From contig JBDLJB010000009.1 of NCBI GenBank assembly GCA_039714555.1, forward strand, positions 17,379-81,378: a DNA stretch of 64,000 bases, written 5' to 3'. This DNA is from Bacteroidota bacterium. GTDB lineage: Bacteria > Bacteroidota > Bacteroidia > Flavobacteriales > Flavobacteriaceae. The notes under the pieces were generated by a model. It was not told the origin of the DNA. It made no database searches and worked only from the letters and a program-made list of their open reading frames with translations. Below are positions 1 to 64,000 of this stretch, piece by piece (position 1 is the stretch's first letter; the number at the start of each line of letters is the position of its first letter). The position numbers were made by a program, and so were the translations under genes.

Positions 1-142
1 GTTTTGTTTTATTGGTTAGGTGCTTTTGAGCAATATCTCCAATGGTTCTATGGCCTGTAGCTCCCCAGTTTGGGCTATTTTTAGCATTTGTATATAAAAA
101 GAATAAGCTAAATAGTAATATTAAAAAATATTTAATTTTCAT
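1..142 (-). CDS. S1/P1 nuclease family protein, N-terminal fragment (gene continues past the left edge)
   Basis: Own minus-strand translation from ATG at 142: MKIKYFLILLFSLFFLYTNAKNSPNWGATGHRTIGDIAQKHLTNKTK. A signal peptide is followed by the WG..GH motif that begins mature S1/P1 nucleases. Absent from the ORF track because the window edge truncates it. Confidence 0.55.
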   Translation of the reverse strand, partial: MKIKYFLILLFSLFFLYTNAKNSPNWGATGHRTIGDIAQKHLTNKTK

Positions 143-519
143 AGTGATATTATTAGCTGGCTAAATTAATTAAAAATGAAGGTTTTTAATAATAAAATCT
201 TCTTTTAATATTAGATATGAATATAAATTAATTAGTGCTCATCAGTTCTATAATCAGAATAAGCACTCATGCCATGTTCACTAATATCTAAACCTTCAAT
301 TTTTTCAATTTAGGATACGTGTAAACCTATTGTTTTTTAAGAATTTATTAAATATTATAAGTATAAATAATAAGGTAGGAATTTTTGTATTATATAATTT
401 TTGTAAATTTGTTTTCATATAAAAGTTAATTTTTGAGTTAAATAATTAGCGTTTTTAAAATCAAAAGTATATTAAATAGGTATTTCTCAAAATCCAAACA
501 ATTTTCAATAATTAAAAAA

Positions 520-687
520 ATGAAAGAATATAAAATTATCAAGCAAACAGGTACAGCAATGAAATCTCAACAAGATTTTGAAGATCTGATTAATAGTTAT
601 GCAATAATGAGATGGGATGTAATTAATGTTTTCGCTCATAGAGGTTTAATAAAAGCTGTATTAGTAAGGGAAAAAATTGAGAAATAG
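520..687 (+). CDS. small DUF4177-like protein (55 aa)
   Basis: Own translation: MKEYKIIKQTGTAMKSQQDFEDLINSYAIMRWDVINVFAHRGLIKAVLVREKIEK. Below the 60-aa track cutoff. Paralogous to the ORF at 2245-2415 (same MKEYKII start, conserved Trp, hydrophobic strand then R/E-K tail). Confidence 0.45.
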   Translation: MKEYKIIKQTGTAMKSQQDFEDLINSYAIMRWDVINVFAHRGLIKAVLVREKIEK

Positions 688-737
688 TTTTCAGTAATTT
701 ATTTAATAAATTGCATAATACCTTGAAATTCAGTATA

Positions 738-1148
738 ATGAAAAAAGTGATTTATTTTTTTCTTTTAGTGTCTTTTGCAGGATGTGATAATGATCAGCCT
801 GATTGTTCTAATATAGCTTGTACTGAAATTTTTAAAACTATTATGGTTTCTATTAAAGATGCCGATGAAAATCCTGTTGCATTAGATAAGTTTATAGTTT
901 TTGACATGAATACCGGGAGAGATATTACTAGAGAAGTAAGTCCTGCTGAATATGAATTAATGATACAAAATGGGACTTACCCTTTATTTGGTGATGAGCA
1001 GTTATCAAACTATATAAACTCAAAAACAACTGTAAATTTTAAAGGATTTGATGACGATAAGGTAATTGTAAATTCTGTTTTCACAGTTGGTGCAGATTGT
1101 TGTCATGTTTTACTTTATGAAGGGGAAACAGAGATAATAATTAATTAA
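738..1148 (+). CDS. Cys-rich lipoprotein, unknown function
   Basis: The track ORF 711-1148 starts at TTG. The first ATG (738) gives MKKVIYFFLLVSFAGC with a lipobox Cys. Further Cys pairs: CSNIAC and DCCH. Confidence 0.6.
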   Translation: MKKVIYFFLLVSFAGCDNDQPDCSNIACTEIFKTIMVSIKDADENPVALDKFIVFDMNTGRDITREVSPAEYELMIQNGTYPLFGDEQLSNYINSKTTVNFKGFDDDKVIVNSVFTVGADCCHVLLYEGETEIIIN

Positions 1149-1325
1149 TCAAAATTTTGATTTTTCTTTCATATTCAGAATTTACCATTCCTTTCTGATA
1201 AATAAAAAATTTCTTTTTTTACTTCAACTACTTGTATTATAGCTATATACAATATTAATATTTTATTCATAATGATAATTTTAAATAAAAAATTGAAATA
1301 AACTCTTGTTTATAATAATTTAAAA

Positions 1326-1358
1326 TGATATATTTGTGATATCATAATAATATCATAA
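1326..1358. repeat. three phased 11-bp repeats (TGATATatttg / TGATATCATAA / TAATATCATAA) overlapping and following the -7 box
   Basis: Hexamers TGATAT, TGATAT and TAATAT start at 1326, 1337 and 1348. ATATCATAA is exact at 1339-1347 and 1350-1358. TGATATCA is itself palindromic. Confidence 0.5.
1329..1336 (+). promoter_or_regulatory. Bacteroidota-type -7 promoter box TATATTTG (TAnnTTTG)
   Basis: Exact match to the TAnnTTTG consensus, ending 33 nt upstream of the ATG at 1370. Confidence 0.4.
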
Positions 1359-1369
1359 AATTTAATCCC

Positions 1370-2227
1370 ATGAAAGAAGAGAAAATAATTAAAGTATCCA
1401 GTGGTTATGTATTTTTAGCACTTACAATATTGTTGATATTAGGGGGTGTTTACTCTGTAATTAACATTAATAAATGGTTTATTATTTCTATAGTTATAGG
1501 TGTTTTTTTTATACCGGGTTTCTTTTTGGTAAATCCTAACACTTCAAAAGTATTGTTGTTATTTGGTAAATATATAGGAACAGTTAAAGAAAATGGTTTC
1601 TTTTGGGCAAATCCTTTTTATACTAAAAAAGGAATTTCGTTAAGAGCCAGTAATTTTGACAGTGAGCGTGTTAAAGTAAACGATAAACTTGGTAATCCAA
1701 TTATGATAAGTACTATTTTGGTATGGAAAGTAGAAGATACCTTTAAAGCTGCATTTGATGTAGATAATTATGAAAATTTTGTCAGGGTACAATCTGATGC
1801 AGCCGTTAGAAAACTCGCAAGTTTATATCCATACGATAATTTTGAGGATGATGATAAGGACGAAGAAATTACTTTACGTGCAAGTGTTAATGAAGTAAGT
1901 TTAGCTTTGGAAAAAGAACTAGCTGAAAGATTAGAAATGGCTGGTATTGAAGTATTAGAAGCCCGGATAGGTTATTTAGCTTATGCACAGGAAATTGCGA
2001 GTGCTATGTTAAAACGGCAGCAAGCAACAGCCATTATAGCAGCGCGTCATAAAATTGTTGAAGGAGCTGTGAGTATGGTTGAAATGGCCTTAGATAAATT
2101 AAGCAAAAAAGAAATTGTTGAGCTGGATGAAGAAAGAAAAGCTGCAATGGTTAGTAATTTGATGGTAATTTTATGTTCAGATAAAGATGCAACACCGGTT
2201 GTAAATGCAGGTACATTGAGTCATTAA
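1370..2227 (+). CDS. SPFH/band-7 (stomatin/prohibitin-like) domain membrane protein
   Basis: N-terminal TM helices followed by an SPFH-like core (NPFYTKKGISLRASNFDSERVKVNDKLGNPIMISTILVWKVEDTFKAAFDV). The C-terminal part is an Ala/Glu-rich coiled region. Confidence 0.8.
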   Translation: MKEEKIIKVSSGYVFLALTILLILGGVYSVININKWFIISIVIGVFFIPGFFLVNPNTSKVLLLFGKYIGTVKENGFFWANPFYTKKGISLRASNFDSERVKVNDKLGNPIMISTILVWKVEDTFKAAFDVDNYENFVRVQSDAAVRKLASLYPYDNFEDDDKDEEITLRASVNEVSLALEKELAERLEMAGIEVLEARIGYLAYAQEIASAMLKRQQATAIIAARHKIVEGAVSMVEMALDKLSKKEIVELDEERKAAMVSNLMVILCSDKDATPVVNAGTLSH

Positions 2228-2244
2228 TAAATAAACTTTATAAA

Positions 2245-2415
2245 ATGAAGGAATATAAAATAATCCAAAAAGGGTTTTGGAAAAAAGATGCAGATCTGGA
2301 AGATTCAATCAATCAATTTTCCAGAGAAGGTTGGGTTGTTAAGAGTGCTGTAGGTGACAGTACTGGTAATTTTACTAAAATTATTCTAGAACGTGATAAA
2401 AACAGGATGTATTAG
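2245..2415 (+). CDS. small DUF4177-like protein (56 aa)
   Basis: Own translation: MKEYKIIQKGFWKKDADLEDSINQFSREGWVVKSAVGDSTGNFTKIILERDKNRMY. Has the ...EGW...ILER pattern typical of DUF4177. Lies 17 nt after the SPFH stop and is below the track cutoff. Confidence 0.55.
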   Translation: MKEYKIIQKGFWKKDADLEDSINQFSREGWVVKSAVGDSTGNFTKIILERDKNRMY

Positions 2416-2432
2416 TAAGGGAAAAAATTAAA

Positions 2433-2957
2433 ATGAAAGTATTTACTGAAACACAGCGTTTTAACCAATGGTGGTTAATAGTTTTATTTACAATTATTGT
2501 TGTAAAAATCACCTATGATCTTTTTACTGAATTTTTTCAGATTGAAATGGGAACTAATACAAAATCCCTAATATCATTGATTATAAGTTTAATAATTTTG
2601 GGAATGGTTCTTATTTTGATATTTTCGATGAAGTTAAAATCCAGAATTGATGAAAAAGGTATTTATTATCAATTCTTCCCTTTTCATTTTAAATTAAAAA
2701 AAGTAGCATGGGAAGAACTTAAGAGATGTTATGTGCGTAAATATAATCCTCTACTTGAATATGGTGGTTGGGGAATAAGAAGAATTTATAGAAAAGGCGG
2801 ATTAAGAGGAAATGGCATAGCATATAATATTAAAGGTAATATGGGGATTCAAATGGAATTTAATGATGGTGGTAAAATATTATTAGGCACTCAATTACCT
2901 GAAAAAGTAGAATTAATTTTACGAAATTATCAATACAAATTGGAAGATAATTCTTAA
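2433..2957 (+). CDS. two-TM membrane protein with a C-terminal beta-rich (possibly bacterial PH-like) domain, unknown function
   Basis: Track ORF. Two hydrophobic helices (WWLIVLFTIIVVKI and LISLIISLIILGMVLILIF) precede a soluble domain. Starts 17 nt after the preceding ORF. Confidence 0.6.
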   Translation: MKVFTETQRFNQWWLIVLFTIIVVKITYDLFTEFFQIEMGTNTKSLISLIISLIILGMVLILIFSMKLKSRIDEKGIYYQFFPFHFKLKKVAWEELKRCYVRKYNPLLEYGGWGIRRIYRKGGLRGNGIAYNIKGNMGIQMEFNDGGKILLGTQLPEKVELILRNYQYKLEDNS

Positions 2958-2979
2958 TAAAAGGAATAAAAAATTTGAG

Positions 2980-3141
2980 ATGGCAAAGAAGAAAGCTTTC
3001 GCATTGCGAATTAATGAGGATATACTCAAAGCTATTGAAAAATGGGCAGCTGATGAGTTTAGATCTACAAATGGACAATTGGAATGGATGCTGCAAAAAG
3101 CTCTAAAAGATGCTAAAAGATTGCCTAAAAAACTTGATTAA
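2980..3141 (+). CDS. Arc/MetJ-type ribbon-helix-helix DNA-binding protein (53 aa)
   Basis: Own translation: MAKKKAFALRINEDILKAIEKWAADEFRSTNGQLEWMLQKALKDAKRLPKKLD. A basic N-terminal beta-strand is followed by two helices. Starts 22 nt after the previous stop and is below the track cutoff. Confidence 0.55.
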   Translation: MAKKKAFALRINEDILKAIEKWAADEFRSTNGQLEWMLQKALKDAKRLPKKLD

Positions 3142-3164
3142 AAGCATAACAAAATTGCAGAAAT

Positions 3165-3196
3165 AAAAAACTCCAAATATTTATTTGGAGTTTTTT
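3165..3196. terminator. bidirectional rho-independent terminator
   Basis: AAAAAA-CTCCAAATA..TATTTGGAG-TTTTTT. It sits between the convergent genes ending at 3141 (+) and 3210 (-). Confidence 0.65.
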
Positions 3197-3209
3197 GATT
3201 TATAACTTG

Positions 3210-5426
3210 TTATTTCTTCTTAGGATGTACCAATGTCATTTCTTCAATTAAATGGGTAGCTCCAGCATATTTATCTATAATAAATAGAACATATCGTATA
3301 TCAACACTGATACTTCTTACGATATCTGCATCATAATAAAGATCACCCATAACACCTTCCCAGGTACCATCAAATAATAAACCAGTTAAATTACCATTGG
3401 CATCCAAAACAGGGCTTCCTGAATTTCCACCTGTTGAATGGTTGGTTGTTAAAATATTTACAGGCATTTTACCATTTTCCCCATATTGTCCGTAATCTTT
3501 TGTATTGTAAAGATCTCGTAATTTTTGAGGTACATCAAACTCATAATCTCCGGGTTTATATTTTTCCATTACACCGTTTAAATAGGTATTAGTTGTATAG
3601 ATAACACCGTCTTTTGGTTCAAAACCCTGTACACGTCCGTAGTTGGCTCTTAAAGTGAAATTTGCATCAGGATAAAAACGATCTTCGGGGAAAACTTCCA
3701 TCAGGGCTTTCATATACTTTTTTTGAATAGCAGCCAACTGTAAATTTATTTGTTGGAATTCAGGGCTGATTTTAGTATAATAAATTTCGTGAATTTCTTT
3801 GGCAAATACATAAGCAGGATCATTATTCAGCTTTTCAATGACCTTTTCCGGTGTACCGGATAATAATTCATTTGCTCCTTTCAAGCTGGTTAGTTTTGTA
3901 TTTTGATAAATATCATTTGTCAATGCTGTATAATCAATTCCTATCATATTTTCCGGTAAATATTCTTTAGGGATCTTTTCAGCATATAAATTTGTCAGCT
4001 TTTCAAAAACAGGCTGATCAACTTTGGCACTGTAGTTTTTATATTTTCTTTCATAACCAGATAAAACCCTTTGCTTAGCTTTTTCATAGGCTTCTTCTCC
4101 GCCTTTTTTATAGGCTTGCTCTAATTGATATGCACTAAAGGTAATATTTAACAATTCTACATTTCTATAAGCTACTTCATTCCAATAATCTCTTGCCAAA
4201 GCAACCTCTTCAATTTCTTTATAGAGCTTTTCAAAATCAGATAAGATTGATTGGTATTCAACCAGATCTTTTTCTTCAACTATTTTACTGAACTCTCTTT
4301 CTTTAGCTTTTTTCTTTTCAATTACATTTTTTTGATGAATTCCCTGGTTTTCACCAATGAAGAATTTCCAATAATTAGCAATTCCTGCAAATTTAGATGC
4401 ATACTGAATTCTTATTGCATCATCAGCACGCATATATTTATCCATTATATTTAATGCATTTTCTCTTACTTCAATTTTGGCAGGATTTAATACATTCACT
4501 TTTTGAGCAATACCAACAGCGGGTAAATATTCATCAGTTCTTCCGGGAAAACCGAAAATCAAAGCAAAATCATTTTCTTCCACTCCGTCTAATGAAATTG
4601 GTAAGTAGCGTTTTGGCTTGTATGGAACATTGTCTTTGGAATATTCTGCCGGACGATTATTAACATCTGCATAAATTCTGAACATAGAAAAATCTCCTGT
4701 ATGGCGTGGCCACATCCAGTTATCGGTATCCTTACCAAATTTACCTATTGATGATGGTGGAGCACCTACCATTCTAACGTCTTTATAAACTTCTTTAATA
4801 ATCAAAAAGTATTGATTCCCTTTGTAAAAAGATTTTACATTGGCAGTTTGCCATTCTTCTTTTACAGCTGATTTTGTAACCTTTGTAATATTTTGATCTG
4901 TCAATTTCTTTTTTGCTGTTTCATCCATATCATCATTGATACCGGCTAAAACCTGAGAAGTTACATCATCAATTCTTATGATAAAAATTGCTGTAAGATT
5001 TGGAGTTGGCAATTCCTGATCATAATTTTTTGCCCAAAAACCATCTTTTAAATAATCGTGTTCAACCGTAGAATGTGACTGAATCGCTTCATACCCACAG
5101 TGATGATTTGTTAACAGCAATCCGTTAGGAGAAATAACTTCAGATGTACACCCTCTTCCAAAAATTGCGATGGCATCTTTTAAACTTGAATTGTTTACAT
5201 CGTAAATATCCTTGGCAGTTAAATTACTCCCTAATAATTGCATTTCCTCTTCATTCATTCCTTCCAAAAGAGAAGGTATCCACATACCTCCCTGGATCTC
5301 TTTAGCTTCTTCGTTGCTTAGCGTTTTTGGTGCTTCAGGGGCAACAATACTGGTTGTTTCCTGGGTCGTTTTACAGGAAATAATGCTTAAAAAAGCAAAT
5401 AATAAATAGATTCTTAAATGTTTCAT
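3210..5426 (-). CDS. S46 family dipeptidyl-peptidase, DPP7-type, probable lipoprotein
   Basis: GGMWIPSLLEGMNE N-terminal motif, TNHHCGY (catalytic His) and GGNSGSP (catalytic Ser), with Gly 18 residues after the Ser (LLFDGTWEG). The start was moved to the ATG giving MKHLRIYLLFAFLSIISC (lipobox). Confidence 0.9.
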   Translation of the reverse strand: MKHLRIYLLFAFLSIISCKTTQETTSIVAPEAPKTLSNEEAKEIQGGMWIPSLLEGMNEEEMQLLGSNLTAKDIYDVNNSSLKDAIAIFGRGCTSEVISPNGLLLTNHHCGYEAIQSHSTVEHDYLKDGFWAKNYDQELPTPNLTAIFIIRIDDVTSQVLAGINDDMDETAKKKLTDQNITKVTKSAVKEEWQTANVKSFYKGNQYFLIIKEVYKDVRMVGAPPSSIGKFGKDTDNWMWPRHTGDFSMFRIYADVNNRPAEYSKDNVPYKPKRYLPISLDGVEENDFALIFGFPGRTDEYLPAVGIAQKVNVLNPAKIEVRENALNIMDKYMRADDAIRIQYASKFAGIANYWKFFIGENQGIHQKNVIEKKKAKEREFSKIVEEKDLVEYQSILSDFEKLYKEIEEVALARDYWNEVAYRNVELLNITFSAYQLEQAYKKGGEEAYEKAKQRVLSGYERKYKNYSAKVDQPVFEKLTNLYAEKIPKEYLPENMIGIDYTALTNDIYQNTKLTSLKGANELLSGTPEKVIEKLNNDPAYVFAKEIHEIYYTKISPEFQQINLQLAAIQKKYMKALMEVFPEDRFYPDANFTLRANYGRVQGFEPKDGVIYTTNTYLNGVMEKYKPGDYEFDVPQKLRDLYNTKDYGQYGENGKMPVNILTTNHSTGGNSGSPVLDANGNLTGLLFDGTWEGVMGDLYYDADIVRSISVDIRYVLFIIDKYAGATHLIEEMTLVHPKKK

Positions 5427-5584
5427 CTGTTTAAATTTTTTTGATTTCTGAATGTTGAAAAAAATTGAATACATTCAGGAACTCACATAAATTTTAATCA
5501 TTCTTCTGTAGGAATTTTGAATGATGAAAATTCATGTTCGTTTCATTTTTATAATTAATTTAATTTATCAATATGTTTTCTTGA

Positions 5585-7711
5585 TTATTTTTTAGGATGT
5601 ACTAATTTCATTTCATCTATCAATCTTTTATCGCCGGCATATTTATCGATAATAAATAAGATATAACGAACATCAACCATTATATTTCTGCAAATATCAG
5701 GGTCGTAATTATAATCACTCATGGTACCTTCCCAAACTCTGTCAAAATTTAAACCGATTAGATTACCTTTTGCATCTAAAGCCGGACTGCCTGAGTTGCC
5801 ACCTGTTGTATGGTTTGTTCCAATAAAATTGACAGGCATTTTGCCATTTATGCCATAATTCCCAAAATCTTTATTCTCATACAGATCGATCAATTCTTGT
5901 GGAAGATCAAACTCATAATCACCGGGTTTATATTTCTCTATAACACCACCTAAATAAGATACCGGTTCGTAATATACTGCATCGCGAGGATTGTAACCTT
6001 TTACTTTACCATAGGTTACACGTAAAGTACTGTTAGCATCCGGAAAAAATCTTTCATCAGGAAAAGTTTCCATCAATGCTTTCATATACTCTTTTTGAAC
6101 TGCTTGTATTTGAAGGTTTATTTCATTGAATTTGGGGTTGATCTTTGTATAGTAATCTTTTGATAAATTCTTTCCTAGGCTATAGGCAGGATCAGCATTT
6201 ATTTTTTCAATTACTTGTTGTTGAGTTCCCTCCATAAGGGATTTAAAACCTTCAGGAGTTGTTAATTTTGTAGTACTGTAAATAGTATTGGTCAAATCAG
6301 TATAATTTACATTTTTAAGTTTATCTGAAAGGTATGCTGCTGGGATTTTTTTACTGTAAATTTCAATTAGTTTTTCAAAAACATCTTTGTCAACTTTTGG
6401 ACTGTAATTTTTGTAATCACCTTTAGATGAATTAATTAATTTAGACCTCTCTGATTCAAAACTTGTAGGATTTGCGGTTACTTTTTCTTCAAATTGATAA
6501 AGTTTAATAGTAGCTCTTAGCAATTCTACATTTCGATAAGCAACTTCTTGCCAATAGGCTCTTGCTAAAGCAACTTCATCAATTTCTTTATAAAGTTTGT
6601 CAAATTCATTGAGCAAATTTTTGTATTCTGAATTGTTTTGATTTTTATTTAAAAATTCTTGTTCTAAATTTTGTTTTTTAGCAATTGCTTTTGATTTTTC
6701 AATTCCTTGATTTTCACCGATCCACTTTTTCCAATAATTGGCAATTCTGGCGTATTTTGAAGCATATTGAATTTTAATTTTATTATCAGCACGCATATAA
6801 ACATCAACTATTTTAAGTGCTTCATCTCTTACCTCAATTTTTGCAGGATTGATTTTATGAACTATTTGATCTATAGCGATTGCTGGTAAATATTCATTTG
6901 TTCTTCCCGGAAAACCAAAAACAAGTGTAAAATCATCTTCGGCAACACCATCTAATGAAACAGGTAAAAAATGCTTAGGTTTGTAAGGAACATTATCTTT
7001 ACTGTATTCAGCAGGTTTGTTATTTTTATCAGCGTAAATTCTAAACATTGAAAAATCACCGGTATGACGAGGCCACATCCAATTATCGGTATCCGAACCA
7101 AATTTACCAATAGAAGTAGGAGGTGCACCTACTAATCGAATATCTTTAAAGTTCTCAGTAACAAATAAAAGGTATTGATTTCCTTTATAAAAAGCTTTAA
7201 CCTGTACGTCTTGCCAATCTTCTTTACTTACATTTTTTTTAACTAAATTAATATTTTGATCGATCTTTGATTGTTTTTCTTTAACGGTCATCTCTTCATT
7301 AACACCATTAAACACTCGTGTTGTAACATCGTCAATTCTATTAATAAAAGTAACATACATACCCGGATTTGGTAATTCTTCAGTATCATTCATAGCCCAA
7401 AAACCATTTTTAATATAGTTATGTTCTACTGATGAATGTGATTGAATAGCTCCATAACCACAGTGATGATTGGTTAAGATCAAACCTTTGTTTGAAATTA
7501 TTTCACCGGTACAACCTCCATTGAAATGAATAATTGCATCTTTTAAACTTGAGTTGTTTGCATTGTAAATATCTTTGGCAGTCATTTTGCTGCCTAATTT
7601 TTGCATTTCAGTTTCGTTCATTCCTTCCAGTAAAGAAGGAATCCACATGCCACCTTGTTGAGCAGTTATTTGAAATGCAATTAAGAAAAATAGTATTCTA
7701 ATATATTTCAT
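5585..7711 (-). CDS. S46 family dipeptidyl-peptidase, DPP11-type
   Basis: Carries the same S46 motifs: GGMWIPSLLEGMNE, TNHHCGY and GGNSGSP. Arg lies 18 residues after the catalytic Ser (LNFDRVWEG). The start was moved to the ATG giving the signal peptide MKYIRILFFLIAFQITAQ. Confidence 0.9.
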   Translation of the reverse strand: MKYIRILFFLIAFQITAQQGGMWIPSLLEGMNETEMQKLGSKMTAKDIYNANNSSLKDAIIHFNGGCTGEIISNKGLILTNHHCGYGAIQSHSSVEHNYIKNGFWAMNDTEELPNPGMYVTFINRIDDVTTRVFNGVNEEMTVKEKQSKIDQNINLVKKNVSKEDWQDVQVKAFYKGNQYLLFVTENFKDIRLVGAPPTSIGKFGSDTDNWMWPRHTGDFSMFRIYADKNNKPAEYSKDNVPYKPKHFLPVSLDGVAEDDFTLVFGFPGRTNEYLPAIAIDQIVHKINPAKIEVRDEALKIVDVYMRADNKIKIQYASKYARIANYWKKWIGENQGIEKSKAIAKKQNLEQEFLNKNQNNSEYKNLLNEFDKLYKEIDEVALARAYWQEVAYRNVELLRATIKLYQFEEKVTANPTSFESERSKLINSSKGDYKNYSPKVDKDVFEKLIEIYSKKIPAAYLSDKLKNVNYTDLTNTIYSTTKLTTPEGFKSLMEGTQQQVIEKINADPAYSLGKNLSKDYYTKINPKFNEINLQIQAVQKEYMKALMETFPDERFFPDANSTLRVTYGKVKGYNPRDAVYYEPVSYLGGVIEKYKPGDYEFDLPQELIDLYENKDFGNYGINGKMPVNFIGTNHTTGGNSGSPALDAKGNLIGLNFDRVWEGTMSDYNYDPDICRNIMVDVRYILFIIDKYAGDKRLIDEMKLVHPKK

Positions 7712-7975
7712 TTGATATGAATTTAATTGATAAAAAATTTCAAACAAATATACATAACCTTATTGTATTTCAATTAAGAAAATTGGTAACAAATCTACTA
7801 AGTAACTATACAAATTTCTAGGTTGAAAATTCAACAATGAAGTTAAGGATGCTTTTTTTTGAAGCTATAAATGATTTCCTTAATATATTATTTAAAGGTA
7901 ATCACTGAAATGGTATTTATTTTGTACGTAATAACCGAAAAGACAGACTTATGGTAGATTTCAAAAATATTTAAT

Positions 7976-7983
7976 TATTTTTG
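7976..7983 (+). promoter_or_regulatory. -7 promoter box TATTTTTG
   Basis: Exact TAnnTTTG, ending 22 nt upstream of the ATG at 8006. Confidence 0.4.
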
Positions 7984-8005
7984 AAGTCAACAGAATAAAC
8001 AAGAT

Positions 8006-8893
8006 ATGACAGGATTTTTTGCGATTTTAGATGATATTGCTACATTAATGGATGATGTAGCTGTAATGTCAAAGATAGCTGCTAAGAAAACAGCTGGAGT
8101 ATTGGGCGACGATTTGGCCGTAGGAGCTGATCAGGCATCAAGTTTTAGAGCTTCGAGAGAATTACCGGTACTTTGGGCTATTACTAAAGGGTCATTTTTA
8201 AACAAGTTGATTATTTTACCATTTGCTTTTTTGTTAAGTGCTTTTTTACCACAATTAATTGTACCCATTTTACTTATTGGTGGAGTATATCTTAGTTATG
8301 AAGGAGTTGAAAAAATTATTCACACATTTTTTCATAAAGAAAACCATAACATAGATGAAATAATTGAAAGTAAAAGTTCAAAAGAGCTGCTTGAAGTTGA
8401 AAAATCAAAGATTAAAACAACTATTCTAACAGATTTTATACTATCTATTGAGATTATTATGATTGCTTTAGGAACTGTTTCAGATCAACCACTTATGAAA
8501 CAAATTTTAGTTGTATCAATTATTGCTATTGTTGCAACTGTTGGTGTATATGGAATTGTAGCTTTGATGGTTCGTATGGATGATACCGGGTATAAATTGG
8601 TAAAGAATGCAAGAGGAAAATCTAAGTTTGTCAAATCAGCTTTTGTAGCAACAGGTAAAGGTTTGGTTTGGACCTTGCCAAAACTTATTAAATTACTTGG
8701 TATTGTTGGTACCATTGCGATGTTATTGGTAGGAGGAGGAATGTTTGTTCATAATATTCACCAGATTCATGAATTTTTTCATGCAATACCTATTATTGTT
8801 ACAGAACTTGTTATGGGATTGATTGTAGGGCTTATTGCTTTTATTATTGTGGAAACCTTTAAGAAGGTTAAAACAAAATTATCTAATAAGTAG
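8006..8893 (+). CDS. DUF808 (YedI-like) inner-membrane protein
   Basis: The N-terminus FFAILDDIATLMDDVAVMSKIAAKKTAGVLGDDLAV is the hallmark DUF808 start. Multiple TM helices follow. Confidence 0.8.
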   Translation: MTGFFAILDDIATLMDDVAVMSKIAAKKTAGVLGDDLAVGADQASSFRASRELPVLWAITKGSFLNKLIILPFAFLLSAFLPQLIVPILLIGGVYLSYEGVEKIIHTFFHKENHNIDEIIESKSSKELLEVEKSKIKTTILTDFILSIEIIMIALGTVSDQPLMKQILVVSIIAIVATVGVYGIVALMVRMDDTGYKLVKNARGKSKFVKSAFVATGKGLVWTLPKLIKLLGIVGTIAMLLVGGGMFVHNIHQIHEFFHAIPIIVTELVMGLIVGLIAFIIVETFKKVKTKLSNK

Positions 8894-9113
8894 GTTTTGT
8901 GTAAAATGTGTATCAACAAAATATATCTATTTTAGTTTTAATATGAGTATTGGTAGATAAATCGGCTTTTTTTTTAACAGAGACCAATTAAATTAAAAAG
9001 TAAATTAAGTTTATTATTTTTTATTTTTGTGTACCATATAATTTTTTTTTAGTTTTATATTTTAACAAATTATTTAGTGTGCTGAAATCATTCAAGTATA
9101 ATTATAATTGACC

Positions 9114-11225
9114 ATGTTTAAAAATTCAAAATTCTATACAACATTCCTGATCATTTTTTTATTTTTATTTTTTTATACTGTGTATGATTATTACCAATAT
9201 AATGAAAAAAGAGATAAACAAGCTATTCAAAAAGGTGAAAGTAAAAGAAATGAAACTAAAAACATTCTAAATGGTGCTTTAGATACAATTGAAAGTGTGA
9301 CTTTGAATTTGGCTGAAAAATTATCAAAAAAACATTATTCAAAAAGTCAAATTGAAGAATTAATAAGACGAACTACTATTGAAAATGAATTTTGTCTTGG
9401 AATTACAGCTGCTTTTGAACCATTATATATTAATGATTCTTCTAAACAGTTATATGCCCCTTTTTATACTCGAAAGTATGATAAAATAGAATATATTGAA
9501 AATTCTTATGACTACACAAATGATACGATTAGCACTGCCCAATGGTACACCAAAGTTATTCAACAAAAAAAAGGTGTTTGGAGTGATCCATATATTGGAC
9601 AAGTAGCGCAAGAATTGGTTGTAGATTACGGAATTCCTTTTTATCAAACTGATAGGTCCGGCAACAATAATATTGCCGGAGTAATATCTTTTACTATATC
9701 TACATCTCATATTACTAATTATCTTCATGATATTACTTTAGGGAAAGCGGGTTTTGCATTTATTGCTAATAAAGATTTATATTTAATTTCTCACCCATCA
9801 ACAGAATTAATGACTAAACCTGAAAGGTCAAGAGAATTATTAAAAAGTCAACCTATATATAAATCATTAAATGAAAGAAAAGAAGGATATTTTACAGGGT
9901 ATAGTATCATTGCTCAAGAAGATGCTGAGTTTTTCTTTACAGAACTTAATAATCAGTGGATATTAGCTGTTGTTATACCAAAACATGATTTACAGGAATA
10001 TACAAGTAAAATTTCAAGAAAATTAATTCATATATCTATATTTCTAACATTAACCTTAATTGCTTTTATAATTTTATTCTTAAAAATATGGGAAGGCAAT
10101 ACCAGAAATTTATGGTTGTTTTCATTTTCAATTGGCACCTTATTATTTCTAAATATAGTTTTTCTTTGGTATCTTAATAAAAGTGATGAGTTTTATAATG
10201 ATAAAGCTGAACAAACAAAAATACTGAGTATTACCACTGTTGATAATTATCTTAATACCCGAAATAAAAAGCTTAAACAGATTGACTCTTCATTAGAGTT
10301 AGTTGAAATTCCAACAGGTGTTTTTTTATATGACATTGATTTTAAGAATGCTTATGATGTTGCAATAATTGGGAAGATATGGCAAAAAATACCAGATAAC
10401 TTTGAGTTAAAAAATGAGACAACCTTTGTTTTTCCTCAAGCTTCTGCTACTGGAATTTCAGTTCGAACAAGGCCAATGTCGAAAGAACATATTGATGATT
10501 ATTGGCTATATAGTTATGATTTTAATGCAACAATTCAGTTTGATTTTAATTATTTAAAATACCCACTAAATTATAAAAAACTAGATCTACAAATTACTTA
10601 TCCGCATATAGACGATAATGTAGTATTAACTCCAGATATACAATCCTATGAATTTGTAGATCCTTCATTAAACCCTGGAGTTAGTAGTGATATATATATG
10701 CCAAATTCAAAAGTTTTAGAATCCTATTTTTCATTTCATGAACATAATTTTTACACTAATTTAGGAAATAATTATTATAAAGGGTTAAAAGAAACCGCAG
10801 TATTAACCTTTAATGTTTTGATTAAAAATGTTATTATTAGTTCAATTATTTCAAACATCATTCCAGCTTTTATTATTGCTGTAATGTTATTCTTATTGCC
10901 TTTTACAATTGATAAAAGGGATGGTGAAATAAAAGAAGGTGGTGCTTTAAATATTATTCAGGCTGCAGGTGGTTTCTTTTTTGTTTTATTGCTTGCACAT
11001 ATACAATTAAGAAATGATATTGAAACACCGGGATTGATCTATCTTGAAACTTTATATTTTGTAATGTATTTTATGTTGGCAATTATGTCAACTGCAGTAC
11101 TGCTATTTTTAAAAACCAATGATTATAAAATTTTAGAATATAAACATAACCTAATTTTTAAATTGAGTTATTGGCCAATTTTATTTTTAAGTATTTATAT
11201 AATTTCATTATATATATTTTATTAA
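9114..11225 (+). CDS. double-Cache sensor fused to a prokaryotic pentameric ligand-gated ion channel (Cys-loop superfamily homologue), 7 predicted TM
   Basis: Domain order is TM1, dCache-like region, TM2-TM3 hairpin, pLGIC-like extracellular domain, then M1-M4. The dCache motifs are AQWYTKV, WSDPYIGQ, VVDYGIPFY, GVISFTIS and GKAGFAFIANKDLYLISHP. The extracellular-domain motifs are IPTGVFLYDIDF, KYPLNYKKLDLQI and NVVLTPD. The channel helices include IIPAFIIAVMLF, LLLAHI and ETPGLIYLETLYFVMYF. The track start at 9108 is TTG; the first ATG is at 9114. Confidence 0.75.
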   Translation: MFKNSKFYTTFLIIFLFLFFYTVYDYYQYNEKRDKQAIQKGESKRNETKNILNGALDTIESVTLNLAEKLSKKHYSKSQIEELIRRTTIENEFCLGITAAFEPLYINDSSKQLYAPFYTRKYDKIEYIENSYDYTNDTISTAQWYTKVIQQKKGVWSDPYIGQVAQELVVDYGIPFYQTDRSGNNNIAGVISFTISTSHITNYLHDITLGKAGFAFIANKDLYLISHPSTELMTKPERSRELLKSQPIYKSLNERKEGYFTGYSIIAQEDAEFFFTELNNQWILAVVIPKHDLQEYTSKISRKLIHISIFLTLTLIAFIILFLKIWEGNTRNLWLFSFSIGTLLFLNIVFLWYLNKSDEFYNDKAEQTKILSITTVDNYLNTRNKKLKQIDSSLELVEIPTGVFLYDIDFKNAYDVAIIGKIWQKIPDNFELKNETTFVFPQASATGISVRTRPMSKEHIDDYWLYSYDFNATIQFDFNYLKYPLNYKKLDLQITYPHIDDNVVLTPDIQSYEFVDPSLNPGVSSDIYMPNSKVLESYFSFHEHNFYTNLGNNYYKGLKETAVLTFNVLIKNVIISSIISNIIPAFIIAVMLFLLPFTIDKRDGEIKEGGALNIIQAAGGFFFVLLLAHIQLRNDIETPGLIYLETLYFVMYFMLAIMSTAVLLFLKTNDYKILEYKHNLIFKLSYWPILFLSIYIISLYIFY

Positions 11226-11237
11226 CATCTTATTTTT

Positions 11238-12353
11238 ATGAAATTAATTTTTATATCACTTGTCATATTTATTTTTGGGATAAGTTTTTTACATGCACAG
11301 GAAGAAATTAACACTTCAAGTCAAGATACTTTAATAGTTGGCTATAATATCAATGCACCTTTTATTTATAAAGATAATGATAAATTAGAAGGATTAAGTT
11401 ATAGATTATGGCAAAAGATAACTGCAAATGACAATAATTTTTATAAATTAGAATATTACCCATTGGATAGTTTACTGTTGGGTTTGTCAAATGGTTCTAT
11501 TGACATAGGATTATCACCATTAACTATAACAAGCGATAGAAGTGAAAAGATAGATTTTTCAGTACCGTATTATATTTCAAATTCAACGGTAATAGTTAAA
11601 AAATTAAATTTTAAGCAGAAAGTTTCTAGATTTTATTCTTCCATTTCCATAATAAATTTCCTAAAGATTTTGGGTTTTTTATTTATTTTATTAGCAGTCT
11701 TTGGCCTTTTTGTCTGGATATTTGAAGGTGGTAAAAATGAAGAATTCGGCAAGGGTATTCATGGCTTTTGGAATGGAATCTGGTGGTCAGCAGTAACAAT
11801 GACCACAGTAGGGTATGGAGATAAATCCCCAAAAACATTTGGTGGAAGAGTTGTTGGTTTGATCTGGATGTTTGCGGCAATTATTTTAATCTCAAGTATT
11901 ACTGCAGGAATTACTTCATCGCTTACCGTTAAAAAATTAAGCTGGTCCAATGATGATTTATCTACATTTAAAGAAGTTACAATAGGTACTGTAAAAGGTT
12001 CGGCAACCGAACGGAGATTACTTGATAATTATTACAATAATTTAAAAAGCTATCATACTTTTGATGAATTATTATATGGCTTAAAAAAAGATGAAGTTCA
12101 AGTTGTTGCTTATGATGAACCTCTTTTACGATTTGTTCTTAAAAATGAAAAGGATTTTAAAGATTTTGAATTTTTAAATATTTCATTTAATCAATCTTTA
12201 TATGCCATGGGCTTTTCTAAAAAGTTAAGTGCCAAGAAAAAAGCTGAAATGTCACAAAAAATATTAGAATTTTCTGAAAGTAATGATTGGAAGATCTTGT
12301 TATCAAAATACGATCTGATTAACAATCAACGTCTTATTTTAGAAACAAAGTAA
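11238..12353 (+). CDS. GluR0-type prokaryotic ionotropic glutamate-receptor homologue (substrate-binding domain interrupted by a K+ channel pore)
   Basis: A signal peptide is followed by the S1 lobe (LIVGYNINAPFIY...LTITSDRSEKIDFSVPYY). Next come M1 (ILGFLFILLAVFGLFVWIF), the pore helix and filter WWSAVTMTTVGYGDKSP, and M2 (VVGLIWMFAAIILISSITAGI). The S2 lobe follows (TIGTVKGSATE...VVAYDEPLL). There is no further TM. Confidence 0.8.
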   Translation: MKLIFISLVIFIFGISFLHAQEEINTSSQDTLIVGYNINAPFIYKDNDKLEGLSYRLWQKITANDNNFYKLEYYPLDSLLLGLSNGSIDIGLSPLTITSDRSEKIDFSVPYYISNSTVIVKKLNFKQKVSRFYSSISIINFLKILGFLFILLAVFGLFVWIFEGGKNEEFGKGIHGFWNGIWWSAVTMTTVGYGDKSPKTFGGRVVGLIWMFAAIILISSITAGITSSLTVKKLSWSNDDLSTFKEVTIGTVKGSATERRLLDNYYNNLKSYHTFDELLYGLKKDEVQVVAYDEPLLRFVLKNEKDFKDFEFLNISFNQSLYAMGFSKKLSAKKKAEMSQKILEFSESNDWKILLSKYDLINNQRLILETK

Positions 12354-12354
12354 A

Positions 12355-13056
12355 TTATTCCACAACATTAGGATTTTTCATCAAACCAAATTTATCTATT
12401 GGCATTTCTACAAAATGCTCTAACATTTCTTGAATATCACCTTCTACAACTGATAGATCTTCTCTGATCAATTGTACAAGATTATCTAAGGACACAAAAT
12501 ATTCTTTAAAAGAATCTTCTTCTAATGGAATTTCCAAACTTTTATAAATTGAAGCAAGAAAATCTGGATGCTTATTAAAATATTTTACGAAGTGTTTAAT
12601 TTGTTTTTTTGACATATTTCGGGGATATAAGCAGCCATATACCTTTAATTGCACTATGAATTGTGAAAAGGTTGAAACTAAATCAGAACTTGCAACCATA
12701 GCTGATTCACCTATTTTATTTTCTACCACTTCAATTTCATCTTTATCGATGAAACCATCATCATCCATTTTAAAAATTATTTCTAAAATATTTTGATACA
12801 TATCAATTTTTTTATCAAATAATTTTTTTTCAAATTCACCTTCTCTTTCATGCCTGGATTGTATTTTCATAACTACCATCATTGCAGCAACAGTAAACGA
12901 TGCCCCTAAGGTTGCAGCTAAAATTTCAATGGTAAAATCACTAACTCCCTGTTTAAAAAAAAGATGTAAAAATAAGAATGCAAAAATTGCAAAGATTGCC
13001 GCATAGAGTACAATTAATGAATCCCTTTGCTTTGAAGTTTTATTTTTTTTCATCAT
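12355..13056 (-). CDS. two-TM membrane protein with a cytoplasmic helical domain, unknown function
   Basis: Track ORF. It has a basic N-terminus, two hydrophobic helices and an acidic soluble domain of about 160 aa. Its stop lies 1 nt from the stop of the convergent gene at 12353. Confidence 0.55.
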   Translation of the reverse strand: MMKKNKTSKQRDSLIVLYAAIFAIFAFLFLHLFFKQGVSDFTIEILAATLGASFTVAAMMVVMKIQSRHEREGEFEKKLFDKKIDMYQNILEIIFKMDDDGFIDKDEIEVVENKIGESAMVASSDLVSTFSQFIVQLKVYGCLYPRNMSKKQIKHFVKYFNKHPDFLASIYKSLEIPLEEDSFKEYFVSLDNLVQLIREDLSVVEGDIQEMLEHFVEMPIDKFGLMKNPNVVE

Positions 13057-13141
13057 GTTTCATTTGTGGTTTAAATATATACAATTATACTTTGAGATAA
13101 AATATATTTGTAATAAACTTGATAAAAGGACTAGTCTATGA

Positions 13142-14320
13142 TTAGTTTATTAAATTTATATGTTTACTCCATGTTTTATCAAAATCAATTCTCAAACCAA
13201 TAACAAAAACGTTAGATCTTTCTGCCCCTGATTCGTCAAAACTTTTGTTATTATATCTATACTCAGAATAAACAGAAGCATATTTAAGGAAATGATATTG
13301 TGCGCCTAACAAATAAAAACGTTTGCTAAAATCTTTAGGTAATAATCTGTTATCTGATTCGGGTTTTTCATAATTAATTCCTGCCAATACCTTTAAATGA
13401 TTATTCATAAATGAATAAGTAGCTACAATTTCATAACCTTTTCCCGGATATACTATAGATTCAAGTTCTTCTGTTTCAGGATTAATAATATTGACAAAAT
13501 CACCATTTTTCTGACTTGCATAAATAGCAGATATTAATAACGGTCCATTTTTATAATCAATTCCTGCGGTAAAATATATAGGGTCACCTTCTAATCCTTG
13601 AAGATTTGGAAGTTCTAAAAACTTTGGCCCTAATAATGCTTTATTGTAAGCTGTACCTAAGGTTAAATGATCTGTTAAATGAAGCCTTAAAGAAGCACCA
13701 TAATTATCAAAAATATTTGAACCGCCCCTGGCTCTCATTTGTGTTTGTAAACCCACATCAAATTTCCAAAACGAATTTCTATAAATAATGGCACTTTCAG
13801 CTCTACCGGTTCCTGTTTCCCCACCATCGCCACCAGTTGGAGAATATACATAACTCGCCTGTGCACTTATAACATTAAAAATATCTGTTTTTCCGGCTAC
13901 ATCTTTATAAACACTATTCAATTTACCAATTGTTAAATTACCGTATTCAGCAAAATCAACCCCTAAAAAACCCAATCGAGTTGAAAAAGTACTTTTTTTA
14001 TCACTAAATTCTAAAATAGTAAAGCCATCATTACTTGTGTTTGGGTCAGCTTGAAAGCTAAATTGATTGTCAATTAAATTAACCGCAAACTCACCACCAA
14101 AATAAACTTTAAACTTTTCATTTTCTCCAAAATAATAGTCAAATTCAAAACCTACTCTGGGGCTAGCATCCTGTATTTCGGTTTCACCATTAAATGCAGC
14201 TAAATGTGCTCTAAAAATTCCATAAGTATTAAACTCTAAATTTTTTGTTAATGTATCTTCTTGACTGATTATTGATCCAGTAAAAAATAGGAAGACGAAA
14301 AAAGAAAATATTTGTTTCAT
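13142..14320 (-). CDS. outer-membrane porin-like beta-barrel protein
   Basis: Signal peptide MKQIFSFFVFLFFTGSIISQ followed by alternating amphipathic beta-strand patterns rich in Tyr/Gly/Asn/Phe. The family assignment is generic. Confidence 0.55.
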   Translation of the reverse strand: MKQIFSFFVFLFFTGSIISQEDTLTKNLEFNTYGIFRAHLAAFNGETEIQDASPRVGFEFDYYFGENEKFKVYFGGEFAVNLIDNQFSFQADPNTSNDGFTILEFSDKKSTFSTRLGFLGVDFAEYGNLTIGKLNSVYKDVAGKTDIFNVISAQASYVYSPTGGDGGETGTGRAESAIIYRNSFWKFDVGLQTQMRARGGSNIFDNYGASLRLHLTDHLTLGTAYNKALLGPKFLELPNLQGLEGDPIYFTAGIDYKNGPLLISAIYASQKNGDFVNIINPETEELESIVYPGKGYEIVATYSFMNNHLKVLAGINYEKPESDNRLLPKDFSKRFYLLGAQYHFLKYASVYSEYRYNNKSFDESGAERSNVFVIGLRIDFDKTWSKHINLIN

Positions 14321-14533
14321 TAAAGTTTGGTTTTACTTTTTTTTAAAGATTAAATTTACAATTTTATTATTATATAAAAGAAATTGAGTAAAAATTTCTA
14401 AATATATAATTAATGATTCGAGTTTTTTGAATTTTTTTCTAAATCACTTGAACATAATAACAAATTAATATTATCATAACCTTTATTTAATTAAATCAAA
14501 TTTAATAATTATTTAATAAGACAGAATTGTTAA

Positions 14534-15451
14534 TTAAAAAGTAAATTCATTTTTAAAAACAGTTAAAACCTCTAATAATGTTCTGGTTGGGATATTGGTC
14601 AATGCATTGATTTGCATATTGGGTTTCACTTTTAATTCTCTCAATTTTAATTGCTGATTGATAAACAAAGTTTCCAAATTTGGATAAAGCTTTTTGAGAT
14701 TATCCACTATGTAATTAATAGATAAATTATCTTCAACCAAATTATAATTTCCTTTTGGTAAATTACTGAATATCAATTCTTTTAAAACATTTGTAGTTTT
14801 ATCAATATGAATAAATGAACGATGTTGTTCACCGGTACCTTGAATTGCAATTCGATTTTTATAATTGGCTTCAAACATAAATTTATTGATCACCGAATCA
14901 AAACGCATACTTTTACTATAACCGTAGATATTACCACAACGAATTATATAGGTTTCCATGTCTTTATTTAAAAGTCTATTTACATGCTCTTCACCTCTTA
15001 ACTTAGAAATACCGTAAAAGGTCTTTGGATTTGGATTGGTATTTTTATTTACTTCTTTTGAAGATGCACCATAAACTGAAGCACTACTGGTGTAAATAAA
15101 TTTTTTAACATTGCTTTCTTCAACTGCATAAATAACTTCGGCAGTTCCCCAATGGTTTATTTGCTCAAAAAGATGTGGGTTTTGATCTGCAAAAGGCGTT
15201 GTAACATTAGCTGCCAAATGATATACCACATCTACACCCTTTAAGGTTTTTTTTAGCAAACGCGAGTCGAGAATATCTCCTTGAATAAATTTTATTTTAT
15301 TACTGAGTTTTTGTGTGCCTATAAATAAATTGATATTTCCCCTACTCAAATTGTCATAAATAATAATTTGTTCTACTTCAGGATTTTTATCCAATTCATA
15401 AGTTAATTCTGTTCCTATATATCCGGCTCCACCGGTGATGAGTATTTTCAT
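14534..15451 (-). CDS. NAD-dependent epimerase/dehydratase family (extended SDR) protein
   Basis: MKILITGGAGYIGTEL Rossmann motif and the YGISK catalytic YxxxK. Confidence 0.85.
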   Translation of the reverse strand: MKILITGGAGYIGTELTYELDKNPEVEQIIIYDNLSRGNINLFIGTQKLSNKIKFIQGDILDSRLLKKTLKGVDVVYHLAANVTTPFADQNPHLFEQINHWGTAEVIYAVEESNVKKFIYTSSASVYGASSKEVNKNTNPNPKTFYGISKLRGEEHVNRLLNKDMETYIIRCGNIYGYSKSMRFDSVINKFMFEANYKNRIAIQGTGEQHRSFIHIDKTTNVLKELIFSNLPKGNYNLVEDNLSINYIVDNLKKLYPNLETLFINQQLKLRELKVKPNMQINALTNIPTRTLLEVLTVFKNEFTF

Positions 15452-15460
15452 TTGAAAGTT

Positions 15461-16114
15461 TTACTTTTTAACAAGATCCGTATGCAATCCACATTCAGTT
15501 TTATTTAAACCTGCCCACCTACCTGAACGGTCATTAGTGAAATCAATTTTTTGAGTGCAAGGTTCACAACCAATGCTTATGTAACCTTTTTCCTCAAGCG
15601 GATGTTTTGGTAAATTATATTTTTTAATATAATCATAGATCATTTTATTGTTCCAATCTAAAATAGGGTGGAAGCGTTTGCAATTAAAAGCACCATCTTC
15701 TTCAACTTCCATTTTTTCTCTGTTCTCATTTTGATCTGCTCTAATACCGTTGATCCAAATGTCATAATCCGCTAAAACCGTTTCCATAGGTTGGGTTTTA
15801 TTAAGATAACAGCAGTGATCCGGGTCAGAAGTAAAAAGTAAATTACCATTGCAATCTTTTTGATTGATCTTAGATACTTTTGGATTTATATTTACAAGGT
15901 TTAAATCTAACAATTTTACTACATTATCTCTAAATTGTAAAGTTTTTGGGAAGAGGTATCCGGTATTGATAAACATTATCGGAATAGATTTATCGATTTC
16001 ACTTATAATGTGTAACAAAGGAATGCTATGAGTTTGAAAAGAAGAAGTAATAAATATTTTTAATCCTTCTTTTTTATAATTTTCAATGTATTTTTTAATG
16101 TTACCAACAGTCAT
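15461..16114 (-). CDS. cysH: phosphoadenylyl-/adenylyl-sulfate reductase (thioredoxin-dependent), APS-reductase-type Fe-S signature
   Basis: C-terminal ECGLH motif, plus the CC (DPDHCCYL) and CxxC (GCEPCT) cysteine pairs characteristic of [4Fe-4S] APS reductases. Confidence 0.8.
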   Translation of the reverse strand: MTVGNIKKYIENYKKEGLKIFITSSFQTHSIPLLHIISEIDKSIPIMFINTGYLFPKTLQFRDNVVKLLDLNLVNINPKVSKINQKDCNGNLLFTSDPDHCCYLNKTQPMETVLADYDIWINGIRADQNENREKMEVEEDGAFNCKRFHPILDWNNKMIYDYIKKYNLPKHPLEEKGYISIGCEPCTQKIDFTNDRSGRWAGLNKTECGLHTDLVKK

Positions 16115-16185
16115 TAAAGAAAGTTTTAAAGTGAAGCAAATGTAACATTTTCATATTCTGATAGCAATCTTTTTTATTGATTTAT

Positions 16186-16193
16186 TACATTTG
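16186..16193 (+). promoter_or_regulatory. -7 promoter box TACATTTG
   Basis: Exact TAnnTTTG, ending 20 nt upstream of the ATG at 16214. Confidence 0.4.
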
Positions 16194-16213
16194 TTTCCCT
16201 AAATACACCTATA

Positions 16214-16804
16214 ATGAAAATTGTTTTTGCTACTAATAATAAAAATAAGGCAGAAGAGATAAAAGCTTTATTACCTGATCATATTGAAATTTTAAGTTTA
16301 AAAGATATTGGTTGTACCGAAGAGATAGAAGAAACAGAAGATACAATTGAAGGAAATGCCAAATTAAAAGCCAATTATATTACAAAAAATTACGGTTATG
16401 ATTGTTTTGCAGATGATACCGGATTAGAAGTTGATGCATTAGATGGCGCACCAGGAGTTTATGCCGCCAGATATGCAGGCGAAAACGTTACTTATGAAGA
16501 TAATTTACAAAAATTATTGTATGAAATGCAAAATAAAACTGATAGAAAAGCTCGGTTTAGAACAGTTATTGCCTTGAATTTAAAGGATAAGCAATATTTG
16601 TATGAAGGAATATGTAAGGGAAAGATATTATATCAAAAACAAGGAGGTAAGGGATTTGGATATGACCCCATTTTTCAACCTGATGGATTTGACAGATCCT
16701 TCGCCGAAATGAGTTTAGAGGAAAAAGGAAAAATATCACATAGAGGTATCGCAACGAGAGCGTTAATAAAATTTTTAAAGGCTAAAGTTGAAAGTGAAAA
16801 GTAA
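16214..16804 (+). CDS. rdgB: non-canonical purine NTP pyrophosphatase (RdgB/HAM1 family)
   Basis: MKIVFATNNKNKAEEI start, FADDTGLEVDALDGAPGVYAARYAG and GFGYDPIF motifs. Confidence 0.9.
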   Translation: MKIVFATNNKNKAEEIKALLPDHIEILSLKDIGCTEEIEETEDTIEGNAKLKANYITKNYGYDCFADDTGLEVDALDGAPGVYAARYAGENVTYEDNLQKLLYEMQNKTDRKARFRTVIALNLKDKQYLYEGICKGKILYQKQGGKGFGYDPIFQPDGFDRSFAEMSLEEKGKISHRGIATRALIKFLKAKVESEK

Positions 16805-16926
16805 AAAGGAAAAATGTTAAAAATTTGATATACTTCTTATTAAAAATATTAATAACCTCCAATGATGTGTAATTATGAGTAGTTTTTTAATAATCTTCAA
16901 ATTAGTATTTATATCTTCAAATTAAA

Positions 16927-17475
16927 TCATTTACCACCAATCATTTTAGAAACAATTCCTTTTTTTGAAGTCAATTCAGCTAAAATGATACCCGTAAAAT
17001 GTAGAATTAAAAACGGAATTATATAATAAAGGGTTAGTTTATGTATATCTTCAGTTATTTTATGTATCGAATCGGGGCCAAATTTAATTAATAATCCACT
17101 AATTAAGGTTATACCCAGCAAGAAGTAGAAAACTCTGTAAACCCAGGCTTGAAATTTTTCTTTAGCACTTATCGGGTTGAATGTCTTTTTATTGTAAGAA
17201 TGAAAAATCATTCTCAAAATATAAATACCGGTTGCTACATAACCTATTGTGATATGCCATTCAAACATAGGTTGGCGAATTTGTTTGGCAATTTTAATAG
17301 CTTGATCTTTAGTGATCTCAATATCTAAATTTGATAAATTATCCATTAAAATAGCTGCAACATGATTTTTTTCCATCCAGTTTAAACGTAAAAACACGGT
17401 TAACAAAATAAACAGGATGGCAAATGCCAATGCCCAGTGTAAAAGTCTATCGAATAATGTATATGAAGTTTTCAT
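16927..17475 (-). CDS. cytochrome b561 / Ni-hydrogenase b-type cytochrome-like membrane protein
   Basis: Four TM helices with conserved His residues (RLLHWALAF, EWHITIGY, LILHFTG). Confidence 0.5.
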   Translation of the reverse strand: MKTSYTLFDRLLHWALAFAILFILLTVFLRLNWMEKNHVAAILMDNLSNLDIEITKDQAIKIAKQIRQPMFEWHITIGYVATGIYILRMIFHSYNKKTFNPISAKEKFQAWVYRVFYFLLGITLISGLLIKFGPDSIHKITEDIHKLTLYYIIPFLILHFTGIILAELTSKKGIVSKMIGGK

Positions 17476-17535
17476 GAATTAAGCATTAAAAAGGTTTCTA
17501 AATATTTAATGATTGTTGTACAATATCAATTAATT

Positions 17536-20187
17536 TTAAAATAAAGTTGTTTGGCCATCATCTTCAATAGGAGGATCAATTTTATCATTTTCTATTTTAT
17601 TTTGATCAAGATTCTCTTTACTTTTATTGTCAATTATTTCTTCTTCCACTAAATCCACTTCATTGATTTCAGGTTCTTCATAGGGTAGTGGGTCTAATAA
17701 ATTAATATATTTAATTTTTTCAGCAGTAAGCTGATTACCAAGCGATTTAATACCCTTTATTGCGATAAACTCTTCAAGGTTGATTATAAGGTTGTCTAAG
17801 CTCTTTTTTGAAAATATTATTTCTGCTACTGGTCTGTAGTCAACAGCTACAATTTGTAATTGAGTATTTTGATGATTGCTAATAAATTTTTCTTCTTTAT
17901 TAGGATTTTCAATCATAAATCTTTTAACATAATAACGTTCTTTTTCGCCATCAAAATATATAGCTGAAATAGGCTTGTTTGGATTCCATTTCTCTAAAAT
18001 GATCATATTACTTTCAAAATGAATTGTAAGTTTTGGTATGATCGTTTTTACAATACCTTTTTGATTGATGATAAGCAGTCTGTCCTCAGCAGTAAATTCG
18101 CCCAATAGATCACCTCTATTATCAACATTTAACCTTTGCACAGTATTGTCAAACCATATTTTTCGAGGTTTTAATGTAGAAATACCTTTTTCTTTCAATT
18201 CAATCTTTCTTACAGTATTCTTTGTAACTATATTACCACGAGTACTTCTTCCTTTGATAGCCAGATCTGCAAAATCCAGATCCCATTTCAATTTTTTAAT
18301 TTTCACTGATGAGCGTAATAAGACTGTTACTACTTCGGCTTCACCATTAGGATTTGCAGTAAAATATAAAACCTTTGAGTTAACATTTCCATTGGTAAGA
18401 TCATATTCTTTATCCCTGGTAATAGCCGTTACTGCAAATCGTTTCATATAAGTTGTACCACCTTTTCCATCTCGATAGATTAGATTGTAAATGGTACGTT
18501 TATCTCTCTTTTTAAAGACAGCTATATGAATGATATTTTTACCAACAAAAGTCTTAGTATCAACTTTAGTTATGATCATCTTGCCATCTTCTCTAAAAAC
18601 GATAATATCATCAATATCAGCACAATCAGTTACATATTCATCTTTTTTAAGTGATGTACCAATAAAACCTTCTTTGCGATTCACATAAAGCTTTGTATTA
18701 CGCATTACCACTTTGGTTGCAACTATATCTTCAAAAAGCCTTATTTCTGTTTTTCTTTTTTTTCCTTTACCGTATTTGGTTTTTAAATTTTTAAAATAAT
18801 TAATTGCAAAATCAATCAGGTGTTCTAAATTGTGTTTTACCTCCTTGATTCTATCTTCTAAACTTTCAATATTTTGCTTGGCTTTATCAATATCAAATTT
18901 TGATATTTTTTTAATTCTTATTTCCGTCAAGCGGATGATATCCTCTTCAGTTACAGCTCTTTTCAGGTGTTTTATATGGGGTTTTAAACCTTTGTCAATC
19001 GCTTTGATAACACCTTTCCAGGTATCTTCTTCTTCAATATCGCGATAGATCCTATTTTCTATAAAAATACGTTCTAATGAAGCAAAATGCCACTGTTCTT
19101 CAAGTTCGTTTAACTGAATTTCTAACTCACTTTTTAATAGATTGACCGTATGATCTGTAGAGTATTTTAAAGCATCGGAAACACCTATAAAAACAGGTTT
19201 GTTATCTTGAATGATACAGCACAAAGGTGAGATTGACATTTCACAATTTGTAAAGGCAAAAAGTGCATCAATTGTTTTATCAGGTGAAACACCACTGGGT
19301 AAATAAACTAGGATCTCAACGTTTTTAGCTGTATTATCTTCAATACGCTTTATCTTGATCTTACTTTTTTCATTTGCTTTTAAAACAGAATCAATTAATG
19401 ATGATGTAGTTGTTCCAAAAGGAATCTCGGTAATGGCTAAAGTGTTTTTATCAAATTGGGTAATTTTAGCCCTAACTCTTATTTTTCCGCCCTTTTTTCC
19501 ATCATTATAATTGGAAACATCAGCAATACCACCTGTTAAAAAATCAGGATAGATATTAAAGCCTCTTCCTTTTAATATTTTGATGGAGGCATCTATAAGT
19601 TCATTAAAATTATGAGGTAATATTTTTGTTGATAAACCAACAGCTATACCTTCACCTCCTTGTGCTAAAAGCAAAGGAAATTTAACAGGAAGATCAACAG
19701 GTTCTTTTCTTCTTCCATCATAGGATGATTGCCATTCGGTAGTTTTTGGGTTAAAAACTACTTCTAAAGCAAATTTTGATAATCTGGCTTCAATATATCT
19801 TGAGGCAGCAGCTCTGTCACCGGTTAAAATGTTCCCCCAGTTACCCTGCATATCTATCAATAATTCTTTTTGTCCCAATTGTACCATGGCATCGGCAATA
19901 CTAGCATCTCCATGTGGATGATATTGCATGGTATGGCCCACAATATTGGCAACTTTATTATACCTGCCGTCATCCAAATCTTTCATTGACTGCATGATAC
20001 GACGTTGTACCGGTTTGAAACCATCATCAATTGCAGGTACGGCTCTTTCGAGAATTACATAAGAAGCATAATCTAAAAACCAATCCTGATACATACCAGA
20101 CACCTTAGTAATGGCATCATTGGTAGATTCATCTGAAATATTTTCTATTTCCTGATTATTATCTTCTTTATTTATGTTTTCCTCCAT
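17536..20187 (-). CDS. parC: DNA topoisomerase IV subunit A
   Basis: GyrA/ParC N-terminal motifs (YASYVILERAVPAIDDGFKPVQRRI, MQYHPHGDASI). It lies directly downstream of the ParE-like gene and has the length typical of Bacteroidota ParC. Confidence 0.85.
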   Translation of the reverse strand: MEENINKEDNNQEIENISDESTNDAITKVSGMYQDWFLDYASYVILERAVPAIDDGFKPVQRRIMQSMKDLDDGRYNKVANIVGHTMQYHPHGDASIADAMVQLGQKELLIDMQGNWGNILTGDRAAASRYIEARLSKFALEVVFNPKTTEWQSSYDGRRKEPVDLPVKFPLLLAQGGEGIAVGLSTKILPHNFNELIDASIKILKGRGFNIYPDFLTGGIADVSNYNDGKKGGKIRVRAKITQFDKNTLAITEIPFGTTTSSLIDSVLKANEKSKIKIKRIEDNTAKNVEILVYLPSGVSPDKTIDALFAFTNCEMSISPLCCIIQDNKPVFIGVSDALKYSTDHTVNLLKSELEIQLNELEEQWHFASLERIFIENRIYRDIEEEDTWKGVIKAIDKGLKPHIKHLKRAVTEEDIIRLTEIRIKKISKFDIDKAKQNIESLEDRIKEVKHNLEHLIDFAINYFKNLKTKYGKGKKRKTEIRLFEDIVATKVVMRNTKLYVNRKEGFIGTSLKKDEYVTDCADIDDIIVFREDGKMIITKVDTKTFVGKNIIHIAVFKKRDKRTIYNLIYRDGKGGTTYMKRFAVTAITRDKEYDLTNGNVNSKVLYFTANPNGEAEVVTVLLRSSVKIKKLKWDLDFADLAIKGRSTRGNIVTKNTVRKIELKEKGISTLKPRKIWFDNTVQRLNVDNRGDLLGEFTAEDRLLIINQKGIVKTIIPKLTIHFESNMIILEKWNPNKPISAIYFDGEKERYYVKRFMIENPNKEEKFISNHQNTQLQIVAVDYRPVAEIIFSKKSLDNLIINLEEFIAIKGIKSLGNQLTAEKIKYINLLDPLPYEEPEINEVDLVEEEIIDNKSKENLDQNKIENDKIDPPIEDDGQTTLF

Positions 20188-20264
20188 ATATTTAAATCAT
20201 ATAGAATTAATTAACTACATTATTTTGTAGTTAAAAGATGATTATCTTGTTTAATTTCTTGTTG

Positions 20265-22127
20265 TTAAGACGCATCATCTTCAATTAAATCCATTTCTAC
20301 TTTAAGATTATTGATAATAAATTTTTGTCTGTCAGGAGTATTTTTACCCATATAGAAAGTCAATAAATTTTCTATAGATGTTTCTTTGTCTAACATCACA
20401 GGGTCTAACCTGATATCTTTACCAATAAAATGAGTAAATTCATTGGGTGAAATTTCTCCTAAACCCTTAAAACGAGTTATTTCGGGTTTTCCTTTTAATT
20501 TAATTATAGCATTTTTTCTTTCATTTTCACTATAGCAATAAAATGTTTCTTTTTTATCTCTAACTCTAAAGAGTGGCGTATCTAAAATATACAAATGACC
20601 TTCTTTAATTACTTCCGGGAAAAATTGTAAAAAGAAAGTGATTAAAAGTAAACGAATATGCATTCCGTCAACATCAGCATCGGTTGCAATTACAATATTG
20701 TTATAGCGCAAATTTTCAATACCATCTTCAATATTCAAAGCGGCCTGAAGTAAATTGAATTCCTCATTCTCATAAACAATTTTCTTACTCAATCCAAATG
20801 AATTCAATGGTTTACCTTTAAGGCTAAATACAGCTTGGGTATTGACATTTCTTGATTTTGTTATAGAACCACTTGCAGAATCACCCTCAGTGATAAACAA
20901 GGTACTGTCAAGTCGATTGTCTTTTTTCATATCACCTAAATGGATACGGCAATCACGTAATTTTTTATTGTGTAAACTTGCTTTTTTAGCTCTTTCCCGA
21001 GCTAATTTTCTAATTCCGGAAAGTTCTTTTCGCTCTTTTTCGGCTTGTATGATCTTTCTTTGAATCTTTTCTGCAGTTTCAGGATTTCTGTGAAGATAAT
21101 TATCTAATTTTCGTTTTACAAAGTCATTTATAAATGTTCTCACAGTTGGTAAATCACCACCCATATCAGTAGAACCTAATTTGGTTTTTGTTTGACTCTC
21201 AAAAACCGGTTCCATTACTTTAATGCTAATGGCGGCAACAATTGATTTTCGTATGTCAGAAGATTCGAAATTCTTACCAAAAAATTCACGGATTGTTTTT
21301 ACAATCGATTCTCTAAAAGCATTTTGATGAGTACCACCTTGAGTAGTGTGCTGACCATTGACAAACGAATGGTATTCTTCACTATACTGAGCTTTACTAT
21401 AAGTTATTGCAACTTCAATATCTTCTCCATTTAAATGAATGATCGGAAATAATGTATCCTTCTCATTGATATTTTCTGAGAGAAGGTCTTTTAAACCATT
21501 TTCAGAAAAATATTTATCACCGTTAAAAAGAATATTTAAACCCGTATTGAGATATACGTAATTCTTGATCATTTTAACAATGTACTCATTTCGGTATTTG
21601 TAATGAAGAAAAATACTGGTATCAGGAACAAAAGTTACTTTTGTTCCTCGTCTTAAACTTGAATTTTGTGCTGGTTCTTCATTTATTAATTCACCTCTTT
21701 CAAATTCGGCAATAACAGTTTTATCATCTCTAATTGACTGTACTTTAAAAGAATTTGATAATGCATTTACTGCTTTGGTACCAACACCATTCAAACCAAC
21801 CGATTTTTTAAAAGCTTTAGAGTCATATTTACCACCGGTATTCATTTTAGAAACAACATCAACAACTTTTCCCAAAGGAATACCTCTACCATAATCTCTA
21901 ATGTTAACAGTATTATTTTTTACCTGTACATCAATAGATTTACCTGCACCCATTACATATTCATCAATAGAGTTGTCCATTACTTCTTTGATCAATATAT
22001 AAATACCATCATCTGGCGAAGATCCGTCACCTAATTTACCAATATACATACCCGGTCTCATTCTTATGTGTTCTTTCCAGTCGAGAGAGCGAATGTTATC
22101 TTCGGTATATGTAGTTTGTTTTGCCAT
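20265..22127 (-). CDS. parE: DNA topoisomerase IV subunit B
   Basis: GHKL ATPase and Toprim motifs ([45 protein letters not shown]). At 620 aa it lacks the GyrB insert. Confidence 0.85.
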
Positions 22128-22253
22128 TAAAAATATTGGATTAAGAATGGTTGCTAAAGTAGTAATTAAGCGGAAAATATAAAAAAGTAAATAGACTTTT
22201 TATTAACATTTGTATTAAAAACTATTTTAGTATTTTTACATAAACTTAATGAA

Positions 22254-23021
22254 ATGATTAAAAAGCAAATACCCAATATTTTTACATTACTAAATTTACT
22301 ATCTGGACTTGTAGCTATTATAATGGCTTTATCTGATAGACTGGTAGAAGCTGCATTTTTTGTGATGCTGGGAATATTCTTTGATTTTTTTGATGGTTTT
22401 TTTGCAAGAATGTTAAATGTACAAGGTGAATTTGGTAAACAATTAGATTCGTTGGCTGATGTGGTAACTTCGGGTGTTGTACCAGGTATTGTAATGTTTC
22501 AACTATTGCTTTATTCAACAAAACAACAGTGGTTTATGCAAATGAGTAACGAATTAGGTCAATGGACAACTTTTGAACAGATCAATATACAAATTTTACC
22601 TTTTTTTGGATTGATTATTCCTTTGGCATCTGCTTATAGATTGGCAAAATTTAATATAGATGAAAGACAAACAGATTCTTTTATTGGTATGCCTACACCT
22701 GCATTTGCACTATTTGTTGTATCATTACCTTTGATATTAAGCTATTCAGATAAACAATTTTTTATTGATTTGATCCATAATAAATATGTTCTTATTGCAA
22801 TAACAATTATTGGAAGTTTTTTATTAAACGCTGAATTACCTTTGTTTTCATTAAAATTTAAAAATTATTCTTGGACAGATAATAAAATCAAATATATTTT
22901 TATTTTTCTAACAATAATATTATTAATTTCTTTGCAAACTGTGGCAATACCTTTAGTAATTATAATTTATGTTTTCATTTCGATAATTGAAAATCTAAAG
23001 CAAAAAAATAAGGTTATTTAA
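22254..23021 (+). CDS. pssA: CDP-diacylglycerol--serine O-phosphatidyltransferase (CDP-alcohol phosphatidyltransferase family)
   Basis: Contains the family motif DG..AR...G...D...D, seen here as DFFDGFFARMLNVQGEFGKQLDSLADVV. Multi-TM protein. Confidence 0.8.
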   Translation: MIKKQIPNIFTLLNLLSGLVAIIMALSDRLVEAAFFVMLGIFFDFFDGFFARMLNVQGEFGKQLDSLADVVTSGVVPGIVMFQLLLYSTKQQWFMQMSNELGQWTTFEQINIQILPFFGLIIPLASAYRLAKFNIDERQTDSFIGMPTPAFALFVVSLPLILSYSDKQFFIDLIHNKYVLIAITIIGSFLLNAELPLFSLKFKNYSWTDNKIKYIFIFLTIILLISLQTVAIPLVIIIYVFISIIENLKQKNKVI

Positions 23022-23065
23022 ATTTTAAATAACCTCATCTTCAATATATTAAACTATATTATTTG

Positions 23066-23614
23066 CTATTTTGCTTCATATTTAAAATGTTGTCCACCTA
23101 TTGAGGCTTCATACATTAATCCACCTTTTGTTCTTGTAAAAACAGCAACTCCGTTAGAATAGGCTACATCAATGGATACACCCTTCTTTATAGCTACAGC
23201 TGAAGCCTGGGCATCAAATTTTAATTTTCCATTCGTAAAATGTTCAAAAGATTCTTTGTTTTCAAAGAATATTACTTCACTGTATTGTTGACCACCTGCT
23301 TGCAATCCAAATGATGCTTGTATTAATTTCGATTCGCCAACAGCCTTATCTCCTTGAAAAACTATACCTTTACCTACAGCTCCACCTACACCTAAGCCAG
23401 CTTTGGTTATTTTTGGAAAAACTGCATACCCATAAGCATTAGATTTGAATGTAACTAGTTTTGGAGTTTCTTCTAACATTTTATTTAGTTCAGTTTTAGA
23501 ATCATTCATCAATTCAGGATTCCACCCACCAACTTGAGCATTCATTGTAAATGATAGAGCTAAGCTGATAAAGAATAAAAATACATGTGATTTTAATATA
23601 TTAATTTTTTTCAT
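23066..23614 (-). CDS. SYLF (Ysc84/DUF500) lipid-binding domain protein, secreted
   Basis: Signal peptide, then YAVFPKITKAGLGVGGAVGKGIVF and FGLQAGGQQYSEVIFF repeats typical of SYLF. Confidence 0.7.
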   Translation of the reverse strand: MKKINILKSHVFLFFISLALSFTMNAQVGGWNPELMNDSKTELNKMLEETPKLVTFKSNAYGYAVFPKITKAGLGVGGAVGKGIVFQGDKAVGESKLIQASFGLQAGGQQYSEVIFFENKESFEHFTNGKLKFDAQASAVAIKKGVSIDVAYSNGVAVFTRTKGGLMYEASIGGQHFKYEAK

Positions 23615-23829
23615 AAATAATTATTTAGGGATTCATAATAAACCAAAGTTAAGCAATTTTTAAATTGGTTATGTAATTAATGTTCTAAAAATATTTTAGC
23701 ATTTATACAATTTTTTTAACATTTTAAGGTTATCACTTTATATAATTATAAATTATGTAATAAAATTCCTCCCTGTTTTATATATAGTATTATTTTTTTT
23801 CGAACTAATTAATTTATTAAGAGTTTATT

Positions 23830-26800
23830 ATGAAAACTATAAACCTAACAGCTCTGTTAAAATATCTCTTCCTGTTTACTGTTTTGGGCACAGTATATTC
23901 TTATGCGCAAACAACAACTCCTTTTGCTAAAAGGTATGAAACTTCGGGAATCAATGGAGATTTGACCATAATTGGTAATTCAATTTTGGGAGAGAGCAGT
24001 GACACTCCATATGATGGAACTACACAAAATAACTATATTGATATGGTTTTTATTGACATTGATGGAGATGCTACAACATTTAGTTCCAGTAGTGCTACTT
24101 TTACAACAGGAAGTTGTAATAGAGTGGTGTATGCCGGATTATATTGGGGGGCTGTTTCTTCACCGTCAACTCCAGCTCCAAATCAAATCAAATTTAAAAT
24201 ACCTGGAGGTACATATCAAGATATTACTGCCGAAGCTACTCTTGATTTGATATATTATAAAGATGTTACAAGTATTTTAAACACTAATACTAATCCTTCA
24301 GGAGAATATTTTGTAGCTAATGTAAATGCTACTGAAGCCAGAGGTAATTCAGCAGGATGGTCATTGGTTATTGTTTTTGAAGATGCTACAGAATCTCGAA
24401 AATATATTTCTACTTTTGATGGTTTTTCTGCAGTTAGAGATGCTCCATATGAAAGTGTGGAATTTAATTATTCTGGGTTTGTAACTCCACCATCAGGTGC
24501 TGTTGAAGGTAGAGTTGGAGTTGCTGCATTAGAAGGAGATCTAGGTTGGTATGGAGACCAAATGTTGTTTAAAGCAGATAACAATGCAAATTTCACAGCA
24601 TTACATGATGCTGAAAACGAAGAAAATAATTTCTTTAATAGTAAGATCACAAATAATGGTGCACAAGTAACAGATAGGAATCTTAATAGTACAAATACTT
24701 TAGGATGGGATCAAAAACTACTTGATCTAACAGCTTTAAATTCGGGTAATAGTTTAATTGGTAATGGTGAAACAGGAGCTACTGTTAGAGTCACCAATGA
24801 TATTGGAGGTGACTGGATCTATACATTTTTAAACACTTTTGCGATTAACATAATTGAACCTAATTTACAGGTTGTTACCAGTGTTGAGGATACTTCTGGA
24901 AATAATATTACACTTAATTCGCCAGTTCCATTAGGGGCAACAGTTTGGTATAATATTAATTTTCAAAATGTTGGGACTGATAATGCACAAAATACTTATA
25001 TTTTAAACACTATTCCTAGTAATGTAACTTTAGATGAAAGTTCTATGCAACTTCCGGCTGGTGTAACTTATACATTTAGTCCGGTAACTAGAGAATTACG
25101 TTTTGATATTCCGAATTCTTTGGTAGAAAGAGAATTACTTTCTACATCGCATGATATTCGTTACCAAGTTATAGCATCTGATGATTGTTTTGATTATACT
25201 GATGCTTGTACGAATTTATTGATCAACAGTATCACTTCCTATTATGATGGAGAAACTTCAGGTGATAATATAACTGGCCAACCCGGTTTAAACGGAATTA
25301 ACGGATGTGGTTTGGGTAGTGTTGGTTCAATGGATTTATTTGTTGATACAAGTACTTGTTCGTTTGATAGTGAATTATTTATGTGTAATAATTCACTTAC
25401 TTTTGAAGGTGATGATGGTTATGATACTTATATCTGGACTGATTCAAGTGGTACTGTAATTGGAAATACAAAAGAAATTACTGTAAGCGGGCCAGGTGTT
25501 TATACTGCAACACAAAGAAGAACCGGTTGTACAGAAACTATAAGAGTAGTTACTGTATTTGGTTTAGACGTTACAGTTACTCCTTCTGATGCTCTTTGTA
25601 AGGATAGTGAAAACGGTAAAGTTAATATAACTGTTAATGAAGCTTCAAATTCATATTCTTATGAATTGTACCAAGGTAGCACTTTATTGGATTCTGAAAA
25701 TTCAATAACTTCCAGTTCTTATACTTTTGAAGGTTTGGATATTGGAAACTATCAGGTAAAAGCAATTAAAGAAGATGGTTGTTTTGCTATAACTCCTTTT
25801 AGTATTGCTGAGCCAACTCTATTAGAATCTTCAGCAACGAAGATTAATAATGTAACTACTTGTAACGGAGCCGTTTTAAATGGTAAAGTTCAAGTTTCGG
25901 CTACAGGAGGTATACCACCTTATTCTTATAGTATTGATAATGGAGTAACTTATCAAACAGAAGATATTTTTTCTGTACCAACCGAAAAAACATATAGTAT
26001 AACAGCAAAAGATGCTAACGGTTGTACTGCAATTGCAACGGTTGATGTTGGTTTTGATCCGGAATTGATCTATGAGATCACTAAAGAAGATGTGATTTGT
26101 GTTGGAAATACTGATGGTTCAATAAGAATTGACATGACCAATAATCAAGGTTATGGAGTTACTTATAGTATTGATGGTGGGAATTCTTATCAAAATTCAC
26201 CTCAATTTAATAATTTATCAAAAGGATCGTATGAAATAATCATTCGTAAAGAAAAAGAATTGAATAGTTGTGAAACGCCAATAGCTATAGAAATTGAACA
26301 ATTAGTGTATTTAAAATTGGAGGCTACAACCGATTTCTCATGTGAAAACGCAGGTACAACAATTATTGCACAAGTTGATCCTCTCTATGATAATCAGGTT
26401 ACTTATACATTAGATGGTAATTTAAGCCAAGCCTCAGGAATATTTGAAAATGTTCCTTACGGAGAGCATACGGTTACTGTAAAACACAATGATTATGGTT
26501 GTTCTGATGAACCGGTTATAGTAAATGTTGAAAATTATTCACCAATTACTTTTACTATTGAAAATACTTTTATAAATGAATATACAGTTATTGCTTCCGG
26601 TGGATTACCTGGTTACGAATACAGTTTTGATTCACCAGATGATTTTAGTGATAATAATGTATTGCATATAAGAAACAGTCGAGATTATACTTTTTATGTA
26701 AGAGATGAAAAAGGTTGTGTTGTTGAACAAACTGTATTTTTAGAATTTTTAGATATTGAAATACCTGATTTCTTCACTCCGGAAGGAGATGGTATTAATG

Positions 26801-27021
26801 ATACCTGGTATCCGATAAATATTCAGGCTTATCCAAATATTACTGTTAAAGTTTTTGATAGATACCAACGATTGATTGGAAGTTATAAAGGTATTCATAG
26901 TTCATGGGATGGGAATTATGATGGTAAACCGCTGCCAAGTGGAGATTATTGGTATGTTATTAAATTGAATTATCAAGCTGATAATAGAGAGTATAAAGGT
27001 AATTTCTCACTAATTAGATAA
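23830..27021 (+). CDS. large cell-surface adhesin-like protein with SprB-type repeats and a T9SS type B C-terminal sorting domain
   Basis: Signal peptide, then repeated C..(N/D)G.I...GG.PPYSYS-type modules. C-terminus: FFTPEGDGINDTWYP...VFDRYQRLI...WDGNYDGKPLPSGDYWYVIKL...GNFSLIR. Confidence 0.85.
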   Translation: MKTINLTALLKYLFLFTVLGTVYSYAQTTTPFAKRYETSGINGDLTIIGNSILGESSDTPYDGTTQNNYIDMVFIDIDGDATTFSSSSATFTTGSCNRVVYAGLYWGAVSSPSTPAPNQIKFKIPGGTYQDITAEATLDLIYYKDVTSILNTNTNPSGEYFVANVNATEARGNSAGWSLVIVFEDATESRKYISTFDGFSAVRDAPYESVEFNYSGFVTPPSGAVEGRVGVAALEGDLGWYGDQMLFKADNNANFTALHDAENEENNFFNSKITNNGAQVTDRNLNSTNTLGWDQKLLDLTALNSGNSLIGNGETGATVRVTNDIGGDWIYTFLNTFAINIIEPNLQVVTSVEDTSGNNITLNSPVPLGATVWYNINFQNVGTDNAQNTYILNTIPSNVTLDESSMQLPAGVTYTFSPVTRELRFDIPNSLVERELLSTSHDIRYQVIASDDCFDYTDACTNLLINSITSYYDGETSGDNITGQPGLNGINGCGLGSVGSMDLFVDTSTCSFDSELFMCNNSLTFEGDDGYDTYIWTDSSGTVIGNTKEITVSGPGVYTATQRRTGCTETIRVVTVFGLDVTVTPSDALCKDSENGKVNITVNEASNSYSYELYQGSTLLDSENSITSSSYTFEGLDIGNYQVKAIKEDGCFAITPFSIAEPTLLESSATKINNVTTCNGAVLNGKVQVSATGGIPPYSYSIDNGVTYQTEDIFSVPTEKTYSITAKDANGCTAIATVDVGFDPELIYEITKEDVICVGNTDGSIRIDMTNNQGYGVTYSIDGGNSYQNSPQFNNLSKGSYEIIIRKEKELNSCETPIAIEIEQLVYLKLEATTDFSCENAGTTIIAQVDPLYDNQVTYTLDGNLSQASGIFENVPYGEHTVTVKHNDYGCSDEPVIVNVENYSPITFTIENTFINEYTVIASGGLPGYEYSFDSPDDFSDNNVLHIRNSRDYTFYVRDEKGCVVEQTVFLEFLDIEIPDFFTPEGDGINDTWYPINIQAYPNITVKVFDRYQRLIGSYKGIHSSWDGNYDGKPLPSGDYWYVIKLNYQADNREYKGNFSLIR

Positions 27022-27028
27022 AAAAGAA

Positions 27029-27967
27029 ATGAAAAAGTTTATAATAATATTGATTTTTGTTTTTGCTTTAACTGGAAATGCACAAGAATTTAAAATGTCG
27101 CCTTACACGCAATATTTGGTTGAAAATCCATTTTCAATATCTCCAGCCTATGCCGGGATTGATGAAAATATTCATCGATTGCGATTATCAGGAGTGTTTC
27201 AATGGGTTGGATTGAAAGATGCGCCAAACACTCAAATCGTTACATATGATACTAAGATTTTAGACAGATCGGGTGTTGGAGGTATATTGTATTTAGATAA
27301 AAATGGAAATACTTCTCAAACTGGTGGTCAAATAAGTTTTGCACATCATTTAACGATCAATGACGAGAATAATCAATACATCTCATTTGGTATTTCTTAT
27401 AAGTTTGTTCAATTTAAAATAGATGTTTCTGATTTTGAAAATGCTGATAGTGATCCAAATATTGGAGCTGACATATCTTCGTTCAATTCAAATTTTGAAG
27501 TAGCTGCATTATACAAACTGCAAGGTTTCTTCTTTAGTTTGAATGCATCCAATATATTGAATAAGAGTGTAAAGGTTTTTGATGACTCAGAACCAAAAAA
27601 ACTACGAAATTATTATGTTTATACAGGCTATATTTTTAAACTTAAAAATGAGGAATATGAATTAGAACCTTCATTGTATTTTAAATATTATGAAAGTGAT
27701 AATCGTTCTATATCTGACATTAACTTCAAAGCTAGAAAATATACAAAAGATGGTTATATGTGGGCTGGTTTAACTGCTCGTTTTATCAACGATCAAAGTT
27801 TTGAGCCTTTGTATTTTTCTCCTTTGTTAGGACTTAAAAAACAAAAATTTTATGTAGGTTATGGGTTTCAGTACAATATAAATGAATCTCAAGAGTTAAA
27901 TAATGGTGGAACCCACTTGTTAACTATTGGTTATGATTTTGATCGTACTCAAAATACAAGATGGTAA
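27029..27967 (+). CDS. PorP/SprF family type IX secretion system membrane protein
   Basis: Signal peptide, then SPYTQYLVENPFSISPAYAG and RLSGVFQWVGLKDAPNTQ motifs. Starts 7 nt after the type B cargo gene. Confidence 0.85.
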   Translation: MKKFIIILIFVFALTGNAQEFKMSPYTQYLVENPFSISPAYAGIDENIHRLRLSGVFQWVGLKDAPNTQIVTYDTKILDRSGVGGILYLDKNGNTSQTGGQISFAHHLTINDENNQYISFGISYKFVQFKIDVSDFENADSDPNIGADISSFNSNFEVAALYKLQGFFFSLNASNILNKSVKVFDDSEPKKLRNYYVYTGYIFKLKNEEYELEPSLYFKYYESDNRSISDINFKARKYTKDGYMWAGLTARFINDQSFEPLYFSPLLGLKKQKFYVGYGFQYNINESQELNNGGTHLLTIGYDFDRTQNTRW

Positions 27968-28123
27968 TTTTGGAAAAGTAAAAAAAAATTGTATCATGAG
28001 AAATATTAAAATAATATTATTTGTTTTGTTAGCAATTATTTTGAGCATGTCAACCTTTGGTTAGACAATCAATAATAAATTGAGATCCTCTGAATAATTA
28101 ATAATAATTTAAAATAATTTAAA

Positions 28124-28438
28124 ATGAAAAAAATACATTTTATTGCAGTAATTATTGGTTTTGTTTTTTTTAACATGAATAGTGTTAATGCACAAAAAGT
28201 TGAAAAAAGCAATGAAATTGTTTATAAGACCACTGTAAAGGAAACACCTCAGAAAGTAAAAGAGGCACTTAAGGATTACTCTGGTTATAAAATTTCTCAA
28301 AAAGCTACTTATACTAAAAATAGTAAAGGGAAAATGTATAAATTTAAAGTTGAGAAAGGCAACTGGTCACATTACCTGTTAATTGATGAAAGTGGTAAAA
28401 TTGTTGCTATTGAAACCGGTGAACATAAAAGTAGTTAA
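28124..28438 (+). CDS. small secreted protein, possibly PepSY-like fold
   Basis: Signal peptide MKKIHFIAVIIGFVFFNMNSVNAQ. The pattern ...P.KVKEALKDY.GYKI...YKFKVEKG...LLIDESGKIV resembles PepSY-like beta-lactamase-inhibitor-like repeats. Confidence 0.45.
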   Translation: MKKIHFIAVIIGFVFFNMNSVNAQKVEKSNEIVYKTTVKETPQKVKEALKDYSGYKISQKATYTKNSKGKMYKFKVEKGNWSHYLLIDESGKIVAIETGEHKSS

Positions 28439-28448
28439 GTTAATTGTA

Positions 28449-29195
28449 TTAAAGTTTTAATTTTTCTTTTCGTTCTTGTAACTTAAAATTAGAACCTAAA
28501 TAAACTTTTCTAACCATTTCATCATCAGCAAGTTCTTTTGGTGTACCTTCTTTTAAGATCCCACCTTCAAACATAAGGTAGGTTTTATCAGTAATCGCCA
28601 AAGTAGCTTGTACATCATGATCTGTAATTAATATACCAATATTTCTATCTTTTAGATGTGCAACTATGCTTTGAATATCTTCAACGGCAATAGGATCAAC
28701 TCCTGCAAAAGGTTCGTCTAATAAAATAAATTTTGGATCAGAAGCCAAAGCTCTGGCGATTTCAGTACGTCTCCTTTCACCTCCCGAAAGTAGATCTCCC
28801 CTGTTTTTACGTACAAGATTTAATCCAAACTCTTCAATCAAAGCTTCTAATTTATTTTTTTGCTCTTGTTTGCTAAGATCAGTAAATTGTAAGATTGACA
28901 TGATATTATCTTCAACGGATAGTTTTCTAAATACTGATGCTTCCTGTGCAAGATATCCTACACCTTTCTGGGCTCTTTTGTACATAGAATCATGGGTAAT
29001 ATTTTCATCATTTAAAAAGATTTCACCAGCATTTGGTTTTATCATTCCAACTATCATATAAAACGAAGTAGTTTTTCCTGCACCATTTGGTCCTAATAAT
29101 CCTATTATTTCACCTTGTTCAACTTGTAGAGAGATACTATTTACAACTTTTCTGTTACCATATATTTTTGTTATATTTTCAGCCCTTAATATCAT
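28449..29195 (-). CDS. lptB: LPS export ABC transporter ATP-binding protein
   Basis: Walker A GPNGAGKTT, signature LSGGERRR, Walker B ILLDEPFAGVDP. Size is typical of LptB and the gene sits next to kdsD/tatC. Confidence 0.85.
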   Translation of the reverse strand: MILRAENITKIYGNRKVVNSISLQVEQGEIIGLLGPNGAGKTTSFYMIVGMIKPNAGEIFLNDENITHDSMYKRAQKGVGYLAQEASVFRKLSVEDNIMSILQFTDLSKQEQKNKLEALIEEFGLNLVRKNRGDLLSGGERRRTEIARALASDPKFILLDEPFAGVDPIAVEDIQSIVAHLKDRNIGILITDHDVQATLAITDKTYLMFEGGILKEGTPKELADDEMVRKVYLGSNFKLQERKEKLKL

Positions 29196-29251
29196 AATTC
29201 TTTAATATTTTTTAATATAAGATGTAATTCTATCATTGTGATCTATACAAT

Positions 29252-30097
29252 TTATTTAACCGATACTTTAGTGTTCTTTTTCTGTTCTTCTTTTTCTTTC
29301 TGTTCTTCTTTTTTTAAAACATACTTGGATATTTTAATACTAATTTCATAAAGTATTAACATAGGTATTGCAACAATTACTTGGCTTATTACATCGGGAG
29401 GTGTAATTAATGCAGCTAAAATTAATACCAAAACCAATGCATATTTTCTATATTTTCTTAAAAATTCAGGTGTAACTAAACCTAATTTGGTTAAAAAATA
29501 TATTACAATAGGCATTTCAAAAATCAAACCTGAAGCTAAACAAGAGGCTTTAAGTAAACCAATGTATGAACTGAGATCAATATTATTTTTTACTTCTTCT
29601 GCAACTCGGTAACTTCCCAAAAAATTTATTGATATGGGTGTAATAACAAAATATCCGAATAAAACACCTATAAAAAATAGAATTGAAGATATAAATATAA
29701 AACTACTTGTATTTTTTTTCTCCTTTTGATACAGACCAGGTTTAATAAATTTCCAAAATTCCCAGGCTATAAACGGAAATGCCATAATAAAACCTACCGC
29801 TATTGATGTCCATAAATGAGCAGAAAACTGCCCGGCCATAGTCCTGCTTTGAACAATAAACGGAATTTCATCAATACATAAACCATCAGTACCTAATTTT
29901 TGAGAAACAGAGCACAAAAACTCATAGGTAAAAAATGTAGGATCTTTGGGTTTTAAGATAATACTATTAAAAATAAAATCTTTAAAAATAAAAGCTATTA
30001 CAGCAAAGGCTAAAATAAATAAAGATGATCTAACCAAGGTCCACCTTAAAACTTCAAGGTGGTTTAAAAACGACATTTCATTATGTTTTTCACTCAT
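29252..30097 (-). CDS. tatC: twin-arginine translocase subunit TatC
   Basis: MSFLNHLEVLRWTLVRS start and six TM helices, with the C-terminal PPD motif (ITPPDVISQ). Confidence 0.9.
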   Translation of the reverse strand: MSEKHNEMSFLNHLEVLRWTLVRSSLFILAFAVIAFIFKDFIFNSIILKPKDPTFFTYEFLCSVSQKLGTDGLCIDEIPFIVQSRTMAGQFSAHLWTSIAVGFIMAFPFIAWEFWKFIKPGLYQKEKKNTSSFIFISSILFFIGVLFGYFVITPISINFLGSYRVAEEVKNNIDLSSYIGLLKASCLASGLIFEMPIVIYFLTKLGLVTPEFLRKYRKYALVLVLILAALITPPDVISQVIVAIPMLILYEISIKISKYVLKKEEQKEKEEQKKNTKVSVK

Positions 30098-30109
30098 TAG
30101 TCATAACAA

Positions 30110-31075
30110 TTAAATTATACCCTCATTTAAAAGATCGTGAAAATGTAAAACTCCTAAATATTTATTGTTATCAACTACTAAGATCTGTGAGATACCATTA
30201 TTTTGCATCACTTTAATAGCATTTACGGCCATTTCACTAACATCAATAATTTTAGGTTTTTTACTCATGATATCACTTGCTTTTAAGTTATGGATATCTT
30301 GATTTTTTTCAAGCATTCTTCTTATATCTCCGTCAGTAATTACACCAACAATACGTTCATCATCAATAACTGCCGTAGTACCTAATCTTTTGTCAGAGAT
30401 TTCATAAATAACGTCTTTTATTGAAGTATTGGCATATACTTGTGGTTTTTCATTTTTTTCAATTAAATCACCAACACGCAAATATAGTTTTTTTCCTAAA
30501 GTTCCTCCCGGATGATATTTTGCAAAATCTTTACTTGAAAAATCTCTTTGTTCTAATAGGCAAACTGCCAAAGCATCACCTAAAACCAGTTGTGCAGTTG
30601 TACTACTTGTTGGTGCAAGATTATTAGGGCAGGCTTCTTTTTCTACATAAGCATTTAAAACATAATCGGCTTTTTTTGCCAAAAAAGAATTGGGATTTCC
30701 GGTAATGGCAATTATTTTATTTCCAGAATTATGTATTAGAGGTGTTAAGACTTTAATTTCAGGGGTATTGCCACTTTTAGAAATACAAATTACTACATCA
30801 TCTACTTGAATATTTCCAAGGTCTCCATGAATAGCATCAGCAGCATGCATAAATATTGCCGGTGTTCCTGTTGAATTGAAAGTAGCTACAATTTTTGTTG
30901 CAATATTGGCACTTTTCCCAATACCTGTAACAATTACCCTGCCTTTTGATCTTAAAATAGTATTTATTGTATTTTCAAAATCTTCATTTAAAAAATTAAT
31001 CAAGTTTCTAATTACATCAGCTTCTATTAAGATTGTTTTTTTAGCTGTATCTAAAATTTTACTAGTTTTTTTCAA
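30110..31075 (-). CDS. kdsD: KpsF/GutQ family arabinose-5-phosphate isomerase (SIS domain plus two CBS domains)
   Basis: GIGKSANIATKIVATFNSTGTPA SIS motif. The C-terminal part has CBS pairs. Confidence 0.85.
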   Translation of the reverse strand: MKKTSKILDTAKKTILIEADVIRNLINFLNEDFENTINTILRSKGRVIVTGIGKSANIATKIVATFNSTGTPAIFMHAADAIHGDLGNIQVDDVVICISKSGNTPEIKVLTPLIHNSGNKIIAITGNPNSFLAKKADYVLNAYVEKEACPNNLAPTSSTTAQLVLGDALAVCLLEQRDFSSKDFAKYHPGGTLGKKLYLRVGDLIEKNEKPQVYANTSIKDVIYEISDKRLGTTAVIDDERIVGVITDGDIRRMLEKNQDIHNLKASDIMSKKPKIIDVSEMAVNAIKVMQNNGISQILVVDNNKYLGVLHFHDLLNEGII

Positions 31076-31223
31076 TTTTTTTAATTTTTTAAATCAAAAT
31101 TATTATAGTATATTTATTGGTCGTTTTTTAACAACTTTCGTTAAAAATATCAATATTAAATAAATTAATAATGAATTTTAGAAATATTTCTGCAAAAATA
31201 TTTAAAAAATAGGTAAAAGAAAC

Positions 31224-33422
31224 ATGAAAGAGACAAAAATAAGTTTGCAAGAGAATTTAAAAAAATATTTTGGTTTTACAAAATTCAAGGGTTTACAAAA
31301 AGATGCCATACAAAGTGTAATTGATGGTAACAATACATTTGTTGTTATGCCTACAGGTGGTGGAAAATCTTTGATCTATCAGTTACCGGCATTGATACAA
31401 GATGGAACAGCAATAGTTGTTTCACCATTGATCGCATTAATGAAAAATCAGGTTGATGCTTTACGCGGGATTTCTACAAATCACGGAATAGCTCATGTTT
31501 TAAATTCATCTTTGAATAAAACTGAAATTGCTCGTGTAAAAAAAGATATTGAAGATGGCATTACTAAATTATTGTATGTAGCGCCAGAATCATTGACCAA
31601 AGAAGAATATATAGATTTTCTAAAAAGGCAAACCATTTCATTTATAGCTATTGATGAAGCACATTGTATTTCGGAATGGGGGCATGATTTCAGACCGGAA
31701 TACAGAAATTTAAAAGATATCATCAAACAAATTGGTAACTTAAATATTGTTGGTTTAACCGCTACCGCTACAGAAAAAGTTCAAGATGATATTCTAAAGA
31801 ATTTAGGTATTACTGATGCCAAAACTTTTAAAGCGTCATTTAACCGGCCTAATTTATTTTATGAAGTTAAACCTAAAAATGCTGATGTTGATAAAGATAT
31901 CATTCGATTTGTTAGAAATTACAAAGGTAAGTCAGGAATTATATATTGTTTGAGTAGAAAAAAGGTCGAAGAAATTGCACAGGTATTACAAGTTAATGGT
32001 ATAAAAGCAGTGCCTTATCACGCTGGTTTTGATGCCAAAACGCGTTCTAAACACCAAGATATGTTTTTAATGGAAGATACTGATGTAGTAGTAGCAACTA
32101 TTGCTTTTGGTATGGGAATTGACAAACCCGATGTTCGCTTTGTTATTCATTATGATATGCCTAAAAGTTTAGAAAGTTATTATCAGGAAACCGGTAGAGC
32201 AGGTAGAGATGATGGCGAAGGATATTGTTTGGCATATTATGCATATAAAGATATTGAAAAATTAGAAAAGTTCTTATCAGGTAAACCCATAGCCGAACAG
32301 GAAATTGGTAATGCTTTATTGCAAGAAGTGGTGGCTTATGCCGAAACTTCAATGTCCAGGCGCAAATTTTTATTACACTATTTTGGCGAAGAGTTTGATG
32401 AGATAAATGGTAGAGGAGCTGATATGGATGATAATGTTAGGAATCCTAAAAAGAAAAATGAAGCAAAAGAAAATGTAAAAAAAATATTAGAGGTTGTTAA
32501 AAAAACTAAAGAAGAATATAAATCAAAAGAGGTCATCAATACACTAATTGGTAAAGAAAATGCACTTTTAATATCACATAAGACCAATAAACAAGATTTC
32601 TTTGGAATTGGAAAAGAAAAAGAAGATAAGTATTGGATGGCTTTGATACGGCAGGTTTTGGTAGCCGGTTATTTGCATAAAGAAATTGAACAATATGGTG
32701 TTTTAAAAATGACTCCAAAGGGTAATGAGTTTATCAATAAACCCGTTTCATTTATGATGACCGAAGATCATATTTATGATATAAATGATGATGCTAGTAT
32801 TATTACCAAAGGAAAAAGTAAAGGTGTAGCAACTGATGAAAAGTTAATGTTGATGCTTAAAGATCTTAGAAAATCAATAGGGAAAAGAAAAGGAGTACCT
32901 CCTTATGCTGTTTTTCAGGATCCTTCACTTGAAGATATGACCTTAAAATATCCTATTACATTAGAAGAACTGGCAAGTGTATATGGAGTAGGTGATGGGA
33001 AAGCAAAAAAATATGGTAAAGATTTTATTTCATTAATTGCTAGTTATGTTGAAGAAAACGATATTATTCGTCCGGATGATCTTATTGTAAAAAGTACCGG
33101 TGTAAATTCAGCATTAAAATTATATATCATTCAAAATACTGACAAAAAAATTCCATTGAATGATATTGCAAAGTCAAAAGGTATTACAATGGATGAGTTG
33201 CTTAAAATAATGGAGCAGATCATTTATTCGGGTACCAAGATCAATATTGGTTATTGTATTAATGAAATGTTAGATGAAGAACAGCAAGAAGAAATCTATG
33301 ATTACTTTATGGAATCGGAAAATGATAAGATTCAAGAGGCCTTAGATGAATTTGATGGAGATTTTGACGTAGAAGAATTGCGAATGATGCGAATTAAGTT
33401 TATAAGTGAGGTAGCCAATTAG
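31224..33422 (+). CDS. recQ: ATP-dependent DNA helicase RecQ
   Basis: [71 protein letters not shown]-like motifs. RQC and HRDC regions are present. Confidence 0.95.
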   Translation: [732 protein letters not shown]

Positions 33423-33486
33423 CTTTAATATGAACTATATATTATTCGGTAAATATTCTTAATAAGAACTTTAATATTGATTAGAA

Positions 33487-34161
33487 TTACAAACTAATAA
33501 ACGCTACTAAAAATCCAATAATAATTGCAATAAATTTTCTTGAATTAAACTTGTGATTTTCTGAACTTTCAAAAAGAATTGCAGTAGAAATATGTAGGAA
33601 GATACCTATGATTGTTGCAGTTATCTCAGTTTGATATTGATTTATAATTGTAAATTTATTGGCTAATAAACTGCCTAATGGACTCATCATAGCAAATAAG
33701 AAAACAAATAAATAAATGGTTGTTTTGGGTAAGTTTGAATTTTGTAAGAAAACAACTAATATTATGGTTACAGGTATTTTATGAATGATTATTGCCCAAA
33801 GAAGATTATTGTTTTCTTCTAAACCCAAAGGCATTCCTTCTACAAAAGCATGAATAATTAAGCTTAAAAATAGTAGCCAGGGTACGCTGTATGTAAATTC
33901 ATGGCCATGCATATGACCGTGTTCAGCTCCTTTTGAAAAATATTCAAGTACAGTTTGTAAAACAATACCAAATAAAATAAATAACCCGATGTTTTTTTGT
34001 TGTGTTTCAAATACTTCAGGCAATAAATGTAAAACGGTTATTGATAATAAATAAGCGCCGCTAAATGATAAAAACAAACGTAAAGCTTTGGTTTTAGGTT
34101 TAAAAAAACTCGCTATAAAAACTCCTAAGAGTACAGAAAGTATAAGGGCTATATAGATCAT
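33487..34161 (-). CDS. ZIP family metal (zinc) transporter
   Basis: Multi-TM protein with a His-rich loop (GAEHGHMHGHEF) and the HAFVEGMPLG motif. Confidence 0.8.
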   Translation of the reverse strand: MIYIALILSVLLGVFIASFFKPKTKALRLFLSFSGAYLLSITVLHLLPEVFETQQKNIGLFILFGIVLQTVLEYFSKGAEHGHMHGHEFTYSVPWLLFLSLIIHAFVEGMPLGLEENNNLLWAIIIHKIPVTIILVVFLQNSNLPKTTIYLFVFLFAMMSPLGSLLANKFTIINQYQTEITATIIGIFLHISTAILFESSENHKFNSRKFIAIIIGFLVAFISL

Positions 34162-34886
34162 TGAAATATTAATATTAATCGATCAGATTCTTTTTCATCA
34201 AATGGCATTAATTTATAATCGCCAAAAATATGCTTTATTTTTAAATTGGCTTTTTTTGACATGCTTTTAAATTTTGGCAATGTTAAGCATTGTACCTTTT
34301 CTTCAAATTCAAACAGCTTATCATCAGTATTGAATTCTATTACTTTTTTTAAATAGTTGTTTTCAACTTTTCTTTTGATATAAAAATCAATGTTATTTTT
34401 TGTAATAATTTCTTTTGGGATTAGATTAGTTTTTGCTTTGCTGATATTTAAAAAATCAAGTACAATAATACCATTGTCTTTTAATCCTGATTTAAAATTT
34501 TGAAGTACTTTAACATTTTCATCTTCATCATCAAAATATCCAAAACTTGTAAATAGATTAAAAATAGCATCATATTTTTCTTTTAAATGATTTCTCATAT
34601 CATGTGTATGAAAATGCAAAGTATTGTTTTCAAATTTTTTAGCATAATTTATATTGTTAATGGATAAATCAGCACCAGTTATACGATAACCTAAATTATT
34701 TAGGTAGATAGCGTGTCTTCCTCTTCCGCAAGGCAAGTCTAATATTTTGCCTTTTTCAGGTAGTTTTAGAAAACCAATCAATTTATTCATAAAGATCTCA
34801 GCCTCTTCATCATTTCTATGATCATAAAGCTTATGATAATATGGTGTATTGAACCATTGCTGATACCATGAATTTTGGTTTTTCAT
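34158..34886 (-). CDS. class I SAM-dependent methyltransferase
   Basis: ILDLPCGRGRH motif I. The track start (34940) is TTG; the first ATG gives MKNQNSWYQQWF. Its stop overlaps the ZIP start in ATGA. Confidence 0.8.
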   Translation of the reverse strand: MKNQNSWYQQWFNTPYYHKLYDHRNDEEAEIFMNKLIGFLKLPEKGKILDLPCGRGRHAIYLNNLGYRITGADLSINNINYAKKFENNTLHFHTHDMRNHLKEKYDAIFNLFTSFGYFDDEDENVKVLQNFKSGLKDNGIIVLDFLNISKAKTNLIPKEIITKNNIDFYIKRKVENNYLKKVIEFNTDDKLFEFEEKVQCLTLPKFKSMSKKANLKIKHIFGDYKLMPFDEKESDRLILIFQ

Positions 34887-34952
34887 CTGATAAATTCTGA
34901 TAAAATATTTTAAAAAAGCACAAAATAAAGAATATTTCAATTTATATAACAG

Positions 34953-34960
34953 TATTTTTG
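34953..34960 (+). promoter_or_regulatory. -7 promoter box TATTTTTG
   Basis: Exact TAnnTTTG. It ends only 4 nt before the track start (34965) but 22 nt before the ATG at 34983. Confidence 0.4.
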
Positions 34961-34982
34961 CTAAATGAATGAAAATTTTAAA

Positions 34983-36122
34983 ATGACTGCAAAAACTTTG
35001 TATGGTTTTGAGTCAATATTAGCTAGAGAATTAAGAAATTTAGGAGCCATTGGTGTAAAAGAAGGTGTTAGGAGTGTAACATTTTTTGGAGATACCGGTT
35101 TTATGTACAAGGCAAACCTAGCTTTACGTACAGCAATCAGGATTTTAAAACCAATTGATAGATTTAAAGTTTATAATGAAAATGAGTTGTATAAAAACCT
35201 GCAAAAAATTAAATGGGAAAAATATTTGCAAGTGAACAACACTTTAGCTATTGATGCCGCTGTGCACTCTACTATATTTACACATTCTCAATATATAGCT
35301 TTAAAAAGTAAGGATGCAATTGTTGATTATTTTAGAAATAAGTATGATAAAAGACCAAATATTGATTTAAAACACCCTGATTTACAGCTAAACATTCATA
35401 TTCAAGAAGATACTTGTACAGTTTCATTGGATAGTTCGGGAATGTCATTACATAAAAGAGGTTACAGAACTTCTACTAATATTGCACCAATTAATGAGGT
35501 TTTTGCTGCCGGCTTAATATTGATGACAGGCTATGACGGTTCACAACATTTTGTTGACCCTATGTGTGGAAGTGGTACCCTGTTAATTGAAGCAGCTATG
35601 ATTGCAAATAATATTCCGGCAAATATCAATCGTATTGAGTTTGGTTTTGAAAAGTGGATAGATTATGATAAGGATCTTTTTGAAACTATACATGATTCAC
35701 TTCTTAAAAAAATAACCCATTCATCACAAAAAATTATAGGTTTTGACAAAGCTCCATCGGCAATAAGAAAAGCACAGGAAAATATAAAAAATGCCAATTT
35801 AGTAGAATTTATAACTGTTGACAAACAAGATTTTTTTAATTCTGAAAAACCGGTAGAAGGAAAGACGATTGTATGTTTTAATCCACCTTATGGTGAACGT
35901 TTACCTATAAATGTTCCAATATTCTATAAAGAAATTGGTAATACTTTAAAACAAAATTATACTGATACCGATGTTTGGTTTATAACATCAGATTTTAATA
36001 TTGGATTAAAAAGTGTTGGGCTTCGAACTTCACGAAAAATTAAAGTTTTTAATGGGAGTTTAGAATGCAGATTTGTTAAATATGAAATGTACAGAGGGAG
36101 CAGGAAATCAAGTAAGCAGTAA
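34983..36122 (+). CDS. THUMP-domain class I SAM-dependent RNA methyltransferase (RlmL/RlmK-like, COG0116 type)
   Basis: MTAKTLYGFESILARELRNLG THUMP-type start, DPMCGSGTLLIEA motif I and NPPYGERL motif IV. The start was moved to 34983 because of the promoter box position. Confidence 0.8.
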   Translation: MTAKTLYGFESILARELRNLGAIGVKEGVRSVTFFGDTGFMYKANLALRTAIRILKPIDRFKVYNENELYKNLQKIKWEKYLQVNNTLAIDAAVHSTIFTHSQYIALKSKDAIVDYFRNKYDKRPNIDLKHPDLQLNIHIQEDTCTVSLDSSGMSLHKRGYRTSTNIAPINEVFAAGLILMTGYDGSQHFVDPMCGSGTLLIEAAMIANNIPANINRIEFGFEKWIDYDKDLFETIHDSLLKKITHSSQKIIGFDKAPSAIRKAQENIKNANLVEFITVDKQDFFNSEKPVEGKTIVCFNPPYGERLPINVPIFYKEIGNTLKQNYTDTDVWFITSDFNIGLKSVGLRTSRKIKVFNGSLECRFVKYEMYRGSRKSSKQ

Positions 36123-36190
36123 TCAGTTGTATAAATATGTTATAAGTTATAATTAATAAGATTATAATATAAAGATTTAAAAATAGATAA

Positions 36191-36622
36191 ATGATATCTA
36201 TCCGTGAAATAAAACCAGAAAACACTTTTTTTATACGAGAAAAAGAACTCCGTAAAAACATGAATTTACCTGCACAATTTACAGGAGATCTTGAAAAGAA
36301 TACTTTTCATTTAGGACTTTTTGTTGATGATATTTTGGTGAGTATTGTGAGTCTTATGAAGAATAAACATATAAATTTAGCAGGTGAGCAATTTCAACTT
36401 CGGGGTATGGCAACCTTAGAAGCTTATCAAAAAAATGGATATGGTAAAAAATTAGTTGCTAAAGCCGAACAAATATTAAAAAATAAGAGTGTTGAAATAA
36501 TTTGGTGTAATGCTCGGGTTGTAGCGCTTGATTTTTATCTTAAACAAGGTTATAAAAAGATAGGATCAGAGTTTGATATTCCTCAAATTGGAGGACATTT
36601 TGTAATGTATAAAAACATTTAA
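36191..36622 (+). CDS. GNAT family N-acetyltransferase
   Basis: QLRGMATLEAYQKNGYGKKLV acetyl-CoA binding motif. Confidence 0.8.
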   Translation: MISIREIKPENTFFIREKELRKNMNLPAQFTGDLEKNTFHLGLFVDDILVSIVSLMKNKHINLAGEQFQLRGMATLEAYQKNGYGKKLVAKAEQILKNKSVEIIWCNARVVALDFYLKQGYKKIGSEFDIPQIGGHFVMYKNI

Positions 36623-37157
36623 TAAAAAAATATTACATTTAATAATTTGATTATGAGATTATAAAAAATAAATTATTAATAATTGCGTTATATTTATTAT
36701 ACGATAATTATAAAGATTTATTAAACATGATTGTAAATGATAAAGACAGAGAAATATTTGTTAAAATTGTTTTTGTTATTGCTTTGATTCTATTATTTTT
36801 AATGACAATTTATTTTAATGTTTAAATATACCTCACTTAAAAAAAAACTAAGACGAGATAACTACAATATTAAAAGTGTTTGATATTATTTTAATCTTAA
36901 AAAGATTGTTTTTAAATTCATTTTTAATCTTACTTCAAAATATTTTAAATTATCTTCTTTTCTTAAAACAAGCATTAATACTGCAAAAAATTGATTTGTT
37001 AAGTAACTTATATTGCAATACATATAGTATATTACAGTAAAATTAATAAAATATCCAAAATATATCACTAATTATATATAATTCTATAACCTTTTCGTAA
37101 ATATAAAAAGCAGATACACAGCATTTAAACACAGTATTTAACTTTTTATTAAAATAA

Positions 37158-37183
37158 ATGCAAAAAAATGCAAAAAAATGCAA
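37158..37183. repeat. 10-bp tandem repeat ATGCAAAAAA x2 plus partial ATGCAA, 67 nt upstream of the SusC-like start
   Basis: Read directly: aaATGCAAAAAAATGCAAAAAAATGCAAttt. The units are in helical phase (10 bp). Confidence 0.6.
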
Positions 37184-37249
37184 TTTAACACGATATTTTC
37201 AATATATTAGCGCAAATTATAACTTATAAACAATTTTAAATTAATTATT

Positions 37250-40200
37250 ATGGGAAAAAATTTAGTATTTTCTTTTCTTGTGATTATCTTTAGTGTTACT
37301 TTTTCATTTGCGCAGCAAGTTGCAGTTAATGGTAATGTTAAAGATGTTTCCGGGCAAGGTTTGCCGGGTGTAAACATTCAAGTTAAAGGGACAAGTCAAG
37401 GAACAGCAACCGATTTTGATGGAAATTATGAGATTTCTGCAGCAACCGGTTATGTATTAGTATTTTCATTTGTAGGTTTTACTACAAAAGAGGTAACTGT
37501 AAGTAGTTCAACTACAATAAATGTTACTTTAGAAGAAGATTCTGAAAGTTTAGATGAAGTTGTGGTTACAGCTTTGGGAATTAAAAGAGAGGCAAAAGCC
37601 TTGGGTTATTCATTGACCGAAGTTGATGGTGATGAAATGAATCAGGTAAAAACCTCCAGTGCAATGAATGCCTTACAGGGTAGAGTTGCCGGTGTCAACG
37701 TTTCAACTAACAGTTCAGGAGCTTCTGGTTCCAGTAGGGTTATTATTCGTGGTGCCAGCTCATTAACAGGAAATAACCAACCACTTTATGTAGTTGATGG
37801 TATTCCTATTATTAATCAAACTAAAGGATCTGCTGTGGGACCATTTGGTGGTGAACATGGTGATGGTGGAGATGATATTTCTTCTATTAACCCTGATGAT
37901 ATTGAATCAGTATCAGTTTTAAAAGGTAGTTCAGCAGCAGCACTTTATGGCTCTCTGGCTTCTAATGGTGTTATTATGATCACAACTAAATCTGGTAAGT
38001 ATCAACAAAATTTGGGTATTGATTTTTCAAGTTCCTTTACTTTTGATAAAGTGAATACCAGTTTACAAAATTTTCAAACTACATACGGACAAGGTAATAA
38101 TAGATTAAAACCTGGTTTTGAATATGATGAAGGTGGTAATCCAGTTGAAATATTTGATGTAGCAGCAGCTATTGATGATTCATATACAAGTTCTTTACAG
38201 TCTTGGGGAGCACCATTTGACGGTTCACTTGTTTATAATTGGGATGGCGTTAAAAGACCATATTCCTACACAGGTAATAATTTGGAGAAATTTTATAATA
38301 CAGGAACAACTTCAGTAAATTCAATTGCATTGACAAAAGGAGGAGAGGATTATAATTATCGTTTTTCTTTTTCAAATTTTGATAATGATGATATTTTTCC
38401 AAATACTACTTTGAATAGAAAATCATTTTCTTTGAATGCAATGGCTAACATTAACCCTAAATTAACTTCTACGGTTAATGCAAAGTATATCATTGAGCAA
38501 GTACATAATCGTATTACAATTGGTGATACACCAGGTAATGCAAATACTGTTGCTTTTGTTTTACCTAGTAGTTTGGATATTAATGATTTAAAACCTGGTT
38601 CTAATGAAGATGGAACAGAACTTAGATTTCAACCAAGTCAGTTTATTTCAAATCCTTATTGGGCAGTAAATGATTTTAATAATGATGATAAAAAAAATAG
38701 GATAATAGCATCAACAACTTTAAGATATGATTTTAATGATTGGTTGTATCTAACAGGTAGAGCCGGTATAGATTCTTATGATTTGGGTAGAAGAAGAGTA
38801 ACACCTTTTGGAACTGCTTATCGCCCTGCAGGAGAATTATATCAAGAGAAATCAACTAGTTCATTATTTGATGCTGATATCATGTTAGGAGTTAATAAAG
38901 AAATAACGGATAGATTATCTACAAATTCTATTATTGGTGCAAATACCAGGAAAGCTACTTTTGAATCATTAAGAGCTTCGGGAAGAGGCTTTATAGTTAT
39001 TGGATTAGAAGATTTAAATAATACAACATTGCCAGAACCTACAAATATTTTTTCTGAATTTAAAACCAACTCTGTTTATGGGTCATTTGAGGTAGATTAC
39101 GGTAAGTTTGCCTATTTAACATTTACAGGAAGAAATGATTGGTTTACAACTCTTTCTTACCCGGGCAAGGAAACTCCAAACAATGATTTTTATTGGTCAT
39201 TAAGTGGTAGTTTATTGTTAAATGAAACATTTGATATGGGTACTGAAATTAATTATCTTAAAATTAGGTCAAGTTATGCACAAGTTGCCGGTGGAGCTAG
39301 AAAACCTTATGCATTAAATTTAGACTATGCCATTACAGGTTCATTTCAAGGTCAATCATTCGGTCAATTAAATGGTAATTCAATACCTAATCCAAATTTA
39401 GTGCCATTTGAAAAAAATGAATTTGAAATTGGATTAGAAGGTAGATTTTTTACAAATCGTCTTAGATTTGATTTTGCATATTATACAAATCAAACTACTA
39501 ACGATATAGTTGAAGCTGCTGCATCTCAGTCATCAGGTTATACTTCATCTATTCTTAATATTGGTGAATTAGAGAATAAAGGGGTTGAATTTTTAATTGG
39601 TGGTTCTCCAATAAGAACCGATAATTTTTCATGGAACACTTCATTTAATGTAGGATATAATGATAGTAAAATTGTTCATACTGATGATGAAGATACTCCT
39701 ATTAATGTTGATGGTAGTTTATCTCGTTCTAAAAATGCTCTTATTTCACACATAGTAGGTGAACATTATGGAGTGATTTACGGTTCATCTTATAAAAGAG
39801 ATGAAAGTGGAAATATAGTGTATGACAATAGTGGTTCAATTCCTAAAGCTGTACAAGGTGAAAATAAAATATTAGGTGAAGGAGTTGCTCCTTTAACTCT
39901 AGGATTCTTTAATTCATTTATATTCAGAAATGTTTCATTAAATTTCTTAATTGATGCCAAATTTGGAGGAAGCGTACATTCAGGTACTAACAGGGAATTA
40001 ATGTTGAGAGGATTGCATAAAAAGACTCTAAGAGGTCGAGAAGGTGGTTTAGAAGTATCAGGAATTGATGATGCAACTGGACAACCATTTACTACAACTG
40101 TTGCTCCAGAAAATTTAAGAACTTATTACGGTTTAATTGCAGCAGAGAATTCAGGTATAGCAGAAGAATTTGTTTACAGTACAGATTTTGTTAAATTTAG

Positions 40201-40423
40201 AGAATTAAGTATAGGATACAACTTACCTGAGAATTTTTTAGATAATACTTTTATTAGTGAATTTAGAGTCTCATTAATAGGTAGAAACCTTTTCTATCTT
40301 ATGAAAGATATTGACAATGTTGATCCTGAAGCATCTTTAAATAATCTTAATTCACAAGGAATAGAAAGATTTGGAATCCCAGCAACAAAAAGCTATGGTT
40401 TCTCTTTAAACGTTAAATTTTAA
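37250..40423 (+). CDS. SusC/RagA family TonB-linked outer-membrane protein
   Basis: Signal peptide, carboxypeptidase-regulatory-like domain (GNVKDVSGQGLPGVNIQVKGTSQGTATDFDGNYEI), plug (DEVVVTALGIKRE) and C-terminal barrel ending ...LNVKF. Confidence 0.9.
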   Translation: MGKNLVFSFLVIIFSVTFSFAQQVAVNGNVKDVSGQGLPGVNIQVKGTSQGTATDFDGNYEISAATGYVLVFSFVGFTTKEVTVSSSTTINVTLEEDSESLDEVVVTALGIKREAKALGYSLTEVDGDEMNQVKTSSAMNALQGRVAGVNVSTNSSGASGSSRVIIRGASSLTGNNQPLYVVDGIPIINQTKGSAVGPFGGEHGDGGDDISSINPDDIESVSVLKGSSAAALYGSLASNGVIMITTKSGKYQQNLGIDFSSSFTFDKVNTSLQNFQTTYGQGNNRLKPGFEYDEGGNPVEIFDVAAAIDDSYTSSLQSWGAPFDGSLVYNWDGVKRPYSYTGNNLEKFYNTGTTSVNSIALTKGGEDYNYRFSFSNFDNDDIFPNTTLNRKSFSLNAMANINPKLTSTVNAKYIIEQVHNRITIGDTPGNANTVAFVLPSSLDINDLKPGSNEDGTELRFQPSQFISNPYWAVNDFNNDDKKNRIIASTTLRYDFNDWLYLTGRAGIDSYDLGRRRVTPFGTAYRPAGELYQEKSTSSLFDADIMLGVNKEITDRLSTNSIIGANTRKATFESLRASGRGFIVIGLEDLNNTTLPEPTNIFSEFKTNSVYGSFEVDYGKFAYLTFTGRNDWFTTLSYPGKETPNNDFYWSLSGSLLLNETFDMGTEINYLKIRSSYAQVAGGARKPYALNLDYAITGSFQGQSFGQLNGNSIPNPNLVPFEKNEFEIGLEGRFFTNRLRFDFAYYTNQTTNDIVEAAASQSSGYTSSILNIGELENKGVEFLIGGSPIRTDNFSWNTSFNVGYNDSKIVHTDDEDTPINVDGSLSRSKNALISHIVGEHYGVIYGSSYKRDESGNIVYDNSGSIPKAVQGENKILGEGVAPLTLGFFNSFIFRNVSLNFLIDAKFGGSVHSGTNRELMLRGLHKKTLRGREGGLEVSGIDDATGQPFTTTVAPENLRTYYGLIAAENSGIAEEFVYSTDFVKFRELSIGYNLPENFLDNTFISEFRVSLIGRNLFYLMKDIDNVDPEASLNNLNSQGIERFGIPATKSYGFSLNVKF

Positions 40424-40434
40424 AAATTAAAAAA

Positions 40435-41925
40435 ATGAAAAAATATATTTATATACTTCTATTAGTTTTAGCATTTGGTTCTTGCGATGATGGGTTTGAG
40501 GAAATGAATGTAAATCCTACAAAGCCAACAGCACTTGATCCAGCTAATAAATTGACATATATTCAGTTATACACTGGAGGAAGTAGTTATGTAGCATATT
40601 TATTTTGGAATATGATTCACTTAATGCCAAATGTACAACATCTTAATATTACACATTATGGGCCAATTTTTAATTATAAAGAAGGACATACACATTGGTT
40701 ATTTGAAGAGCAGTATAAATCAACAGTTAAAAATGTTGTTGATCTGGAGGCTCAATTAGAAAATAGTGAAGAACCGTCAGCTGCTGCTAATTTAGCAATA
40801 GCAAGAATTCAAAAGGTTTTAATTTTTAGTAGATTAACTGATGCTTATGGTGATATTCCTTATAGTGAAGCCGGTAAAGGTTTCTTAGAAGGAATTCGTT
40901 TCCCAAAATATGACAAGCAAAGTGATATTTATGCTGATATGTTAGCAACATTAGAAAGTTCTGCTTCAACTTTAAGTTCAAGTGGGGATAATTCTTATGG
41001 TTCTAATGATTTATATTTTGCTGGAGATAATGCAAAATGGCAAAAGTTTGCCAATTCTTTAATGCTTAGATTAGCCATGCGTATGGTAAATGTTGACCCG
41101 GCAGGTGCACAATCATGGGCAGCCAAAGCTATTAATGGTGGGGTAATGGAAAGTAATGACGATATTGCTTATACACAATACGAAGATAATCCTAATGATG
41201 GAGGACCTAATGTGAATCCACTTACTAAATGTTTTACTTCAAGAGCTACAAATCAAGTTAAAATTTCTAAAACTTTTATGGATTGGATGAAAGATAGAAC
41301 TGATCCTCGTGTTTCTGTATTGTGTTCAACAATAGATGGAAATACAGATTATGATTTACAAGAAGGTCAAGATATTAATGACCCTACTAGAGGAGATGCT
41401 AATTCTAAGCCAAATATTAATATTTTTGGAGGATCTGGTGTAATTGTTTATGATGCTCCTTTTTTCTTTCAAACATATGCTGAAGTTGAATTTATGCTGG
41501 CTGAAGCTGCACATCGTTGGGGATTAGGTAGCGGAAATGCTGAAGAACATTACAATGCTGGTGTTACTGCTGCAATGGAATATTTATCATTATATGGTCA
41601 TGGAGTAAATATTACAACAGATCAGATTAATGATTATTTAGCAGCAAATCCATTTGTTGAAGATGATGCATTAAAAATGATCAATGAGCAATATTGGGCT
41701 GCAACCTTTGGAAATGGTTTAGAAACTTATTCAAATTGGAAAAGATCAGGGTATCCTGAATTAGTACCTTTTGATATTGCAGAAACCCTAACTGGAGGTG
41801 AAATACCAAGAAGATTTGTATATCCTGGTTCTGAAAAATTAAATAATCCAGATAATGTTGCTGCTGCAATAGCTGAACAAGGTGGGGATGATTTATTGAC
41901 CAGAATGTGGTGGGACGTGAATTAA
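40435..41925 (+). CDS. SusD/RagB family nutrient-binding outer-membrane lipoprotein
   Basis: Lipobox LAFGSCDD. Starts 11 nt after the SusC-like gene. Helical TPR-like composition with C-terminal NWKRSGYPEL. Confidence 0.85.
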   Translation: MKKYIYILLLVLAFGSCDDGFEEMNVNPTKPTALDPANKLTYIQLYTGGSSYVAYLFWNMIHLMPNVQHLNITHYGPIFNYKEGHTHWLFEEQYKSTVKNVVDLEAQLENSEEPSAAANLAIARIQKVLIFSRLTDAYGDIPYSEAGKGFLEGIRFPKYDKQSDIYADMLATLESSASTLSSSGDNSYGSNDLYFAGDNAKWQKFANSLMLRLAMRMVNVDPAGAQSWAAKAINGGVMESNDDIAYTQYEDNPNDGGPNVNPLTKCFTSRATNQVKISKTFMDWMKDRTDPRVSVLCSTIDGNTDYDLQEGQDINDPTRGDANSKPNINIFGGSGVIVYDAPFFFQTYAEVEFMLAEAAHRWGLGSGNAEEHYNAGVTAAMEYLSLYGHGVNITTDQINDYLAANPFVEDDALKMINEQYWAATFGNGLETYSNWKRSGYPELVPFDIAETLTGGEIPRRFVYPGSEKLNNPDNVAAAIAEQGGDDLLTRMWWDVN

Positions 41926-41945
41926 TGAATAATTGTTTTTAAGTG

Positions 41946-41979
41946 AAAAACTGTCTTATTTATAAGGCAGTTTTTTTTT
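41946..41979 (+). terminator. rho-independent terminator after the SusD-like gene
   Basis: AAAAA-CTGTCTTAtttaTAAGGCAG-TTTTTTTTT, with one G-U pair in the stem. Confidence 0.65.
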
Positions 41980-42095
41980 AAATCTATTATCATAAATTTG
42001 TTATTAATGTTAAAATTAAATTGTTTTTAGATTTTTTCTTAACACAAAATTAAAAATATTGTAAAAAAAATAGATTAAATTTGCAAGCTTAATTT

Positions 42096-42109
42096 TGCAT
42101 AATTATGCA
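42096..42109. promoter_or_regulatory. perfect 14-bp palindrome TGCATAATTATGCA overlapping a TAATTTTG -7-like box
   Basis: Read directly. TAAATTTG (42076-42083) and TAATTTTG (42090-42097) both match TAnnTTTG. The palindrome starts inside the second box, 46 nt upstream of the nagB-like ATG. Confidence 0.45.
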
Positions 42110-42154
42110 TATTTTAAATTCATACTTTAACAAGCTATACAATAAACCATTCTT

Positions 42155-44065
42155 ATGAAATTTAATTTAAAACACACAGAAGCTGGAAAATTTGAAGAAA
42201 CCAGATTTGAGAAAATTCATAATGTTATTTTTAATAACTCAAATGAAGCTTCAATAAAAGTTGCTCATGAAATTGCCAATTTGATTAAAGATAAAGCAAA
42301 ACAAAATAAAAAATGTGTTTTGGGATTAGCAACGGGATCATCACCGATCAATGTTTACGAAGAATTGGTAAGAATGCACAAAGAGGAAGGGTTGAGCTTT
42401 AAAAATGTGATTTCGTTCAATTTGGATGAATATTATCCAATGGAAAAAGAAAATACGCAAAGTTATTGGTATTTTATGCATGAACATTTATTTAGCCATG
42501 TTGATATACTTTCCGAGAATATAAATATACCTGATGGATCTATAGCTCAAAATGAAGTTCACCAATATTGTATTGATTATGAATTAAAAATTCAAGAAGC
42601 CGGTGGTTTAGATTTTCAATTGTTAGGAATAGGTAGAACCGGTCATATTGGTTTTAACGAACCGGGTTCTCACTATAATTCAGGTACCAGAAATATAACT
42701 TTAGATCATATTACGAGAGTAGATGCCTCAAATGCTTTTTTGGGTATTGAAAATGTGCCCAGAGTAGCAATAACAATGGGTATTGGTACAATACGAAAAT
42801 CAAAACGAATCGTATTATTGGCTTGGGGTATCAATAAGGCATCTGTAATTAAAAAAACAATCGAGGGTGAAATATCATCAGAAGTTCCTGCTTCGTATTT
42901 ACAAAGACATGAAAATGTAACATTTGTTTTAGATGAGGGTGCTTCTGAAGAATTGACAAGAATTAAAACACCTTGGTTGGTAAAATCGTGTAAATGGTCT
43001 GAAGACCTTACCTTAAAAGCTTCTGTATGGCTGAGTAGTTTGGTTGATAAATCTATACTAAAACTAACCGATTCCGATTATAACAATAACGGAATGTCAA
43101 ATTTATTGATTGATCATGGATCAGCTTATAATTTGAACATCAAAATGTTTAATAAATTACAACACACCATTACGGGTTGGCCAGGAGGTAAACCGAATGC
43201 TGATGATACAAATCGTCCTGAGCGTAAAACACCCGCAAAAAAACGTATAATTATTTTTAGTCCACACCCTGATGATGATGTTATTTCAATGGGTGGTACT
43301 TTCGATCGTTTGGTTGAGCAAGGACATGATGTTCATATTGCTTATCAAACATCAGGAAATATTGCTGTTTCAGATACTGAAGCATTGAAATTTATTGAGG
43401 TTGCGCTGGAATTGAATAGTGATAATTCAAAATTTAAAAAAATTATCAATGACCTGAATAATAAAAAAGAATATGAGATTGATTCACTTGAAGTAAGGAA
43501 ACTTAAATCATTGATTAGACGTAAAGAATCAATTGCTGCAACACGTTATTTAGGTGTACCTGATAAAAATGTTCACTTTTTAGATTTACCTTTTTATGAA
43601 ACAGGAAGGATTAAAAAGGATAAATTAGGAGAAGAGGATATTAAAATAATGACTGGTTTAATTTCGGGAATCAAACCACATCAAATATATGCTGCTGGTG
43701 ATCTTGCAGATCCACATGGTACGCATAAAGTTAGTTTAGATGCTTTATTCACAGCTTTAGAACGATTAAAATCTAATACATATATGGATGATTGTTGGGT
43801 TTGGTTGTATAGAGGAGCATGGCATGAATGGGATACACATGAAATTGAAATGGCAGTTCCTATGAGTCCGGATCAGGTATTGAAAAAACGACAAGCAATT
43901 TTTTATCACCAATCACAAAAAGATGGCGTACTATTTCAGGGAGATGATTCAAGAGAGTTTTGGATGAGAGCAGAAGATAGAAATGCAACAACTGCTAAAA
44001 AATATAACGATTTAGGTTTAGCAGATTATGCTGCTCTTGAAGCTTTTAGACGCTATCATTTTTAA
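42155..44065 (+). CDS. nagB: long-form glucosamine-6-phosphate deaminase: NagB domain fused to a C-terminal LmbE/PIG-L-type deacetylase domain
   Basis: N-terminal motifs LGLATGSSP and GIGRTGHIGFNEPGS. C-terminal motifs IIIFSPHPDDDVISMGG and DPHGTHKV (LmbE zinc-site motifs). Confidence 0.85.
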   Translation: MKFNLKHTEAGKFEETRFEKIHNVIFNNSNEASIKVAHEIANLIKDKAKQNKKCVLGLATGSSPINVYEELVRMHKEEGLSFKNVISFNLDEYYPMEKENTQSYWYFMHEHLFSHVDILSENINIPDGSIAQNEVHQYCIDYELKIQEAGGLDFQLLGIGRTGHIGFNEPGSHYNSGTRNITLDHITRVDASNAFLGIENVPRVAITMGIGTIRKSKRIVLLAWGINKASVIKKTIEGEISSEVPASYLQRHENVTFVLDEGASEELTRIKTPWLVKSCKWSEDLTLKASVWLSSLVDKSILKLTDSDYNNNGMSNLLIDHGSAYNLNIKMFNKLQHTITGWPGGKPNADDTNRPERKTPAKKRIIIFSPHPDDDVISMGGTFDRLVEQGHDVHIAYQTSGNIAVSDTEALKFIEVALELNSDNSKFKKIINDLNNKKEYEIDSLEVRKLKSLIRRKESIAATRYLGVPDKNVHFLDLPFYETGRIKKDKLGEEDIKIMTGLISGIKPHQIYAAGDLADPHGTHKVSLDALFTALERLKSNTYMDDCWVWLYRGAWHEWDTHEIEMAVPMSPDQVLKKRQAIFYHQSQKDGVLFQGDDSREFWMRAEDRNATTAKKYNDLGLADYAALEAFRRYHF

Positions 44066-44255
44066 ATTTCTTTAGTTAACTGAAAATAAATTAAAATTGA
44101 TAAAGATCTATATTTTTTTATTGATGATAGTTGATATTTAGTTTATTATTGTTAGCTAAAACTCTTTTTTTAAATCGATTTTTATCAAATTGTTAATTCC
44201 GCAAACGTTTAAGTATAATTATGCTTTTAAATATTAAAATTAGCATTTTTATTGT

Positions 44256-44263
44256 TATTTTTG
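44256..44263 (+). promoter_or_regulatory. -7 promoter box TATTTTTG
   Basis: Exact TAnnTTTG, ending 20 nt upstream of the ATG at 44284. Confidence 0.4.
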
Positions 44264-44283
44264 TGTGAATTTAAAAAAAAAAT

Positions 44284-45270
44284 ATGAAGAAATTCATAAA
44301 AAAGATTGCTGTACTAACATCAGGTGGTGATGCACCGGGAATGAATGCAGCAATTAGAGCAGTAGTTAGAGCTGCCTCGTATTATAAATTAGAATCTGTT
44401 GGTGTTTATAGAGGATACCAAGGTTTGATTGAAGGTGATTTTGAAAGAATGACAGCCCGAGATGCACATCATATAATCGGAAAAGGAGGAACTGTATTAA
44501 AATCAGCTAGATCAAAAGAGTTTAGAACAATTGAAGGTAGAAAAAAAGCACATGAAAGTTTAATTAAAAATAATATTGATGCTTTGGTTATAATTGGTGG
44601 AGATGGCACATTTACCGGTGGAATGATCTTTAATAAGGAATATGATTTTCCAGTAATTGGCATACCGGGTACTATTGATAATGATATTTATGGTACTGAT
44701 TTTACCATTGGTTATGATACTGCACTTAATACTGCTGTTGAAGCAATAGATAAAATTAGAGATACCGCCAGTTCACATAACCGTTTATTTTTTGTTGAAG
44801 TTATGGGAAGGGATGCAGGATTTATTGCTTTAAATTCAGGAATTGGAGCTGGAGCAGAAGAAATTTTGATCCCTGAAGAAGATATGGGTCTTGATCGTTT
44901 GTTAATATCGCTGGAAAAAAGTCGCCGATCAGGAAAAACTTCAAGTTTGGTTATTGTAGCCGAAGGAGATAAAACAGGAAAAAATGTTTTTGAACTCGCT
45001 TCTTATGTTGAAGAAAATTTACCACAATATGATGTTAGAGTTTCAATATTAGGCCATATGCAACGAGGTGGTGCACCAAGTTGTTTTGATAGGGTGTTGG
45101 CAAGTAGAATGGGTGTTAAAGCTGTTGAATTACTGTTGGATAATAAAACAAATTTAATGGTAGGAATGATAAACAATAAGATGAAAGCTATTGATTTAGA
45201 ACTTGCTGTAAAAGAACATCATAAAATAAATGCTGAAATATTAAGAATATCTGATATAATGTCAGTATAA
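44284..45270 (+). CDS. pfkA: ATP-dependent 6-phosphofructokinase
   Basis: IAVLTSGGDAPGMNAAIR, IGGDGTFTG, GIPGTIDNDI, MGRDAGFIAL and GHMQRGG motifs. Confidence 0.95.
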   Translation: MKKFIKKIAVLTSGGDAPGMNAAIRAVVRAASYYKLESVGVYRGYQGLIEGDFERMTARDAHHIIGKGGTVLKSARSKEFRTIEGRKKAHESLIKNNIDALVIIGGDGTFTGGMIFNKEYDFPVIGIPGTIDNDIYGTDFTIGYDTALNTAVEAIDKIRDTASSHNRLFFVEVMGRDAGFIALNSGIGAGAEEILIPEEDMGLDRLLISLEKSRRSGKTSSLVIVAEGDKTGKNVFELASYVEENLPQYDVRVSILGHMQRGGAPSCFDRVLASRMGVKAVELLLDNKTNLMVGMINNKMKAIDLELAVKEHHKINAEILRISDIMSV

Positions 45271-45295
45271 AATTATAATAAATTAAATATATTAA

Positions 45296-46294
<999 letters not shown>

Positions 46295-46320
46295 AAATTG
46301 ATTAAAATATAGTATTGATG

Positions 46321-46350
46321 AACCCATAACATCTGTTATGGGTTTTTTAG
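46321..46350 (+). terminator. rho-independent terminator after gap
   Basis: AACCCATAAC-atct-GTTATGGGTT followed by TTTTagTTTT. A perfect 10-bp stem. Confidence 0.75.
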
Positions 46351-46379
46351 TTTTATTATCTTTACTAAAATTTTATTTT

Positions 46380-47006
46380 TTGGATTTAAATATTATCATT
46401 CCTTTTTTATCAGCTTCAATTTTACTCACATTAATGCCGGGTCCGGATATTATTTATGTCATCATGCAAAGTATTACAAACGGTAAAAAATATGGTATCG
46501 TTACAGCTTTGGGTTTGGTGAGTGGAATTTTGATTCACACTACACTTATTGCCTTCGGAATTGCTGCAATTATCAATCAATCAGAAGTTTTATTTTTTAT
46601 CATTAAACTATTGGGTGCATTTTATCTTTTTTATTTGGCTTTGGGAGTTTATAGAAGTACAAATTCTATGAATTTTGAAAATAATTCAATTCCGAAGAAA
46701 TCTTTAAAAGAATTATTCAAACAAGGGTTTATTATGAATGTTTTAAATCCGAAAGTAGCCATTTTCTTTTTAGCTTTCTTCCCTGGTTTTATAGTAGAAT
46801 CTAAGGGTAATATAACTCTTCAAATATATATTTTGGGGCTAATATTTATGATTCAGGCATTATTGATTTTTACAATAGTATCAGTTACATCGGCTAAATT
46901 AACTGGTTTTTTACGACAGAATAAGAAATTTGAAAAAATTATAAAATGGCTTCAAATATTTGTTTTTATTGCCATTGGGTTTTATATATTGTTTTCAGAA
47001 AAGTAA
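46380..47006 (+). CDS. LysE/RhtB family amino-acid exporter
   Basis: LTLMPGPD motif near the N-terminus and six TM helices. The track ATG (46338) lies inside the terminator stem, whereas a TTG at 46380 gives the usual ~19 residues before PGP. The start is uncertain (46338 or 46380). Confidence 0.7.
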   Translation: MDLNIIIPFLSASILLTLMPGPDIIYVIMQSITNGKKYGIVTALGLVSGILIHTTLIAFGIAAIINQSEVLFFIIKLLGAFYLFYLALGVYRSTNSMNFENNSIPKKSLKELFKQGFIMNVLNPKVAIFFLAFFPGFIVESKGNITLQIYILGLIFMIQALLIFTIVSVTSAKLTGFLRQNKKFEKIIKWLQIFVFIAIGFYILFSEK

Positions 47007-47043
47007 ATTTTTGTATTTATAAGATTTTGTATATTTGATATTG

Positions 47044-47901
47044 ATGGAAAAAGTTAAGATCATTGAATGTCCTCGTGATGCCATGCAAGGTATAAAAACT
47101 CATTTTATTCCTACCAGTTTAAAAGTAAGCTATATAAATGCATTGCTAAAAGTTGGTTTTGATACGGTTGATTTTGGTAGCTTTGTTTCTCCCAAGGCAA
47201 TTCCTCAAATGCGTGATACTGCTGAAGTATTATCACAATTAGATCTAAATACAACACAAAGTAAATTGTTGGCAATTGTTGCCAATATTAGAGGAGCAAA
47301 TGATGCAAGTACCTTTAAGGAGATTGATTATTTGGGTTATCCGTTTTCAATTTCAGAAATATTTCAAATGCGGAATACCAGTAAAACGATAGCTCAATCA
47401 TTAAATATCTTGGATGAAATTTTAAATATTGCAACGAAAACAAATAAAGAAGTTGTAGCTTATCTTTCTATGGGATTTGGAAACCCTTATGGTGATCCAT
47501 GGGATATAGATATTGTATCAAAATGGACAGATATTTTGGCAAAAATGGGTGTTAAGATCTTATCATTATCAGATACTATAGGAGTTGCAAGTGGAGAAAC
47601 AATTTCGTATTTATTTTCCAATTTAATTCCTCTTTATCCAAATATTGAATTTGGTGCACATTTGCATTCACATCCAGGTTTATGGCACGAAAAAGTTGAT
47701 GCTGCTTTTAATGCAGGTTGTTTGCGTTTTGACGGAGCAATTAAAGGTTTTGGAGGCTGTCCGATGGCAAAAGATGATTTAACAGGTAATATGCCAACTG
47801 AAAAACTGGTTTCATATTTTACTGCCAAAAAAGTTGACACAAATATCAATGCTTTAAGCTTTGAAAGTGCTTATAATGAAGCAATAAAAGTGTTTGGGTG
47901 A
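47044..47901 (+). CDS. hydroxymethylglutaryl-CoA lyase-like (HMGL family) protein
   Basis: IIECPRDAMQG, LSDTIGVA and GAHLHSHPG TIM-barrel metal-site motifs. The track start is TTG; the first ATG is at 47044. Confidence 0.75.
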   Translation: MEKVKIIECPRDAMQGIKTHFIPTSLKVSYINALLKVGFDTVDFGSFVSPKAIPQMRDTAEVLSQLDLNTTQSKLLAIVANIRGANDASTFKEIDYLGYPFSISEIFQMRNTSKTIAQSLNILDEILNIATKTNKEVVAYLSMGFGNPYGDPWDIDIVSKWTDILAKMGVKILSLSDTIGVASGETISYLFSNLIPLYPNIEFGAHLHSHPGLWHEKVDAAFNAGCLRFDGAIKGFGGCPMAKDDLTGNMPTEKLVSYFTAKKVDTNINALSFESAYNEAIKVFG

Positions 47902-47907
47902 TATTTA

Positions 47908-48648
47908 CTATCTTATTCCTTTAGCTGCAGCTATTGCAGCACCTATAATTCCGGCTTCATTTTTATTTTCAGCAGGAATAATTGGTATATCTATTTTTAT
48001 CTCATCTTTGTATCTATCCAGTTTTTTACTGGCTCCACCACCAATGATAAATAGGTCGGGTGATAATATAAGATCAATATGTTTGAAATATTTGTTCAAT
48101 CTTTTTCCCCATTTTTTATAACTAAGATCTTCATTTTTTCTAATTGAATCTGCAGCATAATTTTCAAATGGTTCGTCTTTATAACTTACATGTCCTAGTT
48201 CGGTATTTGGAATCAAAACACCATTGTAAAACAAACCTGAACCGATACCGGTACCAAGTGTTATTACGGCAACCAAACCCTCCTTACCTTTACCGGCACC
48301 AAAATTAATTTCAGCTAAAGCTGCAGCATCAGCATCGTTTATTACTGTAAAATCAATTCCTGTTACTTTTTTAAATAATTCATCAATCTGGACACCTTTC
48401 AAACTAGGGTGTAAATTAGCTCCACTTAAACATTTTCCATGGGCTAGAGGAGTAGGAAAACCACTTCCTGCTTTTCCTTTCCAATTAAAATGATCTACAA
48501 TTTCTTTGATTGTTTTTGCAATATTTTCGGGTGTTGCCGGTTGAGGTGTAGGGATACGATGACGTTCAGAAGCTAATTCACCTGTTTTTGTATCTACAAT
48601 TGCTCCTTTTATTCCTGAACCTCCAATATCAATACCTAATACTTCCAT
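47908..48648 (-). CDS. ROK family polyphosphate/ATP glucokinase
   Basis: [19 protein letters not shown] start, [10 protein letters not shown] and [10 protein letters not shown] motifs. Short form without the Zn-Cys motif, as in PpgK. Confidence 0.75.
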
Positions 48649-48766
48649 AAAAAATAATTTAAGTTTTATAAAACAAACTTAAGGAAAATATTTTTTTGGG
48701 AAAGAAAAAACTCTATTTAAATATAAATATCCAAATAGAGTTTGTTAAAATTTTATTTAAATGTTC

Positions 48767-49213
48767 TTAGAAATGAATTCCAACACCAATACCACCAAAT
48801 GTAACAGTACCGCCACCAAATTCACCAATAATACCCCAGGTATCATTAAATTTATACTCAACACCAACATGACCGTTAATTTCAAAACCACCAGTCACTT
48901 CATCATCACCTAAAACAAAACCTGCATCAACACCAGCCCAGATATCCCATGGTTCAGGTAATTTTAATAAACTGTCAAAATAATAATCAGCTCTAGCCCC
49001 AAGATTTATATAATCAAAGCTAAAAGGTACTACAATTGCAGGTGAAACTGTGAAGTTTTTGGCAATTGGTATTTCATAATGTGCGTTAATAGCAGAATTG
49101 TTGCCAAATTGTACAAATATATTTAGCGCACTGTAATCTTCTTGCGCATAAGTTGTGTTAGAAAATCCGATCAATAGACCTCCTAGTAATAAGAAAGTAA
49201 AAATTTTTTTCAT
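48767..49213 (-). CDS. small outer-membrane beta-barrel protein
   Basis: Signal peptide, alternating Gly/aromatic strands and a C-terminal aromatic residue (...GVGIHF). Confidence 0.55.
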   Translation of the reverse strand: MKKIFTFLLLGGLLIGFSNTTYAQEDYSALNIFVQFGNNSAINAHYEIPIAKNFTVSPAIVVPFSFDYINLGARADYYFDSLLKLPEPWDIWAGVDAGFVLGDDEVTGGFEINGHVGVEYKFNDTWGIIGEFGGGTVTFGGIGVGIHF

Positions 49214-49360
49214 GGTTAATTAATTTAAAGTTGAGCTCAAATATAATAATATTTTAATAATTTAATAAAGATGTTAAATAAAAAATACACTTATTGTAAA
49301 AACCACCAAAATTTACTCTTTAGTTTTATAGAATAAAATCTATTTAATTATATTCAATTT

Positions 49361-49795
49361 TTAATAAATATAAGGAATTAATCGGAATGATTTTTTTGTA
49401 TATTGAATGTATTGTTCTCCAAACCTTTGTTTTAGAAAAGCTTCTTCCATACCTATTTTCAATAGCAAAACAATACATAAAGAAATATAAAAAAACAGAT
49501 TTATGGGTTTGAAGTCATAAATGATCATTGCACCAAAAAACGTAATCAATCCAAAATACATTGGGTTTCTAATTATTCTATAGGGTCCTTTTTTTATAAA
49601 AACTGCATTGTGTTTTACTTCGGGTTGGATGTTAAAATTCCCAATTTTCATTACTCCAACACCCCAAATTGCTGTTATTATACCAATTATTTGAATTGCT
49701 AATAGGTAACCTTTTGTAATAAAATTTTCCGTAAATAAGAAGTATGCCAAACAAGAAAACTGTATGATTACAAGAAATAAAGATTTTTTTGACAA
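49361..49795 (-). CDS. isoprenylcysteine carboxyl / phospholipid methyltransferase family membrane protein
   Basis: GPYRIIRNPMYFG motif and four TM helices. Confidence 0.7.
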   Translation of the reverse strand: MSKKSLFLVIIQFSCLAYFLFTENFITKGYLLAIQIIGIITAIWGVGVMKIGNFNIQPEVKHNAVFIKKGPYRIIRNPMYFGLITFFGAMIIYDFKPINLFFYISLCIVLLLKIGMEEAFLKQRFGEQYIQYTKKSFRLIPYIY

Positions 49796-49886
49796 TTTAA
49801 AGACTTTAAATTATTAAAAAATAAATATAGTAAAATGAAATTTATTATTGAGATATTTTTATTTTTAAACCTAAATTATTTAAGTG

Positions 49887-51404
49887 ATGAAATTAAAAAG
49901 ACCTATCAATATATTATTTATTCTATTGCTTTTATTGTTTTCTTGTAAACAAAACGATGAAATAATAAAATTTACTTTTTTACAATTAAATGATGTATAT
50001 GAAATTGGTGCTTTGGGTGGTGGAGAATTTGGCGGAATGGATAGAGTTGCAACACTACATCAACAATTATTGCAAGAAAATCCTAATACTTTATTGTTCA
50101 TGGCTGGTGATTTTTTAAATCCGTCTTTGTTGGGAAATGTAAAATATGAGGGAGAACGTATAAAAGGTAAACAAATGGTTGAAGTAATGAATGCCATGGA
50201 TTTTGATTTGGTTACCTTTGGAAATCACGAATTTGACTTGAGTGAAAAATTATTACAGGAAAGAATTGATAGCTCAAACTTTCAATGGATTGCAACCAAT
50301 ATCAAACATATAACAAATAATAAAAAAGAACCTTATTATGTTGTTAAAGACACTGGAAGAAATGTAATTCCTAAAACTATAATCTTTGATATAAAAGATA
50401 CAGATGGTACTGAGATAAAAATTGGATTTTTTAGTGCAACTATCAATTCAAATCCGGTAGATTATGTGGCGTATAGCGATTTTTATGAAGGTGCTAAAAT
50501 TGCTTATAACAACTTAAAAACCAAGACAGATCTGGTTTTTGGCCTCACACATTTAAAAATAAGTCAGGATAAAATGTTGGCAAATATGTTGCCTGAAGTA
50601 CCATTAATTATGGGAGGCCATGAACATAATAATATGTTGGTTACAGTAGGGAATAGCAAAATTTCAAAAGCAGATGCCAATGCCAAAACAGTTTATGTTC
50701 ATCGATTGATCTATAATACAAAAACTAAAGAGTTAGCGTTAGATAGTGAGTTGGTTGAAATTAATCCTAATATAGTATCAGATAAAGAAGTAGCTATAAT
50801 TATTGATAAATGGCAAGCAGTTTTAAATAAAAAAATTGAAGAATATTCGCCAAAAGCTTATGAAGTTATCTTTGTAGCAAAAGAGCCTTTGATAGGTTTA
50901 GATATTACAGTTAGAAAGGAACAGACAAATCTTGGAACAATGATAGCCAAAGCAATGGCCTTTGCTTATGATTATCAAGTTGATGGAGCACTGATAAACG
51001 GAGGTTCAATGCGCTTGGATGATAATTTAGAAGGTAATATTACCGGTGTAGATATTTTTAGAGTTATGCCTTTTGGCGGAAGTGTTTTAAAAGTAAAAAT
51101 TAAAGGTAGCCTGCTAAAAAAAGTTTTAAAATATGGGAGATTAAAAGCCGGACAAGGCGCTTATTTACAACGTTATGGTTTTGATCATAATAATGAAACT
51201 AAAAAATGGTTTAACAAAGGAAAACCAATTAACGACAATAAAATATACACAGTAGCTTTTAGTGATTATTTGTTAAAAGGTTTAGATATTTCTTTCTTAA
51301 AACGTGAAAATAAAGATGTTATAGAAGTTTACACACCTAAAGAAGATGAACTAAGCAATGATATTAGAAAGGCTGTGATACAGTATTTAAAAAGTATTAG
51401 ATAA
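49887..51404 (+). CDS. bifunctional metallophosphatase/5'-nucleotidase (UshA-like), secreted lipoprotein
   Basis: LQLNDVYE, GDFLNPS, GNHEFD and GGHEH metallophosphoesterase motifs, plus a C-terminal 5'-nucleotidase domain. Lipobox LLFSC. Confidence 0.8.
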   Translation: MKLKRPINILFILLLLLFSCKQNDEIIKFTFLQLNDVYEIGALGGGEFGGMDRVATLHQQLLQENPNTLLFMAGDFLNPSLLGNVKYEGERIKGKQMVEVMNAMDFDLVTFGNHEFDLSEKLLQERIDSSNFQWIATNIKHITNNKKEPYYVVKDTGRNVIPKTIIFDIKDTDGTEIKIGFFSATINSNPVDYVAYSDFYEGAKIAYNNLKTKTDLVFGLTHLKISQDKMLANMLPEVPLIMGGHEHNNMLVTVGNSKISKADANAKTVYVHRLIYNTKTKELALDSELVEINPNIVSDKEVAIIIDKWQAVLNKKIEEYSPKAYEVIFVAKEPLIGLDITVRKEQTNLGTMIAKAMAFAYDYQVDGALINGGSMRLDDNLEGNITGVDIFRVMPFGGSVLKVKIKGSLLKKVLKYGRLKAGQGAYLQRYGFDHNNETKKWFNKGKPINDNKIYTVAFSDYLLKGLDISFLKRENKDVIEVYTPKEDELSNDIRKAVIQYLKSIR

Positions 51405-51444
51405 ATGGATTTTATTATTTTTTTATCAATTCAAATTAAAATCG

Positions 51445-51452
51445 TAAATTTG
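51445..51452 (+). promoter_or_regulatory. -7 promoter box TAAATTTG
   Basis: Exact TAnnTTTG, ending 26 nt upstream of the ATG at 51479. Confidence 0.4.
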
Positions 51453-51463
51453 CCCGCAATTAA

Positions 51464-52948
<1,485 letters not shown>

Positions 52949-52962
52949 ATCTTTATAAAAAT

Positions 52963-53001
52963 AAAAAAAACTCTCAAGATTTAAATCTTGAGAGTTTTTT
53001 T
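52963..53001. terminator. bidirectional rho-independent terminator
   Basis: AAAAAAAA-CTCTCAAGAT-ttaa-ATCTTGAGAG-TTTTTTT, between the convergent genes ending at 52948 (+) and 53023 (-). Confidence 0.75.
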
Positions 53002-53022
53002 ATTACAAATATTTTTATTGTT

Positions 53023-53943
53023 TTAGTTTGTAGGACAAGTAATTGAAGTAAAAACAGGATTACCTGAATTATCAACAGTTAAACGCCAGCAATTACCATC
53101 AGGTGATTTCATGATTACGCCATCACCAATATCTTCTAAATAAATATCACCTCCTTTAACCTGTAATTGTGAAGCAGGAGTTGCTGTTCCAATACCAATT
53201 TTACCATCATTTTTAATACGTAATCTTTCCGTTCCACTAGTGCCAAATTTGATATCAAAATCTTCAAATAACCAGATAAAAGCTTCATTTGCACCAAATT
53301 GATAGTTAGAACTATTTAACCCTATAACCAAATTATTTAATTGATCATTATTAAAAAGCATTCTACTATAAGTATCGGGATGTGAATTATTTAGTCTCAA
53401 ATTTAAAGCATCTGGATCACCATCATTCATTCTAATTTCTAATTGATCATGAGGAGCAGTTGTTAAGGTTCCTATACCAACATTTCCTGCTTTATAACCA
53501 ATACCGTTACCGTCATTTTTTGGTTTCCAATAGGAATCACCTGAACTTTTAGCAAACATTGCATAAGGTACACTCACAAACTGACTTGTACCCATGCTCG
53601 CATAATTTGTACCACCGGAAACATCAACAGCAGTTTCTAGATAATAAGTGTCATTTGCCCAATCAATATCAGCAAAAATACCACTTACAACACTCCCTTT
53701 ACCGATTTGTAAATTGATCAAACCAAAATTATTGGTAGTTTGATTAAAAGTTTCTTGATATACCGTAGTACCACTTGCACTTGTTTGATGGATGGTAAAC
53801 TGTAAGCCCATTGCTTGATTTGCAATAATATCACCTCCATTATCACGCATAACTGCTTGGTAATTAAAACTTTCTGGGCTTTGTGCTATTACACTAAATA
53901 TAAATATTAAAAATACAGAGATAGAAAGATAAAGGTTTTTCAT
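53023..53943 (-). CDS. secreted protein with tail-fibre-like GIGT repeats and a C-terminal Cys-Cys module, unknown function
   Basis: Signal peptide, then FNYQAVMRDNGG..., GNVGIGTLTTAPHDQLEI and KIGIGTATPASQLQV repeats. It ends SPDGNCWRLTVDNSGNPVFTSITCPTN. No recognisable T9SS CTD. Confidence 0.55.
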   Translation of the reverse strand: MKNLYLSISVFLIFIFSVIAQSPESFNYQAVMRDNGGDIIANQAMGLQFTIHQTSASGTTVYQETFNQTTNNFGLINLQIGKGSVVSGIFADIDWANDTYYLETAVDVSGGTNYASMGTSQFVSVPYAMFAKSSGDSYWKPKNDGNGIGYKAGNVGIGTLTTAPHDQLEIRMNDGDPDALNLRLNNSHPDTYSRMLFNNDQLNNLVIGLNSSNYQFGANEAFIWLFEDFDIKFGTSGTERLRIKNDGKIGIGTATPASQLQVKGGDIYLEDIGDGVIMKSPDGNCWRLTVDNSGNPVFTSITCPTN

Positions 53944-53945
53944 GG

Positions 53946-54407
53946 TTAATTCTTTAAGATTTTATAGGTTTTGATTTTTTGGTTATTTTTATATAAAGTT
54001 AAAAAGTATAAGCCATTTTTAAGCCGATCTACTTTTACGGTGTTTGACTGTTGCTTTAATTCATTTTTATATAGCAATTGACCATTAACACTATAAATTT
54101 TATAATGAATGTCAGTAAAATCCATAATATCAATTAAAAATAATTCTGAAGAAGGATTGGGATATATTTTTACCTTAAAATTTTCGTCAAAATCTTCAAC
54201 AGCTAAGGCAGCTAAACTGGTTTGATGAAATCCTTGAGTAATTTGATAACTTCCATTATTAAGTGTGGCAATAGTGACTTCTCCTGCGGTTGCACTTAGA
54301 TTTCCCGAAGAATTTGAAGTGTCTAAACCATATGAAGAAATAACTTCTTGAGCTTGTAAAAAAAATGAAAATATAATTAAGAAAAAAAATAGTAAAAATG
54401 TCTTCAT
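53946..54407 (-). CDS. very small T9SS type A sorting-domain (Por secretion tail) protein
   Basis: Signal peptide, a passenger of about 55 aa (…SATAGEVTIATLNNGSYQITQGFHQ…), then a CTD (KIYPNPSSELFLIDI…YKIYSVNGQLLY…LKNGLYFLTLY…KILKN). Confidence 0.75.
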   Translation of the reverse strand: MKTFLLFFFLIIFSFFLQAQEVISSYGLDTSNSSGNLSATAGEVTIATLNNGSYQITQGFHQTSLAALAVEDFDENFKVKIYPNPSSELFLIDIMDFTDIHYKIYSVNGQLLYKNELKQQSNTVKVDRLKNGLYFLTLYKNNQKIKTYKILKN

Positions 54408-54556
54408 AATAGAGAATGATTATAAAATTGCAGTTAAATTTACAAAAAATACAGTTATATCCTGAAAATTTTATGAAAATATATTACAATTATAAAAACA
54501 GATAAACTTACTTATTTGAAAAATTTGCTCAGTATTTTAAAGATAATTAAAGTTAT

Positions 54557-56209
54557 TTAATACCTTTTGTTTCTTCGTTTTTTTCTTTTACCACTAAATT
54601 TTGATCTTGATTTTGGTTTTTCAGCAATTTCAACAAATATTTTTCTTCCTTTATGTTTGAAATTTTTAAAAGATTCTAAAGTTAAATCTGTATAATTTTT
54701 ATCAAGTTCAAAAAATGAAAAATTATTTAATATTTCTATCTTGCCAATTTCAATATTTCTTTTCCCTAATTTATCATTGATCAGACCTATCATATGCGAT
54801 GCATTAACCTTATCAATTTTACCTAAATTTATGTAGAAACGAGTAAAAGATTCATCACTTAATCTGCTTTTCTGTCTTGAATCATCAACATTTAGATCGT
54901 TTGCATTTTCATAATAAGATAAGAACTGATTAAATTCTATAGAAACAAACCTTTTGATCAATTGTTCACGATCTAAACCTTCTAATTTTTTGAAAATACC
55001 AGGTAAGAATTCGTTGATTTCTTTTTCATTGACCTCTATATCGTGTACCTTATCAATTAACGAATAAAGTTGTTTTTCACAAATTTCTTTACCATTAGGC
55101 ACTAATTTTTGTTTAAACTTTTTATTGATCTTTCTTTCGATTGATTGAAGTGTTCTTTTTTCTTTATTGGTAATAATTGCAATTGAAATTCCTTTTTTTC
55201 CGGCTCTACCGGTTCTGCCGCTACGGTGGGTATATGATTCGATTTGATCAGGTAATTTATAGTTAATCACATGGGTAAGATCATTAACGTCTAATCCTCT
55301 TGCTGCAACATCGGTTGCAACTAAAATTTGCAGGTGTTTGGATCTGAATTTTTGCATAACCATATCTCGCTGAGCTTGAGAGAGATCACCATGCAAAGCA
55401 TCAGCATTGTATCCGTCATTAATTAAATTGTTTGCAACATCTTTTGTTTCTCTCCTTGTTCGGCAAAAAACGATACCGTATATTTCCGGATTTATATCGG
55501 CAATTCTTTTTAAGGATGCATACCTATTTCTATCGGATACTTGATAAAAATCATGACTTACATTTTCGGCACCAATATTTTTTTGTCCTGCTGATATTTC
55601 AACAGGTTTATTCATATAATGTTTGGCAATAGACTCAACCTCTTTAGGAAAAGTCGCTGAAAAAAGTAATGTTTGTTTTGTTGGAGGTGTTGTTTCTAAA
55701 ATCTTATCGATCTCATCTTTAAAACCCATATTAAGCATTTCATCGGCTTCATCAAGTACCAACCACTTAATGTTGTTAAGGTGTAATTTTTTACGTTTAA
55801 TTAAATCTACTGTTCTACCCGGTGTACCAACAACAATTTGTACACCTTTTTTTAAACTTCTTAGCTGATCTTCAATACTTGAACCACCATAAACTGCCAA
55901 TACATTAACCTTATCTAGGTTTTCAGCAAATTCAATAATATTTTTAGCAATTTGAATTGCTAGTTCACGAGTTGGTGAAAGAATAATTGCTTGTGGGTCT
56001 TTAGTGCCAGTAATTAATTGATCTAAAATAGGTAAACTAAAAGCAGCTGTTTTACCGGTACCGGTTTGAGCAAATGCTTTTAGATCTTTTTGAGAACTAA
56101 AAATTTGTGGAATAGCTTTTTCTTGTATAGGAGTTGGTTTTTCGTATCCAAGTTTATTAAGAGCTTTAATAATATCTTGACTTAAACCAAGATCTTTAAA
56201 TGAAGGCAT
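54557..56209 (-). CDS. DEAD-box ATP-dependent RNA helicase (DeaD/CsdA-like with a DbpA-type C-terminal RNA-binding domain)
   Basis: Q motif and AQTGTGKTAAF, DEADEM, SAT and HRSGRTGRAG motifs. Basic C-terminal tail. Confidence 0.9.
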   Translation of the reverse strand: MPSFKDLGLSQDIIKALNKLGYEKPTPIQEKAIPQIFSSQKDLKAFAQTGTGKTAAFSLPILDQLITGTKDPQAIILSPTRELAIQIAKNIIEFAENLDKVNVLAVYGGSSIEDQLRSLKKGVQIVVGTPGRTVDLIKRKKLHLNNIKWLVLDEADEMLNMGFKDEIDKILETTPPTKQTLLFSATFPKEVESIAKHYMNKPVEISAGQKNIGAENVSHDFYQVSDRNRYASLKRIADINPEIYGIVFCRTRRETKDVANNLINDGYNADALHGDLSQAQRDMVMQKFRSKHLQILVATDVAARGLDVNDLTHVINYKLPDQIESYTHRSGRTGRAGKKGISIAIITNKEKRTLQSIERKINKKFKQKLVPNGKEICEKQLYSLIDKVHDIEVNEKEINEFLPGIFKKLEGLDREQLIKRFVSIEFNQFLSYYENANDLNVDDSRQKSRLSDESFTRFYINLGKIDKVNASHMIGLINDKLGKRNIEIGKIEILNNFSFFELDKNYTDLTLESFKNFKHKGRKIFVEIAEKPKSRSKFSGKRKKRRNKRY

Positions 56210-56285
56210 ATTTGGGAGTTTAAAGAATTAAATTAAGTAAATAACAGGTTTACAGTTTTATAGACCAAAATTATTTACAGATTTG

Positions 56286-56293
56286 CAAAAGTA
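56286..56293 (-). promoter_or_regulatory. -7 promoter box TACTTTTG (minus strand)
   Basis: The reverse complement of CAAAAGTA matches TAnnTTTG. It lies 77 nt upstream of the helicase ATG, implying a longer leader than other genes here. Confidence 0.3.
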
Positions 56294-56321
56294 AGCTAAA
56301 TTTTGTTTAGAAAACTATAAA

Positions 56322-57758
56322 TTATTGTTTTTTAAGAAGGTGTAAGTTTTTTTCTAAATTATAGGTGTCATTAAAAAATAGGAAACCATTATTGACAATA
56401 CCATTTTTATCAACTATTAATGTTCTTGCCATATCTCCATCAAACCAAGAATACAATTTGCAATTCTCATCAATCAAATATTGATTAATATTGGGTAGTT
56501 TATTAGTAGTTAAAAATTCTTTCCAAGCATCATTTGTTTTATTTCTTTCAATACCTATGAATAAAATTTCAGGATATTTTTCTTTATAAATAGGTATTTT
56601 TTTCATAAGCTTTTCACTTCTACCATAATCTTTTGGCCAAAAGTAGATCACTGTTTTTTTGTTATTTACGACTTCATGAATGTTAACTTCATTATTGTCG
56701 GAATCCATAACCACTAATTCGGGTAACTTATCACCATTCTTTAATTGATTACATTGATCAATAGCATGTTTAGCTTCGGCTAAATAGACTTCATTGGTAC
56801 AATTTTTAAAAAAATAATCTTGACTTTCTTTTTGTTGTTCATCAGTAAGGTGATCTTTAAAAGATCCCCAAAAACCTGAGGCCAGATACTTATTCTTTAA
56901 TTTTTCGTCAACCAAAATTTCATTAACACTCGTCATAAAGTTCAATGAGAAATTATCTTGAGCAGGATCAATCTTTTGTTTATTATAGGCTAAATTGTAT
57001 AAAAGTGACTCTAAATAATAAGTATAAGCTCTTAAATTAAAAAGAGATTTATCATTGTAATTTAAGTTTTTTCTGTAATCATAAAAACGATCACTTACGG
57101 TAGGATTATCATGCTTATTATTAGCATCTTTATGCCATAACGGGTAAAATTCTTTTTTACTATATAATGGATAATTGATTATTGCTTGGGCAAGATTTTC
57201 AAAGAACTCAGTTAACTCTTCATCTTGTGATTTGATTAAATCATTGTATTGAAGCATTAAATTCTTTTGCTCTTCATCAACTTTTTGTGAAAATTCTTCT
57301 TCGTTTAAACGATAATAATTTTTGAATTTTTTTTCAATCTTTTCTTGTTGTAAGAATAAATTGATCATAAAATTATTGTTTACCGATCCTTTCCCACTAA
57401 AGATAAGCGATTCATCAAAATCCCATGTGTTCAAATAAATTAACAAACTATCTTGTGGCTCAAGGTATAAATATTGATATTCAACACCATGTTTGAATGT
57501 GTATAACCCTGTAGTTATTGAATCAAGCGCAAATGAAAATCTATTTTGCTGGTTTATTTTTGCAGAATCTATTATTTTATCATCTTTTGAAAAATATACA
57601 TAAGCTCCTTTGGGATTTTTAATTTTTCCTCCAAAAAATGTAGTTTCATTTTCTTTTTCATAACTTTTGCAAGAATATGTTAAAAATAACAATCCTAAAA
57701 ATAATAAAAAGTAAGAATAAAAATAGTAATTTTTTTTCAAATTATATGGTTTAAACAT
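56322..57758 (-). CDS. lipoprotein with a C-terminal thioredoxin-like (TlpA/AhpC-type) fold lacking the CxxC motif
   Basis: Lipobox LTYSC. The C-terminal KTVIYFWPKDYGRSEKLMKKIP...LFIGIERNK...TLIVDKNGIV follows the TlpA pattern, but the WCxPC position reads PKDYGRS. The track start is TTG; the first ATG is at 57758. Confidence 0.6.
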   Translation of the reverse strand: MFKPYNLKKNYYFYSYFLLFLGLLFLTYSCKSYEKENETTFFGGKIKNPKGAYVYFSKDDKIIDSAKINQQNRFSFALDSITTGLYTFKHGVEYQYLYLEPQDSLLIYLNTWDFDESLIFSGKGSVNNNFMINLFLQQEKIEKKFKNYYRLNEEEFSQKVDEEQKNLMLQYNDLIKSQDEELTEFFENLAQAIINYPLYSKKEFYPLWHKDANNKHDNPTVSDRFYDYRKNLNYNDKSLFNLRAYTYYLESLLYNLAYNKQKIDPAQDNFSLNFMTSVNEILVDEKLKNKYLASGFWGSFKDHLTDEQQKESQDYFFKNCTNEVYLAEAKHAIDQCNQLKNGDKLPELVVMDSDNNEVNIHEVVNNKKTVIYFWPKDYGRSEKLMKKIPIYKEKYPEILFIGIERNKTNDAWKEFLTTNKLPNINQYLIDENCKLYSWFDGDMARTLIVDKNGIVNNGFLFFNDTYNLEKNLHLLKKQ

Positions 57759-57843
57759 AATAAACAAATTTACTCATATCCATGTTTAACTCTTGTTAAT
57801 GTGATGTTAAAAGTTTTGGCTAAAATGGTTAAATTAAATGTAA

Positions 57844-59583
<1,740 letters not shown>

Positions 59584-59628
59584 AATAAGGGGTAAAATAA
59601 TTTCTTAAGTATTATTTAATATTTAGTT

Positions 59629-61029
59629 TTACTCCATCATCAGTTGTAAAAAATCAAAATATACCTGTGCACCGTTGTATAATGCCTCAATAGGAATTTT
59701 CTCATCTTTGTTGTGAATTCCTTCGATGTGTTCTTTTTTTAAATAAACCGGAATTGTTGCAAAAGCAGGTATACCTTTGGCTCTAAAAGCACCCAGATCA
59801 TTAATATTTGGCATCATTACAGGTGCAATTTGACTATTGGGATAATTGAGAAGAATGGCTTTACTTATATTTTCATAGAAAATATTCTTTGTAGATGAAG
59901 GTATTGTCTTTGGCATATTTTCGATGATAGTTACCTTGATCGAGTCATTTTTTATGGTTTTTTGAATATGTTTGATAAATTCGTCTTCATCTTTATCAGG
60001 AAGTAATCTGCAATCTAAAAAAGCTTCAACATTTGTTGGTATTTTATTGTAAGCTGAATTATTTGAATTAATATTGGTTAAAGTGATTGTATTGCTAAAA
60101 ATTGCAAAAAGTTCAGGCTGTTTACGTAATTGTGGTATTAAAATTGGCTTAAAAAAACGAGGATGACGTAAAATAAATTTTTCTATACCTTTTTTATGAC
60201 CAGCTATTGTCTTTAAAACACCTGTATTTATATCGTTAAAAACTGCTTTCTGTTTTTTTGTAACTAATCTGTTTAATGCTTCAATCATTTCTTTATTAGC
60301 ATATTGTAACGGTGTAACACTTCCGTGACCAAAGGTGTGCATTTCTCTTTTTAGATTAAGCCAAAAACTCCGTTTATGAACAACTGAAACTCCAAAAATT
60401 GGATTGTTAAAATTACCACCTATTAAGGTTGTTAATTCTGTAGGTCCTTCTCCAATAACAACAGCAGGGTTTAATTCATGTAAATGGTTTTCAATAACAT
60501 AATCAACACCACCACTACATTGTGTTTCTTCACAAGAAACAGCTAAAAATGTTATATTGTATTTACTATCATTTATTTTTCCATTTTTAAGAATATTTAG
60601 GATGCTTGCCAATTGCATGACAGCAGCACCTTTGTTATCAAATGCACCTCTGCCATAAACTTCACCATTCATGATCTCTCCTGAAAAAGACTTTGTTTTA
60701 TTATGCTTACTTTCAGGAACTACATCAATATGATTCAAAAGAATAATATTGGGTTTTTGACTTGAGAGTGGAAAAATAGATGCAGCAAAATTGTAAAAGC
60801 CATTATCTTCACCAAAAGAGGAAATGTATAAACCATTTTCTTTACAAACAGATTTGATAAAATCACCTGCAATTTTCTCTTCACCGCTAACAGAAGGGAT
60901 TTGTATATATTTTTGCAATAAGTATTCTAATGAAACATTAGCATTATTAATTTTTAAATAATCTATACCCGCGTATTGGCTATAAGTTATTCCATAAAAA
61001 AACAATAATATAAAACTCAAAAATTTCAT
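59629..61029 (-). CDS. M20 family metallopeptidase, secreted
   Basis: Signal peptide, then LLNHIDVVP and GRGAFDNKGA metal-site motifs. Confidence 0.75.
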   Translation of the reverse strand: MKFLSFILLFFYGITYSQYAGIDYLKINNANVSLEYLLQKYIQIPSVSGEEKIAGDFIKSVCKENGLYISSFGEDNGFYNFAASIFPLSSQKPNIILLNHIDVVPESKHNKTKSFSGEIMNGEVYGRGAFDNKGAAVMQLASILNILKNGKINDSKYNITFLAVSCEETQCSGGVDYVIENHLHELNPAVVIGEGPTELTTLIGGNFNNPIFGVSVVHKRSFWLNLKREMHTFGHGSVTPLQYANKEMIEALNRLVTKKQKAVFNDINTGVLKTIAGHKKGIEKFILRHPRFFKPILIPQLRKQPELFAIFSNTITLTNINSNNSAYNKIPTNVEAFLDCRLLPDKDEDEFIKHIQKTIKNDSIKVTIIENMPKTIPSSTKNIFYENISKAILLNYPNSQIAPVMMPNINDLGAFRAKGIPAFATIPVYLKKEHIEGIHNKDEKIPIEALYNGAQVYFDFLQLMME

Positions 61030-61153
61030 TAAGCAAATTTATTAAAAAAAATATTTTATAAAATTAACCTATTTTTTATCATTTATTACCTAAATGATTA
61101 GATTTTACCTTGTTGTATTATTAATAATCATTAATTTAGCTTAAAATGAAAAA

Positions 61154-61735
61154 ATGGAAATTGATACAATTTTAAGTATTTTTTTAGGAATTGCATTGGC
61201 AGCGTCAGTTGGATTTAGAATTTTTGTTCCATTTTTTGTTTTGAGTTTAGCTTCACATTTTCAAATAATACCTTTAAATGAAAATTGGCAATGGGTTAGT
61301 AGTGAAATTGCTATGATTACTCTGGGGATAGCAACAGTTGCTGAAATCTTAGCCTATTTAATTCCATGGGTTGACAACATTTTAGATACAATTGCAATTC
61401 CTTTGGCAGCAATTGCAGGAACCGCTATTATGCTTTCAACAGTAGCAAATTTCGATCCATTCTTTACATGGATCCTGGCAATAATTGCAGGTGGAGGAAC
61501 AGCAACCGCCATAAAAAGCTCAACATCAACTACACGACTGGCATCAACAGCTACCACTGCTGGTTTAGCCAACCCGGTTGTTTCTACTATTGAATCCGGA
61601 ACCTCAGTTTTGCTTTCACTAATGGCTATTTTTATACCCGTAATAGCCGTAGTGTTTGTAGTTTTTATATTTTGGATGATCTATAAATTGTATAAAAAGA
61701 TCATTCCCAAAAGAAAAATTAAAAATCAAAATTAG
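61154..61735 (+). CDS. DUF4126 family membrane protein
   Basis: GFRIFVPFFVLS and IPWVDNILDTIAIPLAAIAGT motifs characteristic of DUF4126. Confidence 0.7.
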   Translation: MEIDTILSIFLGIALAASVGFRIFVPFFVLSLASHFQIIPLNENWQWVSSEIAMITLGIATVAEILAYLIPWVDNILDTIAIPLAAIAGTAIMLSTVANFDPFFTWILAIIAGGGTATAIKSSTSTTRLASTATTAGLANPVVSTIESGTSVLLSLMAIFIPVIAVVFVVFIFWMIYKLYKKIIPKRKIKNQN

Positions 61736-61810
61736 ATTATTTTTTATTGAATTAATATTTTAGATATTTGCAACTTTATATTTTTTGTGAATAATTAACC
61801 CAGTTTATTG

Positions 61811-63175
61811 ATGAAACCAACGATACCAAAAGGAACAAGAGATTTTTCACCAACCGAAGTTGCCAAACGTAATTATATTTTTAATATAATTAAAACAGTT
61901 TTTGAAACTTATGGATTTCAGCCTATTGAAACACCCTCTTTTGAAAACTCTAGCACGTTGATGGGAAAATATGGAGATGAAGGTGATCGATTGATCTTTA
62001 AAATATTAAACTCAGGTGATTATTTAAAAAAGGTTGATGATAAGCTTTTAAATGAAAAAAACTCATTAAAAATAACTTCAAGAATTTCAGAAAAAGCACT
62101 TCGTTACGACCTTACGGTTCCTTTTGCAAGGTATGTTGTACAACATCAAAACGATATTGTTTTTCCGTTTAAACGTTATCAAATGCAGCCTGTTTGGCGA
62201 GCCGATCGACCGCAAAAAGGGAGGTTTAGAGAATTTTACCAATGCGATGCTGACGTAGTTGGCAGTAAAAGTTTATGGCAGGAAGTTGAGTTTGTTCAAC
62301 TGTATGATGCAGTTTTTACCAAACTCGGTTTAACCGATACCATTATTAAATTGAACAATCGAAAAATTTTATCGGGTATTGCCGAAATTATAGGTGAAAA
62401 AGATAAATTAATTGATTTTACTGTTGCACTTGATAAATTAGATAAGATTGGTAGTGAAGGAGTTGCAAAAGAAATGTTAGGAAAAGGAATTTCTCAGCAA
62501 GCCATTGAAAAGGTTCAACCACTTTTTGATTTTAAAGGTGATAATTATGAAAAATTAGATAAGTTAAAAGGATTATTATCTGAATCACAAGAAGGAACTC
62601 AAGGTGTAGAAGATCTAAGATTTGTTGTTGAAGAAATCGATGAACTTGGACTTTCATCTGCCAATTTAGAAATTGATATAACCTTGGCAAGAGGTTTAAA
62701 TTACTATACCGGAGCAATTTATGAAGTGCAAACCGATAAAGTAACTATGGGATCAATTGGCGGTGGTGGAAGATATGATGATCTAACAGGAATCTTTGGT
62801 TTAAAGAATATAAGTGGTATTGGGATATCTTTTGGATTGGATCGTATTTATTTAGTATTAGAAGAATTAAATCTGTTTAAAAAAGTGACTTTGCCTAAGC
62901 CATCGGTTGTATTTATCAACTTTGGCGAAAAAGAAGCCATATATTGTTTGAAAACAATTAAAAAACTACGTGAAAAAGGTATAAAATCAGAAATATACCC
63001 TGATAATGTAAAATTGAAAAAACAAATGATTTATGCGAATAAACGTGAAATCCCTTTTGTAGTTTTGGTAGGAGAACAAGAAATTCAAGAAAATAAATTT
63101 ACACTAAAAAATATGCTTACCGGTGATCAGACCTTATGTAATTTTGATGACTTAATACGTCTAATTAAATTATAA
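61811..63175 (+). CDS. hisS: histidine--tRNA ligase
   Basis: PKGTRDF start, class II motif 2 ([30 protein letters not shown]) and motif 3 (GGGRYDDL…GISFGLDR). The track start is TTG; the ATG is at 61811. Confidence 0.95.
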
Positions 63176-63201
63176 ATAGTTATTAATTAACAACAATGTT
63201 G

Positions 63202-63209
63202 TATTTTTG
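63202..63209 (+). promoter_or_regulatory. -7 promoter box TATTTTTG
   Basis: Exact TAnnTTTG, ending 20 nt upstream of the ATG at 63230. Confidence 0.4.
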
Positions 63210-63229
63210 CAGCTTAAAATAATAGGAAT

Positions 63230-63919
63230 ATGTTTGAAGGTAAAAATGCTAAATTTAGAGAAATGGTAGAAGAAATTGGAGATAATCATGTCTCAACGTC
63301 TGCTAAAACACCTTTGCGTGATGATGCTTTTGATATATCAGATGAAGATAAAATCAAATCAATTGAAAAAAATGTTGCCGAAATATTATATACTTTAGGT
63401 ATGGATATGACGGATGATAGTTTAAAAGGTACTCCGCTTCGTGTTGCCAAAATGTATGTAAAGGAAATATTTGACGGTTTACATCCTCAAACTAAACCAA
63501 AACTTTCAACTTTTGATAATAATTATAAATATGGTGAAATGTTGGTTGAAAAGAACATTACTGTTTATTCAACTTGCGAACATCATTTATTACCTATAGT
63601 TGGTAGAGCACATGTTGCTTATATATCAAATGGTAATGTTATTGGCCTTTCAAAAATGAACCGTATTGTTGATTATTTTGCTAAAAGACCTCAAGTACAA
63701 GAAAGATTAACCATGCAAATTGTACAGGCATTGCAAGAAGCTTTAGGAACTGATGATGTTGCTTGTGTTATTGATGCAAAACATTTATGTGTAAACTCTC
63801 GTGGTATTCGTGATATTTCAAGTAGTACTGTTACTGCAGAATATGGAGGGAAATTTAAAAATGAGAACCTTAAAAGAGAATTTTTAGATTATATTCAATT
63901 AGATACTAATTTTGAATAA
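63230..63919 (+). CDS. folE: GTP cyclohydrolase I (FolE type I)
   Basis: GTPLRVAKMY, STCEHHLLPIVGRAHVAY and RPQVQERLT motifs. Confidence 0.95.
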   Translation: MFEGKNAKFREMVEEIGDNHVSTSAKTPLRDDAFDISDEDKIKSIEKNVAEILYTLGMDMTDDSLKGTPLRVAKMYVKEIFDGLHPQTKPKLSTFDNNYKYGEMLVEKNITVYSTCEHHLLPIVGRAHVAYISNGNVIGLSKMNRIVDYFAKRPQVQERLTMQIVQALQEALGTDDVACVIDAKHLCVNSRGIRDISSSTVTAEYGGKFKNENLKREFLDYIQLDTNFE

Positions 63920-63944
63920 AAATTCACTAATAATAAAACAATAA

Positions 63945-63972
63945 AGCCTGTCTGAAAAGACGGGCTTTTTTT
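63945..63972 (+). terminator. rho-independent terminator after folE
   Basis: AGCCTGTC-tgaaaa-GACGGGCT-TTTTTT, with one G-U pair in the stem. Confidence 0.7.
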
Positions 63973-64000
63973 CTATAATTGCTGATATAAATTATTTTGA

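Follow-up and report, generated by a model that had tools for sequence, protein, structure and literature searches.

[quoted passage not shown] It is a member of a known, experimentally uncharacterised family whose architecture was published in 2004. It would thus be a bacterial relative of the nicotinic/GABA receptor channels, with a Cache sensor and three extra membrane helices placed in front. The gene lies on the plus strand of the window (the whole stretch of 64,000 nucleotides that was analysed) as an ORF at 9108/9114..11225, where the ATG at 9114 gives a 703-aa product, entered at NCBI as a 'hypothetical protein' of a Bacteroidota MAG.

Gene and domain organization

The protein consists of a first transmembrane helix (TM1), the dCache sensor, the TM2-TM3 hairpin (loop of 6-9 aa), a beta-rich domain and four C-terminal TMs. 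The features of the locus are as follows.

9114..11225, + strand: whole dCache-pLGIC fusion gene, 703 aa plus stop codon (MEN8124521.1)
9135..9197, + strand: TM1 (aa ~8-28), a signal-anchor continuing into the long N-terminal Cache helix (hydropathy; model helix 5-72)
9198..10004, + strand: periplasmic double-Cache sensor (dCache_1, or two PDC modules; aa ~29-297), from Pfam, solved structures and the full-length model
10017..10082, + strand: TM2 (aa ~302-323), periplasm to cytoplasm, poorly conserved in sequence
10083..10106, + strand: cytoplasmic hairpin loop KIWEGNTR (aa 324-331)
10107..10175, + strand: TM3 (aa ~332-354), cytoplasm to periplasm, with a conserved face W334, S337, S341, I348, W352
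10215..10832, + strand: extracellular (periplasmic) domain of the pLGIC (aa ~368-573), a beta sandwich preceded by an N-terminal helix
10539..10589, + strand: Pro-loop (Cys-loop equivalent) FDFNYLKYPLNYKKLDL (aa 476-492), with P484 invariant and N486 replacing the usual Asp
10833..11222, + strand: pLGIC transmembrane domain (M1 574-598, M2 608-635, M3 641-667, M4 680-702)
11238..12353, + strand: GluR0-type ionotropic-glutamate-receptor homologue, probable operon partner, co-oriented and 12 nt downstream

Seven TMs per subunit had been proposed in the initial annotation, and Kyte-Doolittle hydropathy indeed gives seven hydrophobic segments (aa ~8-28, 302-324, 332-354, 575-597, 610-632, 643-667 and 682-702). 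All the peptides that it quoted are found in the translation (AQWYTKV, WSDPYIGQ, VVDYGIPFY, GVISFTIS, GKAGFAFIANKDLYLISHP, IPTGVFLYDIDF, KYPLNYKKLDLQI, NVVLTPD and the rest), including the two back-to-back TMs with their EGNTRN loop. In the channel part, M1 carries P584, M2 harbors F623, H629 and R633, all nearly invariant or invariant, and M3 contains Y643, E645 and Y648. The M3-M4 loop is short (~14 aa), and the C-terminal ...FY is conserved.

Homology of the C-terminal half to pLGICs

No channel family was returned by Pfam and NCBIfam scans of the whole protein and of its C-terminal half. Neur_chan_LBD (PF02931) and Neur_chan_memb (PF02932) had no match at E <= 10 in the C-terminal half, nor at E <= 1 among 31 family members, indicating that the family is very divergent. 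Searched as a single sequence against PDB sequences, the C-terminal half gave only noise, and a profile built from only 5 sequences yielded nAChR matches that were non-significant (E ~0.3) yet lay where expected, from pre-M1 to M3. A 31-sequence family profile matched GLIC at E = 3.4e-6 (HMMER, query 84-318); this search had 82 matches, and at least 60 among the matches listed are GLIC constructs or GLIC chimeras. An hhalign comparison with GLIC gave a probability of 96.6% and E = 5e-10 over a region that spans beta6 to M1 and ends at M1. The AlphaFold models, which are monomers, point in the same direction. For the C-terminal half (pLDDT 83.5, pTM 0.76), the best 50 Foldseek matches are all pLGICs (DeCLIC, GLIC, sTeLIC, ELIC, GABA-A), with ~340 aligned columns, TM-scores of 0.52-0.63 and E ~1e-11, and the corresponding half of the full-length model (pLDDT 88.7, pTM 0.80) also matches pLGICs.

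The identification of this half as a pLGIC, which the initial annotation had drawn from GLIC motifs, is therefore borne out by the family profile, hhalign and the Foldseek matches. Of the profile and structure comparisons that it had proposed, those with the GLIC, ELIC and DeCLIC structures were positive, whereas the two Pfam models did not match. Its motif pairings with GLIC recur in the HMMER and/or published alignment for the beta1 TG, the Pro-loop, NVVLTPD and the M1 proline. The pairing of LLLAHI with GLIC TLIAHI appears in neither the HMMER alignment nor the rows of the published alignment used here.

The proline of the Cys/Pro-loop is absolutely conserved in pLGICs (Jaiteh et al. 2016, PMC4795631), and P484 is present in MEN8124521.1 and in 147/147 family sequences, while the M1 proline P584 is found in 141/147. 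An acidic Pro-loop residue and a basic pre-M1 residue are also highly conserved, according to Fig. 1 of Tasneem et al. (PMC549065). Both the Pro-loop Asp and the pre-M1 Arg are absent from MEN8124521.1, which has N486 and N572, as in its own N-N clade. Among the 147 sequences the two positions covary (D-R in 113, G-K in 11, E-R in 5 and N-N in 4), and since the pair is highly conserved rather than absolute, the Asn/Asn combination is no bar to pLGIC membership. The two prolines and this covarying pair are hallmarks of the gating interface. Strongly conserved residues of the extracellular domain include W423, Q424, Y512 and the P521-G522 pair.

For M2, the HMMER alignment, the published alignment rows and helix-end matching to GLIC are offset from each other by multiples of four residues. 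Because these three registers disagree and hhalign ends at M1, assignment of ion selectivity and of the 9' gate was dropped, and the gate residues are left uncalled.

Cache sensor and membrane topology

The double-Cache nature of the N-terminal half, also proposed at the outset, is supported by Pfam and by structure. MCP-like_PDC_1 matches aa 80-202 with E = 6.7e-16 (59.2 bits, cutoff 27), and dCache_1 matches aa 132-286 with E = 4.7e-10 (39.8 bits, under its 45-bit cutoff); the latter model is also matched in 49/50 full-length relatives. The N-terminal half further matches the solved dCache ligand-binding domains 6iop, 9hvj and 3lic, and in the full-length model it matches the dCache sensors 3lib, 3lic, PctD and Mlp24, with target-normalised TM-scores of up to 0.85 for the Cache fold against 3lib, 3lic and 6ios. 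The amino-acid motif of dCache_1AA comprises Y121, R126, W128, Y144 and D173 in PctA numbering (Gumerov et al. 2022, PMC8915833). It is incomplete in the Cache pocket here: W144, Y145 and Y160 are present, whereas A142 replaces the carboxyl-binding R126 and, in the 6iop alignment, T194 the amino-binding D173. With these motif residues missing, an amino acid or amine as the Cache ligand is unsupported, and no ligand class was assigned.

Whether the Cache and the channel extracellular domain lie on the same side of the membrane had been raised beforehand as one of the points to check. Helix parity (1 + 2 + 4 TMs) and positive-inside statistics predict that both are periplasmic. The N-terminus ahead of TM1 is short and Lys/Arg-rich and is therefore predicted to be cytoplasmic. 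Lys and Arg are enriched there and in the hairpin, M1-M2 and M3-M4 loops, and show no enrichment in the M2-M3 loop. The TM2-TM3 hairpin is present in 121/124 full-length cluster representatives, with a loop that across the family has a median length of 9 aa and a net positive charge. TM3 has a conserved face of small residues and Trp, which suggests specific packing, whereas TM2 lacks such a face.

Distribution of the family and integrity of the gene

An exhaustive search was required to recover the family, as word-indexed homologue searches, even with a profile, found 5-7 relatives only. It identified 1474 representatives of clusters at 50% identity (E <= 1e-3), nearly all of ~700 aa, in Bacteroidota, Gammaproteobacteria and Methanosarcina. 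In databases, the members are labelled only 'cache domain-containing' or 'hypothetical', because the Pfam channel models miss the family. One relative, in Rheinheimera, lacks the Cache and consists of one N-terminal TM and the channel module; this gene, which adjoins a transposase, is possibly a remnant.

The possibility that the ORF is an artefact, in which mis-assembly or read-through joined a Cache-sensor gene to a separate channel gene, is refuted. It could draw on four related metagenomic loci (L001, L002, L009 and L012) where the two parts were called as separate ORFs. However, these splits are frame changes at differing points within a continuous coding region, with ORFs that overlap or abut, and are best read as frameshifts in lower-quality assemblies. 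On one of these contigs, further genes are split as well. Moreover, the isolate genome of Namhaeicola litoreus contains an intact single ORF of 707 aa, NCBI annotates the identical 703-aa product, and at least 124 full-length cluster representatives share the architecture. The fusion is thus genuine, and the check for mis-assembly that the initial annotation had called for came out negative.

Relation to the published family

The combination 'MCP-N + Cache + ART-LGIC' was described in the computational study of Tasneem, Iyer, Jakobsson and Aravind (2004, PMC549065), in the rows Chut2789 (Cytophaga hutchinsonii), MA1624 and Meth2754 (Methanosarcina) and Mdeg1480 (Microbulbifer degradans). In the rows compared here, the family motifs are present and the ligand-binding domain of these proteins begins near residue 375. 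They share with MEN8124521.1 a length of ~700 aa, the N-terminal Cache sensor and the motifs IPTG.., G..WQ, FDY..YPFD, L.PD..SY, FFFV....HI.LR, YLEY.YF and the C-terminal ...FY. In the channel module, MEN8124521.1 is 23-35% identical to members of this family and only ~25-30% identical to the published proteins, and it has Asn/Asn in place of the Asp/Arg interface pair. The family representative P0044 (Cytophaga aurantiaca) closely resembles the Chut2789 row by eye.

The initial annotation had credited this study with extra N-terminal small-molecule-binding domains, which is right but understated, since the MCP-N + Cache fusion is named there and the rows belong to the same family; the novelty that it implied for the architecture was accordingly overrated. 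In the text and legends of the 2004 study consulted here, the extra domains are placed 'between the signal peptide and the LBD', without the TM2-TM3 hairpin or the 7-TM topology, both of which were found in the present analysis. Relative to that text, the present additions are the conserved 7-TM topology with its conserved TM3, the invisibility of the family to Pfam and a probable operon, specific to the clade, that includes a GluR0-type K+ channel. A literature search for later descriptions or characterisation of a Cache-pLGIC fusion retrieved this study only.

A neighboring GluR0-type gene

The gene 12 nt downstream matches SBP_bac_3, Ion_trans_2 and Lig_chan, has a TVGYGD filter in its translation and aligns with GluA2 at E ~1e-17 across S1-pore-S2. 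By these features it is predicted to be a GluR0-type iGluR K+ channel, whose SBP_bac_3 lobes, of periplasmic-binding-protein type II, are interrupted by an M1-P-M2 K+ pore. The gene order is kept in 6 related loci (L003, L004, L005, L007, L009 and L012). A scan for sigma-70 promoters and terminators gave 41 promoter sites against 33 expected and no terminator. In this Flavobacteriaceae clade the gene pair probably works together as a single chemo-electrical sensing unit, and its conservation suggests electrical signalling in bacteria that employs homologues of the two synaptic receptor superfamilies.

Proposed mechanism and alternatives

We consider it reasonably likely that a ligand sensed by the Cache domain gates a pentameric pLGIC, whose ion flux shifts the membrane potential. 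TM1 anchors the sensor in the periplasm, and the tightly paired TM2 and TM3 reach the cytoplasm and bring the chain back to the periplasm, where a complete pLGIC subunit follows (Pro-loop beta-sandwich extracellular domain, then M1-M4). On the model of all pLGICs characterised so far, five subunits would surround a single central pore lined by M2, and five Cache domains would encircle the periplasmic domain of the channel. Cache domains, normally dimeric, are also known from proteins other than dimeric receptors, such as the alpha2delta subunit of calcium channels. The accessory N-terminal domains of DeCLIC form a pentameric ring and, by this precedent, a pentameric arrangement should in principle present no obstacle to a Cache domain. 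Binding of a small molecule to the membrane-distal Cache module could be relayed to the gate by the TM2-TM3 hairpin, which would pack around the edge of the transmembrane domain, or by the sensor touching the extracellular domain directly in the periplasm. Gate opening would then produce an ion flux and alter the membrane potential. A more specific proposal, which we regard as speculative and on balance unlikely, is that the hairpin serves as a built-in auxiliary element passing Cache movement to the lipid-facing periphery of the channel, the fusion forming a two-channel chemo-electrical unit with the GluR0-type K+ channel in Flavobacteriaceae. If true, the hairpin route would represent a within-membrane gating undescribed for any pLGIC, and the unit would pair homologues of both major fast neurotransmitter receptor families. 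The family would in either case offer a natural test case for a classical bacterial chemosensor domain controlling a Cys-loop-type channel, and for the role of three extra TMs per subunit (35 TMs per predicted pentamer).

The main competing account, possible though clearly the less probable, is that gating takes place chiefly at the channel's own extracellular domain in response to a ligand, pH or divalent cations, as happens in GLIC, sTeLIC, ELIC or DeCLIC, the Cache being merely modulatory and the hairpin the topological cost of joining a two-TM sensor to an exported domain. The DeCLIC accessory domain modulates and does not gate, TM2 is poorly conserved, and many extracellular residues, W423, Q424, Y512 and P521-G522 among them, are under strong conservation. 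The Cache-less Rheinheimera relative, with its single N-terminal TM and channel module, suggests that the core could function by itself, although this gene, lying next to a transposase, may be a leftover. Retention of dCache in nearly all full-length members and of the whole architecture in at least 124 divergent representatives, together with the small-residue/Trp face of TM3 that suggests specific packing, speaks against this account.

It is quite improbable that the pLGIC-like module has lost ion conduction and serves the Cache sensors as a pentameric membrane scaffold or as a signal transducer. The divergence of the family from the Pfam channel models would fit such a loss, as would an M2 that is unusual in some registers (small residues at the expected 9' Leu, along with an Arg that is invariant and a Phe that is nearly so) and the lack of the D-R interface pair in MEN8124521.1. 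However, the four TM helices, the Pro-loop and M1 prolines and the covarying pair are conserved under evident selection, and the M2 stripe common to all three registers, which is the putative pore-facing one, keeps gate-type hydrophobic rings (I615, F622/F623 and L626). Furthermore, a cytoplasmic output domain is absent, the M3-M4 loop being only ~14 aa. Gating of a conducting channel by the Cache sensor is the reading we prefer.

Comparison with known systems

Compared with DeCLIC from Desulfofustis, whose chain presumably does not re-cross the membrane and would thus have 4 TMs per subunit, MEN8124521.1 has 7. DeCLIC (PDB 6v4a, 7q3g, 9ftg) is the best Foldseek match of the channel module (E = 1.4e-11) and the sole characterised pLGIC with an extra N-terminal domain (2025-26 papers). 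As here, a large periplasmic accessory domain precedes its extracellular domain; in DeCLIC this accessory domain is formed by two lobes related to calcium-binding regulatory domains and speeds gating (DeCLIC papers), whereas here it is a Cache. The best sequence-profile match is GLIC, the proton-gated channel of Gloeobacter (E = 3.4e-6; hhalign 96.6%), which aligns at the beta1 TG, the Pro-loop YP(F/L)(D/N), the pre-M1 region and the M1 Pro and likewise has a short M3-M4 loop. Identity to GLIC is ~12-15%; it has neither Cache nor extra TMs, and the M1-M2 loop is ~7-8 residues longer in MEN8124521.1.

On the sensor side, the dCache_1 chemoreceptors and kinases (Mlp24 6ios, PctA 5ltx, mmHK1S-Z3 3lib) have the same double-PDC fold and a long N-terminal helix continuous with TM1, as in MEN8124521.1. 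Their output is a cytoplasmic HAMP, kinase or MCP module, whereas here the same chain is predicted to supply a channel as the output. Finally, Cache domains tied to an ion channel also occur in the alpha2delta subunit of voltage-gated Ca2+ channels, as pointed out by Tasneem et al. (PMC549065) and Gumerov et al. (PMC8915833). There the Cache resides on an auxiliary subunit of its own, in a channel family that is unrelated, whereas in MEN8124521.1 it is fused in cis to the pLGIC.

The Cache-channel fusion gene

The ORF at 9108/9114-11225 (+) is uninterrupted, and from the ATG at 9114 it codes for a 703-aa protein identical to MEN8124521.1, labeled "hypothetical protein" by NCBI in a Bacteroidota MAG. 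The closest relatives (64-83% identity over the channel module) come from Flavobacteriaceae MAGs and one isolate genome, Namhaeicola litoreus. The initial annotation had read this gene as a fusion of a dCache sensor to a ligand-gated ion channel of the pentameric type (pLGIC), which is borne out by the intact ORF, dCache matches, a profile match to GLIC and Foldseek matches to pLGICs; all the peptides it cited are present in the translation. The window has a G + C content of about 29%. The 214-nt intergenic region 5' of the gene is AT-rich, and a candidate -7 promoter element (TATTTTTG, window 9022-9029, about 85 nt 5' of the ATG) matches TAnnTTTG, the Bacteroidetes -7 consensus.

Four orthologues from metagenome assemblies are called as split genes:

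Frameshifted orthologues in related loci
L001, 943-3001
L002, 190-2240
L009, 3905-6014
L012, 5336-7449

Gene callers emit from such broken orthologues seemingly stand-alone channel ORFs of 343-348 aa (P0003, P0004), and the breaks in L001 and L009 both fall right after a conserved NNWV at the end of the Cache domain. All four split calls are frameshifts inside one continuous coding region, probably assembly errors, and the isolate genome (N. litoreus) harbors a single 707-aa ORF. A mis-assembled fusion or a split gene was rejected.

The N-terminal sensor

Pfam domains in the N-terminal half
aa 80-202, MCP-like_PDC_1 (E = 6.7e-16)
aa 132-286, dCache_1 (E = 4.7e-10, under the curated cutoff)

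Sequence search also matched this half to dCache ligand-binding domains of solved structure (6iop, 9hvj, 3lic). In the full-length AlphaFold model (pLDDT 88.7, pTM 0.80) TM1 is continuous with the first helix of the Cache domain, which is long (helix 5-72), and Foldseek relates the N-terminal half to the dCache sensors 3lib, 3lic, PctD and Mlp24. The amino-acid-binding motif of dCache_1AA (Y121, R126, W128, Y144 and D173; PMC8915833) is only partial, the Arg being replaced by A142 and, by alignment to 6iop, the Asp by T194. dCache_1 was found in 49 of 50 full-length family members. Some members are longer by 250-370 aa at the N-terminus, for example P0080 (1077 aa, with a weak dCache_1 match at aa 364-437), P0130 (974 aa) and Mdeg1480 (966 aa).

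The channel module

As a single sequence, the C-terminal half had no match in Pfam, NCBIfam or PDB sequence search, and a five-sequence profile gave non-significant, though correctly placed, matches to nAChR. When 1.84 billion cluster representatives were searched exhaustively with HMMER, 1474 relatives scored E <= 1e-3 and 846 scored E <= 1e-30; almost all are ~700 aa long and carry the module at residues ~360-700. A profile built from 31 diverse modules, which share 23-35% identity with the window protein, matched GLIC with E = 3.4e-6, at least 60 of its 82 matches being GLIC constructs or chimeras, and hhalign against GLIC gave a probability of 96.6% (E = 5e-10) spanning beta6, the Pro-loop, beta10 and M1. 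The AlphaFold model of this half, with the 31-module alignment as input (pLDDT 83.5, pTM 0.76), has a helix at the N-terminus, some ten strands and four long helices; its best 50 Foldseek matches in PDB are all pLGICs (DeCLIC, GLIC, sTeLIC, ELIC, GABA-A; E ~1e-11, ~340 aligned columns). The proposed affinity to pLGIC families holds for GLIC by family profile and for pLGIC structures by Foldseek, but not for PF02931 and PF02932, which match none of the 31 modules. Family members carry solely the NCBI names "cache / PDC sensor domain-containing" or "hypothetical".

The Pro-loop proline, the sole absolutely conserved pLGIC residue (PMC4795631), is invariant (P484, 147/147 family sequences), and the M1 proline is kept in 141/147. 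The Pro-loop acidic residue covaries with the pre-M1 basic residue (D-R 113, G-K 11, E-R 5, N-N 4); N486/N572 is the N-N pair of the window's clade, and represents a real deviation in this protein. Three sources disagree on the M2 register relative to GLIC: HMMER places H629 at 19', the published alignment has a four-residue shift, and helix ends in the model place R633 at ~19' and F623 at ~9'. A pore stripe is common to all three (E608, L612, I615/Q616, G619, F622/F623, L626, H629/I630, R633). We infer that the protein forms pentamers and conducts ions.

Membrane topology

Hydropathy identifies seven hydrophobic segments (aa ~8-28, 302-324, 332-354, 575-597, 610-632, 643-667 and 682-702). The claim that both ligand-binding modules lie on the same membrane side of a 7-TM subunit is supported by helix parity (1 + 2 + 4) and by Lys/Arg enrichment at the N-terminus and in the TM2-TM3, M1-M2 and M3-M4 loops, with none in the M2-M3 loop. 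The TM2-TM3 hairpin (median loop 9 aa) is the norm across the family, two hydrophobic segments directly preceding the channel module in 121 of 124 full-length representatives. Among 50 divergent members, TM3 (window 10107-10175, aa 332-354) has a conserved face with the pattern W...S...S......I..IW (W334 in 44, S337 in 35, S341 in 36, I348 in 37 and W352 in 42), whereas TM2 is generic without conserved sequence, which hints that TM3 packs specifically.

Cache-less relative
L011 4875-5993, Rheinheimera maricola JAERPS020000001.1, longest ORF (TTG start, 372 aa)

This protein has a single N-terminal TM, equivalent to TM3, followed by the channel module; it may represent either a remnant or a 5-TM minimal form. 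A transposase lies ~1.2 kb 3' of it, beyond a glycoside hydrolase gene.

Genomic context

Neighboring genes in the window
8006-8893 (+), DUF808 membrane protein, upstream flank
11238-12353 (+), GluR0-type iGluR homologue, K+ pore (TVGYGD filter) inserted between SBP_bac_3 lobes
12355-13056 (-), predicted 233-aa membrane protein without Pfam family
13142-14320 (-), Porin_1 family porin, downstream flank

The GluR0-type gene, whose product matches GluA2 (E ~1e-17), starts 12 nt 3' of the Cache-pLGIC stop codon. This gene order is kept in six loci (L003, L004, L005, L007, L009, L012); the GluR0-type gene is not beside the 50%-identity clade (L001, L002), nor in L008. One probable operon thus encodes homologues of both synaptic receptor superfamilies. 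The 233-aa protein gene is inverted in the window; in L005, L007 and L009 its orthologue (~70% identical) comes after both channel genes and shares their strand. A porin also adjoins in L003 and L012.

Comparison with described channels

Tasneem, Iyer, Jakobsson and Aravind (Genome Biol 2004/5, PMC549065) presented MCP-N and Cache domains fused to the ART-LGIC core as a "third architectural theme", listing such fusions in Methanosarcina, Cytophaga and Microbulbifer. Their supplementary alignment includes rows for Chut2789 (709 aa, with its ligand-binding domain starting at residue 375), Meth2754, MA1624 and Mdeg1480. Since these rows carry the family motifs, from IPTG through the C-terminal ...LFY, and the Cytophaga aurantiaca representative is close to Chut2789 as judged by eye, the family is already described in the literature; the window protein adds a new member to a known, experimentally untouched family. 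Literature searches found no later work on Cache-pLGIC fusions. In the text and legends of PMC549065 the additional domains lie "between the signal peptide and the LBD", and a TM hairpin goes unmentioned. The present analysis adds the 7-TM topology found across the family, the gap in annotation and the probable channel-channel operon. According to the DeCLIC papers of 2025-26, no pLGIC with an N-terminal domain other than DeCLIC has been characterised to date.

Follow-up and report, generated by a model that had tools for sequence, protein, structure and literature searches.

The locus lies within a 64,000-nt stretch (the window) of contig JBDLJB010000009.1 from a marine-sediment Flavobacteriaceae genome (GCA_039714555.1). 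It comprises two forward-strand genes: ORF1 (9114-11225, 703 aa), a dCache-pLGIC fusion with seven TM helices per subunit, and ORF2 (11238-12353, 371 aa), a putative GluR0-type ligand-gated K+ channel. They are separated by a 12-nt spacer (11226-11237, forward strand, CATCTTATTTTT). ORF1 starts at ATG 9114 and ends with the TAA stop at 11223-11225; a TTG at 9108 is an alternative start, and the ATG is favoured because the homologues begin with MFKN. ORF2 runs from ATG 11238 to the TAA stop at 12351-12353. A convergent reverse-strand gene (ORF3, 12355-13056, stop 12355-12357) encodes a 233-aa protein with two TM helices, for which a family search gave no match, and its stop and that of ORF2 are separated by 1 nt (12354). 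Every coordinate of the original prediction, including the 12-nt spacer and the 1-nt stop gap, was borne out on re-checking. Its description of the neighbours as envelope proteins also holds, with a DUF808 membrane protein (8006-8893, forward, Pfam E 7e-95) upstream of ORF1, the 2-TM protein, and a Porin_1-family outer-membrane porin (13142-14320, reverse, Pfam E 2.2e-13). An S46 peptidase is also among the genes nearest the pair. As had been claimed, no kinase, cyclase, MCP, or transcription factor occurs among the nearest genes covered by the family-library search.

The N-terminal half of ORF1 contains TM1 (~aa 5-25), a long stalk helix, and a periplasmic dCache (PDC) sensor (9342-9992, forward; aa 77-293). 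Its Pfam matches are MCP-like_PDC_1 (E 6.7e-16) and dCache_1 (E 4.7e-10), its PDB sequence matches are Mlp37 and other dCache domains, and Foldseek pairs it with the dCache sensors 3lib and 3lic (TM-score 0.71-0.78, probability 1.00). Aligned with Mlp37, the domain has AQW for RPW and Thr for Asp. Without the Arg and Asp that mark amino-acid-sensing dCache domains, it probably has a ligand other than an alpha-amino acid. In the predicted topology, a TM2-TM3 helical hairpin (10005-10196, forward; aa 298-361) links the dCache domain to the pLGIC ectodomain and brings the chain back to the periplasmic side. It comprises AF2 helices 298-323 and 330-361, with hydropathy segments at 300-329 and 332-354.

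The C-terminal half of ORF1, also on the forward strand, consists of a pLGIC extracellular beta-sandwich (10212-10829; aa 367-572), defined by AF2 strands, Foldseek, and a GLIC profile alignment, and a transmembrane domain M1-M4 (10833-11219; aa 574-702). The beta-sandwich includes the Pro-loop YPLN (10560-10571; aa 483-486), in which P484 is invariant across the family, and the pre-M1 sequence LIKN (10818-10829; aa 569-572). The AF2 helices of M1-M4 are 574-598, 610-635, 643-667, and 680-702, with M2 at ~aa 609-635 and Glu608 at its cytoplasmic mouth. Hydropathy gives seven TM segments for the whole protein, and the AlphaFold (AF2) model has a pLDDT of 93.7 and a pTM of 0.87. Foldseek matches of this half are GLIC (TM-score up to 0.71), DeCLIC, sTeLIC, and GABA-A, all with probability 1.00. 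In the PDB, the family profile matches GLIC chains and nothing else (best E 1.8e-4), and the alignment extends from the YPFD loop across M1, M2, and M3. The Pfam Neur_chan models gave no match to ORF1 and miss the channel half. The profile, the AF2 model, and Foldseek together support the identification of ORF1 as a divergent pLGIC fused to a dCache domain, in agreement with the fusion originally proposed.

An exhaustive HMMER search found 1699 cluster representatives of the ORF1 family, mostly ~700 aa long and of the same layout, distributed in Flavobacteriaceae, Methanosarcinales, Nitrosomonas, Nannocystis, and others. ORF1 carries Asn at two positions, in place of the Pro-loop Asp and of the pre-M1 Arg, which 91 of 112 family members retain, and because of these replacements its gating may be atypical. 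The profile aligns Glu608 with GLIC Glu222 (-2'), a position occupied by Gly in most family members.

ORF2 is composed of a signal peptide, S1, M1, a P-loop, M2, and S2, with two TM helices and the third TM absent. Its ligand-binding domain is a split PBP-II, and its Pfam matches are SBP_bac_3, Ion_trans_2, Lig_chan, and Lig_chan-Glu_bd. The match to GluA2 has an E of 1.3e-17 with PLTIT..R aligned. In the S1 ligand-binding motif PLTITSDR (11517-11540, forward; aa 94-101), Pro, Thr, and Arg align with GluA2 P478, T480, and R485 and are conserved in all relatives aligned; we take their ligand-binding roles from established structural knowledge of iGluRs. The S2 motifs are also conserved across relatives, and the equivalent of GluA2 S654 is Ala. 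Judging from the retained Pro, Thr, and Arg, the ligand of ORF2 is probably an amino acid. The K+ selectivity filter TVGYGD (11805-11822, forward; aa 190-195) is read directly from the translation and is invariant in 12/12 aligned sequences. Homologues of ORF2 number more than 3050. Pfam, the GluA2 alignment, and the conserved filter support ORF2 as a GluR0-type K+ channel, the identity first suggested for it. The sensor domains of both proteins are predicted to be periplasmic from the AF2 model and hydropathy, again as proposed.

A candidate Bacteroidota -7 promoter box (9022-9029, forward, TATTTTTG) lies 85 nt ahead of the ORF1 ATG. It is the sole forward-strand TAnnTTTG in the 8894-9113 intergenic region, which confirms the single upstream box described before, and no obvious -33 TTTG element is seen near it on reading the sequence. 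The leader had been called unusually long, and 85 nt is indeed an outlier compared with the 20-35 nt at ~12 other genes of the window. Further forward-strand TAnnTTTG boxes occur at 10397 (within ORF1, 834 nt before ORF2) and 11270 (within ORF2), and none lies within 800 nt upstream of ORF2. The missing box before ORF2 is weak evidence because the motif is not enriched in the window, where 132 copies against 125.6 expected are not above chance. A terminator-like hairpin is absent from 8700-13300, consistent with the claim that none separates the genes. Other tight same-strand gene pairs in the window have gaps of 7-12 nt.

The pair recurs in seven other contigs from ~5 lineages (L001, L005, L006, L027, L028, L029, and L030), with identities between loci of 62-79% for ORF2 and 72-92% for ORF1. 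A lack of the adjacency in every related genome, which by the original prediction would have refuted it, is therefore not what is seen. The spacer is 11-12 nt long in 8/8 pair loci and differs in sequence, and the upstream genes vary. The convergent 233-aa gene occurs at L027, L028, and L030 (83-91% identity) but not at L001 and L005, its synteny being limited to one subclade. The Porin_1 gene keeps its synteny with the pair at most loci, with tblastn matches in L001, L005, and L028. DUF808 has no match in any related locus and is outside the conserved block. Because the spacing is constant while the spacer sequence and the flanks vary, co-transcription of ORF1 and ORF2 is likely. The proposed operon is thereby supported indirectly, by a short spacer and an adjacency kept in ~5 diverged lineages despite changed flanks; in contrast, this adjacency is restricted to one narrow, shallow clade of Flavobacteriaceae MAGs. 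The organisms of the clade are uncultured.

None of ~20 more distant ORF1 relatives (69% identity or less) has the pairing, and among 55 ORF2 relatives with identities of at most 57% not one has a pLGIC neighbour. Since no other sampled relative of either gene has the pair, neither channel needs the other. The pairing is specific to this lineage and does not make the two families obligate partners; it resembles a unit of local co-expression rather than a general signalling module.

The best explanation, with a probability of about 0.6, is a two-gene transcription unit for two ligand-gated ion channels, each independent and self-sufficient. ORF1 has an N-in topology with TM1, the periplasmic dCache, the TM2-TM3 hairpin, the periplasmic pLGIC beta-sandwich, and M1-M4. 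It is presumed to be a homopentamer, with a pore controlled by a small molecule that binds the dCache, the pLGIC ectodomain, or both. For ORF2 a tetramer is presumed, with a periplasmic PBP-II clamshell, containing the putative alpha-amino-acid-binding Pro, Thr, and Arg, and the TVGYGD filter. The genes were joined in one marine-sediment Flavobacteriaceae clade and have stayed 11-12 nt apart. Transcription of both is most likely from a promoter upstream of ORF1, which would co-express them. The linkage may be of benefit by letting two different periplasmic cues act in coordination on membrane potential or K+ flux. Domain identities, fold, topology, close spacing, and conservation within the clade are shown, whereas co-transcription, channel activity, ligand classes, and this benefit are inferred.

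A possible, though rather doubtful, reading is that an ancestral rearrangement put the GluR0 gene behind the dCache-pLGIC gene, where it was kept by descent, any co-transcription being a shared promoter without further functional meaning. Both families overwhelmingly occur apart, 26 loci of the ORF1 family share no recurrent neighbour, and an IS1595-type transposase immediately upstream of ORF1 at L006 indicates local rearrangement. In sister lineages, unrelated genes lie 0-12 nt downstream of the dCache-pLGIC gene: at L008 and L009 its stop overlaps the start of a gene for a DsbD_2-like membrane protein, and at L086 a Phenol_MetA_deg-like outer-membrane protein is encoded 12 nt downstream. 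Tight linkage to any downstream gene therefore seems common for this type of gene. However, the pair and its 11-12 nt gap outlast ORF2 divergence to 62% with flanks changing on both sides, a persistence that exceeds what is usual for neutral gene order, and the functional motifs are intact in both proteins.

The same conservation would also fit an unlikely push-pull arrangement, in which a probably cation-conducting pLGIC depolarises the cell on one ligand in the periplasm, the K+-selective GluR0 channel pulls the membrane to the K+ equilibrium potential on an amino acid, and linked expression sets their ratio. The differing sensors (ORF1 without the amino-acid Arg and Asp, ORF2 with the Pro/Thr/Arg motif), the TVGYGD filter, the Glu608 at the GLIC -2' position, and the absence of phospho-relay genes nearby are consistent with it. 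The scheme is nevertheless entirely inferential, the selectivity of ORF1 hangs on an M2 alignment of uncertain register, and the clade restriction shows that it is not a general design. A dedicated chemo-electrical module, as first envisaged, clearly does not characterise either family in general, because the adjacency is confined to one clade and distant relatives of both genes lack it. Highly improbable is a physical or allosteric cooperation with the ORF2 clamshell as ligand-presenting partner of the pLGIC, a role that has been proposed for stand-alone PBP-II genes in bacterial pLGIC operons. ORF2 contains a PBP-II domain, and conserved pLGIC/PBP-II gene neighbourhoods and PBP-I fusions were reported by Tasneem et al. 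(PMC549065). In contrast, ORF2 is a whole channel in itself, with K+ filter and pore intact and the clamshell tethered to its own pore, a pentamer does not match a tetramer in symmetry, and ORF1 already carries its own fused sensor.

The C-terminal half of ORF1 has the same fold, a beta-sandwich and M1-M4, as the solved bacterial pLGICs GLIC, ELIC, sTeLIC, and DeCLIC. ORF1 differs from them in its low sequence identity (~14%) and in three extra TM helices (TM1 and the TM2-TM3 hairpin) that join the dCache to the channel. DeCLIC also has an extra N-terminal periplasmic domain, whose lobes are soluble and are not known to carry extra TM helices. K+-channel-based electrical signalling is known from YugO in Bacillus subtilis biofilms, a precedent for ligand- or metabolite-gated K+ flux as a bacterial signal. 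YugO belongs to another channel family and is not known to have a second ligand-gated channel encoded alongside.

GluR0-type K+ channels were described before 2010, and GluR0 of Synechocystis and the 'Group 1' prokaryotic glutamate-receptor K+ channels are covered by Ger et al. (PLoS One 2010; PMC2950845). ORF2 shares with them the S1-M1-P-M2-S2 layout, the K+ signature filter, the lack of a third TM, and the amino-acid-binding Arg, and differs in its Bacteroidota origin, the Ala at GluA2 S654, and its place immediately after a pLGIC gene. Both the Cache-pLGIC architecture and operons that join pLGIC genes to PBP-II-domain genes are already in the paper of Tasneem, Iyer, Jakobsson and Aravind (Genome Biol 2005; PMC549065). 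They reported MCP-N/Cache-fused ART-LGICs from Cytophaga, Microbulbifer, and Methanosarcina. These ART-LGICs resemble ORF1 in the N-terminal Cache-type periplasmic sensor, pLGIC ligand-binding domain, and 4-TM pore, and its family in their sporadic distribution, whereas ORF1 has Asn/Asn for the Pro-loop Asp and pre-M1 Arg. Here the PBP-II-containing gene downstream would code for a whole GluR0-type K+ channel instead of a stand-alone binding protein. The novelty first claimed for the locus is thus narrowed by the 2005 precedents for the fusion and for pLGIC/PBP-II operons, and what is new here is the pairing of a pLGIC with a GluR0 channel.

The locus comprises two genes on the forward strand, and the ORF map bears out all the coordinates of the original prediction. 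ORF1, a predicted dCache-pLGIC fusion of 703 aa, extends from an ATG at 9114 to a TAA at 11223-11225, and ORF2, a predicted GluR0-type K+ channel of 371 aa, from an ATG at 11238 to a TAA at 12351-12353. For ORF1, ATG 9114 is favoured over the alternative start TTG 9108 because its homologues open with MFKN. The intercistronic spacer on the same strand, CATCTTATTTTT, is 12 nt long. Other tight same-strand pairs in the window have gaps of 7-12 nt, and 12 nt is thus local operon-type spacing. The stop codon of a convergent 233-aa gene occupies 12355-12357 on the minus strand, so that a single base (12354) separates it from the ORF2 stop.

The 220-nt intergenic region 5' of ORF1 has one forward-strand TAnnTTTG, the candidate Bacteroidota -7 promoter box. 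This copy, TATTTTTG, lies at 9022-9029, 85 nt 5' of the ATG, and the next forward-strand copies are found at 10397, deep in ORF1, and at 11270, in ORF2. The leader had been described as unusually long, and rightly so, since about 12 window genes have a box 20-35 nt 5' of their start. A consensus scan of low power finds no TAnnTTTG box before ORF2. Equally low-powered, the terminator scan of 8700-13300 is empty, which agrees with the claim that no hairpin lies between the genes. Over the whole window the box occurs 132 times against 125.6 expected; it is not over-represented, so that its presence or absence says little.

The neighbours are as had been described from sequence. A DUF808 protein (Pfam E 7e-95) lies 5' of ORF1, and a Porin_1 protein (E 2e-13) lies on the 3' side of the pair. 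The convergent 233-aa protein (12355-13056, minus strand) has two N-terminal TM helices by hydropathy and no Pfam or NCBIfam match; its soluble domain, about 170 aa long, is acidic. A full-length S46 dipeptidyl-peptidase (5585-7747, minus strand; Pfam E 1e-242) is encoded two genes 5' of ORF1. As a periplasmic peptide degrader it could be a source of amino-acid ligands; no linkage of this peptidase to the pair is seen in related loci. GC content is uniform (24-33%), and no compositional anomaly hinting at recent transfer was found.

The C-terminal half of ORF1 matches pLGICs in fold and only distantly in sequence. Single-sequence searches with its last 350 aa find no match in Pfam, NCBIfam or the PDB, and a profile of five C-half sequences finds no pLGIC. 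The Pfam models Neur_chan_LBD and Neur_chan_memb match neither ORF1 nor any of 36 family members scanned singly. A 36-sequence C-half profile has 71 PDB matches at E up to 10, and all 60 of those listed are GLIC or GLIC chimeras, the best GLIC E being 1.8e-4. The alignment of this profile with GLIC is collinear through the Pro-loop (YPFD in both), pre-M1, the conserved proline of M1, M2 and M3. Both characteristic prolines are present, P484 being invariant and P584 in M1 nearly so in 112 sequences.

AlphaFold run on a five-sequence alignment gives a pLDDT of 43.7, and the 112-sequence alignment yields a usable model of the full-length ORF1 monomer (pLDDT 93.7, pTM 0.87). In Foldseek, the C-half retrieves GLIC (TM-score up to 0.71), DeCLIC, sTeLIC and GABA-A at a probability of 1.00, and the TM-scores to target for the pLGIC matches range from 0.6 to 0.71. 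The model, Foldseek and hydropathy agree on a beta-sandwich followed by M1-M4, with the N- and C-termini of the module outside. The label of pLGIC fusion is therefore correct because of this fold and of weak but specific profile evidence; membership by the Pfam models fails, and channel activity is predicted. The model and hydropathy give a topology of seven TM helices, namely TM1, a periplasmic dCache domain, a TM2-TM3 hairpin, a periplasmic beta-sandwich, and M1-M4. Both ligand-binding modules are thus periplasmic, and the subunit has three extra TM helices, including the TM2-TM3 hairpin between sensor and channel.

A word-indexed search returns five relatives of ORF1, and family size was taken from an exhaustive HMMER search. 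The latter finds 1699 cluster representatives (50% identity) at E <=1e-3 and 1076 at E <=1e-30, which rules out the rare-family reading that the five relatives would give. Most members are about 700 aa long and match at their C-terminus. They come from Bacteroidota, Proteobacteria, Chloroflexota and Methanosarcinales, and are deposited as hypothetical proteins.

In pLGICs, the gating interface contains a salt bridge between a Pro-loop Asp and a pre-M1 Arg (D122-R192 in GLIC). The dCache-pLGIC alignment has Asp with Arg at these positions in 91 of 112 sequences and Gly with Lys in 7 of 112, a covariation that is consistent with such a salt bridge. ORF1 and its close relatives have neither pair: N486 closes the Pro-loop motif YPLN (10560-10571) and N572 the pre-M1 motif LIKN (10818-10829). 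That Asp and Arg are lost together points to a genuine contact in the family, altered in the ORF1 clade, and the Asn/Asn pair suggests that coupling may be altered in this clade as well.

The N-terminal half of ORF1 is a dCache sensor. It matches the Pfam model MCP-like_PDC_1 (E 6.7e-16; 59.2 bits, cut-off 27) and, below the cut-off of 45 bits, dCache_1 (E 4.7e-10; 39.8 bits). PDB sequence matches include Mlp37 and other dCache chemoreceptor domains, and the Foldseek search of the PDB returns the dCache domains 3lib and 3lic at TM-scores of 0.71-0.78. Two PDC lobes stand on a long stalk helix between TM helices. Amino-acid-sensing dCache domains (dCache_1AA) hold the alpha-carboxyl and alpha-amino groups of the ligand by an Arg (R-x-W) and an Asp. 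The dCache_1AA motif is absent from ORF1, which, aligned with Mlp37, has AQW for RPW and Thr for the Asp of 'fyD'.

ORF2 matches SBP_bac_3, Ion_trans_2, Lig_chan and Lig_chan-Glu_bd in Pfam, with the pore models nested within the binding-protein match: the SBP_bac_3 match, aa 32-282, encloses Ion_trans_2 (148-229) and Lig_chan (149-242). An M1-P-M2 pore module thus interrupts the PBP-II domain and divides it into S1 and S2. AMPA receptors head the PDB sequence matches (GluA2, E 1.3e-17), and the GluA2 alignment covers S1, the pore and the beginning of S2. In iGluR structures, the Pro, Thr and Arg of GluA2 PLTITLVR grip the alpha-amino-acid moiety of the ligand. All three (P478, T480, R485) are kept in the corresponding PLTITSDR of ORF2. 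The GluA2 motif SGST becomes GSAT, with S654 replaced by Ala and T655 retained, and a DEP/DDP acidic motif of S2 is kept in the clade, so that the amino-acid-binding clamshell residues (P478, T480, R485, T655 and the acidic S2 residue) are present.

The K+ filter TVGYGD lies at aa 190-195 of ORF2 and is invariant in the aligned relatives, in which the ligand motifs are also conserved. Hydropathy gives a signal peptide (1-22) and two TM segments (132-166 and 200-231), with no TM helix after S2. More than 3050 homologues are found at E <=1e-10. By its sequence features, ORF2 is a GluR0-type channel, 'Group 1' of the prokaryotic glutamate-receptor K+ channels, because TVGYGD, two TM segments and the lack of a third after S2 are the defining features; conduction is predicted. 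A degenerate or accessory PBP-II protein was considered and rejected, as the pore and filter are intact and conserved.

The pairing of the two genes is kept among close relatives, for which loci were collected with ORF1 or ORF2 as query. In all three ORF1 loci with a C-half identity of 78-88% and a sufficiently long contig (L001, L005, L006), an ORF2 homologue follows immediately downstream; L010, which ends inside ORF1, and L007, which ends about 120 nt past it, are uninformative and were left out. From the other side, ORF2 relatives at 67-74% identity on metagenome contigs (L027-L030) have an ORF1 homologue directly upstream in 4/4 cases. The pair is therefore kept in eight loci. These fall into about five lineages (the window, L001/L029, L005, L006 and L027/L028/L030), and three of the lineages stand in the genome collection as distinct species representatives. 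Pairwise identities within the pair clade are 62-79% for ORF2 and 72-92% for ORF1. L006 and L027 have discordant divergence, with ORF1 92% and ORF2 69% identical, and ORF2 is closest between L005 and L006 (79%); faster evolution of ORF2 or its recombinational replacement could explain this. In L001, the ORF1 homologue (7336-9449) is split by frameshifts into calls of 170 and 482 aa, and frame breaks (10472-10578) also occur near the 3' end of the ORF2 homologue. The ORF2 of the near-identical L029 is intact, and the breaks are more readily ascribed to an error of assembly than to pseudogenisation.

All eight loci have a spacer of 11 or 12 nt that differs in sequence, and the flanks vary. DUF808 is upstream of the pair in the window only. 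Homologues of the 233-aa 2-TM gene, 83-91% identical, are present in L027, L028 and L030; L001 and L005 lack the gene and have the porin immediately after ORF2. In L006, an IS1595/ISXO2-like transposase gene (3718-4704) lies some 230 nt 5' of the ORF1 homologue, a hint that the surroundings of the pair have been rearranged locally. The adjacency is real and older than strain level, and its spacing is constant through these flank rearrangements. The genes share a strand and a 12-nt spacer, and the low-powered scans found no terminator or promoter box between them. Constant spacing through flank changes, together with the lack of such signals, makes co-transcription most likely.

Outside the pair clade the adjacency is absent, so the expectation that it would be conserved in relatives holds for the eight loci and fails in every more distant relative of ORF1 and of ORF2. 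In two sister-lineage loci at 67-69% identity, L008 and L009, the stop of the ORF1 homologue overlaps the start of the downstream gene, which encodes a DsbD_2-like multi-TM protein of 233 aa. These loci (L008 233-3045; L009 1558-4370) represent an alternative tight pairing, of dCache-pLGIC with a DsbD_2-like protein. The downstream gene encodes a DUF4440 protein in L002 (67-69% identity) and BipA in L003 (51%); L086, a cluster representative at 44%, has an outer-membrane Phenol_MetA_deg-like gene in this place, at a distance of 12 nt. In sister lineages, unrelated envelope genes thus lie close behind the dCache-pLGIC gene. At 25-34% identity (Methanosarcinales, Nitrosomonas, Nannocystis, Anaerolineales and others), 0/15 loci have an ORF2-like gene within 6 kb, and all-against-all ORF clustering of 26 dCache-pLGIC loci finds no recurrent partner beyond the clade-specific ORF2 and porin. 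For ORF2, tblastn and the family HMM detect no ORF1-like gene beside relatives at <=57% identity (0/55 contigs, about 40 with >=600 nt upstream; GLIC-like pLGICs far from the profile could be missed). In the nearest ORF2 outgroup, L031, the flanking genes are MiaA on the upstream side and an S13 carboxypeptidase on the downstream side.

The dCache-pLGIC and GluR0-type families thus nearly always occur without each other, and the pairing is clearly a single, shallow, lineage-specific arrangement. We therefore favour an explanation in which two autonomous ligand-gated channels are co-expressed in this clade, and give it a probability of about 60%; channel activity is predicted for both. ORF1 and ORF2 would then act as independent channels that are expressed together. 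The main rival is a historically contingent and functionally neutral linkage. Confinement of the pair to one shallow clade is set here beside its persistence, at near-constant spacing, across about five lineages with changing flanks, and the neutral reading is considered rather unlikely, though it is the likeliest of the alternatives.

The chemo-electrical module of the original prediction is a narrower form of the explanation by two autonomous channels. In it, the dCache-pLGIC would conduct cations and the K+ channel would be gated by an amino acid; co-expressed and opposed, they would turn two different periplasmic cues into depolarising and repolarising currents. The sensors probably see different ligands: an alpha-amino-acid motif is retained in ORF2, and the dCache domain of ORF1 has AQW and Thr in place of R-x-W and Asp. 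ORF2 also has a K+ filter, and Glu608 of ORF1 is aligned by the profile to the -2' selectivity Glu of GLIC, where the family has mostly Gly and the M2 register is uncertain. Functional coupling is hypothetical, and this push-pull form is doubtful, clearly less probable than a neutral linkage. If true, it would be a minimal bacterial 'excitatory/inhibitory' electrical unit, without a phospho-relay, built from prokaryotic relatives of the two main synaptic receptor superfamilies. A physical partnership through the PBP-II domain of ORF2 would echo the operons of pLGIC and PBP-II genes described by Tasneem et al. (PMC549065), but it is very improbable because ORF2 is already a complete channel.

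Bacterial pLGICs and GluR0-type channels are known chiefly as structural models of synaptic receptors, and hardly for any physiological role in bacteria. Although only one uncultured clade has the pairing and functional coupling is hypothetical, the conserved bicistronic pair offers a concrete hypothesis, that both proteins act jointly on membrane potential or K+ balance, and a defined gene set for co-expression. The dCache-pLGIC family, with about 1700 clusters at 50% identity, invisible to the Neur_chan models and with seven TM helices including a hairpin, is useful for annotation and for the choice of structural targets.

Each gene belongs to an already known type. GluR0-type K+ channels were on record before 2010 and form 'Group 1' of Ger et al. 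(PMC2950845). Full-text literature searches found no published pairing of a pLGIC gene with a GluR0-type gene, and the arrangement is apparently undescribed, as had been supposed. Fusions of prokaryotic pLGICs with MCP-N and Cache domains were reported from Cytophaga, Microbulbifer and Methanosarcina, with a sporadic, transfer-like distribution (Tasneem et al. 2005; PMC549065). The same study placed bacterial pLGICs in predicted operons with stand-alone PBP-II-domain genes. In contrast to those operons, the PBP-II domain here belongs to a second channel, ORF2.
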